64,000 nucleotides of DNA from Oikopleura dioica (taxonomy: Eukaryota; Animalia; Chordata): the NCBI GenBank assembly GCA_907165135.1, contig OU015567.1:8990001-9054000 (forward strand), in the 5' to 3' direction. The translations under genes and the position numbers were made by a program. This document shows, one piece after another, positions 1-64,000 of the stretch (positions are counted from its first letter, which is position 1; each line of letters begins with the position of its first letter). Under the pieces are notes generated by a model, which made no database searches, was not told the origin of the DNA, and saw only the letters and a list, made by a program, of their open reading frames with translations.

Positions 1-1697
1 GAAGATAGCTGCCAGATGGAGCCGCATCAACCAAATCAGCTTCAACTATGACGTCCGTGCCTCGCCAATTCCACACTATCAACGAAATTTCTTTTCAAAT
101 AAATAAAAAATAATTGCTCTTCTGTTTCTCCTGGAAATAAACACTTCTTTCTTATCGCACTCTTTCATATATTTCACTGTTTTCCTTATTCAATAAAGGA
201 GAATTTCCAATCCTTTTATTAGCAAAATCCTTATCAGCATTCTTTTCTCGTTATGTTCAATGTTGCATGTGTAGTAAAAAACCTTTATAATTCCAAATGA
301 TACGAAATCAACAAGGAGTTCAATCCAACTTTAGTTTATTTTTCTGTTTCAGCAAGTTTTTCATTTTCCTTCCGCATCAAGTTCACCCTTCTTTATTCAT
401 TGTTATTTCTTCTGTTATATTTCCCAACTGACAAAAACGCTTCTCTTTCAAATATATATTTCCATGTCTTAATTGTCTCTTAGATATCAGAATACAATTA
501 AAACCATTCATGAAATTACTCTCTATTCTGTGTGTGATGACACTACTTGACGAAAATCCTGGCTTGGCGCCAGAATTTGTCACAAGAAACAGCGAGTAAG
601 GAGCAGAAATTGACAGAGCAAAGAGAAATTTCTTAGTTTTTTCGTGCCACTGTGCAGATAGGGAGCCGTTATTATAACAGTTGAAAGTAGACAGGTAATG
701 AGACTATTGTCGTACATTTCACTTGTTATGAAATGAAAAACAAAATCTCTTTCAAATGTCCCGAAATCAAGGAAGAGAATCGAATTTATCAGGCAAAAAT
801 CATCCTTCAAAGTGAATGAAACTTCTTTATTTATGAATGATTTGACTTTGAAAATTGGAGAGAGAAAAATTAGAACAAGGGAAAATGTGAAGAAAAGTCG
901 TAAATGATGGTCGCTTTGTTGCCGCCGAGTTGCGGTCCATTATTACGAAAAATAAATTAATTGACTTTTTCGCTACTCCAAGTTAACTTCAGACTTCAAA
1001 CTACTCTTAGAACGACAAACAAAGAATGTCGTAACGATGACGAGAGCTCGCAAAAAATGGACCGCCCAATAATGTCACTTTTCTTCTACTGTTATTCTTC
1101 CTAGAGAGAAAATTTTCGAAGAAGTTCTTCTGATTTACGCATTTGACCTTCAGTTCAGTATTTTCCCCAAGAGATGATAATTTTTATTTACACTCGTAAA
1201 AATATCTGAACAGTCTTTGCTAGCTGCTACCGTTCTCATTTTTATTGATACTCGACAAGAGAAGCACGTTTACTTTTTCCTACATTATGACGTCTGCCAG
1301 AGAGAAACGTCGCTTTATAGACTTTGAATATAAGCGCTAAATCCGCGCAAATTATTATTCACTCACTCAATTTGAAACATGAATCATTCTATAATCGGTC
1401 CTCCCCGAGAACGAAAGAGCGAGAGGGGGAAAGAGGAGTGTCACTCAGTGACAGTCACTGACTAAACAGCCAGTCTACTACTCAGCTTTTTAACAGAGAC
1501 TTGTTGGTACAGCAGACTTGTTTTTTCGCGCTTCTACTTGACTAAATCTTCAAAAAAATATTCTGACCTAAAAACATTCGCTCCTTTTTCTTACATTTGT
1601 CGCTAGTTGGCGCAGTTTTTTCCCAAAATAACGAAAGAATTGGAATTTAGAGAGGAACTCGGGTTGAGTGAAGGGACAAAAAAGAACTCAAGCAATC

Positions 1698-4600
1698 ATG
1701 GCGGGCGGCAATGCTGGAATGGAAGGAACGGTTGAAAATTCTCAAAAGAAATATTCATCGAAAACTTTATTTGAAATTTCTATATCGAAATTCAACCTAA
1801 AAGGGCTCATTCCGATGATAAACAAGCTGCAAGATGCATGTACGAAATCCGGGCAAGCTTTAGACATTGATCTACCTCAAATCGCCGTCGTTGGTGGCCA
1901 GAGTTCGGGAAAATCCTCCGTGTTGGAAAACTTTGTTGGTCGTGATTTTCTCCCGCGAGGAACTGGCATCGTAACGCGTAGACCCCTCGTTCTCCAGCTG
2001 GTGAATAACTCTGGTGGAGAATGGGGCGAGTTTTTGCACAAAAAGGGACAGAAGTTTTACCAGTTCGATCAAATCCGCGCTGAAATTGAACAAGAAACAG
2101 ACAGAACAACTGGTCATAATAAAGGTTAGTTTCAGAGCTCTAAATCCAGATCTAATAACGCGGATTATTCAGGCATTTCGCCCATTCCCATCAACTTGCG
2201 CGTCTTTTCTCCAAGGGTGCTGAACCTGACACTTGTTGATCTCCCGGGAATGACGAAGGTAGCCGTGGGAGACCAGCCGCCTGATATCGAGAGGCAAATC
2301 CGCGAAATGATAATGCAGTTTATTACCAAAGAATCTTGCCTGATCCTTGCTGTTTCGCCGGCTAATCAAGATTTGGCAAACTCAGATGCGCTCAAAATTG
2401 CCAAAGAAGTCGATCCGGAAGGAATGAGGACGATCGGAGTCTTGACAAAGTTGGATCTGATGGATCAAGGGACAGATGCGAAAGATATTCTTGAGAACAA
2501 ACTGCTTCCTCTTAGAAGGGGATATGTCGGTGTTGTCAATAGATCTCAGGTTTACTTTTTACTTTCCTGTTCATAAATTGATCGTTTTCTAGCGCGATAT
2601 CGAGACTCGTCGAAATATCCAAGACGCAATCCAAGCCGAGCGTAAATTCTTCCTCTCGCACCCTCGCTACCGCCATATGGAATCAAGAATGGGCACGCCC
2701 TATCTTCAAAAAGTCCTGAATCAACAGCTCACCAACCATATCCGCGAATCCCTGCCCAAAGTTCGAAGTCGATTAGCGAAGCAAATGACCGACATTGAAA
2801 AAGAAGTCAAGGACTTTAAAGATTTCAAGCCTGATGATCCGGGAAGACAGACGAGGACGATGTTGGGGCTGATTAATCAGTTTATGAACGTCTTCGGCGA
2901 GACGATCGAGGGCCATTCAGGTTTGAGGGTTGTAAGAAGACTAGTATAATTCAAATATTAATTTAGGTGTGACTGTCAGCGTCGACGAGTTGAGCATCGG
3001 TGCTAGAATCAACAGAATCTTCCACGACCGTCTTCCAATCAAGCTAGCTGAACGGACAATCGATGAGAAACATCTTCGGAGGGAAATCAAGATCGCTATT
3101 CAAAACATTCGTGGTGTAAGGACTGGTCTCTTTACACCGGATATGGCTTTTGAGCGAATTGTCAAGGAACAAATCACTGTCATGAAAAACGCTCCCCTGG
3201 AAATTGTCGACCAGGTCACGAATCAGGTGCGAAAGTCAATATTAGGTATGAAATTTTGGAAAATTTTAGCTCACTGGTGCCATCCGAGAATGCACGAAAA
3301 ATATGGCCAATTTTCCGACTTTGCGAGAAGAAGTCGACCGATTAGTAGCGTAAGTTTTAAGGATACTCTCGTCGTGATTGACTGGCTAACTCCTCATTCA
3401 GAACTTATATTCGACAACAAGAAGGGAAAACAAAAGACTTTATCGATAACCTGTTCGCGTACGAAACTGCCTACATAAACACCAACCACGATGACTTCAT
3501 CGGATTCACGCAAGCTGCTGCCAACACCACCACTGAGATTAAAAAGAATCCCAACCAACAACCCAAAAACATGGTCATCAGAAAAGGATGGCTGAGCATC
3601 AACAATCTTGGAATGATGAGAGGTAAGCCCAGAAAAAAACTGTCACAAGTGAAATATTTTTATTTCTATAGTTTTTCACGCAAGCAACAGTAAGTTTATA
3701 GGCTCTAGCGGCAACAGTAGCATAAAATCATAATTATATAAAAAGCAGCATTTTTATTAACAGTTTCTAGTATTGTACAGCTTGAAAGGTTAACGGATCA
3801 TTTTTCTCATCCCATTCTTGATGCTGGTCTAGATTTTTTGATAATCGCACCCAATTCCGCTAAAATCCGATTTGAAATCAGCAACGACTATTCTCTCTCT
3901 CTCTTACTTACCAGTAATCTCCTAGCTGCATGATCAGGAGCAACATAAGAGCCGAGTAGATAAGGTTTTTCGTAGCTTTCTACATTTTGTAAAATCAATG
4001 ACACGAATAGTAAAATCATGAACATCAATTTTCGAAGCATTGTTCTTTGCTAACTCTTTGCTAAGTACTATTGAGCTTGACGCTTTACCGGGGGAAGCTT
4101 TTTAACCAACCGCGTTATTAAAAATTCAACCAAAGATATCCCTTGAGTTGTAATTCCACCTTGCGGCGAAATCTGTATCTTGGCCCTCACTAGACTCCGT
4201 ATCTTTTGAATAATCGAAAGATCTCACAATAAACAGACCCTTTAATTAATCCGTTACTTATTTAACTGTAGCTATTTTGGAAGACAGACCGTAGATTTCT
4301 TCAAAAGAAACCCTGGCAATACAATCATAAAAACTCATATAAAATAGCAATTTTCTTATAAAACGTATTATTTTCATAAATTATTTTAGGTGGCTCCAAA
4401 GAATTCTGGTTTGTCCTGACCGCCGAGTCCCTCTCCTGGTTCAAAGATGACCAAGAGAAAGACAATAAATACACAATCGTCCTCAGTCCCGAAATGCGCC
4501 TCCGCCCAGTCGAGAAGAAATCCGTTTTCGGAGCTCACTTCATCTTCCAAATCTTCAATACAGAAAACAAAAACATCTTCAAGGATCATAAAACTCTAGA

Positions 4601-6444
4601 CCTTTCCTGTCGCGATGCTGATAGCTTGGAGACCTGGCAGGCTTCATTTTTAAGAGCGGGTGTTCTTCCGGAGTACAAGAAGCCGGAGGAAGAAGGTATT
4701 TATACAGATATTTATATTGTGCCTAAATAACCAATATTTTCAGAGAAAAAAGGTTTGCCGTGAATGTCTTTATTAACACTTAACCAAATCAAATTACACA
4801 TTTAAACCGTACCCATCACATCCTAAAACTAAACCCTCTTATGAAACTACACTAGAATCCCTAATCAATCGTCTTGACCCGTCCTCAAGACGGTAGTCAA
4901 TGATGCCCTTCTGTATGTTCTTGTAAATAAGATATATGTGTCGAAAAGGCACATATATACAGTTGTCCAGTTACAAGCATGCGTGTTTCCTGTCCAGTTA
5001 AATCCAATCAAGTTCGAAGTCGTGTTTTCAGGGACCGCCGCAGAAGAAGACTTAGATCAACAGATCGAGGACTCGAAAGACCCGCAACTTGAACGTCAAG
5101 TTGAAACAATTCGTAATCTGGTCGATTCATACATAGGAATCGTCATCAAAAACCTCAAGGTAAATAATCAAAGAGATTACTCTTCAGGATCTCAGTAAGA
5201 GTCCTTAAAAGAATCACGAACTACACATTTTGAGAGGTCAAGTGTGACTCAACTACAAACAATTTCATGCTCCAAAGATGAAAAAATCATCATGAAAAGA
5301 GCTCACAACAATTTAACGATAAATAAGCATAAAATATTGAAACTGAGTGTTTTATTAAAAACAAACCCTTTGATTACACACTCTGGTTGCACATTTTTAT
5401 TACAACCTTGTTTTAGGATCAAGTTCCAAAGATGATAATGTACCACATGCTGAACGCTACCCGAAACTTCATCGCGGAAGAACTGCTGGCTCAGATCTAC
5501 GCCGAAGTAAACATCAGCGCAGCAATGGAGGAATCGCCGCAGGAGCTCGAGCGCAAGACCGAATTGCTCAACATCTTCCATTCACTCAAAGAGGCTGTTA
5601 AAATTATTGGAGACATTAATATTTCGACGCACTCGACACCGACCCCCGCCGCGGTCGATTACAACTGGGTACAGGTATTTGCTCTTCCTTCTTTTAATTC
5701 CATCTTCCTTTCTTTCACTCTTTCTTTTTCTATCCTTCCTTCTCTTCTAGTCCTCATCTGGTCCTCTCGTTCGTTACGGGCTCTCGAAACTTTCATTAAA
5801 AATCAAGGCGGCTTCCAAAGATTGTCGATATCATTGTAGTGGATAATCTTCGAGAGCTTAAAATTTCTTTCTGAGCCCGTGAATAAGACGACAAGTATCT
5901 CAAGTCACGAGTACTCCTCCTCCTCCTTCACTTCCGAATTCTCGCACGCCTCCTATTCCTTCACGGCCAAGCAACACTCAACCGCTAAAGCCAACTCCCT
6001 CCCCTTTACTAATCGACTTTCAGGAAAATCAAAGGCAAGCGCCGCCGCAGCAAACGCCATTTAGCCAACCACAGCTTATGCCAGCTCCTTCGAATAGCTA
6101 CGGCGGATATGGAGGCCCTCCAGCAGCTGGTGGACTTCCTTCGGCCATGGCTCGCCAGAGCAGGGCGAGTCCCGGTCCGGGCATGGGCAACAGAGCAGCT
6201 CCAGGTAAATTTTTAATCGCTTGATTTTGATGTACCGACAAACTTTGTCAAACAGCGACTTGATGTCAGGACGACAACAAGGAGTACTTGATAAGGGAAC
6301 ATCAGGATGTCAACGTGGTTCATCGAAAAAGTCCAGGAGCAACCTTTTAAACTGTCTATTTTAGCCATTCCTCCGCGACCCTCTGGCGGTGCTCCCCCTC
6401 CGGTACCGAATCGACCAACTCAAACGCGAAACAACTTTTACTGA
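1698..6444 (+). CDS. DNM: Dynamin (GTPase, middle, PH, GED and proline-rich domains), multi-exon
   Basis: Motifs [44 protein letters not shown]; PH domain ([11 protein letters not shown]...[10 protein letters not shown]); GED ([18 protein letters not shown]); Pro-rich tail ending TGA at 6442-6444. Exons join through short introns. Confidence 0.96.
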
Positions 6445-7301
6445 CGAGACCTCCTTCCGAACTTCCTCCCCAACTTAGTGCACTTGAAGAGCAAATACTC
6501 TCCCTCTGAAAAAATGAACGGGCCAGCGAAAATGAAAATCTGCTTCATTTCTGACAGTGAATTTGTTTAAAAACTTCTTATTCTTTGAAAAAGAATCGTC
6601 TTTATTCCCTTCGCCGCTTGAGTCTTCCTCTTTCCAACAAAAAAAATTTGTTGCCAATGTCTAAAAAATAAATCTAAGACTTTGAAATATAAAAATTCAT
6701 ACAAAAAACCACCACCAATTCAGTTTCCCTGCTTCATTTTCCTTTGCATGCGTTCCAATAGTCGAGAATACTCAATTCTAGTGCCTTTCACTTCAATCTA
6801 TTTTTTTTCCGTTTTCAAACCCAAGGTTCAGCTCAAAAGTTCCAATATTTCCGATTTCGATAATTTTCAAAGAAATGAGCTTTTCGGTCAAAATTTCAAA
6901 TTTCGCCGAATAGAGTCCAGTGTTAAAAAATGCGATGGCTTCATGAATATGAAAAAATATTTCCTGCTGTGTCGAGTAAAATTCTAAATAAAAAATATAC
7001 TTCTTTCTGTTGCAAGGATAGCGAAATTATAAACATTAGTGGCTCCTTTATCGCACCAATACTTTTATTTAACTGTGTTTTATATAATTTTTATAATATA
7101 ATATTTGAACAATACTTTCTGAATAAGACTTCTGTTCAAGAGATTTGTCAGTTCTACTTCTATATTAAAATCAATGCTGTATTAAAATAACCTCGATCCA
7201 ACTTGAATTTCAAGCAATAAATATCCTTCAATCTAGCAGAAATCTCAGAAAACACTTGAAAATCAAGGGTTTTCTAGAACCAATTTTTCATTTTTTTAAC
7301 C

Positions 7302-7450
7302 GGTTAGTACTCATTATAAAGAAGTCGTCATTATAAAGAAGTCGTCATTATAAAGAAGTCGTCATTATAAACGGCTTTATAATGAAGCCTTTTTTATAAT
7401 GAAGCCTTTTTTTATAATGATGCCTTTTCTTTATAATGAGTCCAAAATTT
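7302..7450. repeat. Left arm of an inverted repeat, built of ~17-bp TCATTATAAAGAAGTCG units arranged palindromically
   Basis: Its reverse complement aligns with 9123-9271 (GGTTAGTACTCATTATAAAGAAGTC...); the units switch orientation at AAACGGCTTT. Confidence 0.9.
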
Positions 7451-7486
7451 CTGATTATATGCGTAAACAGAGCTGACTGTACTTAT

Positions 7487-8863
7487 TTACTTTACTTGTA
7501 TTACCGGAGATAATAAAAGATAATAAGAAAACAAATATTTTATGAATAAATCGATCGCGTAGTTGGCGTAGACTTCCTTTCGGACGATGAAGTATTCTTC
7601 GGAAAGAGCTCCTTCGACTTGAATAACGCCATTCGCATTCTTTTTGATGCTCACTTTTTCGTTGCAAACCAAATTTCCTCCTGAAGAACGTTTTAAAAAG
7701 TTGCTTGAGTAATCAAATCTTGCCGATAAATTCTGCTTGCATGCCCATTTCGATTAGCTTTGACTTGAGATCTGTAAGCTTTGTATCGTTTATGAAGATA
7801 GTGTCGTCCCCACTTGAGCAGGTATTTGAAACAGGCTAAGAAATAATAACGAACTTTTAATTTTTCCCTTTACTTTACCTGAAAAGTTGGAATATCATCA
7901 ATTTCAAGCTTTCTCGGCTCTTCCAACTCCTCCTGCAGCTCGAGTCGACCGCCAAAGTAGTCCAGTCTTCCTCGAATTCTCGCGACTTCGATATCTTTGC
8001 TTCCAACGCGAACGAAATTCAAGTAGCTCTAAAGAGAATCCTTCGATTTCAGCTGGTAGATGAAGCTTTCCTTCGTTGCGTCGATAAATTCGTGATGCTG
8101 TAAATTTTCCCGTTAAATTCTGGTAGATAGAAGAAAGAACTTACCACTGGCATGTGAATTTTTATTCCCTGGACTCTTGATTTGATATCTTTGATGAGCT
8201 TGTCCTTGTACTTTTCTTTCGTGCAGATAAGGATCAATTCTTTTGGCTTGATTGTCGACAGGATTTGGAGTTGAGATTCGCCGTCGACTCGTCCTTCGAA
8301 ATCGATGAATTTGATGTTGCATCTTATTGAAACCTGGAATTTAAAATGACTAATTGGACGAAAAAGGTTAAAGTTACCTGTTCTCGTGATTTGATACACT
8401 TTGTCGGCATTTTTTCTTTTTCTTCGGGAGTGTCAGCTTTTCTCTTCTTCTTTTGATTAGGATTGTGGCGGCCAAAAGTAACAGACTGTTCTCTTCCAGC
8501 TAAATCGTCATTTGAAGGATGACTTTCAGGAATTAGCTCGTGCGTTTTGTAGTCGTCTGGATTGATAATTTCGCCGTAATCGTCCCATTTTATTCGATTC
8601 TCGTTGAAAGGAAACATCGGGAACTTCTCCTTTCGCGCCTTTTTGAAGAAACCGCCTTCTTTCTTTTGCTGATGATGGGGCATCATGATGTCGTAAATTC
8701 GCTTTTTCTGAAATATTCCGTCAAAAAAGGCCTGAAGGAAGAGCTTTTACCTTGACGATTTTTTTCTTGGCAACAACGTTTTCATTTTCATTATCCGATT
8801 CGTCGCTCGACTCTTCCTGCAATCGCTTGATGAGTTTGGCGTGCTTTTCTGACAGCCGGAACT
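7487..8863 (-). pseudogene. CPSF2: C-terminal half of cleavage and polyadenylation factor subunit 2 (CPSF100); 5' half not found in the window
   Basis: Exons encode SSDESD, FFKKARKEKFPMFPF...IKWDDYGEII, KFIDFEGRVDGES, IFINDTKLTDLK...QAEFIGGNLVC...YAI, all matching the CPSF2 C-terminus. No metallo-beta-lactamase or beta-CASP N-terminal exons are seen upstream. Confidence 0.8.
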
Positions 8864-9122
8864 CTTATTTTTTAAATTCTGCCTTTTTCATTGATAAATC
8901 GCGTCTTATAAAATGCAAAAATATAACAACTTAAAATTTTTGATAAGGACCTCTCTATAAATAGAGGGGCCCTCAAAAGCCATAATAGTTTCTTTGATTT
9001 CTTTGTTTTTATTAACAGTATAATAAGAAGTCCATTTATAGATTCATCTTTTACCAAATTCTCTGTATGCATCCAACATGTCTGAGTTTCTATGGTACGC
9101 ATGTTCATTTTTCGCAGAATGA

Positions 9123-9271
9123 AAAATTTTGTCTTCATTATAAAGAAAAAGGCATCATTATAAAAAAAGCTTCATTATAAAGAAGTCTTCATTATAAAGC
9201 CGTTTATAATGAAGACTTCTTTATAATGATGTCGTTTTATAATGACGACTTCTTTATAATGAGTACTAACC
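9123..9271. repeat. Right arm of the inverted repeat (partner of 7302-7450)
   Basis: Same TCATTATAAAG/CTTTATAATGA units; ends GAGTACTAACC. Confidence 0.9.
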
Positions 9272-9768
9272 CACCAGGCAGTTCAGAACGTACCGCAGGA
9301 AGATAATGGGGTGTTACGTCATCCATTACTAATAAAAAAATTACTCATCTTAGGGTTCAACAAGCAAATCACAGCCACGAAATTCCGTGCGTAAACAAAC
9401 AAAAAAATTGACGGCAAAAAGACTCTGAAAAAAAAGGAAAGAAAAAGTGAGAGTGGAAATGGCTTATCGGTAAGAATCTGTAAATTATAGAGTCTATAAT
9501 ATAGACAGCTTTTACTAACACATTTGAAATTTTACCTAATGATCCGCCCATTGAACCGGAACCATCTGGTGGCCACGCGCACCGGGGGATCGCAGCTTAC
9601 TTTTTTCTGAGAATAGGCCGCTCAAATATTACTTTGGGATTTTTATCTGATCCCGCTGAGATTTCACGATGATAATCTTTACAGCGCCACCATATGATGG
9701 GGCCAACTGATTATATAAGGTCACTCGAAAGTGTGAAATTAGACAATAAGAAATAATTCAGTAAAGGA

Positions 9769-10893
9769 ATGAAGATCAGCAAGCGAGAAATGCGATCCCT
9801 GCAAAACTCCTTCGGTAAAACTCCTTTCACCCAGCCGGACATCCACCAAGCGAAAGAGGTTCCAAGAGAGACTGTTTTGACGAAGGTAAACATCTTCGTT
9901 ATTTTTTCCTTTTATCAGATTTTTCAGAACGATGGTGGCGAATGGGATCGTACGTGGCTTCAGCAAATGGACTTGCTGTCCATCTTCTTCGAAGCCCCCA
10001 ACCATCCGAAACCAGTGACCGTTTTGGATCCTCAGACCGAGGAGTTGTACCGACGCTTGGTTCACGAACAAGAGATGGAAATTTTCAAGAAAAATGAGAT
10101 TGAGCGACAAGAACGTCTAGCGCGCCTTCCGAAAGATCCCCGAAAGAGAAAGTCAAGTGAGCAGCAACCGGCAGAGAGCAAGCGTCGAAACATTGAACCG
10201 TCCCAAGATCAAGTCGTCTCAATCGTCGATAGTCCAAAACGCCAAGAGAATACCGAAAAGATTGAAGTTGAGAGCACATTCCAGTCGGAGGATTACCTCC
10301 AATACAAGAACAATTTGCAGTTCCGCCAGCAAATAGCCCAACTTGTAGATGAGACCGATTCAGAGGAATCTGCAGTTGAGAAAGATGACGCCGTTGATGT
10401 CTTCATTCCAGGTAAATTTTTAGGTTAAACAATCAGATCTTATATTGAGCTTTAGGTTTTGATGATGACTCCGACGAGGCCGATGACGGCTTCAATATGC
10501 AGAGTATTGAAGATGAGGTTGACACCATTGAGGAGGACTCTACCGAAGTCAGCGAGGTTGACGTTTCAGGTGAGAAATTACTTTGGTTTTATTCATTTTT
10601 TGATTTTTTCCGTTGTTTTTTTTATCATCAATCATTATTCAGAAATGGACTCAACCCTCAACGCGACTCCACCGCCAAAAACATCTCCTTCAGCTCGCCG
10701 ATCTTGGTATCATCAGCACGAAATGCTAGAATCAAGCGACGATGAGGATGAGGAAGAGGAGAACACAACCATCATCAAGAATGAGAATCAAGTCAATACT
10801 GAGATCGCCAAACAACTACCTGATGATGCTGACGAGAACAGCGACGACGACGATGATGTTCAGTTCGTCTCTGAGACCATCGTCATCGACTAA
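9769..10893 (+). CDS. Uncharacterised protein with an acidic C-terminus, ~4 exons
   Basis: ORFs 9769-10428, 10497-10745 and 10459-10893 can be joined through short GT-AG introns; D/E-rich; no recognisable family. Confidence 0.6.
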
Positions 10894-11360
10894 TTTGTAA
10901 AAAAATATTTTGTACATTTCATTTTTCACATTCGTATGCAATATTGTACCACGCAATAAAATTTCATTCACTTCATTTTAATGCTTAGTGTTTTACTTTT
11001 TTGTGTGTTCTCAGAGCATTTTAAGTTTGCATAAGAAAGTGTGAGGAATGGTTTCGCAGGTGGTAGAATTAAGTTATTGGTGGTGAGTTCGGAAGAAGTG
11101 CTTGGTTAGGTTATCGTCTCTCTTCTTTCGTTGGACTTATCCCCTCGTGCAGGGCCCGTCGTAGCCTTTGAATCCACCCTGCGTTGATTCAAAGTTGAAC
11201 GGAATCGGCCCCCTTTCAGTTTGAATCTAAAATCGAACGTTATTCCTCATGTTTACTTCGCCACGAAACGAAGTCTATTCTCCAATCTCTTTCTAATTTA
11301 AATGTTTATCAACAATTTTGAACGGATTCGTAAGAAAATCTTTCCCTCCAGCGATAATAT

Positions 11361-13107
11361 TTACAAAAGTTTATCCCTCTTCCGCTGTTTTTCGCTCATA
11401 TTCTGATTTTAAACGTTCACTTACCGGTCTCATGTAATTTCTTTCTTTGGCGTCGACGACGAAATTGGGTTTTCTTACGTTTGAGATTCCGCGCATTTCG
11501 TTCTGCACACGTTTTGCTAGACAGAAGGGTTAATAGACACACCTCTAAAATCCGCTTACCTTTCTTGTCCTCGTTATGACATCGTCTAACCAAACAGTAA
11601 GACACCAGCGAGATGACAAGAATCGCCGCTGGCCAAAAAAGTGCATGGAAGATGTGGACCTTTTTAAACTTCTTTTCGGAGATCACCTAAAATAATTATT
11701 TAGCGAAAACGCAGGTGGGGCTTTAGCGGTACCTGTGTTGAGTTGTTTGGATTGTAGAAGCACTTGTAGGTCTTACTTGGCTCGCCCCATTTATTTCGGA
11801 AGTGCTCGACGTCGATTTTGTTCATTCTTGAATCAGACTTGCAGGCTGAGAAGGAGCATTCGTTGGAGGTGGACATCATTTGAAGCTCATTTTCGAAGAG
11901 GACTCCGTATTTGGTGCCGCTAATAATGTGGTGTTAGGAATAATAACGATTCCGGCTTGTTTTTAGGGTCGGAAAATATCGTTGCAGCTAATTGGTCTAT
12001 CTGCCGATTTTTGCTAATTAGATTTGGGCTAATGAAGTCACTTACTCTTCATAAGTATCAGCAATGTTTCCATATTCTGTTTCGTTTTCAGCGTCATAAT
12101 CTGGAAGAGGAATGATTCTACTCCATGGATCGTTGAAAGTGCTATCTTTGGTAGTGTACGCAACTCGGATTTGCAAGCAGGAATATCTTTATGTAATTTT
12201 TAATCTCACTTTCTTCATACAACTTCTGATAACTTACGTTGACATGCAATAAGGATCGTCGTTGGTGAAACCTCCACATTTGCACTCCCTTCTGCCCAAA
12301 TGCTTCGTCGTGATAACCTCACAATCTGCTTCGAGGAAATTTTGCGTGACAATGGCAGGCTTCACGACCATAAAACCAGTGAGAATTAGAGCGAGGGAAG
12401 AGAAGAAGATCGAAACGACAACTAGAATTTGAGATTTTTATTTGCTCAAAAGCGGAAGTACAAAAAATGGTGCGCTGATTCAATCATGCGCGTCTATTAA
12501 CGTTAGAAATGACCCGCTATTAGCCACGTGATAACGCCTTTAGAAGGTATTTTTTGATTGAGTGATTTTACTGCTCCGTTAATTGCTATAGCAAATATCG
12601 TAAGTCTTACAGTCACTATCTGTGCTTAGAGCGCGAATGCATTTTTGACCGCTAATTCAAAATAGCAATGATTGGGTTGCATTTTAGCACTTCTTCTAGA
12701 AGGACCTAGGTCAAACCAACCAAGTGGTGTCATCTGATTCTTGTAAGCACCGTAATCGAATACGAAGGCGGATGCATTAATCCGATGTGAGTTCATGCCT
12801 CGAATAAGACGTGTAGAATCCGGCTCGGAGAAAAGGAACATTATGAGTTTTAAAATGTTCTTTTTTATCGAAGTCTTTTTATTTATCATAACATTTTTTA
12901 TTGATTTACATCTAGTGTTTCTTATCAAATCAAGCTGAAGCTGTTGTATCAAAACATACCTAAAGAAATGCACCAATGCTGCAATTCACAAGCTGTTCTT
13001 TTCGACTGCAGAATCGCATAATTCGATCTGAGTTCCTCCACTGGAATAATCGGATGTTGGCTTTTCGGTGCCACTATATTTCCGTTTGCGTCTCTAGGCA
13101 TGTCCAT
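11361..13107 (-). CDS. BK-channel beta subunit-like (KCNMB/CaKB-type) two-TM protein
   Basis: TM1 VVSIFFSSLALILTGFMVVKP; Cys-rich loop (CEV...CKC...YSCLQIRV...ECSFSAC...YKCFYNP); TM2 HIFHALFWPAAILVISLV, resembling KCNMB 'LFHSLFWP'. Confidence 0.72.
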
Positions 13108-13174
13108 CTTCTCTGTGTGCGATTTTATCTTTGTTCTCTCTCAGTCAAAAATCTATTTGGTAATGAATTTTCTG

Positions 13175-16100
13175 CTAAGCAATTTTATTCACTTTAGATT
13201 CGGAGTTCTGCAAAAAATGGCTGATAACAGGAGGTCTGCAGGAGGGCGCCGCGGGCGGTGGCGGTGGTGAGTACTCGCGCCAATCAGGCGGAGCCATAAA
13301 AGGGAACAGGGAACCAGAACACCACCAGAAATGGAGTATTACGGGCGTAATACCGCCTCGTTTATTGGATCACGACTATTCTCATTCACGTCACTAACCA
13401 ATGTCAAAATTAAACGCGAAATAATCAGAACTTCTAAAATTAGCCTCGTCGATGAAAGATTTATTTTACATTTATTTATTCTTTTTGTACAGTGAACTAT
13501 CAATATTGAGGTATTTCTTACAAGCTGAAGATTGAAACTAAAAGAAATTTGTTAAAATAACCTCAAAATTTTGGGTTTTGACAATCGAGATTTTCTGAAA
13601 AATCCTTGATTCAACTTTTGGGTTCGATTACCCTCTACTTTGTTCTATCACATGCTCAATTACCAGCAATACTTTTAAAAAATCGTATATTCCTCTGCGT
13701 CGAGTCTCTTTTCTGAGGAAACGTAAAATATTGAAATCAACGAAGAGTATTTACCTTGCGAGTCTTGAGTTAGTCTTTGGCCCGTGACCTTGCTCGGGCC
13801 AAAGCTGAGACCTAATTGGGTTAGTCGGTCTACTTCTTCGTCGGATAGATCGGAAAGGTTGAGGCTCTCGCGGGGAGGGCTAATTTTGGCTTTTGTGATG
13901 ATGGAATCTCGTCCAGTTTGAACTCCAGCTTTAGTTATTTTGTTAGATATTCTCTAGCTTTTTCTATAGTTTACCGGTTACTCCGATTGGCTTTGGCGGC
14001 GGGTCATCACGAATGGTACTCTCATCTTCAGACGTAAACCGTTCATCCTCGGATGAAGATGAAAGTTGGTTTCGCACCGGAACTGCGGTCATATTGTGAG
14101 TTGGAGCGGCAGCTTGAGTTTTATCTGTTCTTTTGTAGCTGAGAACTTTAACCGAGTTGTCGCCGTTGTGATTTGGAATCACCATCTTGTTCGTCGAAAA
14201 ATTTTAATAATGTAAAGAATATGATTTCTTACCTTTTTCGACTGTGACGATCCCATGCTATCTACACTCGGTCTTGGCTTTGCATTTTCATATTCTGGTG
14301 GCGGAGGTGTGACTTCGTGACTTTGCGTAGAGAGATTTCTCTGCGGTGGAATCGGCGGACTCTGGGCGATTTCCGGAGTCGGGGATTTCTCCACTGTGTG
14401 AGCGACTGAAGATTTTTGTAAATAATTAAGACAAATGCTCAAAAATTAATTCTTTTCCTGGAGCGTAGGACAGGTGCACGGCTAATTAGCAAATAGAGAG
14501 CACCGAATAGATAGACGATATGAGCAGAAAATACCTGATGGTTCTTCAACAACAGCAGAAAGCTCGGACGAAAAACTCTCTCCCGAAGCGCTATCTCTTT
14601 TCGGCGTCACCCCAGCGCCAGCTTGCACAGTCTCTTCAAAATATATTTTTAAAGATCAACAATCTCGCGTAAAAACCTTCAAGCCGTGTGGACGATCCAC
14701 TCGAGTTGCGCTGAAGTGTCAGGATTGCTTTCTCTTCCGAGAGTCGTTTTACTTCTTTCAACAGCCGGCGAGCTTCCTCAGCTACAAAAAAAAGTAGTTT
14801 TGTATTTCTTTTTTTTTGTGAAAGTCGTACCTTGCGCCTCGTCAAATCCATTATGCGATTTTTGACTTCGATCCGAGTATGATGACGACCTTCTTTCTCG
14901 TTCCCTCTGTTCTTTTTCTTTTTGTCTCTGAATAAATATTTTAAAACTTTGTCTCATTAACTCTTTAATAAGAATAGTTACATCCAAATTTACCTTAGCT
15001 TTTTCGAGTTTTCTCTGAAACTCTTTATCTCTCTTCTTTTGCTCAGCTTTTTTCTTCCGAGCTTCTCTTTCTCGTCTCCTCTTCTCTGCTATTTCATCGG
15101 CCTGAGAATGAATTGAAGGTCGATTTATACTGTTTTACTTACAGCTTGTTTTTTGCGAAGCGTGTTCAGAATATTTTCAGCGTTTTGCTTTGCCTCCTCT
15201 TCTTTCTGCGATTTCTCCCGTTGATTTCTCGTCTGGAGCAGTTTTTGATTCACGAGAATTGTTTTTAGGTTTTGTTCAGCTTTTTTTCTTTCAAAGTGCT
15301 CGAGAATTGAAGCCCTTCAAGTACGTCAACTTTATTTCTCGAGCACCTTCCTTTGCTCTTTTGACAATGTTCGGAGACTCTCGTCGCCTTTTTTCGGGCT
15401 TTTAAACTTTTACAAAACGATTTATAGCCTGTTCTCTATTTTGAATGACCCATGATAACCTCGGTAAAATAAGCAGATATATAAGCCCTGCCTAAATTAG
15501 CTGATAGCGCAATAGAAACAGTGTCCACTTCCTTGATTCTTGGAGTCGCGTACTCATCGTCTTCAGAAGACTTCATCGTTGAGTCGAATGAATCTTCATT
15601 TCCGGATGCTGGTCGATGAGATTGAACCGGTGGCCCCTTCGGATCAGGAATATTAAGCCTCGGTTTTAAACTCGGACATCGCCACAATTGCTCGTGATAG
15701 TACTGTGGAACGTAAACTCCGCCTTCGATAAAGTAATTTGGATCTTGGCCGGGAATCATGTCTCCATTTGCTGCCCACCGAACGGGTTCAACTTTCTTAG
15801 CATTGGGCGCGACACGAACTGGTGTCTTTGCCAAGGGATTTTGATGGACCTTCTGGTTCTGTTTTTGTGATACAGTGACTGGTGGTGTAGCAGGAACTGG
15901 TGGTGGAATGGACTTAGCAGACGAAGATGCTGACCCGAGTCGTTGGGAGTTTCCCCGATGGTATTTTGCGTCGACATCCGCTGACTGGGATCCTTCGTAT
16001 TTTAGCGGTACTCTGCTTGAAGGGCCCTTTTTAGGCGGACTACTGACATACGTTGGGGGAGGCGGAAATGAAGGATTTCGTATTGACTGTTTTACATGAA

Positions 16101-17560
16101 CAACTTGCGGCTGAACAGGTTTCGGTGGAGGAGGACTAGCATATTTCGGCGCGGGAGTGTGGTAAACTCGAGAAACGCCAATGGAGGTTGTAGGACTCGA
16201 TGAACCGTAAGAATATCCATCGCTTGATTCCTCCGAATCTTCCTCAAGGTCAAAGGTGGCACCTGACCATTCAGTGTCACAATACGCAGTCGTTCCGATC
16301 GTATTCAGGCTCATCTCGCTGCCATTCCTTTTACTCGAGCTCGGAAAAGTTTCTGACTTTGTTTTCAAAAATTTTAGCATTGTAATTTAAAAATTATCAC
16401 TTTTTCTCTTGCTTTTATTTTTTGATGAAAGAAGTGAGAGCAAGAGATGCTAAGCTAAAACGATTTGCGTGGATAAGATATTGACCCATTAGAACTGGTT
16501 TTCGTTCAATATGCTTCCAGCTCGATAAGTGGAGAATTATTGAAATAGTTAGCACTCAAGTTGTTCGTTTGCAGATCATTCCGAAATTGAATATTCGAAA
16601 GGCCACTATAAAAATCCCGCAGGTTTGCGCATTCCGACCTTGTCCCTTGTCAAGTAGTATTTAGGAAGTGGCTCTGCGCCGGTTGACTTCTGAAATGCCA
16701 AGTAAATTTCTCTGACACAGAAACTTTTCTACTTTGCTAACGCATGATTATTACCTGCGGCTCGCTAGAATGAGGATAGCCCATTTCGGAGGCCGTGTGC
16801 GCGTTGTACACATTCATCGATTTTCGCCCCGGTTGCTCCCACACAGCCTTCGGAACTCCCACTTTCTGTAAATTATTCTCCATCGACTTCACTTTGAGCG
16901 AGGAGCCCTTGATCCGCTCATAGGAGCGAGGCTCGATTTCTTCGTAATCAAGTGAATTCACGGACTTTTTCCAGTCGTCCTTGTCGGCAACAGCGGCAGA
17001 TTTATAGGCTCCTGCGACTCGGTTGTAGTCTTCTTGGAGCTTTCTTCTGCTGTTCTTTAGGTTCAATTTTCTCGAAAATTTTTTCGAAAAGAAAAAGTTA
17101 TAAATACTCTCTTCAAACAAATAATTTCTGTGGGACCCTCTTTTTTGAAGAGATTTCTTGGCAACATTCCATTCAAAGTCTGACATAGAAAAGATTGACA
17201 AATAATAAAAGAAAAAAAAATCCAAGAAAAGACTCAGATATCCCGCTGGTTAGATGATCGCCCGCATGACTAAAAACACAAGCAGCAGAATCAATTCAGA
17301 AGGATAAGCCGAATATCTTCTTGTATGAGGACAGTTCAGTTAATTAATTATGAGGCAGGGTGTAAGTTAGACTTAGGGTTTGGATTAGGGCTAGGAAAAG
17401 GCGAAATCCTGATATAATAAGGGCATTTTTGAACCATTCCTATCTCTTGAGCTTGTGTGGCTCATAGCTTCTGCATGTTTTAGCATGATTTCCGTGCCCT
17501 TTTCTTTTTTTCTTCGTTCCTCTTCGTTGATTTCTTTTGAAATTTATTCTCTCTTTTTGC
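13175..17560 (-). CDS. Multi-exon low-complexity protein (Pro/Ser-rich plus charged coiled-coil); boundaries uncertain
   Basis: Successive minus-strand ORF pieces (16737-17225, 15436-16380, 14778-14987, 14179-14442, 13964-14185) are separated by short introns; no recognisable domain. Confidence 0.45.
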
Positions 17561-18308
17561 AAAAATTTCAGAGTATATTTTTCAGATTTGAAAAATTCTT
17601 ATCTGCGCCAAGGTCAATATAGGCCTCTGCTCTGCATTGTCAGAGTTTGTTCAGGCCAAACATAATAGTAAAACGTCACGCGATCGTTCTTTTTGATTTT
17701 TTATATTTCGCGAAATCTAAGCCACACAAACGGCCATTTATACGATGATTAACTCGAGGGTCTCCTCCTCCTGGCGTCAATTATTGAAAAATTGCATTAT
17801 AAAATTGACTCGAAATTGTATTCGCTCAAACATAGGGCTAATTACTGGGGATGGGTTTATGATCTTGTGGGGAGAAAACAAGCTGGACGCTTGTCAAAAC
17901 GGAGGGAAATGGAGTTAACGATTTTTTGCTTTTATAGTTTTCCAACCTCTTAAAATGGTTTTTGCATGAAAGTAGGTGATATTTCTTTATTTTGTTAGAT
18001 TGGAAGGCGAAAACGAGGATGATTATATTTTTACAGATCGTGTTCCCGAATAATGTCTTGGTGAGCAGCTTGCCGAAGGAGATTTTCGTGAAGTAGAGCT
18101 CTTCGTTCAGCGATAATTTGATCCACACTTCTCACAACTGCTCTTTGTTTCACCAGATTTGCGGAGTTCAAGTTGTCCAGCGGGTCAGTGTCAACTTCTT
18201 TGTCTCCCATTTTAGCGTACCATGAATCCTATAAAAATTATTTTTCTGTCTAAAAATAATGTCTGAAAAAATTTACTTCAATTCGCAAAAAACAGACTAA
18301 TTAATTAT

Positions 18309-21247
18309 CTAATTGTACTTTTTAATAATCATCAACATAAGCTCATAAATAGCTATTAAAATGTTCTTAATAACATGAAAAGTAGACTCAATCCAAATAG
18401 CCTCAATAAAAGCGAGAATATTTACCTTCGAGTGATAAAGCTGTGCCAATTCTCCCAGCTCGTCATTTTGACGCAGATCGAGAATCTCCAGCGGTTTGTC
18501 TCCTCGGCTTCGGCTCCGGGTCAGCGGCATGTGGCGAATTTTATTCTTGTGCAAGTCAAGCACTTTCAGATTCTTGTTGTCGAGGATTTCAATCGGGAAC
18601 TCTTCCAGCTCGTTTTCATTGAAATAGAAGTTTTGGAGCTCCGGAGTTTCGGAAAATAATTTTCCATCAATCGACGCGATTTGATTCCTGAAATTTCGAA
18701 GTCCTTTGAAGTGGCTCAGAAATATATACCTTGAAGCATCGAATGTCTTTAAAACCGGCTTATCCTTTAGCAAATTTGATGGAATTTTCTTCAGCTTGTT
18801 TTCAGATACGAACAAAAATCGCAACTCCGTGCAATTTTGCAAGAACTTTCCGTTGATATCTTCCATGCCGTTTTCTTTTATGAAAAATGCCTTCAGCGGG
18901 CAAGAGTTTGGCAAGAAGATTTCATCGGCAATCTTCTTGATTTTATTGTTGTCGAAAATGAGCTTCGTTAGCCTGTAATTATAATGGATGATTGAGGAGC
19001 CAGGCGCGCTTACTTTTGGTTAGGGAAGAAAGTACCGGTCTTCAGCTCTTTGATGTTGTTGTGCGAAAGATTCAGAGTGAGGAGATTCTTCAAACCGCTC
19101 ATTGCTGCTTTTCCTTTTGAAGGGCTTTATATTTTCTACGGATTTTCGTTCAGTAAAATTGAAAGAGCCCGTTCCTATCCAGCTCAAATTGTTATCCTCC
19201 AAATTGAGTGTTTTCATCATCCAATGCTGCTTGTCAAACGCGTTTGTGGACATTTTTGCGACGTTATTATTCGAGAAATCGACGTGCTCGAGGTTCTTCG
19301 TACCATCGAAGATTTTCCCGGGGAGCGCTTTGAGCTTATTCCCAGCAAGGCTGATTGAATTGAGCTGTGGGAGCTTGCGGAAACCCCATTTTGAGAGTTG
19401 GAAAATATTGTTTCCGGATAAATCGAGCGTCTTTCATTCGATTTAAAAAAGGGGGATTTTTGAGGATTATTTGATTTCGCTAATACTTGAGATTGGAACG
19501 AAATTTCGGAAGTGACATTTCAAATCGTGTCTTGAGTTTGACAGCATCCTTGAGTAGTTTTTTATTGAGCGAGCCAATACGGTTGTTTGACAAGTCCAAC
19601 TGCTCCAACTTCTTCAATCCAAAGAGCAGGTCCGATCGGATGTTTTTCAATTGATTGTCCTTGAATTGGGTTCATTTAGCAAAAATGGTGCAAAGTTGAT
19701 TTACCGAAAGGTTAAGTGTTCTGAGCAAATCGTTGGTTTTGAACATGGCTTTTGGCAAATAAGAAAGGAAATTGTGGGACAAATCCAGCTCTTCGAGTCG
19801 GTAAGCACCTTCGAAAATCGGCTTTGCGATGAGAAGAATTCCAGCATTTCTCAAATTTGCCGAAGTTGTGATACCAGGGACAATGAGCTCAGAATTCTGG
19901 AAGTTCTCTTGTCTCACACCTTCGCAATCTAAACTTGCTCTAGCCTCTGCAACGAAATTATCGTCAAATCGGCACATCGACGTTTGATTAACAGTTGGGG
20001 TGAAGCACTTGTCCTCTTCATTCCAGCCAAGTGGGCACGAACAGCCACGATTTCTGACGAGCTTCTTTTTTCCGTGCTCAAGGTTGATGCACCAAGGTAA
20101 AGAGGGATTGTTAACTTTTCGTCCGATCGCGTTTCCTGATACTGGAATGCACTTCACGAGAGCATTCTTTACCCAACGACATTTGTTGTTTTTGCACACG
20201 CATTTCTTCACCTTCGGAGCTTTCTTTCTCAGTTTGAAGCCTTGAGAACAACTGCTTCTGCATTCAGCCCCTTCTTGAAATCTTCCTGCGCCACTTTGCT
20301 TGTTCTTCCCGATAAAACAGTCGATTTTTCCATTCGGCAAATCCCATGCTTTGCAGGAACCTGTTGTTAGTGGCGACTTTTTGAAAGATCGAGCCATGAT
20401 CTGGGAATTCGACTCTGACATTTCGACTGCTTGACTGTATTTGGAACGTAGATCCGCCATGTGCGCTTTTCTAGCGATGGCACGCTCGTTGTTAGGCAGG
20501 TGATCGAAGTCTTCATTTTGCTGAAAGAAAATATCAATGAACCCGACCAGAAATAAACCCTACCTTCGCAAACTCTTTTTTGATCTCGTCAAAACTCTTC
20601 CCGACGAATGGATCAAGATCGAATTCAGATGTGTCCGAAGTTTTCAACTTCACTGAAAATGGCTCCTCCAACTCTGCGAACAATTTATCTAAAAAATTGT
20701 TATGAAAGAGAAATTTTCGGGGCGGATTATTTTGAACAATGATTAAATTTCCTGTAACAGGATTTTCTAGCAATTAGCTTCCACTGTTGAGCAAGTGGAG
20801 GTAAAAGTTAAAAAGGCGCTGACATTTTGATCAAGGCAACTTGCCCCGACCACACGGATGACAACTAACCTTGTTCGTAACAGTCTGAGAAGCGAGTAGA
20901 TCCGAGCCAAGTACAGTCACCAGTTTCTTCATAACAGCTGCATTCGTCGACTCCATCGCCAGGGCCGAGGAGATCGAGTCCTTCTGGACAGGAAAATCGA
21001 CATTTGGATCCAGCAAAAGCCGAGTTTGTGCACTAAAATAATCAATATTGACGGGACTCACTGATTCCGAATCATCATCATCGAAACGAACCTCTACAAT
21101 GGCACTATTTTCAAACAACTCATCAATCGGACAAAACAAGGCTTCTCTATCCAAAACCGGATCTGGATAATTAAATCTCTTCTTGAACCTCAACTCTCTT
21201 CCCAATCCCTGCGATACATAAAGCAAGGAGCTCAAAATCTTCATCAA
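18309..21247 (-). CDS. Secreted-type leucine-rich-repeat protein with a Cys-rich (sushi-like) module
   Basis: Repeated LxxLxLxxNxL units (LEELDLSHNFLSYLP, LNLEDNNLSWI, LKVLDLHKNKIRHMP); CRSSCSQGFKL...CVC module; hydrophobic N-terminus. Confidence 0.75.
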
Positions 21248-22980
21248 ATGTGATTTTGATGCTCTCCGCTATTCAAACTCCCTCTCAAAAGTCCGATATT
21301 AAGTTTTTCTTCAAGCAACCTTATGTCCGGGATGATAGATTCCTAGCGCGAGAGCGCCACCTGCGATTTCACGAGTACCACAAATGACCGACTGGTGACC
21401 TTTTTAAAACGTGATTTTGGTGGCTGGATATCCTTGCTCGTATTTAATCATTATGATTAGTAAATTTCTTTTTAAATTTTATCACCACGAAATTTAAATA
21501 GAACAAAGGAGTCCTCCTTGATTTCAACGAAGAATTCTTCCATGAATAGATTCTCGTAAAGCTGTAATTATGATGACTATTGTTATTTCTGGTATGCCAA
21601 GTGCGCAAGTGATAACTCTACTTATCAATTCAATTCAATCGAGAATCTACCTCGGCGATCGAAAAACAACGGTAAGTTTTCAAGCAGAAAGTCACGACGA
21701 ACTTAGATCAGCAAAGTCTGCAGGCCAGGAATCGTGCCGTTGAAATCGCTTTGAACTTGGACTCACCAATTTATATATGATTCCTTCTCTTTATTATCGT
21801 TAACAGACTCTTCTGAATATTAGTGGTCGGTTTCTATCCACATGTACCGTCTAAGTAGATACAGTATTGCATGTATATTTTTACTTAATCATCATTTCCG
21901 GTCAGAGTATGCTTCACAGCTTCCGATTCAGAAGAACAATATTATATTGTTAATATACAGAGAGTTATAATAAAAAAACTTTTCACTTTTTCACTTTTTT
22001 TAACCTTCCTGAGCCTATTTTTTCTATTTTTTCGGATGCGTTGGTCATGATGTGAGTCCCGATTTCAGATTTGTTCGATCAACAATTTGTTCATAAAATA
22101 CTGTATGAATGTGTCATGTGATAATGGCTGATTCAGCCGTTTCAAACGGAAAATCCCCCGATGGATATGTTCAACCTACGCGCCTTCGATTCAGTGGGAA
22201 CCTCACGCACCCATTTAACATGAGTCGGAGTAATCTACTCCTTCGATTTGAGAGAACGCACCACTACTTCATCCTTTTTCGGAATTTTCCAGAAGAATCT
22301 GCAAATCATTTTTCTGCCACTGTCATCGCCCTTCTCCCATTTCTTTTCCGAAAAAAAATATTTTTGGAACATCAAGTTGCAACTTGGATGAGTAAAGTTG
22401 TTTCGGTGTGAGATTGATTCATTTGGTTTTTTAGGGAGTGGATGACCATAAGGAGGTGATAGTCTAGCAGGGGAGGCTTTCAGTTTGATCTTATTGATTG
22501 TATGAACTTGCCATTTTGAAACTAAAATAGAAAATATTTTCTCGCTTTAATTTATTTAATACAATTTTTATGTAATTCACAAAGTTCTGATTAATCGTAA
22601 TTCATGTTATTGAATATACATATGTAATTAACGAACCAGTATTTATTCTGAGTCAGAAGTTCTAACAGGATGTCTTTAGTAAACGCTAGCGTAAAAATCT
22701 AATTTCTCCATGTAGTAGGGTGAACCTGCCCTGGGCTAGCTAAATCCAGTGTTGCCATAATAATGAATTGCTGATGATAACAACTCTTGATAGAAAACGG
22801 CCTCTGATCAGCTCAACTTTAGCGCGCTCAAGTGGCGCAGATGAGGGCAGAAGAGCGCCCTCGAACTGTTCTTTTTATAAACAGCGGTTTTCTTCGACAC
22901 ACCTTCAGATAAAGTTCAATTTCAGACACCACGCATTTGAAAAACTTTTTACAAAAACATCAAAAACACTGAAACGAGCG

Positions 22981-25900
22981 ATGGGAGGCACAGAGCTTCC
23001 AGAAAGTCAAGCGCAGCTGCTGCAGAGTGGGAAGTTGGACGAGCGAGAGAAGCAACTCCTGGACGATACGACTTCTGGTTCAGATGAATCCAACTCGGTA
23101 AATTTTCTTATTCTTTTCTTGTCAACGAAAACACCCCCGAAACTGACCCGCGCTGGTATTCTATGATCCAAATTTTGAAGCTTCAAGTTTTCATTGATTA
23201 CTGGAATTCTAGGGCGATATTTAGAAGAAAACACATTTTTCTCTAATAAAAACACACAAGCATTAAAACTAACAGTATCAAAAATTACCTCAAACTCAAT
23301 TTTCTAACTTCAAACACTGTTATTTTTAATACTCCTTTTTTACATTTTTTCTTCTACGGGGTCTCAAAAATCTATAACTGGCTTTGAAGCTCCCTCGACA
23401 ACGCCAATACACTAAATTTACTGTATCACAATTTGGCGTTTCCATGTTAAAAAGCGTCAAATTGAGATAGTCGGTGAAATATTTTGAATTTTATGCGCTG
23501 GCCAGGGAGTATTTTTTTCGAACTATCACCAGTTATACACTAACTTGATGTTATTGTACTAGAATCGCGGCAACATTACAGATTACAATCACAAATTCGA
23601 TCATTCGCGCCCTGATCAAGCGACGAATTGGTAAATAAGTACTTTTCAACTATCACGGTCTTACTTTTGACTGTAGCTATCTTCGTTCCCTTTCCGCTCA
23701 TTTCTTTCACACGTACTTGAACTTTAACCTTTCTCGAATTGTGATTTGATCACAAATCTATCGAGTAGGGAGACGGAAGGCGCCGCGAGGGCAGCTACAG
23801 ATCGCAGAACTTTTTCTAAATGAGTGTTCAGCTTAATGATGACTTAAATGACGGCAAAAGTCCTTTGACCCGCCAAAAATGGACTAAACAACGAGAGTTC
23901 GTTTTTACGATTGTAGGGAGCGCGATCGGGCTCGGTAACGTCTGGCGCTTCCCCTACCTCTGCTACAAGTACGGTGGTGGTGCTTTCTTCGTCCCCTATT
24001 TCATCTTTCTCTTCGGAAGCGGCATTCCTATGGTAAGACATTGAGATTGGATTAGCATCAATAATCCTCTTAAGATGCTGCTGGAAATCTCCCTCGGCCA
24101 ATTCATGTCCCGTGGAGGCATTGAGGTAAGAAAACAGTTTCACGATTAGTGAGTTGGATTCTCAATTTGCGAACTTTTTCTAGTAGACACTCGACAATAC
24201 CGCTCCCCTTTATTCTTCTTGTTCCTTTTCTATCTTCGATCACGCACGTGCGCTCTTCTGAGGAGGGCGGAATTTCCCCAAGGTCGTACTCCTAGTCATT
24301 GAGCACTACAGTGTGTGTGACGCACTGTAGTTCACTTGCCCCATGAGAGTAATTGGCCTTTTCTTTACTTTCAACTACAGCTTTCAATATTAAAAAGCGG
24401 ACCCGTCGCTTTGCACTCCGTTTGGATGGAAAGCGGACAATTATATATTTATCCTTCCCGAGTCGCAGGTATTTTTAAAATGAAGTGCTTACAATCGAGT
24501 CATTTTAAGGATTTAGTGGGAGGTACTTTGATGAACCCAGAAACACTTGTCAGCTGTCACTTCGGGAATATTCTAAATTCAGAACAAGAATTCATGCGCA
24601 AGGTTATTAACACCACGCCAACACTTTAAATCATCAGTGAAATACTGTAAAGCTACGAATGAACACGAATTTCTGGTCATTAACTTTCGCGGTGGCATTT
24701 TTTTCTGAATATAAAATTCATATCAAAGGAATAAGCTTGCATTTGAGATGTTTTTGTTCATAAAAATACTTTTGATTTTCCTTGAGAGCACGTGATGAGA
24801 TCTTTGCTCCTCTTAAACTTTGCGCTTTGTTCAACACTCTTCTTTTCAGGCTTGGGATATTGCGCCCGTGTTGAAAGGCGTTGGCTACTCCTGTCTTGTT
24901 CTCGTGATGTGGATCAACATCTACTACATCGTCATTCTCTCCTGGACTCTGATCTACTTCCTCAAATCGATCACGTTGGTGTCTTTCAGTATTTCTTTTA
25001 TATTATTCCTTTTTCAAGCGGTGCAATGCCATGGAGCACTTGCGGAAACACCTGGAATACTGAATGCTGTTCGTCAGAAGTCAACAGTACTACTGGAAAG
25101 TTGGTTACCCCAGACGATTGCAATGGAACGGTAGCATTTCCCGAGAACGAGTACTGGTACAATGAAATGCTCCAGCTCACCGACGGTTTTGGCGAGATGG
25201 GATCGCTTCGACCTCCAATCGTCGGAGCCTTGGTTTTCCTCTGGTTCATCACGTTCTGCTGTATCTTCAAAGGAATAAAGAGCACTGGCAAAGCTGCGTA
25301 CGTCACCGCTACTTTCCCACTCGTCATGCTGATCATCCTTGTTGTCCGTGGCGTCAGTCTCGATGGAGCATGGATCGGAATCAGCTACTTCCTCAAGCCC
25401 GATCTCACCAAGCTCAAGAACCCCGAAGTTTGGACTCAGGCTGGCTCCCAGGTCCTCTTCAGCTACGTCAGCGGCCAGGGTGTTCTTACTTCGATGGGCT
25501 CTTACAACAAATTTTCCTTCAATGTCTTCAAGGTATAACATAAGCCTATTTCTTGTAAAAAATTTAACTCAGTGGTCAACTCGACTTTGTCTTCTGAACT
25601 TCTGCGCGTCTATGATGGCTGGTTTGGCCATTTTCTCTGTACTTGGGAACATGTGCCACTTGACCGGAATGAAAATGGAAGATGTCGCCCAGGGCGGTCC
25701 AGGACTTGCGTTCATGACATACCCAAGAGCTCTTTCCAGTCTCTGGTGTCCTCAATTATGGTAATGATTATCATCACCAATGCCCTATTGACGCATTTTT
25801 CATAGGTGTGCTTTATTCTTCGGGATGATTTTGATGCTTGGAATCGCCAGTCAGTGCGCTGAAACGGAATCAATGATTACAATGCTGACAGATTTGAAGC

Positions 25901-26589
25901 CCAAGTTTTTAACAGGCGACCAAACCGACGAACGGCCTTTGTTGCTCTCGTATGTCTGACATGTTTGTCCTTTGCTCTACCAATGGTTACAGAGGTAAAA
26001 AATAATCCATTGAATTCCGATAAACTTTGAAATACTTAGGGAGGAATGTATCTCTTCCAGTTATGCGATAGCTACGGTGCTAATGGAATCTCGCTTCTAA
26101 CGATTGTCTTCTTTGAAGCTGTCGCAGTGGCTTGGGTTTATGGAAAGGACAAGTTCTACCAAGACATGTTCAATATGTACGGCCACAAAATGGATCCCCG
26201 TCGAAGACCATGGACTTATTTTGGTTTCGCATGGAAGTGGGTTACTCCTCCTATGATTCTCGCCACTCTTGGATATGCTTTCGTCGCCTGGTCTCCTCCA
26301 ACTTATGACCGAGCTGATGGCACGTACACTTATCCTACTCTTGGTACAATCGTTGCGGTTCTGATGACGATGTCGAGTGGAATTTGCGTACCGATTTACT
26401 TCTCGATCGCATTTCTTCGAAAATACAACAAGATTCGATCAGTTCGAGAGGTAAAAGCTTTTAAAAAAATTGTGAGAAAGTTACATCAAAATTAAGACGT
26501 GGAGCTGGATAATTGAAGCTAGACTACCGAGTGACCATCCCTACTTGCAAATTCATTCTGAAAAGAAAATCGTGCGCGATGACGAATAA
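22981..26589 (+). CDS. SLC6 Na+/Cl- dependent neurotransmitter transporter (GABA/taurine-like)
   Basis: [24 protein letters not shown] signature, [19 protein letters not shown], 12-TM pattern. A probable first exon 22981-23097 splices in phase to 23832. Confidence 0.92.
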
Positions 26590-26975
26590 GATGAACAGAT
26601 TTCCATCAGGCTTTTGGATCTACTCGAACATCATGATTCATGCATCGATTCGCTCATCAATTAGTCTAATTCCCAAGATGGAAGTTCATTCCAAATCTTC
26701 TAGTTTCTAAATGATCCGTTTCCTGTTTCTTCTCTTCTCGATTCCCAACTGACGATAACTCTAAACTGGTATATATACTGAATCTCTGACAGCCATAATC
26801 ATTAAAAACCGCCAGATGGGAATGAATTACCACTTCATGGCGATTACAAACACTGCTGATATTACATATACTCGCTTTTGTTTCTCCCTCCTTTGTTAAT
26901 AATAAACTTTCAACTACACGTTCAACAACACAAAATTTGCTTTCGTTTCTTTTTAACAGCACTTTATTGACAATT

Positions 26976-28571
26976 TTAATCAACATCGATGTCTTCTGTG
27001 ACCATATCGGAATTGCATCTGTTACAGGAGCAATCAAAACCTAGCTGTGTCTTCAGCGTTTCTTGGCGCATAAATCGACTTGAAACGTTTGATACATTTG
27101 CAGCACCAGTAGTGTAGTCAAAACTTTTGCGGACTGAAAAACCTAACTCTCACGACAAGGATAAAGCTTTTTCTATCAATTTCAGCCCGTGGCAAAGCTC
27201 ATCTTCGAGGGAAATCGGAGTCAAAGCGATGATTGCTACTTTTGACGAGTTTTCGAGCATCTTTACTTTTACGTTTGGAGAGCAGCTAAAGTAATATGAC
27301 AACAAACGGGTTTTCCTTTGTTCTTACCTGTGATTAATCTTCGAATGCATAGCATAAAGAGCACGGAATTCAGAGGCAATATGAGGAGCAGCACTCTGAG
27401 TTGGTTGGGCCCCGGTATTACGAAGATACTCCTGGTATTTCTGAAGATCAAGATTGTAAAAGTTTTACAGAAACTAATATGATTTAACGAGTCTACTTTT
27501 CAGAGAATCAGGTTAAAAACATTTTTTATTTACGCGTTTTGGTTTCTGACCTTTTTTGCCCTTGCGTCAAAGTCTTTGAAGTCCTTCAATAGTTTCGCGT
27601 GCTGAATTCGTTCGAGGCACTTGATATCCTTCAGTCTTTTGATCCAGGGCGCGATTGCAGACGTCGTTCCCAGTTGAAAGTTAGCTCCACAGATTTCAGC
27701 GTATTTCAGAAGATCTGAAATTTCATAATTATATTAAAAGTTTAGAGAATTTTTTTACCATAATGGGAGTTTTCAAGAAAGACGTTTTGAGACTTGAATC
27801 GGGTGTGAACTGCTTTCGTAAATTTTTCGATATTCGGGAGTGGTCGATCTGATGTCATGTCTTCGAAGTCCTCGACGAGTTTGCTCTTTTGCTGTTTCAT
27901 GCACATCATCTTCGTTATTGCCAGTAAAGTCGCCTTTAATAAGCCAATAAAATCAAGAAAGAGAACGTGCCTACCTGATCATGAGGAGGTCCCTTGTTGA
28001 CTCGAATCCAGTTTTCAATGGACTTGTACTCTTTCCACTTTCCTCGTAGCGCATTCAAATAGTTATCGTTTGCTTCTTTGAAGCACTTAGTGGAGCAGAA
28101 CTTGAGTTCAGTTGCTTGGTCCTCGATGACATCGGGCGTTTCGTTCATGGGAATGATTTCGAAGATCTACATTTTTGATTTTGCGTCATTCAACTTCGCA
28201 AACCTTTATACGTTTCCGCTGAAGGCGACTTGCTGCTTGGTTGATGGATTCTAATGGTTTTGCGCAGTGAAAACAGCTAACTTCGCGATCTCGGGGAGCC
28301 ATCACGGCTGGCATCTCGTCGAAAATGACGTCTCCGGGGGCATATTCTAATCAAAACCGTCTTAGATCTTATTCTATATCAATACTCTTTCAATTTCACT
28401 ATTCGTGGGAGAGGCACATTCTGATAAATTATATCTTGCATGTCTGGCTGCAATAACTTGCAATAGTTTACCTTTAGTTGCAAAAACTCCACGGCCTTTC
28501 TGGGAGCAATTTCTTACTTCGTATCCGCAGCATTCTTCTCCTTCGTCGTCTATCAAAGTAAGAATTACCAT
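26976..28571 (-). CDS. SET/MYND methyltransferase, SMYD5-like
   Basis: KGRGVFATK; CFHCAKPLE...FCSTKC (split MYND); INHSC; post-SET FDCSCNRC. Confidence 0.75.
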
Positions 28572-28842
28572 TTTCCTTCAAAATTTTTCTCTCTTTTGCC
28601 TTTTTTAAACTTGGACCGTGATAGGTCAACTGATAATCCGCGCGTCAATTGCGATAAATGCACTTTTGACACTGATAGTACTTTCAGTGATGTCTTTCAC
28701 AAAAGATGATGGACAGAGAGCATGAATAAAATCCGTATTATCTCGCCCTAGAGAATCCATAGTTTGGACATAATTTATTGAAAAGGTAGCAAATAGTTAT
28801 AGATAAATATGTTGGTTTCACTTTCAGTCAGTTTGAATAAAT

Positions 28843-31800
28843 TTATACATCGTTTATGAGATAGGAACTGCGAGAACTCTGGGTTTCTTGAAATGAATTC
28901 TTTTTGGAAATTGAATCTTGCCTGGAACAGCATTGACGACTTTGTTTTCTGACGGCCAAACAACCACACATCGAAAGGGCGAGTACAATGATTCCTAAAC
29001 TTGAGTATACATACGCTCCATTTTGGAAAAGAGTGACTTTCAAGGTTGAATTTCAACAGTTGAATAACGTAGGCTTTTGGACTGAATTTTTCAACCTTTC
29101 CTAAAGGAAGCTCGGAAGTGCCTGCTTCTCCTTGCTCGGTATCGTAGACTATCTCTTGGTAAAAGTCGACGCCAATGCTAAAATAAAGCTAAAAACTGTA
29201 TTTATGAGGGGCTCAGAACTTGTCTTGATTCAACTGTAAATTCAAGTAGCTGTCTTACATTTTTGACGTTGTCGAGTGCATCGCGTCACTGCTCATAGCT
29301 GCTGGTACTGAAGAGAAGTCCATCGAAACGGGAGATTGTGTTAGAGCTGCCACATTCTTTGGCGTCACTGGTTCTTCACGGGAATTATGTTTATTTTTAA
29401 TGCTGTTTTTTCTAGAAAACTTTTTGTCAGGATGAGGTTTTCTTGTTCGATGCTTGCGACGATGTCGAGTGGAACTTGTTGTTGAAATTGAAGAAATTGT
29501 CTGATCATCAGTTTTGGAATGGTCGTTGTAGCAGCCAAGGGAGTATTTACAGGGGATTTGGGCATTTTTGCTGATTCAGACTTGAAGATAGAGGTAGTTG
29601 ATACTGGGATTGATGGAGTACTCTCGATTTTATCTATTTTTGAAATGGAAGTTGACCTCTCCGTTGTTGAATCCGTCGTTGTTGACGTTGTTGAAGTCGA
29701 AGTTGTCGTTTTGATCGTTTTTGTTGACGTCGATGTTGACGTTGTCGTTGTCGCTTTTTCTGTTTCTCTAGCTTTGAACGTTGTCGACGTTGTCGTTGCA
29801 GTCGTTGCTTTAATGGTTCTTGGTCTTGTTGTTTCTTGAGTCGTTGTTGTTGTCTTCGAAGTCGCTGACGTCTTTGTCGTCGAAGTTGTATTCGATTTTT
29901 TCGTTGTTGTCGACGGCTCTGTCTTCGTCGTCGTCGTAGTAGAAGTTGATGCTGTCGATGATGGGCTTGTTGTTGTTGTTGATTCGATCGTCGTTGAAGT
30001 TCTCGCTTCTTTTGGTGACTCTGCTGTTGATGTCCTGTGAGGTGTTCCAGTTGTCCAAGTAGATGTTGAAATGTGTGACGACGTCGTCTTGGGCTCTGGA
30101 CTGGTTGTTGTGGTTGTGGTTGAAGTTGTTGTTGTTGTAGCTGTGCTGTTGAGAGTTGCTGAAATCGATCTATGAGTATTTGGTGCTGCTGAAAAAGGTT
30201 TAGCCGTACTTAGTGATGAAATGGTCTCTGCCGCCGAGTAGACCCATTCGATTGGTGGTTCGACTACTTCAGTGTTGCTACTGCTTCCATAACTTGAATG
30301 AGCTATAATAGGAACTCTGTCCTTTTCTTGCATTATCGATATTTCGAAGGGAATTTCTTTGACTTTGGTGTCTTTCCCTAACTCATCCAAATACGAGTCT
30401 GTTTCTGAAAATATTATCGGGGCTTCTTCGAAACTTGTTTCCGCTTCTTTTTCTTGCCAATAATCGCTGTCATCATCGACATAGAAATCCGAGTAAGAGA
30501 AGTAATCACCAGATTTTTCGTTGAAAAGAGCACTGTCAGGATCGACAATAGGTGGAATCTCAAAGAATCCGGCTCCATCAATAACTTGAGTGTAGTCATT
30601 TTCATTGTCAAAGTTTGGGAGTAGTATTTCACCCATGTTTGCCGACTGGTCCCGTTTCCCTGACAAATTAATACTCTGAGAGTCGCTCGGTAAATCTTCA
30701 ATCAATGCTGGCGTGTGAGAGCTATCAGACGTCAAGAAGTGAGCGTTGATGTTTTCATTCCCATTCATGTTGTCAACCAACATTGTAATATTTGTTTCGG
30801 GCTCAAAAGGCCCTTCTATCGCTTCTGATAAATCGGAGTTACTGGCAGAGATAAACTCGCTGGGCAAATGAAAGTTGCTTTTATCGGCATCGACTTCTGT
30901 AAATTCTTCTTTTGGCGAGGAATTTGTTTTATTTAAAATTTCATGCACTTCTTCTGCCGCTGCGCTCAGCTTTTCCCATTTGACATTTTGAATTTCTGGG
31001 GACACTAAATCAGTGTCGATGCTTTTTGACGCTTCCGGTAACGATTGGGCTGGTTTTGTGGTCGATTCTGTAGCCAAGTTGACAGTTTGAAAGGTCACCT
31101 CGGATGTCGAAGGAATTTCAACAACTTTGCTAACGTCGCCTACAGACTCTTGGTTTTCTTCTTCTTGTCTATCGAGAGACACAGAGTCAAGGTGCTTCCG
31201 CGATGTGACAAAAGCTGCTCCTGTATCAGTAACGCTTTCAGGGAGAAGAGAGCTTAGAGTTTGTTTTGTGATGCTGGAAGTCGAGACAGATGGAATTAGA
31301 GTCTTTTCTTCCGGAAGTGTTTTGTTTAAAATTGACGGAAGTTTCGTGGGCTCTGCGCCAACTTTTGGGGGCTCCGTTGGTGCAGAAGAATTTTGAGAAA
31401 CATCTGAAGAAGCGGTAATCTTGATCGGAAACGATTCCAGCTCCATGTGTTTCTGAATCCACGGGAGAATCGAGTGAACTTTTTGGAAAACCAGTGGATT
31501 GTATTTCTTTTATTTGGGTTATGCCTCACAGATGATTTCAAAAAAAATTTCGCGGGCCCGAAAATCGTCAAAAAACCTCTTGGCTAGTTTTGTAGAGCTC
31601 GTCGAGACGAGTCGAATGATATATCAAAGTCCTGAAAATTCTAAGATTTTCCGCCAAAACAAGTGATAAGAAGGTGGCCTATCAAAAATTTTCTGACCAG
31701 CGCCGTTTTTGTTCTAGAATAGCTGCGGTAACGTTTGACCCCGGAAAATGTTCCTCATGATCTGTTTTACTACAGCAAAAAATTTCAGCCAGTCATCATC

Positions 31801-34054
31801 TACCCAGCCGAGTTTATCAGTATATTTCATTTTCGAATGGAAATGGGACTGAAAATGGGCCAGAAATTAGGAACGAGCAGCGACAACAAAATGCACTAAA
31901 TTTTTAATTTTTCGTACGGCAGGATATGTGATTACGAGCTGAAATTTTTTGCTGTAATAGAACAGATCATGAGGATCATTTTCCGGGGTCAGACATCACC
32001 TCAACTTTTCTAGAACAAAAACGGCGCTGGTCAGAAATTTTTTGATAAGCCACCTTCTTATCACTTTTTTGGCGGAAAATCTTAGAATTTTCAGGATTTT
32101 GATATATCATTCGACTCGTCTCGACGAGCTCTACAAAACTAGTCAAGACGTTTTTTGACGATTTCCGGGCCCGCGAAATTTTTTTTGAAATCATCACAGT
32201 TTTTAAAGGAATTTCGCTATCGGTATTAAAAAATAAATACGAGCTCGAAAGTTAGCTGGACAAATTAATGTCCAAACTTCGAAGGAATTTCTCACTTCCT
32301 GACGAATAAATATTGAAAATGAGATTTAAAATGTCAAAGGTCGTCCGGCTGTTCTAACTCAGGAACCGAAATGAAAGGTACTGCGGTCAGTGACTGGCAA
32401 TAGGAAGCTCTTATAACCAATTCCTTTTTGTATCTGCCGCACCGTCCTCCCCAGGACAAAATTCCAACTATCGTTGCGTAACCATCGCTGTTGACAACCA
32501 GCGGCGAGCCAGAAAATCCATCGCAAAAGGTGATCCGGTCTACTTGCAAATTTCCCTTTTCGTTGATCGTTTTCAAATTGCCAATGCAGAAATGTCCGCT
32601 GTGAAGTTTCTTTTTCTACGAAATGGCACTTGAGATTTTGTTCCGAGCGAAGTGCGCTCACCTGCATGTTTTCGTGGAGCAAGCACATTTCTTCCGTCAA
32701 AATAGAACCCGAGTAGTGGTCCAGTGTCTTGCTCAGCATCCAGGTCTTTCTTCCAAAGCCGGATGAAATGGCAGTGTAGTTGGTGAAGCTTTCAACTGGA
32801 AAATTGGGCAGGCAAACCGGCTCAACGCAACCACTAAAGAAGAAATCAATGTCGAATAGATGGAAGAAAACCACAAAGTGCTCCTATCAAAATGACACAA
32901 AATTGGCACCGTCTTCGTTTGCCACAGTTTTATAGAGTTTGTTCTCTCATCTCATGAACTGTGGTTCAAATTTTGAGTAAATTCGAAATCTCTAAGCAAT
33001 TCGAAATTTCATGTGCCAATAAAACTCTGGCTTTTATGGGAGCGGGTATAAATCCAAAAGGAAACAACTGTCACTGACGTACCTTCTGGAGCAATTTTCT
33101 GGCATGACGTCGTAAATCGAATCGTTCAGAAAAACCAGGCAGGCGTCGAATTGTGTCGGCAAAACTCGATATTCTGGATGAAGGATGACCTTTCTAGCGG
33201 TGACATTGAAGCGCAAACTGAAAATACAAATTGTAACATTATGTTTCTTCTATTTGATCAGACAGGGGCGTTTACAAGAGCAGTTACGCTGGAATAATGA
33301 TAAAGTATCAATAACTGACTATAGTAAAATTGTTAACAACGTCCTTGATGAAGCCATTTAGTATTAACGATGGGCAAACATTGGCTAGTCGCTTCTGTGC
33401 GCTCTTCTGATTGTTTAACCGCATAATGCGAACATATGGAATGCAAGGAAAATCAAGCTTGGCGATCTTTACCTGTCAAAATACGGATCTCCTCGACGCC
33501 AAAATTCCCCGAAATACACAGTCGGATTGTCTTTGATCTCGTGACAGCAATGGCCAGCTGAACATGTAGCATTAGCAAATTTAGAAGCAGTGATTTACGG
33601 AGCAAGGGCCGGAGCAATTCGAACTCATTTAAATATTTTTTGATAGTTTTATAATACGCTCAGCTGAGCTCGATTTCGCAAGAGTTTTCAATTTCTACAG
33701 TATTTACCCGTTAAAATTGTCCGTTCTTGAATAATGGATCCCGAGCATTGTTGCCTGTTGAACTTGAGTTTGACGGAGTAGCTGTTGAATCCTGGCGGCA
33801 AATATTCACGATCCTGGAAAGAAATGTTATGACGGGCGAATGTCACTTCCATGGGAATCGGCGGCGTTTGGTCTTTATGGTCAAGTATGTTTTGCGATTT
33901 CCGGTCAATGCCCTCAGCAATCAAACAGTGAACTAACCTCAAAGTCTTCTGTTTTCTTCGAACCACAGGTTTTCAATGAGCTCAGATCATCGATGAGTAG
34001 CGAGTCAACCCAAATGTTCGGAAAAAGCAGCAGAAAGAAGACTTTCAATTTCAT
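28843..34054 (-). CDS. Trypsin-like serine protease with a ~650-aa Ser/Thr-rich mucin stalk and a C-terminal TM segment
   Basis: Signal peptide MKLKVFFLLLF; catalytic motifs TAGHC, FDACL, GFSGSP. The large Thr-rich exon begins with the protease C-terminal helix (KVHSILPWIQKHM). TM segment YSSLGIIVLALSMCGCLAV. Confidence 0.75.
31531..32195. mobile_element. 665-bp MITE with ~260-bp terminal inverted repeats and a 3-bp TSD (ACA), intronic
   Basis: GATGATTTCAAAAAAAATTTCGCGGGCCCG... at 31531 is mirrored at 32195; ACA at 31528-31530 and 32196-32198; no ORF. Confidence 0.88.
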
Positions 34055-35632
34055 TCCTTCTTTTTCAGCTGCCGAATTTGCCTCTTATTGCTGCTTTTCT
34101 TCATCGAAAAAAGCGTGATCTAAAGCAAAGGATTTCGTTTCTCCTTGTTTTCGCGAAGTTGCTGATAATGAGACTGGCATTTTTTTGCTGTACACTGCCG
34201 TTTTCTCCGCAAAGGTAAATATTTATCCTGCGCTCTGGCCGTACCCTTATTGCGGAAGAGAGCGAGACTTCTAGTGACCATTAATAAGCCTTTTCCTTTT
34301 CATGGGCTGACTATTCCTCTGACAAAATTAACAAATAATGACTGTCAATGGACAATGAAATGAACTTTGACCGAAGCGGAAAATTTGTCAATGGGACTCA
34401 AGGCAACAAAAAGCGCAAAACAAGTATAAAGACGAGTTCTTTTGGCTTGATAGAATCTCCTAATCCTGGATTACAAGTTGAATGCAATCATTAGAATTTC
34501 CAATAAGCAAACATTTGGTTTCAAAATGTCAAGGCTGGACTTTCCTTATTGATCTTTTTGGGGTTATCAGGGTCACTTTTGTTTCATTTAAATTTGTGAA
34601 CTTCAGTGATTAGTGTATTACAAACTCATGAGAAAAAAACCGACAAAACCGACACCGACAGTCTGACCGACAATTTGGCGACAAAACCGATAAATTTTTG
34701 TAGGTGCGCATCCTTGTTGGAATGAAGTTTTAGAATGAAGTTTTTGAGTCGTCATTAATAGTAGAGCATGAACGAATATTTGTAATTTGGGATCAGTAGT
34801 TATCATATTTACAGATATGACTGGTTATTGTTACTGTTTACCAAATCAGTGGCCCATAACAACATGCTTCTGGCGCCTCTCTATTTAGGAAAAAATCCCA
34901 AAGACTAGCTTAAATATTAACAAAAATGCACCAGCCATAAACATAATAAGAAATTACCTGAACAGTAGAGTGTCGATTAAAATCCAAAATTTTATCTCTT
35001 TCGCAACTGGCAGATGAAGAGCTTCTTCTATAAATCTAACCTTATCCTTCTTTTGGGCATTTCTGCTTTCTTTGTTCAGTCATAAACGCTCGACAAACTC
35101 TGAAAAAGCGTAAATTCGCTCAGAAGCTGCTGGGTAGCACCGCGTGTACACAAATCCTTGTTGCCTCCGCGCAGAGAAAAAAAAGAAAGATTCCATCATC
35201 TAAATCTTTACCGGGGAGGTCAATCACCGGGTAGCGGCCAAATTTGGCTTTATTAATCTCCGTGGACGACAATAGGACGCCAGCTCATTTTTCTCCCTGT
35301 TTGCAGTCTGAATCTTTACTGCCAAAGTTGCCCGTTGATGAAATAGATTTTTGTTGATGAAGATACTGTGCCTATTCCAGCTACAGTACGCGACCGTACG
35401 CCGCTTTGACACCTACTATCGAAGCCCTAACAGTCTCAAAAGACAATGAATAAAACCACAAGAATAACCTTCTATTTGTTACAAGACAAATACAGAAGTA
35501 TTGATTGCCATTTCTATTCAGAATACGATATCATTTGAATTGTTTCTTCCAGGCAAACATCCTCCTTGAATTGTCCATTTTCCCGCTTTATATTCTCAAA
35601 CTCCTTGACTCACTCTTACAGTAACTTTACTA

Positions 35633-35931
35633 CAAAGTGGTTCAAATAACTTGCAAAAGGCTCACTTCCTAAGCTAGAAGACCTGCTGAAAGAAGACAAC
35701 AATTTTGTAGTTGCCAGAGCCAAAGAGCACCTGGACTTCAAACATGTTATGAACAGAACTTGAAAAAGAAGCTCACCTGTGGGTTGACTCTCTTGGAATG
35801 AGGTCGTCAACTCCACAGGCAAGATGCACAGCTTGATAAACAAGGGCGCCAAACGCGAGACTTCAACCGAATTCGATCTTCGCTTGATTTCGTCGCTGAA
35901 CTCTCGTGAAGGGTCGAATATGCGGGTCGCG
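35633..35931 (-). repeat. 3' LTR (299 bp)
   Basis: Identical by eye to 46547-46845. Confidence 0.95.
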
Positions 35932-35947
35932 TGGCCCCCCAAGCTTC
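35932..35947 (-). other. Polypurine tract-like G run (GGGGGG) then CCA, next to the 3' LTR
   Basis: Minus strand reads GAAGCTTGGGGGGCCA|CGCGAC (LTR start). Confidence 0.6.
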
Positions 35948-36750
35948 TAGTGATGTCGAGCGTTTCGCTTCTTCTTCTTCGGTTCGACGACTTCTTCCTC
36001 CATGATATCGAGCAGTTCGCTGTCCGGCGTTTCAAACTCATCAGACTCCGAGGAGACAACTTCCTTCACGATCTGGCGTGACCGCTTGTTCGCCTTCGTT
36101 GTAGTCGTTACTCGCAGGGAAGATGTCTTCTTCGCCGACTTCGAAACCGCGTTCCGACGAACTCTCTTCTTCGGTTTTCGCGAAGTTGTACCTGATGATG
36201 TTCCTGGTTCGTTAATGAACTCCAGTTCAGGCAGAGGAAGAAGATCGTCGTCGCTCTCGTTCTTTATTTCAACTCCGAGCTCTACTACTTCCTGCAACGA
36301 TGTTTCGAGCGTTGCATTCAACAGCTGCTGGTCCTGTTCATGAACTTCATCCCCAGGGTATCCGTGGGGAAACCAAATGGCGTCTCCACTCGCCATCACT
36401 TCGCCCTGAACTTGAGCTAGCCTGACGTAGACGTCCATCCGGCCCGACAAGCAGTTCCAGATGCCCAACGGGATCGCCTTCTGAAGTCTGCGACCCTTGG
36501 CACCGTATTCATCGCCGGATTGGATGGTAACAGCTTCCGAGAACTTGGCTTCCATCTCGAAATGACGACGGTGCGCCAGTTCCCCCATCAACGACGGTGA
36601 CGAGAGCTCATCCAAGTCCTTCTCCAATTTTTGAAGAATCTTGATCGCCCGGCGTGTGGATGGTCCAAGTTCCTGCTGTCGTTTCTCGTCAAACTCGTGC
36701 GGTTTGAAAGCAGTCCGCAAAACTGCTCTGCTATCTTCGGTGTTCAACAT
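35947..36750 (-). CDS. Accessory ORF of the retroelement (267 aa, sense), basic/acidic tail with NLS-like motifs; function unknown
   Basis: Uninterrupted ORF just upstream of the PPT; RKPKKRVRR and PKKKKR; no signal peptide or TM, so not env-like. Confidence 0.75.
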   Translation of the reverse strand: MLNTEDSRAVLRTAFKPHEFDEKRQQELGPSTRRAIKILQKLEKDLDELSSPSLMGELAHRRHFEMEAKFSEAVTIQSGDEYGAKGRRLQKAIPLGIWNCLSGRMDVYVRLAQVQGEVMASGDAIWFPHGYPGDEVHEQDQQLLNATLETSLQEVVELGVEIKNESDDDLLPLPELEFINEPGTSSGTTSRKPKKRVRRNAVSKSAKKTSSLRVTTTTKANKRSRQIVKEVVSSESDEFETPDSELLDIMEEEVVEPKKKKRNARHH

Positions 36751-37210
36751 CTCTTGAACTTAGTTCGGCTCTGACTGGCGGATTTTCCACTCATCGACCG
36801 TTTTTAAATGGCGATGTTTTCCAGCTTCAAATCTACCTCGAGCGCCATGTTTTCCAGCTGAACTTGTTTTCCAGTCATCGAGTTCATCCGATTTCTCGGG
36901 CTCGAGCCATTTTCAAAACACGCTCGGCCAATCAGCTCGCTACAAATGGAGGACCGTTTCTCCCATTTCGCTGCACTTGCTTGACCTACAGATCTTTCAT
37001 CTTCATCCTTCTGCCAGAGAAATTTTCCAGAGAAAACGTCTCCTATGAAGATTTCATCAAGTTCAACCTTCTTCGTTCTGCAACTTTGAGATGTGTACCA
37101 GTTCTTGCACTTTCTTCTTTTTATATTTAAATTTTTTTATTTTTCGAGAAAGAGTTCTTTCCTTCAAAAACTTCTTTCTTCAGCATAGATCATCGAAGTC
37201 CGTTGTTGTG

Positions 37211-40200
37211 ATGCCTGTCGTTCGATATGTCTCGACCGGCACTTCTGACGACTCCAGGAGCGACTCTTCGTCTTCCCCGCCGTCTTCAACTCCAACTTCC
37301 CTCGTTCTCCGCGACCACTTCTATCCTGAAATGTCGGGGATTTATCGTCGAGATCCAGGCGTTGGCGGTGATTCGCCTTCCTTCTCCACGATTACCGGTT
37401 TCACCGGCATTTCCAGTTCCACTGGCTTCTCTCGCTTCGTTCCGGATGAGCCCGTGCCCATCTTCTCGCTCGCAGTTCTCCCTGTGGCGCAGCCCAGCCT
37501 CCCTGACTACTCAAAGCGGGTGCCCTGTATCGCCAGTCGCCCGAATGCTGACCTCGGGTACGAGCAAGATGAGCTAAGTCGACTACTCTTCGCACCTGGT
37601 AACCCAGCGTCTGGAACCGAGGATTGGATTACTCCCCCTCAAATTCTTGTTGGTTTCCTCAACGCTCGTCACATGGACTCGTCTCATGATGCCGACTTCT
37701 CTCATCCTCGCGACGTGGAGCAGCTTCATCCATCTACCGGAGAGTTGTGGGCTGTGAAACGAAGACGTCTCGGAGCTCCACCACCTACTCCTCGAGTTCT
37801 TGCTGTAGATTCAGGTCGTCCCGCGAACTCCTGGAGTATCCATCCTTCGTTCAGCGCACGATCAACTGCCCGTGATGAAGCTGATCAAGAAGCTACTTGG
37901 CGCGTTGAGTCTGGAACTGTCGATGCTGCCCTTGCCGTTGCAACTCATCGTTCCGTCGGCACCGGGACTTCTTTGGGCTTTCCGGATCTGCTCGCCCGCG
38001 ATGTTGATTCCCTTCGCAGAGGTACATCGCTTCTGGCTCCGATTGAAACCCCTGTAAAATCGCGAAGTAAGTTCATCAATGTTGAAATCAACTAGTAACT
38101 TCGGTCATTTAGATTTGGCGTCTGCTAGTGAAGTTTCTCGTTTTTGCGAGACTTATCGTCATGACCGTGTTTATCGTCAGCTCGGGTTGGAGCGGTATCT
38201 TCCGGTTCTCGGCCACAATCAGCCTATCGACGATACCTGCCACGCGCTGTTTCGCCCAACCCCTGACTCTCGGTTCACCGTACCACTTCTGCCGAAGTCA
38301 TCATCGCTTGGTCTTCCCGGTCCCGACTACTATCCTTGCGAGTGGCCTGATCGCTTCTGCTCTGACCCTGACTACGCTGGATACGACATCGAGGAAGACA
38401 TACAAGCTGCTCGCGACGCGTTTGCTGCTGCCGGAGGCCAGATGCATGTGCTGGAGCATACTCGAGTTCGTCACAACGTGGAGTTGTTTGATCACTCTCG
38501 CGTCTACCGAACTGTAGTCGTAGTTCCTCCAGGTACGATGTGAACCGTTCAACTAGTATTCAACAAGTTCTAGATAATGATGTCCGAACGCAGGGCAATC
38601 TTCTTCCTGATCCGCTCGAAGTTGGCTTGTTCGATCAGCTGACCAAAGGTGGCTACGCTGATGCTTCTGTTCTTGATCGTATCGACTTCGGCAAGTCGCT
38701 CTGTACTCTAGGATCTCCAACCGTTCTTGATACTGCTACCGGAACTGGTTTCTTGGTGAGTCATCGTTTTCGCGCAGATTTTTGACTTCTTCTTTTCAGT
38801 CCGAGCTGTTGGATGATCCACGTTACTGGGATCCAGAGCGCGGTGTGACCCGTCTTGCCGATTTGTTGTCGCCGATTTTACGATCACGGGACTGGTTCGA
38901 CCCTTCTTCTCCTCTTTGGCGCCCCGATATCCAGCAGATTCATCATCGGAACGACTGCTTGCACTGGGGTTATCCGCTCACTGAGGGTCTCGGTGAGAAT
39001 CCCTTCGGATACGAAGGTTTCACGTTAGTGCTTATTAACTTCTGCACTTTCTAATAATTTTATTTTTCAGGTTGGCTGACACGATCTTCGCTGCTTGTCG
39101 TCTTGAGCATCTTTATCCGAAGGAGACTGATCGTCGGGTCATCTGCTTGATTCTTGGCTTGGATGTGAACTCGATTCGTCCACTGTTCCTCATCTCGCCA
39201 TTTGAGATGTATCAGCTTCAGCTCGCCAACATGATCCGCCCTTACACGCTGGTCAATCGAGATGACGGTGACGTACCACGTGATCCTGAGTGTCCTCTTG
39301 GACGAGAACGACTCCGGCTTCTCGATGTTGGTCATTGGTCGACCCAGGCGGCTGATGTCGACGCACATGGCTTAGGAGTCCTCGAAGTTGCCTTGATTGG
39401 ACTCTCCGTTCTTGCAGCTGAGTTCTCCCTGACGCCAATCTGCTCTCTCGATGGTGAACCGGCCTTCTATTTTGATCATAGGGCGCGGTTTCATGATGGA
39501 TTGATCCTCAGCGGTGGCAACGGTGGTCTCAAGCGAGGTGCTTCATTTCTCGCAGCTCTACTTTGTGGCTGTCGCCCGTCCACCGATGCTGATCCGTCAA
39601 CGATTCGTGATGGTGCTTCCGGTTCTGGAACAAGCAAGGAAGTGTCGGCTCCGAAGTGCTACTACGATGCAACTACTGGACGCCGATTCCCGCCCGTTCC
39701 GTCGTTGACTGGACTTCGTCCTGGCGAGTCCGTTGTGGCCCCGTACCAGTCCAAGTTCGTGCGATCCACCGCTTTCTCCGACGAAGCCGAACCTATTCGT
39801 CATGTTGGCATGACTGGCTACTCCTTGAAACGACTTGACGGTGGTGAGTCTTCCAGTCGAATTCTTCTTGGAGTTCCTCGACTCACTTATGTTCGTGAGT
39901 TTGAAGGTGAGTCGACCCTCTCTGTACTTCATTTCGTGACTTGTGATCTATTTAGCAACCGGAGCCGCTGTGTACGCCACTGTGAAGCATTTGCAGCAGA
40001 AGGGATCGTACTCGATGGGTGAAAGAACTTCCAACCGCTTCCCATATCGTAAGTCGATGAAGACTAGTGGGATGAAACCCATTGAATCTTGAATTCAGAG
40101 CTTCTTCCTGCTAGTTTCCAGGAGTGGTACGCGGCTGGAGCTCATTGTAAGTACTATGGAGGTACAACTCGCGACGTTGTCGACACGATTCTCGGTATGT

Positions 40201-40616
40201 TATCCGATGCCGAACGTCTGACTCTCCACGGTGGTGAATGTCTCTTCCCCTTGTTTCGAGGTCGAGAGGTAAATGTTTCTGGTAAGTGTAGTTTGTTGGT
40301 GATTTGATGTTTTACATGATTTGTACTTGATCCGTTGGTTTTTCATCTTGTTTTAGTTCACTTCGGACGCCGTGCTACGTTCGCCAGGAGCTCGACTCGC
40401 GGCTTGTGTCACCGCTACGCTTCGGGGCTTGCCAAGTATCAACTCGACGAACGTGGTGATCCTGTCGGTCTCAATGAAGAGGAGCGTGAAGCTCTGCTAC
40501 GACGTATTGATGCTGATAAAGCCTCAGCTCTTGTCCCTCTGGCGAATCCAGCCGGAGAAACTGGAGGAACTGTTGAATCCTCGACTGCTGAAGATGATTC
40601 GAACTTGGCCGATTGA
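37211..40616 (+). CDS. Antisense 8-exon gene inside the retroelement (~1017 aa), unknown family
   Basis: Exons 37211-38066, 38113-38532, 38574-38755, 38800-39023, 39071-39906, 39956-40048, 40099-40281, 40357-40616. All seven introns are GT-AG, 41-75 nt and phase-consistent; total 3054 nt. AATAAA at 40862. Confidence 0.82.
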
Positions 40617-40885
40617 GCATTATGCTCAGTACTCCGACCTCATCCAACGTAAGTTTTATTGTACGTCGTAGCAAGTTGACAACGGAGTTTGTAGTGATGG
40701 TGTCCTCAACTGGTTTTCACCCAACTTCCGACTGTTCCATCTCTACAGAAACTACCACGGCGGCGGCGAAGAAGCAAGATGAAGAAAAAAATTTGAAGAG
40801 AACTGTTCCTACTCTGTAGTTCCATGTACCAACGCTTGATCGAGTTCCAAACTGCAGGCGTAATAAATTTACCCGTCGTGGCCAC

Positions 40886-43800
40886 TTACATGTAATCTTC
40901 ACTTCTGTAGCGATCTGGTTCTCTTCTTGTCCTTGAGCTTGTGCGGATCTTTAGTTTATCAAGATCCGACTCATTTAACGCAGAAGAAGATGCTACAGAG
41001 TGGAACGAGCAATCCTCGCTCGACTCGTTGTTTTGTACAGTTTCGTCTGTCTCGTTTAGATCTGTTTCTGGTGAAGCTGTCCACACTCCCGTGTCTCCTG
41101 TTGTTAGTAACCGGCTCACGATGTTGTTCGAACACCAAAGCCCGAATGAGGATTTCAGCGTCTTCGACGGAGTTGATTGCTTCGGTGAAACTTCAATTTC
41201 TGGTGCTGGCGTCGGTGGTAATGTCGATTTCGGCCCGAGGGAGATTGCTGAGTCATCGAGAAGGTCGATTCGATGAGCTCTTGGTCCCAGATGGTTCTCG
41301 TCGGCTTCTTCCCATACTGACACGTCTTCAGGTTGCATCAGCCACAATCTAGCCATCGGATTCGACAGTAAGTTATCGCTGACTTTGCGGACCGTGTCTG
41401 ACACGATTGTGTCAATGATGTCGAAGGATATTTCTCGGGGTTTGACGTCGTTCTTGGCGTTGAACTTTCTAGCGAGGCACGTGCGACTCTTCCAGTTTAT
41501 CTCGACTACTTTCCATAATCTGTCGTAGTCTTGCTTGTCCCATCTCGTGCTTAGCCTGATGATATCACCTATTTTTAGAACTTGTTCGTCTTTCTCCGCC
41601 AGCTTCTTGTCGTCAACGATCTTCAAGGGCTTGTTTTTCAACTTCTTCGCCGCGTTCCTTGAATCAGCTGAAGTTCTTCGCCCTTCTCTCTCTTTCTCGA
41701 TCTGAGAGACGAGGTCGTCTACGCTCATCCTGATGTTATCCTGCGTGCCGATCTTTCTACCCGTGAATAGTTCGACCGGGGCAAGCTTGCCGTGCCCCAG
41801 CGTGTGGTTGTACGAAGCGATGGCGTTCTGTACAGCTTGTGGAAGTTCCAATGATCTGTCGTTCAGCTGAGCGTTCAACAACTTGCTCAAGACTGCTATT
41901 CTTCCGTCTTGTTCTGGAATGATGTTTTTGCTCATGTGCGTACTCTCGTACAGCTCGACTTCCATGTTCAGCTTCGCCAGTCTCGACTTCGTTTCTGCGC
42001 TTCGATGAGCTGCATGTTTGTCACATCTAATGATGATTCTCGTGGACTTGCTCTGTAGTGGCGCTAGAAGTTGCTTCACTAGGGTCATGAAATCGACGAA
42101 GTTTCCTGTGTTCACGCTGCTTCTGTCGGCCAGTGCTACGCCGAAGCGTGTGATACCCTCGGTTGCGAAATACAACTTGAAGGGCTGGTTGTTCCTGTCC
42201 GTCCTGTTGATTTCGTCCACCAGTATCAGCTCTCCGATCCTTTTAGGCACTGGAACTGCCTTCAGAGGCTGTGCAACCAGATTGTCTGGTTTCTTCATCA
42301 GGCTGCACTTGTAACAAGATGTTGTGAACCTCAGCGCGTGCGTCTTTATGTTGGATATCTCGAAGATCTTCCTTGTTTTATCGGCTAGCTGTGTTGGAGA
42401 TTGGCAAGTCGTGGCGTTGTGAACCATTCTACACATCTTTACAGCGTGAGGCTCTGGTATTATCACCAAGTCGTATTCTTCCGTTCCGATCCACTTTTTC
42501 ATCCGCAGATGGTTGTTGACGATCCTGGCTTTTCTGCATAACGTCGCCAGTTTCATCTTTTTCGGAGGAGGATTGAGCTTCTTCTCGATGTGTCTCAACG
42601 CTTGCTTCAGGACTGGATCCGTTTCTTGGATTTTCCTGATTGCTCCGCCGTCCTTCAAGAATTCCTCCAGCGATCTCGGCTTCCGCTTCGACGTTACGTA
42701 GCAGACTTTCTCGAAGGCTTCCTTCTCGTAGTCAACTTCATCTACCCAAGAATCTGTCATGTTCCATGCTACATCTTTCATGCTTTCGTCGAATTGGTGA
42801 ACTTGGATTCTTCTGACCGCTTGGTAGTTCTTCAACTTGCTGACCTGTGTGTCGATTTCTTCTAGCTGCTTTTCTGACACGAATGGTACTTCGTTAGAGC
42901 TGGGTGTTCTTGCGATTTTGCAGATCTGGCAATCGTCGTTGCAGTCTTGCATGTGACTCTTGCTTCTCGATATGAAGTCGCACCCAGATATTTCGATGGA
43001 CTTTCCTGGAAGGTGAACAACTGTTACTTGAAGTCCGATGATGCTGCGAAACAGGTTGTTTATGGTCACGATGTCGGATGGACATCTATTCTCGGCCCAC
43101 CTCTTCGCGATACAGTATAATGGTCTCGAGTCCGTGTACACTACTGTAGGCCATTTCGACTCGATGATATACCTTCTCCAGTAGGTTAACGCGCCTATCA
43201 TCCCTGCCGTTTCAAGCATGCAGCTGCTCGCCTTGAACTTTCGTTCTGCGTCTGGGCGTTTTCTCGAGTAGAACTCGCAGACTACGTTCTTGCCGTTCTC
43301 GTCCTTCTGGAACAGTATCGCGCCGCATCCGTCTGCTGATGAGTCTACCACGATGTACGCCTTTTTCTTCGCGTCGAATGGAGTTAGTTCCATCAACTTG
43401 TCCATTGATTTCTTGGCTAGTTCAAGTGCTTCTTCACTTTCTTCCGTCCAGTTGATCTTGACTTTGCCGTCGCCGTCAAGCAGCTTTCTTAGTGGCACCA
43501 GGTACTCCGTTGGTCTGTTCTGGAACTTCGACAGTGGAACGAGTACGCCCAAGAAACTTCTCAACTCGCTGACGGTGGTGATCTTCTCTCTCGAATACTG
43601 GCGGATTTTGTCTGCTTGATGAGGGCTTGGGTAGATCTTGCCGTCTTTTATCACGCTTCCCAAGAAATTCATGCGTTCAGGACAAACGAAGATCTTGCTT
43701 CCTTTCAGCGTGAGCCCGTAGTATTTGCATATGTCGAGAAATCTTGAGATCACCCTCACGAACTCATCTTCCGTTTCTGCAACTAGATGAATATCGTCTG

Positions 43801-44983
43801 CATACCTCAAGCACCATTTCTCGATCGGGCTGAAAATCCTCAAGAATGCTTCGCGCATGAATCCCATCGAGGCGATCCATCCTTGCGTGCATCTTGTATA
43901 CACCATTACGCCTTGGCGCGGGTGATATACGCCGAACCATTTCCACAGGTCTTGGTTCATCGGTAGTTGGAAAAACGCGTTGCTGACGTCGCACTTCATC
44001 GAATACTTGAACTTTGACGCCTTCGCCGCTTTCTGAAGAATGTCATGGAGATCGTCCGTTACCATCGGCGGTGTTTTGCTCCATTTGTTGACCGTGTTGT
44101 GCGCTTGTGTGACGATTCTGGCGCTCTGTGCCAGTGGAATTGCGTTCCCATCATCGTCTTTCTTGGACACAACCATCAGCGGTATGATGTTACGTGGTCT
44201 TATGCCGTATTCGTCGGGGAACACCAGTATCTTGTCCCTGTACAGCTCGTCGAGATGGTCACAGATCACGTCCTTTTTCTCTTCGGACTGCTTTTCGTGC
44301 TTTCTTCTTGGACCGATGTTCTCCTCCTTGATTTCAACGTTCATTTCAGCGTTTATGTTGAAGTTTTTGTTGAGGCATCCGATCCTTTTCTTGAACACGA
44401 CTGCGTACTCATCGCTCTTGAAGACTGACCACAATCTCTTCGCTGAAGCTTCGCCTACATCTCCCATTGTTATATCATCAACCGTGGTAGAATTCTCGGC
44501 TTTTTGGCGCATCTTTTCGATCTTCGCCTTGTAGATCTTCCTCGAATCTGGTTCGAATTTGGTCTTGTCCAATTCATCTGCTTCTCCAATCTTCCACACC
44601 TCCTCGGTACCGTAGAAGACTTTGCCAGCATCGTTAAACGTGACCGACTTCTCCACAAGATTGACGATGGTTTTCCCCTTCAGATGTGGGAGGCCCATCA
44701 GCAGACCTTGTAGATTTTCGATGACTACAGCTCCTTCGATCCAAACTCGTTTGTTGTTTATCACGATCGCGAAGCTGGCCACCTTGTTTCTGTTGAAATT
44801 GTCGAATACGCCGAGTCTTTTCCCGGCGGCGCATCTTATGTTCCTGCTCTCCCATCTGAACAGGTGCTTTATCTTCTTTAGTGGTTCCAGCCCGATACAT
44901 GTACATTCAGCGCCAGTATCGAGCTGTACGTGCAGAGGAACGAGGCCTTCGTCATTACCAGATTCTGCTTGAGTCCAGAACAT
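40886..44983 (-). CDS. pol: Pol polyprotein (aspartic protease, RT, RNase H, DDE integrase)
   Basis: LDTGAEC; KCDVSNAFFQ...QG...YADD; VVDSSADGCGAIL; integrase LILVD...IRCD-x35-E. Confidence 0.96.
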   Translation of the reverse strand: MFWTQAESGNDEGLVPLHVQLDTGAECTCIGLEPLKKIKHLFRWESRNIRCAAGKRLGVFDNFNRNKVASFAIVINNKRVWIEGAVVIENLQGLLMGLPHLKGKTIVNLVEKSVTFNDAGKVFYGTEEVWKIGEADELDKTKFEPDSRKIYKAKIEKMRQKAENSTTVDDITMGDVGEASAKRLWSVFKSDEYAVVFKKRIGCLNKNFNINAEMNVEIKEENIGPRRKHEKQSEEKKDVICDHLDELYRDKILVFPDEYGIRPRNIIPLMVVSKKDDDGNAIPLAQSARIVTQAHNTVNKWSKTPPMVTDDLHDILQKAAKASKFKYSMKCDVSNAFFQLPMNQDLWKWFGVYHPRQGVMVYTRCTQGWIASMGFMREAFLRIFSPIEKWCLRYADDIHLVAETEDEFVRVISRFLDICKYYGLTLKGSKIFVCPERMNFLGSVIKDGKIYPSPHQADKIRQYSREKITTVSELRSFLGVLVPLSKFQNRPTEYLVPLRKLLDGDGKVKINWTEESEEALELAKKSMDKLMELTPFDAKKKAYIVVDSSADGCGAILFQKDENGKNVVCEFYSRKRPDAERKFKASSCMLETAGMIGALTYWRRYIIESKWPTVVYTDSRPLYCIAKRWAENRCPSDIVTINNLFRSIIGLQVTVVHLPGKSIEISGCDFISRSKSHMQDCNDDCQICKIARTPSSNEVPFVSEKQLEEIDTQVSKLKNYQAVRRIQVHQFDESMKDVAWNMTDSWVDEVDYEKEAFEKVCYVTSKRKPRSLEEFLKDGGAIRKIQETDPVLKQALRHIEKKLNPPPKKMKLATLCRKARIVNNHLRMKKWIGTEEYDLVIIPEPHAVKMCRMVHNATTCQSPTQLADKTRKIFEISNIKTHALRFTTSCYKCSLMKKPDNLVAQPLKAVPVPKRIGELILVDEINRTDRNNQPFKLYFATEGITRFGVALADRSSVNTGNFVDFMTLVKQLLAPLQSKSTRIIIRCDKHAAHRSAETKSRLAKLNMEVELYESTHMSKNIIPEQDGRIAVLSKLLNAQLNDRSLELPQAVQNAIASYNHTLGHGKLAPVELFTGRKIGTQDNIRMSVDDLVSQIEKEREGRRTSADSRNAAKKLKNKPLKIVDDKKLAEKDEQVLKIGDIIRLSTRWDKQDYDRLWKVVEINWKSRTCLARKFNAKNDVKPREISFDIIDTIVSDTVRKVSDNLLSNPMARLWLMQPEDVSVWEEADENHLGPRAHRIDLLDDSAISLGPKSTLPPTPAPEIEVSPKQSTPSKTLKSSFGLWCSNNIVSRLLTTGDTGVWTASPETDLNETDETVQNNESSEDCSFHSVASSSALNESDLDKLKIRTSSRTRREPDRYRSEDYM

Positions 44984-45027
44984 TGGGATGTCCTTCTTGT
45001 CTGTCGCAGTAATCTGGTTGACGCTTT

Positions 45028-45034
45028 CTAGTCA
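45028..45034 (-). promoter_or_regulatory. Stop-codon readthrough signal UGA-CUAG joining gag and pol
   Basis: The gag stop TGA (45032-45034) is followed by CTA G and 16 open in-frame codons up to the pol ATG. Confidence 0.8.
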
Positions 45035-46492
45035 ACTCAACTGCCACATTCCAGCTCCTCCGTTTTCTGATGCCGAATCGCTGGAGCGCTGTTCATGGAC
45101 TTGTCCGACTTGTTCCTCTTTCTTGTGCATCGTTCTTATCATCTTCAACGCCTTCTTTCTATTAGGGCAGTCGTAGGGCTTGTGATCGTACACGTTCCAT
45201 TTTCTGATGGCTACTTTGCAGTGCCAACATGGAGTGCTTTCTTTCTTGGAGCCGGCTGAGTCCTTGTTGTCCTCATTGCCGTCCTTTGGCTGCTTCTTCG
45301 CGCGATCGCTGTCATCTCGACCGTTGGAATATCGACCTCCGCGACCACCGCCGCGACCTCTGCCGCCGCCTCCGCCTCTTTTCGACCCTTTTGACTTATC
45401 ACCGATCTTCGCTACCAATTCCTCGTTTTGATCGTGATCACCACTTTCTTCAGTTATCTTCTTGACCGTTGCGATTCGCTTCGGGCATCTCCTGATTTCC
45501 GCGGCTGCGATTTCTTGGTAGATCTTGGCGTTCTTGAAGAATTCAACTGGAGTCGACGTCTTCCCCGTTTTTTTGTGGAATTCGTCTTCAATTTTCTCGA
45601 TTGTTCTAGCGTCCACCGTGATCAGCGCACAGCACGTTGCAATCCTTGACAAGATCTGGGTCTCAGCTTCTTTCTCGCTCAACGTTTTCTTTGAGCCGAT
45701 GGCGTTGTTTCCTGATATCTTGTCCGTCCCCTCTGACTTACAGAGGTTCTTTTTGAACTCCGTGAAGAACGCTCTAGTCATCGTGGTGAAGTTCAACCTG
45801 CTGCTGTTGATAGCCATCATATTGCGGAGGGACTCCATAGTTGTGACCATGTTCCTTCCTGTATTCAAGCATGCTGCGCTGTCGTTGTGAACGACGGTGT
45901 TGGTGAAGTGTTCAAGTGAGTAGAATTGACCTCCTTCCGCTACAGCATCCCGGAGTACTCTTATCTCACCTTCACTCCCGTTTAGTAGAGCCAACATGGC
46001 TTCCCGCGCTAGGCGAGCCGCCTCTCGAAACTTGTCTGCGGTGCTCTTCTTGGCGTTCTTGATCTTTTCGAAGAAGTGCGATGATTTCTTGGCTGCTTCT
46101 TTCTTCGCTTCTTCGGATGATATTCCTGGATCCCTGACTTCTAGCCAGTTCCTGGTTTCCAGTACGTACGCTCCATTCGTCACGAATTTTAAGTAGCCGC
46201 TGTCATCGTCCTCTACGTCGTCTAAGTCCTGCAGGACTTTCTCGCTGACCATTTTCTCGAGTTCCGTCATCGAAACTGGGATCCCGTAGCTTGGTAGAAC
46301 TGCACCGCTCGTGTCATCCGTCGACCATAACCACCGGCTGTTGGTAATCATGTCTCCCGGAACTTCCGCGGTTCCTGCACTTCTCATTACTGCGATGATC
46401 TTGTCCTTCAGACGGTTCCTATTTGCTAGATCGCGAGGTTCAATCATGCCACTTCCCGCGGCGATTATCGAGCTTAGGTTCTTGCTTGTCAT
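45032..46492 (-). CDS. gag: Gag (486 aa) with an RGG patch and an extended zinc knuckle
   Basis: First ORF after the PBS; GGGGRGRGGGRGGR; C-x2-C-x11-H-x4-C near the C-terminus. Confidence 0.88.
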   Translation of the reverse strand: MTSKNLSSIIAAGSGMIEPRDLANRNRLKDKIIAVMRSAGTAEVPGDMITNSRWLWSTDDTSGAVLPSYGIPVSMTELEKMVSEKVLQDLDDVEDDDSGYLKFVTNGAYVLETRNWLEVRDPGISSEEAKKEAAKKSSHFFEKIKNAKKSTADKFREAARLAREAMLALLNGSEGEIRVLRDAVAEGGQFYSLEHFTNTVVHNDSAACLNTGRNMVTTMESLRNMMAINSSRLNFTTMTRAFFTEFKKNLCKSEGTDKISGNNAIGSKKTLSEKEAETQILSRIATCCALITVDARTIEKIEDEFHKKTGKTSTPVEFFKNAKIYQEIAAAEIRRCPKRIATVKKITEESGDHDQNEELVAKIGDKSKGSKRGGGGGRGRGGGRGGRYSNGRDDSDRAKKQPKDGNEDNKDSAGSKKESTPCWHCKVAIRKWNVYDHKPYDCPNRKKALKMIRTMHKKEEQVGQVHEQRSSDSASENGGAGMWQLS

Positions 46493-46530
46493 GTTCTTCG
46501 GGGTAGTTCAACTTTACTCGTGAGTTCAGA

Positions 46531-46546
46531 CCTTTATCAGTCACCA
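46531..46546 (-). other. Primer-binding site (TGGTGAC..., compatible with the 3' end of tRNA-Trp)
   Basis: TGGTGACTGATAAAGG directly follows the 5' LTR. The first 7 nt are complementary to the GUCACCA end common in eukaryotic tRNA-Trp. Confidence 0.6.
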
Positions 46547-46845
46547 CAAAGTGGTTCAAATAACTTGCAAAAGGCTCACTTCCTAAGCTAGAAGACCTGC
46601 TGAAAGAAGACAACAATTTTGTAGTTGCCAGAGCCAAAGAGCACCTGGACTTCAAACATGTTATGAACAGAACTTGAAAAAGAAGCTCACCTGTGGGTTG
46701 ACTCTCTTGGAATGAGGTCGTCAACTCCACAGGCAAGATGCACAGCTTGATAAACAAGGGCGCCAAACGCGAGACTTCAACCGAATTCGATCTTCGCTTG
46801 ATTTCGTCGCTGAACTCTCGTGAAGGGTCGAATATGCGGGTCGCG
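46547..46845 (-). repeat. 5' LTR (299 bp)
   Basis: Direct repeat of 35633-35931, followed on the minus strand by PBS and gag. Confidence 0.95.
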
Positions 46846-47214
46846 CTATCTACTGCAATCTGCAGTAATTTTAAAGAAATCTTAAATCCGGATTTATTCT
46901 ACACATTTGGAGTTGCTCAGGTGTTTCATGACAAAAGGAGCAAAAGACGGAGAATATGGCTGCAGCTTGTTTTTGTTAGAATTTCTGGGACGGGGCCAGT
47001 TACGATACTCTTTATGAAATTGTAAAACTCGGGCTAGGGAATACCTTCATCTTCATCCCAGCTTCTTTCTCATAGCTGTCTCTAGAATAATCTATCCTTT
47101 TCGGCTTATCTAGAGACTTTGTGAAACTTTGATTCTAGATAAGTTTGAAAGCTTTCCTTTCTAGACTTGAAGCCGTGGCTAAAGAAGTTGTCTTTTTCTT
47201 TCTCACTTTTGAAA

Positions 47215-47785
47215 TGGCAAGAGCGGAGCAGGAGACGTACGAAGATATTGAAGAGAGACTATTGCGATTAGAGGAAGATGAGTGTCCGAGTTACCGGAAC
47301 ATGCTGTTCATTACTACAGTGAATGCTACCCACTTTGTATGCACAAACTTTTGGTTCACATTTCCGGACGGGTTGAGAGTCTTCCTTGTTCACCAGTTAG
47401 GTGGTTCATGTCAACCGGAGGATCTGAAGGAGAATGAGTTCCCGATTGGAATCAAATGCCAGAACTGCGACGTCCGAGGGTGATCTACGTCACCGACAAA
47501 GAACTCGTCGTCTCAAAGAGAGAACTAACCACGAAAGACGGCTATTATCCAACTCAGTACCATTCGATCAGAAAAGACTACCTTCGACGAGTTCGATTCG
47601 ATTCCTATTCCAGAGTCACCATCCCAAAGGCTAAGCACACTTGTAAAGCGAAGTCGATGGCTTATGGATTGACGATTTTGCTAAAAAGCAAAATCTATGC
47701 TCGCACTGAGTTGCCGATAACTCCGGAGGACGCCGCTAAGGAATTACTAACTTGCCCCATCTTGCGTCGGATAGGAACGGAGTGA
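47215..47785 (+). CDS. CCHC zinc-finger-like family member A (one apparent -1 frameshift at ~47478)
   Basis: Shares FWF.(F/Y).DGLR.F, EFPI..C..C..RG.IY.TD and HTC with 53246-54061 and 54796-55451. Confidence 0.6.
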
Positions 47786-47875
47786 TATTATAGATAAAAT
47801 TTAGTAATAGGCTATTAGTAATAGGATTCTGAGAATACTTCTTTTATCATCTTCAACAAAGGTTTCGATCTCAAA

Positions 47876-48778
47876 ATGATCAAAATAGCGTGTGAAAACA
47901 GAACGAAAATGATCAAGAGAGGACCGAAGAAACCAAAGAAAGAACCAGCAATAATGGATTCTGAAGAAGAGCAACTAAAAATTGCAGACAAGCCAAGCTC
48001 TTCGTCTCCAATCCTAAGATCTCAAACTCGATCGGGCAAAGAATTTGTCGGGGCCAAAGTATGTAAACTGGAGAAAGAAGATGAAGAAGAAGGAGAAATC
48101 AGGTAACCTAAGGAAACGAGACTAAATTACAATTTTATCGATAGAACGAAAGAGCTTGATGAATTATTCGAAAGACTGGAAAGGAAGAATGAGTCGGTTA
48201 AAACAGAAAGGTCAGAAGTCAAAGTTCCTGAGCTTGAAGTGGATTTACTTCCTTTGGAACCAGTTCCCTCTTTGGACCAAGTGCCATGTCTAGAACCCTT
48301 GCCACTCTTTGGACCTGAGCCACCTCTAGAACCATCGCCACTCGTTGGACCTGAGCCACCTCTAAAACGATTGCCACTCGTTGGACCTGAGCTACCTCTA
48401 GAACCACTGCCAGCAATGGAAGAACTGGAAGTTCAAGTTAAACAAGAAAAAGAATCACCGAGGGACTTTTTTCTCAGAGAATTTCGACTGGAGATAGAAG
48501 CTCTTTTTCAAAAGTCTTTGATTGACCATGAAGACTTTGCGACAGCTTTCATTGATCGGCGGAAGACGATCCTCCCGGAGTGGATCTCGAGCGATCGCTG
48601 TGGTACAATTATTGATGCTCTCAAAGGTTTTTACTCTTTTCTTACTTTTCAACTAACATTCCTCACAAGACATGCAGAAAATCCTAAACAATGAGGATAT
48701 GGAAGAAGAATGCAGCGAAAAAGAAAACTTGATAAGTTTGGAGACGACGATGAATACTTTGATGGCTTTGCTGACTGA
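47876..48778 (+). CDS. Uncharacterised charged protein containing a 12-aa tandem repeat
   Basis: ORFs 47876-48106 and 48239-48694 can be joined through short introns; PLEPxPLxGPEP repeats. Confidence 0.5.
48253..48412 (+). repeat. 36-bp coding tandem repeat, ~4.5 copies
   Basis: TCTAGAACC.TTGCCACTC.TTGGACCTGAGCCACC units. Confidence 0.85.
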
Positions 48779-48980
48779 ATAAAAATGCTACTAAAAATAT
48801 TTGAAATCAAATTCTTTACATTATTGACTTATTCCGAATAAGTTATTCGCATTATAACACACGCAGTCGAAGTCGTACTGTTATAACAAGATTAGCCTCA
48901 GTAAAATCAAATTATCAGCGTATTTAACAGTGCATTGTAGCAGTGAGCTTGAGGAGAAATAAGAATGAGTGAACTTTAAA

Positions 48981-50931
48981 ATGGCCTTTTTTAAGAAAGA
49001 ATCTTCGGGATTCAAGGGGGCAATCCATGAGTTTGGCAACAATGTCGGGCCTCACGGGACTTCCTATTTACTCCTGGAGAATAAGAAGCGTCAGTCGATT
49101 TGGCAAGTCATCTTCATCCTCGGAATCGTTGGAACGTTGTGGACATGTGTAGAGGAACCAGGCTCATTTCAGTTTTTTTATTTCATCGAAAACAGCTGAT
49201 CCTCGAAAAAGTGTTTGAACCATTTCAACAAGTATGAATCTAACATAAAATTCCGCAAGAAATTCGGCGGCAAAGACATCATTCTTCCTCGCATAGTTCT
49301 CTGTCTCAACTCGATCCACTCGCCAAAAAAGATTGACCGCAATTACCCCTGGATGCAAAACATTACTGGTTTGCTGTACAGTGGGGCGGATACTCCAGCT
49401 GAACTGTTCGACTCGTACCATAATGGAATCCTTCCGCTTTCTCAATTTATCAAGTCTGAGTTCACAGCGAAAAAGATTCCCGACGAGAAGAAGCGCGCGG
49501 ATATGATGAATTCGTTCATCCATTTAGTTCCCTACACAGATCTTTTGAAGAACACCAGCGTCTACAATTTTATAGAAGAAACGAGCTCCGACTTCCACGT
49601 TTATGCCTGCCGCGTCGGCCCGGAAGATTGTTCAAAACAGTGGAAAAGCGCGCATTTCCAAGAAGGAAAATGCAAAGTCTTCAATCCGATGATAAACGTC
49701 TCCACTTTGAACATTGTTGTCGGCTACGAAGGTGACGACTGGGGCCCTGGATGGACGAACTTCATGGAAGGGTTGTCGATGTTCTATACTGCAAACTATC
49801 AGAAAATTCTGAACTTTCGAAAAAGCCTTCAAGTGACTTCGAAATCGATTCCGATTGTAAAACTGGTGCAACAGAAGAAACAAATGCTCGGTGCTCCTTA
49901 TTCTATCTGCAGACATCAGAATGAAGGACGCTTGAAATTCCTGCCAGAGAATACGACCTACACTGAAAAACACTGCATTTTTGAGTGCAAAATTCAGATG
50001 GCCAAGTTAAAAATCTCACTCTTGACTTAATTTTCATTCGATTTTACTCGGCCCATGTTAGTACTAGATGAGTGCTCCTGTTATCTCTCCTTTGCTCCTG
50101 CCGAACGTCGCGATCCAAATATCCACAACTGCACAATCTTTGACCATCTAACGTGCATCAAGCCCATTTTTCGAGTTTTTCAAGAAATGCAACAAACCAA
50201 GTGCAATTGCGAACCTGACTGTGAGTCAACAGAGCCTTATTCGCAAAGAATCCACTACGGGTAGGACAGTTTTAATTAGATTTAGTGATCCTTTTAGGCA
50301 TGCACACAATAAAAACTCTGTTATCGCGAGGATGAGCATTGCATCGATTCTTATAATTAGGGATGAAACTTAAGCTAAGAATCAAATAATGTGAACTTAC
50401 GTTCTCATCCCTTTTCAGCGATGGATAACGTTCTCGAAGAACGAAATGAAACAGCTGACTATCCTTTTGCCAATCGTGTTTCCAAACGCTTCTTTTTTAT
50501 AAAGCTATCATGTTTGTTAACCCGTCAAAGCTAGATTTATCTCTGACGTTGGCGGAAGTCTAGGTCTCTTCATGGGCATCTCCGCTGCATCATTATTTGG
50601 CATTCTGGAGTTGTCAGTCATGCTCCTTGTCACCTTGAGCCAGCGAATTTTCAACGAGTTCATGCCCAAGTTGTTTAAAAAAGAGAAGAAATTGACGAAA
50701 GAACAGAGCAGGAATGGTTAAACTTACCTTTTTTCTTGCTAGAAACTTGAGAATATAAAGAGAAAAACAAAAGTTGAAACTAAAAAAAGCTACGTGAATA
50801 ACATCAGCTACGGAAATGTGATGCCATACGATTATGGAATTTCGAAGGACTTCGAATACATCACGAATGCGAGCAAAACAGTGAACTCCAAGAAGCGTGA
50901 TATTCGACCAGTTGTCGTTAAAAATATCTAA
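48981..50931 (+). CDS. DEG/ENaC (ASIC-like) sodium channel; 3' end uncertain (50721 or 50931)
   Basis: Pre-M1 HG motif (VGPHG), M1, Cys-rich thumb (YTEKHCIFEC, ECSC, CNCEPDC), M2 ISDVGGSLGLFMGIS. Confidence 0.88.
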
Positions 50932-50933
50932 AC

Positions 50934-53113
50934 AAAATAAATAGCAGTAGCAGTTCCCTTTATCAATGTTGATGGTATGTGTTTGAAAACCATAGATTTC
51001 AGCGCTCGAGAGCATGATAATATTTAACTTACCTGTTTCATAAAGATATTTAATTCAGTATACCTGAAACAAATGTCCATGGATCGGTATTGACTGCCTC
51101 AGTTGTTGCTTCTACTGAGGATGAACTTTCAGTACTCGTTGTGGATGATGATTTAGTTGTAGTAGTTGTTGTCTTTGTAGTGGTCGTTGTTGTTGTCGTT
51201 GTTGTGGTTTTAGTTGTGGTTGTGGTTGTAGATGTGGTTTTAGTTGTGGTGGTTGTGGTTGTAGTTGTTGAAGTTGTTGTTGTCGTTGTTGTTGTTGTGG
51301 AAGTAGTAGTTACCCTCTTTGTTGTAATTGGAGTAGTGGTGATAACTGACGTTGTTGTTTCTTCTTTGAGTGTCGATGTAGATGTTGTATATTCCGTAGT
51401 TGTGCCCATACTTCCTCTTGTTGTCGTTGACCAAGTTGTTGATGTTGTCTCTTCGGCAGTAGAAGTCGTTGTAGTTGTAGAAGTTGTCTCAGGAAGCGTT
51501 GTTTCAACAAACGGAACAAATTGCGTAGTAATTTCTTCCGGGTTCACGCAAAATTTATCCGAAATAAAAGGCATATCATCGGCGCATTGATCCTCCGACT
51601 CGACGATTTCCAACAAGTTTTTCAAGTTACCGGCGATCTTCTCGCAGCTCCAAGGTTTGCTTCCATGTCCAATCATCCAGTGGCCAATGCCTCGCATATC
51701 TCCACAATTTCTGCTTTCTCTTCCAACATAGTAGCCGTAGAAAATGACGAATCGCTGGGACTCTGGCCAGGGGCCACCGACATAGTAGGGACGATTCGTT
51801 GTTTCGTCGAAGCCAGCATAAGTGAAATAAACATTTTTGACGCCACGGAAAGAGACTTGGAAGGAGCCCGTACAGCAGCCGTACTCCTGAAGACATTGGG
51901 CACCCTCGTCCGATTTGTCTGAGCACTCAATGAACTGGTCGCATCTTCTTCCGTAGAGCAAGGGTCGCCCATTTCGACATGAATCTCTGCTGAACTCGCC
52001 AAACTTTTTGCAGCTGTACATGTTGTACACTTCAAGAGCGTCGATAGATGTCATCATTTCGAAGTTGCCAAGCTCGAATTTGTCCTTTCCGCCGCGCGGC
52101 GTGATCGTGTCTTTGTGGTTCATCGAGAACACATGGAAGGGATACTGCATGACGGATCGAGTGTCGTAGGGCTTAGTTCAGGAATGCGAAACTTTCAGAA
52201 ATAAATCAATTTTTGAAAAATAAAAAAAATAAGCTGTTTCATTCCCTTTCCGTTTGTAAATCCATAAATTGGTATTCGATTCCTTGAATTTTCGCGAACT
52301 GTGGCTCCATTCCAGGAAACACATTCTGCTCATGAATTCTTACATATTCGTCTCTATCAGGTCTCATGTGTTCGTGGAGGAATCCAAGGGCGTGCATGAA
52401 CTCGTGTTGAATGGTACCTTTATTCATACAAGCTCTGAATTTCGGGTCTCTGTTTGTGCTGCAGTCTGGAGTTTCAAGTGACATTCGTTGCGCTCCTCCG
52501 ACCATTCCAAGGCTTGACCAGCAGCCTTGATTGAAACCACCTGTTTGAGGATTGGCACACGTGATCTCAATGAAATTGTCGTGGTATTTCTTGTTCTCTG
52601 TATCGTCTTCGAATAAAATGCAACCTTGAATGTATGAAGACACGCTTTGAATCGAGTCAACAACGTAGGATCTCCATCTTTGCGGAAAGTTTTCGTTAAA
52701 GCGAAAAGGAACGATAGTCTGTCCATTCGAATTCGTGATATTCCATCGAGGTGCAATCGTGGCAGCGCCTCGAAGATCCATTCTACCGACCGCGGAAAAA
52801 TCCGTTCTCCAGCTAGCCGCGCTTGTTCTTGTCATTTGCGAGATCTTTTCAACTTGGAAGGGCGTCAAAAACAGATCGTCGTTGATTCTTTGAAGGGGTG
52901 TTTCTTTCTTTGGATCAACCATTTCTATCGGGTCTAAAAGGGCGCTCCAGTTTAAAAGTTATGAAAAAACTCACATTTTCTGATTCGTCTGTTCACCATT
53001 CTTCTTAATTTGTTCGATCTCTGAGGCTCTTTCTTGACGAAATTGCCCTTGAACTGTCCATACTTTTCTGCTTCCGCCGCAAGAACAAAAACTGCGGCGA
53101 ACAAGTTCCACAT
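50934..53113 (-). CDS. Astacin (M12A) metalloprotease plus LDLa-like module plus Thr-rich stalk
   Basis: Signal peptide MWNLFAAVFVLAA; HEFMHALGFLHEH; Met-turn SVMQYP; CDQFIECSDKSDE; long TTT tract. 3' end approximate. Confidence 0.85.
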
Positions 53114-53245
53114 TTTCGTTCTCTTTTCTCAAGAGGAAACTGTTATTTTCACTCTGGAGCAGGGGTTGCTTCTCTTGCTTTTGAGTGAAAAGAAACGCGC
53201 GGGTAAATTTGAGGTAGCAATTTTAGAAGGAACGAAACAGGCGGG

Positions 53246-54061
53246 ATGAGCCCCCCGGATCAGGTTATCAGCGCAGAGCTCACTCGGACAGAAATCAGAA
53301 AACTAATAGCAGAGTGGTTAATTCGCCGCTTATTACACAAAGCTCATCGCGGCATCAAAGCAGTTGTTGATGAAATCGTATTGAGTAATCAGCATCATGC
53401 TTCTCTAGAATGTTTTTTGTCAACCTTGAAAAAAGCAATGCTCATCCTCAGAAAAATGAGATTCCCGCTGGACTCGTACAAGCAGCTCGAAAATAGACTC
53501 GAAAAAATTGAAAATAACAAGGATTCCCCATTCAAGAACTTGTGGTTCATTTCAATTACTTCGCCGACTACCTTTCTTAAAACAACAACTTTTTGGTTTC
53601 ATTATTCTGATGGTTTAAGAAAGTTCAAGGTACACAACTTTAATTAAAGCGAGTTTTTTAGAAAATAAATTAAGATAGCCAAATGCCAAAGAATAGGTAC
53701 AACTGAAAACGACGCTGATGAAAAGGAAGAAGTTGTCCAAACGGAGTTTCCCATTGAAATCGAGTGCCGAGTTTACAAATGCCCTGCCCGTGCAACAATA
53801 TTCGTAACTGACCTCAGCTTGATGAGAGGAACCAAGTTCAACGAAAAAGCTTCCAGGCGAGCTTTGATGCAAGCTTACTCGAGAGTCACGATGGAGAACA
53901 CACAGCACACTTGCTCGCCTCTTTCACTCTCAACAGCTTTGACTTATTCAGTCAGGGATCATTTGATGGCAAGAGATGCCACTCCCATTGAACTGCAAGA
54001 CGAAATAAACGACATGAAGGACTGCCCGAGACTCAATGAAATAGGAACCGATTTAGAATAA
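53246..54061 (+). CDS. CCHC zinc-finger-like family member B
   Basis: FWFHYSDGLRKF | EFPIEIECRVYKCPARATIFVTD...QHTC...DCPRL. Confidence 0.6.
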
Positions 54062-54328
54062 AAGAAAATTTTAGAGTAAAGAAAATTTGAAATCCGAAAA
54101 AAGGATTTGACGAGAAAGAATGCAATAGGACTTGCGCACACCGGGAAAAGAAAATAAACAAAGAAATTCAATCAAAATGGTACAGTTCCTGGGCAAAAGC
54201 GCAAAAACAAGCTGAAGAGTCGGCGTTGAAAAGAGGTACTCTTCCATGTTTTCAGTTTGGGTCAACACTTCTTAGTTTACGATAGTTCTGCGTCTTTTCT
54301 TTCGGGAATACCGTCTGAAGGCTGCCCC

Positions 54329-54623
54329 ATGAGCGGAAGCAACAACTCGAAGAAAATGAAAATCGAAGAAGATGATTCTGATGATCCGGATCTGATCTCC
54401 ACTTCTGAATTTTTCAGCATCGAGGAAGAAAATCAGGATTCGCAAGAATTCGACTTCGCTTCAGATATTTGGTAAGCCAACCTATTTATGCAAATGTTGA
54501 TGATGATGATCACAAAGGTCTGAATCGACCAGTTCCACTCCTGCAGCTAACGATACGGAGAAGACGAAAGACCTGCAGACAATGATGGCTGAACTAAACG
54601 AATTGCTGCCAAAACGAGAATAA
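54329..54623 (+). CDS. Small acidic protein, 2 exons
   Basis: MSGSNNSKKMKIEEDDSDD...; GTAAG donor at ~54472; short terminal exon. Confidence 0.35.
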
Positions 54624-54795
54624 CTTTTTCCATGCCACTTGCACAAATATTATTTTCCTTCAATAAATTTTTCTAGAAAAACTTTCGAGAACGAAAGCTC
54701 TTTTGACTCTTATCAAGTTGCTTGAAACGTGTGACATCTCTAGATTCTTGAGCAAGTCTGACTTTCGCTTTAAATTTCCCTCATTTTTTGCGAAG

Positions 54796-55451
54796 ATGGG
54801 AGTCGTAGAACCGTACATAGAGATTGAAAAGCGTCTGGGAATAATCAGCAATACGCCGTGGGAAGGAATCCCTCATGAAAACATGGTGTTCATCACCAAA
54901 TACGCGGTAGAAGAGATCGGTTTAGTGCAAAATACAATCTTTTGGTTTTGGTATCCCGATGGTCTCAGAAGGTTCTGGGTCGGTCCAAGCTTTCTCAAAT
55001 TTATTCCTAAGCAATTTTATAGATTGGCCCTATCCAAGACAACAACCAGCCAGAAAATGTTAAATCAAATGAGTTCCCGATCGGGCTGCAATGCTTCTGC
55101 CCGACATGTGCGATCCGAGGAGTAATCTACATCACCGACGTTAATTTGAGAGGAAATAATAAGACTTATGCGAAAACTGGAGACTATTTGAAACCAGCCT
55201 ATTACGACATCAACCATAAATACAATCTGAGATCGCTTTTCGAGTGTTACTCGCGAGCCAAGGTGTCCAGTGGTCTTCATTCTTGTCAAGCGCTTCCAAT
55301 CAAAGATGGAGTCACTGCCTTGGTAAGAGATCACATCTTGTCGAAAAAAGAATCGCCTGTAACTATTGAACGGGAACTTGCAAGGATGCAGAACTGCCCA
55401 AGGATACTTCAAGCAGGGAGGGATCAGAAATGTATATTCTCATCTGAGTGA
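54796..55451 (+). CDS. CCHC zinc-finger-like family member C
   Basis: FWFWYPDGLRRF | EFPIGLQCFCPTCAIRGVIYITD...LHSC...NCPRI. Confidence 0.6.
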
Positions 55452-55472
55452 TAAGGAAATACTGAGGAGTAT

Positions 55473-57960
55473 TTGTTATTCAATATATCCCGGAAAGGCT
55501 TTGACGAAAATGAGATTCAGCGAATATTATATTTTCATGAAAATCGGCTCAAGAAACAGAAAGAGAAGGTTGACAAACCAAACATCATTCAAATTGGACC
55601 AGGAGTGCAATTTTATCGACCAATGGCGCCACAAAAAGTTTATTACACTAGCGGTTATACTGTAAAGACGGTCGGAGGACTAAACACGGGAATGTCTGGA
55701 GGGGTTCCGATGACGAGACCTATCACGTCCAGGGTTCCAAATTTGGCCAAAAATTTTTGAATTTGAGCGAGCGATGAGCACGGAGAATTGGCTAGTGAGT
55801 AATAAACCTCGCTTAAGCGTCGCTCAAACCTCGCTCGAGCGGCGCTCAAACCTCGCTCAAAAGTCGCTCAAACGTCGCTCCAAAGTCGCTCGGATCTCGC
55901 TCAAACCTCGCTCAGCTATCATATTTTTTTACCTTGAGCGAGCGAGCGACTGAGCGGTTCTCTATGAAAATCAGTTGAGTGAGCGGAGCGTGAGCGATCG
56001 CTCGCTCGCTCATCGCTCGCTCACGCTCAGATGTCGCTCAGCGCTCAGCCAGAATTGGAACCCTGATCACGTCACAACCACAGCATTATTCCCTGTCTCT
56101 GAATCTCATGGCACCTCCTAAGACACCAATAAGGTCCTCCTGGAAAAAGTAAGCTGAATTATAACAGTTGAGTAGTGGATCAATTCTTCAATCAATTCAA
56201 GGAAAACTGAAAGTACGGCTTCGAAATCAGGGAAAGAAGAGGACAAAAGTCCACCTCCCTTTGGTTCAAGGCAGAAGAAAAAGTAAGCAAAATAATGATC
56301 TCTTTAACTTGACAAATTAAAGAAAAGCGGAAAAAGCACGGACTAGATGGCCCTGTAAAGAAGATGAAAATTGGACACCAACGAATCGAATCCATCGAAC
56401 GAGAAGCACCATCGTAGACGTCAAACAGGAACCAATTGATGAGACAACACAATCTACGGTATCAGAAAACCCACGCCGTCGAAGTCTCCGGAGTGCTTTT
56501 CGAAAACCGAAAAAAGCCATAGTCGATGATAAAGATAATGATGATGAGGTAGAAGAAGATGACGATGAGAATAACGATGAGGATGACGATGTTATTCTTG
56601 TTGAAAGTGATGTTCCATTCAGGTTTTCTTTCTCATTTTTATGCTGGTAAAATTGTTTTTAGCGATATTGCTTCTTCTTTGAAGACTCCTGTTCAAAACC
56701 AAAAGAATAAATCCGAACTTGTTAAAGAGCCACTGCCTTTGTCGGACGAAGATTCAATCAGTGACAGTTTGATTTACAACAGAACGCAAGATTGGATAAA
56801 CACGCAAAACCCAAAGCTGTCACCAGAGAAAACTGCCACAGAAAGCGAGGACCCACCAGAAAAAGTCACACCAAAATTCGAGTAAGGTCAAATATTGCTT
56901 TCGAAAAACTATGAGTAACTTTTAAGTTCAACTTGGCGGAGCTCGGAAATTCACGAAGTTATTCACAATTTGAAGAAAAAACACTTCGAAAGGAAAAGAA
57001 GCCAAAATGTGGGCACTGGTGAGCTTCTACAGGAGGGATCAGCGATACAGCCAGATTCCGCAGTTCACAAGCTTCAAATCGAGGGTGCCAAGCGAAATCT
57101 ATTGGACGACCGGGTGTTCTGCTCTGACATTTTCACTGAAGAAGAGATGAAGGGACGCAGGCCAACAGTTAGGAAAGCTCGATCGGTAATACATCCAACT
57201 AAATCCTGTTATTTATAAGTTTAAGGATTTCGCTGGAATAGAAAGAGTGAAGCGAAATCTTCTGAATGACAAAAACTTCTCCGACATTTACAAGCCTGAA
57301 GAGACAACTCCAGTGACCTCTGAGAAGTAAGCGAACTTCAAGTTCTGGAGGAATATAGAATTCTTAGGGCAGCTGACGAGGCAGAGACAAAGCTTTTGCC
57401 AGTATCTCTGAGAGAATCGGATATAAGTTCATCTACTCATCGACGGAGAAAACCAAGAATAATTACACCTCGAAAGAAGGATCCAAAAGACGATGTTGAG
57501 AAATCAGAAGATGCTCAAGATCCCGCGGTCGAAAGAAAGCCGAAAGGACGAAGTCGTCGAGTTGTGAAAAGCGCAGCAAGAATCCGGGAGAGTTTCAACC
57601 AGGGTCTTCAACAAACGAAGCTTCAGAAGCCGAACGATGAAACGAAGAAAGAGATCTTGACTTGGATTTCGAAATTGGGATGGGCCAGGAATTGGTGCGA
57701 CGATGTCATCAAAGTTTTGGGAGGTAAGAATCCTGATCTCACATTTTTTACAAAAAAAATAAGAAATGAAAACGGCTCTGAAGAGTTTCCAACCCGCCAA
57801 CTCCGATTCAAGTGACACTGAAATCGAAGAAAATAAAGCTGAAGGATTGGAGAAAAGCGACTTAGAAAACATGATGGACGAGTTTGATTCATTCTTGCAG
57901 ACCTGATACTTTTCAATGCCGTGTTCTCTGTCACAAAATAAATTTTCGTTCAGAAACTCT
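55473..57960 (+). CDS. Low-complexity charged multi-exon gene, interrupted by a hAT MITE; boundaries uncertain
   Basis: The reading frame ...MTRPITS continues as QPQHYSLSLNLMAPPK once the MITE and one TSD copy are removed; K/E/D-rich exons follow downstream. Confidence 0.45.
55730..56065. mobile_element. 336-bp hAT-type MITE
   Basis: TIRs CAGGGTTCCAA...TTGGAACCCTG; perfect 8-bp TSD ATCACGTC (55722-55729 and 56066-56073); many subterminal CGCTC/GAGCG repeats. Confidence 0.93.
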
Positions 57961-58098
57961 ATCTACTTGAGCCCTGCAAGATGTTCTTATAAACCTGCAC
58001 GAAAGAAAAAAACACTTCTCAAATCAAGTTCTTTCTGAAAACGAAAGAAAATGACTTGCGAAAAGAGATTGAAGTAGGCAGAGTCGACAATTGTTTAT

Positions 58099-58957
58099 TT
58101 ACTTGGACTTCTTGGCCTTGAGCTTTCGGACGTAGAACTCGAGTTCTTTGCCTTCGAGGATGTAGCCGTCGCATCGGCCGCACTGTCCAGGTCGGGAGGA
58201 GACTCGGGCGAGGAGTCGACCTGAATGCGTTTTACAACGGCGCTAGAATTCGGTGTCTTACCTTGTCCGAACTGCTCGGAGAGGTTGGGGTTAACTTCAG
58301 CCTGCTTCTGTCGCTCGGTGAATTTGACCTGGGTGCTCTTGGATCGCTTGGAGATGTCGAGAGCGGCTTCTTCTTCGGCGGAGAGCTTGGCGTTCTTCTT
58401 TCGGCCAAGGGGAGTGGCATAGTGCGACTCGTACCACTAAATGACACAAGTCAGGCGCGGGACAAAACTTTTACAATTCATATCCCGCCAGTCGAGCGAC
58501 TGGGGGAGTCTGATTTTCATCCAAAGAAGCACCGTACTCAGTGTTTAGCATTTGTTCAATGAGTGGCACAAGCGTTCTACCTGTCGGAATGGAGCGCAAT
58601 CGACGGTGACGATGGCGCCCTTGACGAGGGTCTTGGTTCGGACCAACTCGTTGTTCGAGGCGTTGTAGACAACGTCGATGATTCGGCACTTTCGGGATAC
58701 GGCCTCGGTAGCCCAGGAGAACGATCCCTAGAATGGAGGATGAGGGAAGGCTCGAAGAGTTATGAATTTACCTGGTCGAGTCGAAGTGCTCGGTACTTGG
58801 TGTTTCCACCTCGAGTTCGGACGTTATGAACTCGCTCAGGCTTGAGGGAGGTCATGGCCTGTGGCCGGGCCTTCAAGAAAGCTCGCTTCTTTCGGGTAAT
58901 TGGCCGCTTGCCGCCGGTGGCACGGCGCTTGTGCATTGAGTCACGACTGACGCCCAT
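58099..58957 (-). CDS. RPS8: 40S ribosomal protein S8
   Basis: [18 protein letters not shown]...[15 protein letters not shown]...[13 protein letters not shown]...[22 protein letters not shown]. Confidence 0.97.
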
Positions 58958-59186
58958 TTCGAACTGAAAAAAGTAAAATTAAGAATCATTTTTTACGAAA
59001 ATAGAACGATACTTTATAAAATATAAAATAAAGAAACAGTTTTTTCGAAGTCCGAGGTTAAGAAAACCAGTGAATGAAAATTTTCATTTGCGAAAAAGGC
59101 ACTTGCAAAGTTTTAAGCGAAGTTTGTGGATATATGTTTTGAAAAGTGGTGCTAGAATGAAGCTAGGCGAAGGTCTTTGAGAAATT

Positions 59187-60293
59187 CTAGTAGTGCTTTG
59201 ATTTGATTCCGAAAAGGTTGAACGTCGTATTCTGGCGAGGAACAGTCGCCCCTCTGTGCCTGCGTATGCTCGTTTGGCTGTGAAGGGGGACATTTCGCCA
59301 GTGCGCATTTTGGACGAGATCGGACATGTTCTTCCTTGAGGCGAGAGCGCTATTTTCAGTTCCAAATGCGCTGCGTTTCGGCGGATCCCGCGGTCCGAGT
59401 GGCTCCGGGAAATTCGAATTTTTATTCTTGTCGATCGCGGGAAGGGAGGTTTTCGAACTCGAATTCGTCGAATTGCTTGAAATTGAACCACCGGTTGATC
59501 CTTGATTTCTCATTTTGCTCCACGAGTTTGAGCGTTGAAAGAGCGCAGGTTCTTCGTGGCGTCGTTTTTCGCGAAAATCGTCGGTCAATCTGTTGCGCCG
59601 CGTTTTCGGCTTGTTGAAGCGAAAGAAGCCGTCGAAGATGACGAAGTTGTTGATTTGCGGAACGCTGCCGACAAGCGAGTAGTGCTTGCGGAGGAAACTT
59701 CTGAACTTGGAGCTGGGCCGATCGATAGCGAGTTGCGCTGGATGAAGAGACAAATCCTGCAGCATGAATTCGAAAAGCCGACGGCCGCAGCCTTGACGCT
59801 GGTGAGATTCGACGACGAAGAAGTCTAGCACGCAGACAGGACGGGTTTCTGACTGGTTGCCGTTACGGTCCATGATGAAAAGCGGCTAAAATGAATGGTT
59901 GGCTCTCAGAATTATTTTGCTTTTGAAATTACCTTGTAACCGAGTTTGATAAAACCGAGGACGAGATTCTCTTGTCTCAAAATGTAAATCGACTGTTGAT
60001 CTCCAGCCGTCATTTGAAGAAAACTCGTGATGGACGACCCAAGACCTTGAGCGTCCGCTGATTTCTTTCCCAGACGATCTGAAATTTACTTTACCAAATG
60101 ACTAGCAAAAGACTGTCTCACCAATGATAAGCTGAATCTTCTCGGCCTTGGTGTACTGGATTGTTGTATTTCTTCTCTCGTAAGCGGAATGGTACCTCCT
60201 CGGCATTGAATAGTTCAAACGGGTTATTTCTTCTTGTCGAAAAGGCGTGATTTCTCGGGGAAGAACATCCAAAACGTCGAAACCCAACTCCAT
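59187..60293 (-). CDS. ATAT1: Alpha-tubulin N-acetyltransferase (MEC-17 family)
   Basis: LGFIKLGYK, CVLDFFVVESHQRQGCGRRLFEFML, AIDRPS, PQINNFVIFDGFF. Confidence 0.93.
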
Positions 60294-61295
60294 TTTCGAA
60301 CTCCAAATTCGATTATTTTCCGTCTAGAAATCAAAGACTGTAATTATTTGTCCATCTAAGAAACTGTCTCATACAGGAATTCTGCTCTGAGATCGACAAG
60401 AGGATTTTAGATAAAAAGAAGTCGAGTAAATGAAACAGTAAGAAAATTTAACGAATCATGAATTACACATGTGATTAATTAAATTAAATGAAATTTACAG
60501 TAACTAGAACTCATTCGTATTATGAAGATTTGAGCATTTTTTTACAAACTAAAAAGGTTCCCCGAGAGAAAAACTACGAAAAGACCCATCAAGCAATTTT
60601 TGGCACCTCCTCGTCTTCTGAAAAGATCTCTAATCGTCCGTAAATGACTCTAGAACGTTTCTAGCACCGTCAGGTGTTCGTAAATTCTCTGGAAATCTTT
60701 CTAAACGTGGTAAAGTTGATTGGGTCTTACGATTGGGCGCAAAGCTAAAGCAGTGACGCGCTCGGCCAATCACACGCGGAGAAGCACCCACGCGCGACGC
60801 ATTTCGCGACGCAAATTTCTCGAAACGCGCTGATCTCCGGAAAATCAGATATTCTGATACCTTCTCTGCTCTAGAAAAATGACTTTCTGAAGAGGAAAAT
60901 CGCGTTTCGTTTAAAATGCCAAAAAGTGAAAAATCTAGTTTTTAAAATTTATTTATTTTTGAACTCTCTGTCTTTTTCTGTTTATTTAATTTATTATGTC
61001 CCAAAGGAAGGATAAAAACCGTTCGTTTCATGAAAATTTGCTCGCAGTTGGGATTCGTCAAAAAATTATTATTTTCTGAAGGAAGTCACGTGTTTAATTC
61101 TGTATCACTACAATCTGACGATTTTAACATTGAAAATGGCCAGTGAGAGAGAATCGGAGATACCGGTTGATACGATATAAAAGCGGGAGAGTGGAATGTT
61201 TCTAGATGAAAAAATGAAAATTCAAATTGGCGATTTAGTCAAATGAAATCGAGTTCGACAAATTTGCTCTTCACTTGAGCTTTTTCGAGAAAAAA

Positions 61296-61661
61296 ATGCC
61301 CTTTCGTCAAACTTCGAACCTTCCGATAAAACCCGTCAAAAGATCGGAAGGAGAGCTGACCGCGATCTTACAATTTATAAGAGAGAAGGAAGAGTTCGGG
61401 CAGTGGCGGAAAGTTGAGCTGGAAAAGATCGTCAACGAATGTCGCGAAAAGTGGAAAGAGCGAGATTTGCCGGGAGAATGCGAATTCGAGTTTCAGGAGT
61501 TTTTTCTTCACGGAAAAGCGACGCAAATGGTCAGGTGTAGTCAAGAACAGTGCAGGGACAGAGAAGCTGTTTTGGATTTGAGGGGGAATGGAAGTTGGTA
61601 CGACTTGAGGCCCATTTCCAGACATTTGAGGACTTGTCAAGTTAACAGCTTCAATCAGTAA
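61296..61661 (+). CDS. Single-exon 121-aa protein with a possible C-x4-C...H-x3-C zinc finger
   Basis: Open ORF; VRCSQEQC...ISRHLRTC. Confidence 0.5.
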   Translation: MPFRQTSNLPIKPVKRSEGELTAILQFIREKEEFGQWRKVELEKIVNECREKWKERDLPGECEFEFQEFFLHGKATQMVRCSQEQCRDREAVLDLRGNGSWYDLRPISRHLRTCQVNSFNQ

Positions 61662-62000
61662 GTTTTCGAGTCTTGAAGGGGAGATGTTCTTTCTCAGAAT
61701 TTTCTTTCTGAGGGAAATCGTCGTAGATAACGGAATTACGCGTTACTTCATTCGGAAATTTTAGTTTCACTGATTTTTTCGATCCCTTTTTGACAGTTTT
61801 GTAAAAATAGAAATTCGCGAAAAGCAGATTACTCAAAATTGGATATGTTTTCTTCTGAGTGAGTATTTTAATTTTTTTTTTGATGATCTTCTTCTTTGAT
61901 TTTTGTGATTTTGTTATTTGATTGAAAAATTTTCGAAGATTCAAATTTGATTCCAGCACCGTTTATATTATTTTCTTGAGTTTTTATCCGTTTTTACAGT

Positions 62001-64000
62001 CAACTGCAAGTGACCTTCGAAGTTGCGTTTAATTTGGACACGGTTTACAACTTGGACTTGTTCCAGAAAGGCTGGTATAAGATCAAGATCATTCCAATCA
62101 ACGAAAAATGCGTCGAATGCATGAGACATCCCAGTGGCGCCCAGGAGAAAAACGCCGAATTCTCCCCTTGTTACATTCGTTATCGAAGAGAAGAGCGCAA
62201 AATTGGTAAAGAACGGGCTGGTAGAATTGATTGAAATTTCTGTTTAGCGGAGAACTGGTTATTTCGAATCCACCGGTTGGTTTCGTCGAAGCCTATTTTG
62301 GGCGATAATCCGCTCGAAATCGAGGCTGAATTTTCAATCGAACTCTGGTTTGGCGAAGACGACGGTGAGGAAGGTAGACTAGTTGCAGTGGAGACTGATT
62401 CGAGTACACTAGAATCACTTCGCTTTTCATTTTTTTTTATTTAAAATGATCAATTAAAATAGTTTGAAATTGATTTTTTTTTTGAAAAAATAAAAATTAA
62501 AATTTTTGAATTTCATTTCTACGGTGCCTTCATTTCTAATTACAAGAAAACCCAAACTGCAAAACTTGAAATTTCGCCATTTTTTCTGGTTCAGAAGCAG
62601 TTTCCACGCGCCGCCTGAATCTGGTCTTGAAGCCTACCCTTCACGACGTCTGCAATGTAACTTTCGATTATGGCTTTATGTTGAGTACGAGACTGGCTGT
62701 TCATGGAGCAATTACTATAATCAACCAGGTAGCTCCATTTACATTTAGTTTGTTTAGTCATCTTTCATTCCATCTTAGAAAAGTGACAGAGTCAGAAATT
62801 CGTTTCCATTAATTTCGGTAGTATTTTTATCAAATTCCTTTCCGTCGGAAAGTTTCCGAGTTGCTGAATGCTAAATTAAAATTCCAACTGAAGGATTTTC
62901 CTGGAATTTTTTTTTGCAGAAGAAAACGATCTCGTTCAGTCGTTTTCTTAGGTCTCGAGTGGGCACTTACTATGGGGTTTTATGGGGCTGAGGCTGTGTT
63001 TGATTCGTGCAGGCACCAAATATTATCTTACTGGCTGACAGCCTCCATATTGCCCATAGAAATATGCCCACCCTAATTGTTATATAGTGAAAAATTTTTC
63101 AGAAAAACCTTCTTCAAATGCTAAATTTCTAGCCTTACAGTCGAGAACTGATAGTGGACGAAGAACCAAATCGTCTGGAAAAAGCGCTTCTGAATCGAGC
63201 CGAAATCGAAAACAGCGAAATGAACGAAGAACAACTTTTTTCATTTATTTGCTCGGGACAGCTGAGGATCATCCGGCAGCTCCATCGGACAATCAAAGGT
63301 TCTTATTTCTCTAAAAATGATGATTAAGTTTTCTTTTCAAGCACTGAAAGAAGCTACGCGGCTGGCCCAGCGCGTGAGCGACAAAAATCCGCCGAAAATC
63401 GAAAGCGAAGAAGAAATCCTAGCCGACGACAAAAAGTATTTAGACAACGTCGTCGACAAAACCGCAAAACTGCCAAAGAAGCCAAATGAAAACGCATCTC
63501 TTCAGGAGAAAAAAGCTTATTCCGATCAACAGGAGAAAATTCGAGCTGACATCATCAATCAAGTAAGTTAAAAAAGCGCCCTTTTGAAGGGTTAACGCTC
63601 TTTAGATTCAAGTAAATCTGGCGAAAAGCAGCTCGAAAGTGATGAATGTGTGGAAGGACTTTCTCGATGTTTATTTAAAAGACAGGAGTTGGAAGAGAGA
63701 GCTTTCGGTGAAAAATCGTGGCCTGAGAATGGAAAGATATCTCGGCGGCGCGCTATCGTTTATGAACATCGTCAAGCTCAGCAAAAATAAACACACGCGT
63801 AAGATTTATTAATTAAAAAAAAAGCAATGGATAATTATTTTATACTTTCAGTGGAGTATTACGACCAGCTACGGGATAAAATGCTGGCTTCGACGTTCTG
63901 GGCGCATTTGCCGCGTCCGCCCGTTTTGGTTCAAGAAACGGACGGATTCAATTCAGACTTGCCGATCATTATTCGAGATTGTTACGAAAAAGACCCTTCA
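62001..64000 (+). CDS. FAM135-like protein, 5' part (continues beyond the window)
   Basis: FEVAFNLDTVYNLDLFQKGWYKIK and ...YIRYRREE resemble the FAM135 N-terminus (KFYNVDLFQRGFYQI); VTFDYGF...AVHG. Confidence 0.6.

Follow-up and report, generated by a model that had tools for sequence, protein, structure and literature searches.

Introduction

Plant gypsy elements are known to carry accessory genes that run antisense to gag and pol, most of them without an assigned role (PMC7264820, PMC11963269). In Ty3/gypsy elements of the Tat/Retand group such a frame, termed aORF-3R, is found in maize Grande (gene23), rice RIRE2 and Silene Retand; its function is unknown, and some of these frames are nuclear in their products and have their own promoter (PMC7264820, PMC11963269). 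Like aORF-3R, the gene that we describe here from Oikopleura dioica is encoded opposite to gag and pol in the region that separates pol from the 3′ LTR, is kept across its element family, and belongs to an element whose internal region is unusually long.

Antisense genes are also known from a few retroviruses. HTLV-1 HBZ and HIV-1 ASP are minus-strand protein genes of retroelements, and HBZ, which starts in the 3′ LTR and is spliced across a single intron, encodes a nuclear bZIP protein of about 200 aa that acts on viral and host transcription. The Oikopleura antisense protein has no sequence relation to HBZ or ASP, and its gene differs from HBZ in that it begins some 1.3 kb into the element, past a sense frame (orf3), has seven introns, and encodes no bZIP or other known domain by Pfam. 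The orientation of introns matters in such settings, as retrotransposition via a spliced RNA strips introns from the sense strand while antisense introns persist; in the antisense reporter cassettes of retrotransposition assays, likewise, the survival of an intron through the RNA stage depends on its orientation relative to the element transcript.

The Tor elements of O. dioica were reportedly described by Volff et al. in 2004. They share with the element studied here their host and a Ty3/gypsy-like pol (PMC4402516), but their described accessory gene is a sense-strand env, and the lineage studied here is distinct, with a length of 11.2 kb and LTR ends of the form CG...TG rather than TG...CA. 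Henriet et al. 2015 (PMC4402516) use the word "antisense" for hybridisation probes only and describe no antisense gene.

Results

The window that we analysed is a 64,000-nucleotide stretch of contig OU015567.1 (O. dioica OKI2018_I69, chromosome 2), to which all coordinates below refer. It contains a minus-strand Ty3/gypsy-like element, hereafter element A (35633-46845), that carries gag, pol and orf3. Its 5′ LTR (46547-46845) and 3′ LTR (35633-35931) are 299 bp each without a single difference, in keeping with an earlier note on this DNA that had called them apparently identical, and the element is bounded by the target-site duplication CTA (35630-35632 on its 3′ side, 46846-46848 on the other). 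Read along the minus strand, the 5′ LTR is followed directly by a primer-binding-site-like TGGTGACTGATAAAGG (46531-46546), a 486-aa ORF in the gag position (45032-46492), a 1365-aa pol (40886-44983) with Pfam matches to RVT_1 (aa 308-443) and RNase H (aa 512-630), the 267-aa orf3 (35947-36750), and a polypurine tract, GCTTGGGGGGCCA, that was read from the sequence and abuts the 3′ LTR (35932-35944). The orf3 product has no family match; its counterpart in element B, a related insertion of this genome, shows 28% conservation. Elements A and B both have a TGG-initiated sequence right after the 5′ LTR and a G-run right before the 3′ LTR; the matching tRNA is unidentified.

Assignment of the element to a described group rests on its pol and its termini. 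Pfam and PDB searches of the C-terminal 504-704 aa of pol returned no integrase; this region does align with the pol of other Oikopleura elements that have weak Integrase_H2C2 matches, and the closest other pol sequences in the O. dioica genome are 24-31% identical from the reverse transcriptase to the integrase region. The LTR termini are not TG...CA: on the sense strand those of element A start with CGCGAC and end with CTTTG, and those of element B start with CGTGG and end with CCACG. The missing Pfam integrase and the unusual LTR ends had raised the idea of a DIRS/Ngaro-like tyrosine-recombinase element, which was rejected on account of the simple terminal direct repeats and of the 3-bp target duplications found in all three insertions (CTA for element A, TAA for a second copy of it, CTT for element B). 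As one part of the overall explanation given below, and with the same good confidence, we place the element in a Tor-like Ty3/gypsy LTR retrotransposon lineage, with the caveat that its predicted integrase is supported only through alignment with elements whose own integrase matches are weak.

Between pol and orf3, the plus strand contains an eight-exon frame that joins into 3054 nt, or 1017 codons with a single terminal stop. Exon 1 (37211-38066; aa 1-286) encodes a Ser-rich N-terminus and the motif KRRRL (aa 183-187), and is followed by exon 2 (38113-38532), exon 3 (38574-38755), exon 4 (38800-39023), exon 5 (39071-39906), exon 6 (39956-40048), exon 7 (40099-40281) and exon 8 (40357-40616; stop 40614-40616). 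Exon 5 is the most conserved part and contains the motifs DxDxHGLG and FDHxARGHxGLxxSGGxGGxK. All seven introns are GT-AG and measure 41-75 nt (38067-38112, 38533-38573, 38756-38799, 39024-39070, 39907-39955, 40049-40098 and 40282-40356), and because the lengths of six of them are not multiples of three, the reading frame requires splicing. Such a frame is not readily obtained by chance: the spliced-ORF score of the plus strand is 3005, against 938 for the best of 20 shuffles, 350 for the element sense strand of the same stretch and 494 for the strand opposite pol. The length-maximising gene-model scripts behind these scores over-extend, with extra introns and an upstream start, and were used as a chance control only.

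The earlier note had proposed this eight-exon, approximately 1017-aa gene with its seven introns, and its frame proved valid, with only the last donor ambiguous. A public automatic model, chr2.g6485 (CAG5112250.1), agrees in the ATG and in introns 1-6, but places the donor of intron 7 at 40269 rather than 40282, continues in another frame through an extra intron (40649-40694) to a stop at 40817-40819, and yields a 1065-aa product. In an unbiased tblastx comparison the last-exon frame of the 1017-codon model obtained E = 0.001 and that of the public model E = 0.01, which weakly favors the former on sequence conservation; the last exon is ambiguous between the two donors. Also present are the TTCAG and the AATAAA to which that note had drawn attention: the former (37179-37183) ends 27 nt upstream of the ATG, and the latter, a candidate poly(A) signal on the plus strand (40862-40867), lies 19 nt before the pol stop codon of the opposite strand. 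The TTCAG falls in the 460-bp spacer (36751-37210) between the divergent orf3 and antisense gene, together with a CCAAT box (36928-36932) and a TATA-like TATATTTAAA (37122-37131). Known from their letters alone, these motifs mark the spacer as a candidate internal bidirectional promoter, an assignment that is purely inferential.

To be a component of the element, the gene should travel with it, as the earlier note had supposed. We found a second full 11.2-kb copy on another chromosome, 99.87% identical with introns included, that has its own flanks and a TAA/TAA duplication. Since the two 11.2-kb insertions differ in flanks and target duplications, the antisense gene was copied along with the element, and both of the two exon substitutions that separate the near-identical copies are synonymous. 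Given what is established about retrotransposition, the antisense orientation of the gene relative to gag-pol allows its introns to escape removal from the element RNA: in the genomic RNA they would be present as reverse complements, to which the spliceosome would be blind, and they would thus survive reverse transcription unaltered and be inherited by every new copy. The second copy has lost 1 bp of exon 5 and 2 bp of pol, both in short repeats or homopolymers, and these deletions may be errors of the Nanopore assembly.

LTR elements are known to capture host genes (Bs1 and others, PMC7264820), and the antisense protein has no retroelement-like domain, so a host gene recently transduced into a single element, or a later nested insertion, could in principle account for the locus without the gene being a component of the element family. 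Relatives of element A speak directly to this. Element B, whose pol is 52% identical to that of A, carries an antisense homologue at the equal position and in the same orientation, and marine-metagenome contigs from three lineages, with pol sequences 48-58% identical, carry one in the matching place and orientation, convergent with pol. Two of these contigs (L043 and L044) show the homologue convergent with a pol ORF, a further contig has a convergent ORF of 984 aa with RVT and RNase H matches, and others (L045 and L047-49) hold more of the antisense gene. Contig L046, from which the 49-aa cluster member P0007 derives, proved to be unrelated sequence. In a tblastx comparison of A with B, conservation was restricted to the frames of the antisense gene.

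Intron positions are kept between these relatives even though only 30-50% of residues are identical. Homologues were modelled with a protein-to-DNA spliced aligner, which on the antisense gene itself reproduces the 1017-codon model exactly. Each of introns 3-7 is found again, at an identical codon and phase and with consensus splice sites, in two to four lineages: intron 3 is common to L045 and B, intron 4 to L043, L045 and L047, intron 5 to L043, L045, L047 and B, and intron 6 to L043, L044 and L047. Intron 1 recurs exactly in one lineage (L047); for intron 2 the nearest counterpart, in B, is offset by one codon. Diverged relatives that share introns and keep the gene equally placed and oriented are not what recent capture or nested insertion would leave. 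Nor did we find internal repeats or termini flanking the antisense gene in element A, or a host paralogue outside elements, as every match in the species' own genome falls in element copies; the search for such a paralogue had been among the proposals of the earlier note. The gene is moreover pyrimidine-rich and A-poor (14% A at third codon positions), a strand bias that the remainder of the element shares and the host flanks do not, as that note had held when it described codon usage mirroring the element RNA. Collectively, the reading as a transduced or nested gene is largely refuted and we give it almost no credence. Predicted gene structures instead support long residence of the antisense gene in the element lineage, which that note had likewise preferred to recent capture; the organisms behind the metagenome contigs are unidentified.

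The same note had proposed a search for sibling elements that keep the gene with dN/dS below 1 and share its introns, and this expectation was met. Over 189 codons, L044 and L045 differ with a dN/dS of 0.105; of their 44 exon differences, 32 are third-position changes, and predicted introns change three to four times faster than exons (0.24-0.26 against 0.06-0.09 per site). Together, these three measures point to selection on the protein frame itself, and as far as this one comparison of predicted genes goes, the reading frame is under strong purifying selection. These data are difficult to reconcile with a conserved but useless frame, that is, a decaying passenger or prediction artefact whose only effect would be through pairing of antisense RNA with the genomic RNA. 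Control of retroelements by antisense RNA is well known (PMC7264820), there is no evidence of expression, and the frame-breaking indel of the second copy would fit decay. Yet such indels lie in homopolymers and short repeats of a Nanopore assembly, and a frame open across 1017 codons and seven splice junctions is not expected of a passenger, which leaves this explanation very improbable in our view.

The lack of expression evidence reflects data that are uninformative for the whole element. Four runs labelled O. dioica, three of them bulk oligo-dT and one single-cell, were matched at 90% likeness and yielded one partial read in total over 35600-41500, a span that includes LTR and pol, and none on the antisense gene. 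The element is possibly absent from those animals; cryptic lineages that diverge strongly from one another make up O. dioica (PMC11067885).

That the protein belongs to no recognisable family, another claim of the earlier note, was borne out by broader searches. A full HMMER scan of exon 5 against 1.84 billion representative proteins gave five matches, and a profile search across 5.8 billion proteins yielded three; each was either one of the two annotated proteins of O. dioica or a short element-linked marine-metagenome fragment, and neither search found a homologue outside these elements. Pfam returned no family for the exons, including bZIP and TRP28 (PF04195), and none for the whole public protein CAG5112250.1 at E up to 10, and PHROGs, a PDB profile search and the ESM Atlas gave no match to the antisense protein. 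AlphaFold models from shallow alignments had mean pLDDT values of 43.3 (residues 420-932) and 42.1 (residues 556-932), and a fold search was left out since matches to models of such confidence would be meaningless. The predicted antisense protein is thus far an orphan.

With no homologue to guide us, function can only be argued from context. By analogy with plant antisense ORFs and retroviral antisense genes, the protein may be an accessory factor in the element's own life cycle that controls its transcription or silencing in the nucleus, an inference to which we attach roughly even weight. Alternatively, the gene could be a genuine part of the element whose product serves transmission or particle biology, for instance by standing in for an envelope or by aiding passage between cells or into the germline. 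Tor elements resemble retroviruses and express env from an internal promoter in germline-adjacent tissues (PMC4402516), the env position of element A is filled only by the 267-aa orf3, and the antisense protein is large with a conserved amphipathic hydrophobic helix, HGLGxxExxxxxLxVxxAE. This hydrophobic stretch, however, contains conserved glutamates and offers no clear membrane span, no signal peptide was noticed in the initial reading of the sequence, the Pfam, PDB profile and PHROGs searches revealed no similarity to any viral glycoprotein, and KRRRL, which is retained in one relative and lost in another, points to the nucleus. We consider a role in transmission unlikely, and a nuclear accessory role remains our preferred, if unproven, reading.

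Discussion

Our analysis leads us to propose, with good confidence, that a Tor-like Ty3/gypsy lineage carries a genuine spliced antisense protein gene between pol and orf3, the expression of which is inferred. Transcription would most likely start from an internal promoter in the spacer, head-to-head with orf3, and splicing of the transcript and its polyadenylation shortly ahead of the pol stop codon would follow; all of these steps are inferred. A broader proposition is that LTR retrotransposons of Oikopleura regularly carry functional, intron-rich antisense genes, which would constitute an undescribed class of chordate accessory gene, driven by internal bidirectional promoters and needed for spread or escape from silencing. 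The present orphan family would be one example; this generalization is possible but doubtful.

If our main reading is correct, a 1000-residue gene interrupted by at least seven introns has persisted in a chordate retrotransposon lineage over many cycles of reverse transcription, which would show that a retroelement is able to maintain a complex host-style gene and would illustrate in nature how orientation decides whether introns survive. In public annotation both copies are entered as host genes of the ordinary kind, without names, a point of relevance to gene counts and orphan-gene work in O. dioica. As the element is young and very low in copy number, and the animal that carries it is reared in laboratories and has a genome of 64 Mb, what the gene does could be tested directly.

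The locus differs in several ways from described systems. The reporter cassettes of retrotransposition assays are man-made and have an intron oriented for removal from the element RNA, whereas the Oikopleura introns are natural and oriented for retention. The plant aORF-3R genes are described as uninterrupted ORFs, without mention of introns (PMC7264820, PMC11963269), and most Retand aORFs contain TRP28 (PF04195), unlike the Oikopleura protein with its lack of any Pfam domain. By comparison with these plant genes, the Oikopleura antisense gene is that of a chordate, encodes about 1000 aa, is divided by seven to about ten introns, and is separated from the LTR by a further sense ORF.

A spliced gene lies antisense to gag-pol in an Oikopleura LTR retrotransposon

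The earlier note had proposed, from sequence alone, that an intact LTR retrotransposon carries a plus-strand gene of eight exons (37211-40616) opposite its own gag-pol, and our analysis upholds that proposal. When joined, the eight exons give 3054 nt, or 1017 codons, with a single, terminal stop, and all seven introns, of 41-75 nt, follow the GT-AG rule, with GTAAGT and GTGAGT among the donors and TTTCAG and TTTTAG among the acceptors. As a chance control, we scored the best ATG-to-stop chain that could be built with consensus introns on each strand or sequence; the plus strand of the gene region scored 3005, compared to 350 for the sense strand of the same stretch, 494 for the strand opposite pol and 938 for the best of 20 shuffles. 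Annotated proteins exist under the names Oidioi.mRNA.OKI2018_I69.chr2.g6485 (this locus) and PAR.g8582, and the public AUGUSTUS model for the former (P0006, 1065 aa) shares the start codon and first six introns. The models part at intron 7, where GTAAAT at 40269 and GTAAGT at 40282, which are 13 nt apart, both make good donors: the public model uses 40269, reads exon 8 in the other frame and, after a further intron (40649-40694), reaches its stop at 40819. Unbiased tblastx against relatives only weakly favours the last-exon frame of the earlier note (E = 0.001 and 0.012 versus 0.01), so the C-terminus remains uncertain and alternative splicing is possible. Across four RNA runs, one partial read fell on the whole element and none on the gene; with the element nearly uncovered, these data do not gauge expression.

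The host element, element A (35633-46845, minus strand), has two identical 299-bp LTRs (35633-35931 and 46547-46845, minus) and a 3-bp target duplication (CTA). A TGG-initiated, primer-binding-like site follows its 5' LTR and a G-run precedes its 3' LTR; between them lie a 486-aa ORF in the gag position, a 1365-aa pol with RVT_1 and RNase H, and a 267-aa sense ORF in the env position adjoining the 3' LTR (orf3, 35947-36750, minus), which has no family match. LTRs usually end in TG...CA and Ty3/gypsy target duplications usually exceed 3 bp, whereas the sense-strand ends here are CGCGAC...CTTTG, those of a diverged relative in the same genome (element B) are CGTGG...CCACG, and the duplication is 3 bp in all three insertions (element A, a second copy and element B). 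The C-terminal 500-700 aa of pol (40889-43000, minus) match no Pfam integrase or PDB entry, yet align with other Oikopleura element pols that are themselves only weak Integrase_H2C2 matches, suggesting a very divergent integrase. The host flanks contain two inverted-repeat pairs of 91-92% identity (31531-31810 with 31917-32195; 7302-7456 with 9118-9271). The window corresponds to chr2:8990001-9054000 of the OKI2018_I69 assembly, which has 19 scaffolds totalling 64.3 Mb (PMC8008620).

The gene travels with the element and has long resided in its lineage

A second copy of element A, at 802256-813464 of contig PAR (G000:C1), matches it at 99.87% identity along the full 11.2 kb, lies between unrelated flanks and has a target duplication of its own, TAA, indicating that the transposed unit included the antisense gene with all of its introns, as had been inferred from the LTRs. 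Introns antisense to a retroelement transcript escape splicing from that transcript and thus survive reverse transcription. Within the antisense gene, the copies differ by two exon substitutions, both synonymous, and a third, intronic one. The second copy also has a 1-bp deletion in antisense exon 5 and a 2-bp deletion in pol; because all four indels between the copies fall within homopolymers or short repeats and the assembly is Nanopore-based, these frame-breaking changes may be assembly errors.

Element B (PAR:5852244-5863592; identical 274-bp LTRs, duplication CTT) is only 52% identical to element A in pol and 28% in both gag and orf3, and its opposite strand holds a homologue of the antisense gene (28-40% identity) in the interval from pol to orf3. 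Comparison of the two gene regions by tblastx recovered conserved blocks in antisense frames only, with none on the sense strand, and the gene has evolved at about the rate of gag and orf3 and faster than pol. The DNA flanking element B is itself repeated at 86-89% identity (G000:C1:5851625-5852089 with 5865337-5865799; 5848038-5848328 with 5865835-5866130), placing it in a duplicated or repeat-rich region.

Beyond this genome, exon 5 run against all 1.84 billion representative proteins yielded, besides the two annotated O. dioica proteins, only four short ORFs from marine metagenomes (40-54% identity), to which a profile search added two further matches. Among the metagenome contigs, whose source organisms are unidentified, L043 and L044 each carry the homologue on one strand and, beyond it, a pol ORF on the other that runs towards it (48-58% identical to element A pol). 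Another contig has a 984-aa ORF with RVT_1 and RNase H matches, likewise convergent, and L045 and L047-L049 contain more of the antisense gene. This shared layout bears out the view that the gene is a long-term resident and not a recent capture. Its plus strand is rich in pyrimidines and poor in A (14% at third positions), a bias shared with gag and pol but not with the host flanks; this composition fits long residence in A-rich retroelement RNA and agrees with the codon usage remarked on previously.

If the gene had been taken from the host, a paralogue outside elements might remain, but whole-genome searches with exon 1, exon 5 and residues 400-932 found none: every match lay in the two copies, element B or a small remnant. 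That remnant (G000:C3:2446498-2446894, on another contig) joins an exon 3-like fragment (plus) directly to a pol fragment (minus, 66% over 70 aa) and, judged from its sequence, is what rearrangement or deletion has left of a related element.

Intron positions and protein frame are conserved

Relatives show both shared intron positions and coding constraint, the two signs that the earlier note had proposed to look for in sibling elements. Using the window protein as query, we modelled the relatives at 30-50% identity with our own spliced protein-to-DNA aligner, which is blind to query introns and recovers the model exactly on the window. Introns with good splice consensus occur at the same codon and phase as intron 1 (aa 286, phase 1) in L047; intron 3 (aa 486, phase 0) in L045 and B; intron 4 (aa 561, phase 2) in L043, L045 and L047; intron 5 (aa 840, phase 1) in L043, L045, L047 and B; intron 6 (aa 871, phase 1) in L043, L044 and L047; and intron 7 (aa 932, phase 1) in L044 and L047. 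Intron 2 has only a near match, in B (aa 427, phase 1). A random intron would match any of the seven positions with a chance of about 0.003. A well-supported additional intron, absent from the window copy, interrupts L043 near aa 754 (L043 686-744), with weaker predictions at aa 745-755 in L045 (2410-2463), B (5859444-5859397) and L044, pointing to intron loss or gain within the element-borne gene. Element B has a further canonical intron within exon 5 (GTAAGT...CATTCAG); the non-matching predictions mostly have poor signals and are probably indels.

L044 and L045 are 90% identical over 732 nt. Of their 44 exon differences, 32 fall at codon position 3 and one at position 2; two predicted introns differ at 0.24-0.26 per site versus 0.06-0.09 for exons; and Nei-Gojobori estimates over 189 codons give dS 0.273, dN 0.029 and dN/dS 0.105. 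Together, these data indicate constraint on the protein frame rather than on the RNA or the other strand.

Proposed expression and function

The antisense gene and orf3 start head-to-head across a 460-bp spacer with a CCAAT box (36928), a TATA-like TATATTTAAA (37122) and the acceptor-like TTCAG noted earlier (37179-37183), which ends 27 nt before the ATG by our count. From these motifs, the spacer may serve as a promoter inside the element, perhaps a bidirectional one; Tor elements have documented internal promoters downstream of pol (PMC4402516). An upstream in-frame ATG at 37091 precedes the TATA-like box and would lie outside an mRNA starting there, and the AATAAA at 40862, also confirmed, would place the transcript's 3' end immediately ahead of the stop codon of pol, which lies on the opposite strand.

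No domain, fold or homologue indicative of function emerged from sequence and structure-database searches, in keeping with the lack of a recognized family, and two AlphaFold attempts reached pLDDT of only 42-43. Conservation is highest at aa 450-700, with the motifs DxDxHGLG and FDHxARGHxGLxxSGGxGGxK; the KRRRL motif singled out previously is kept in L045 and absent from L047. By analogy with plant antisense ORFs and retroviral antisense genes, we favor, at roughly even confidence, an accessory factor through which the element influences its own expression or silencing. Second, and improbable in our view, comes a role in particle or transmission biology.

Comparison with known antisense genes

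Our full-text literature searches turned up no animal LTR retrotransposon for which an intron-rich antisense gene has been described, although their coverage was incomplete and absence is unproven. For Tor elements, the literature gives only a sense env (PMC4402516), whereas the gene of element A is antisense. Among retroviral genes, HBZ and ASP are likewise antisense; both are small, driven from the LTR and unrelated to the Oikopleura gene. The closest known counterparts come from plants, where Tat/Retand/Grande/RIRE2 elements have antisense ORFs in the interval from pol to the 3' LTR (PMC7264820, PMC11963269). Introns go unmentioned for these ORFs in those two papers, whereas the Oikopleura gene has seven, and most Retand antisense ORFs contain TRP28, which the Oikopleura protein lacks. 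Given these plant and retroviral counterparts, and with no intron-rich animal case found, we regard the Oikopleura gene as a variation on a known antisense-ORF theme.
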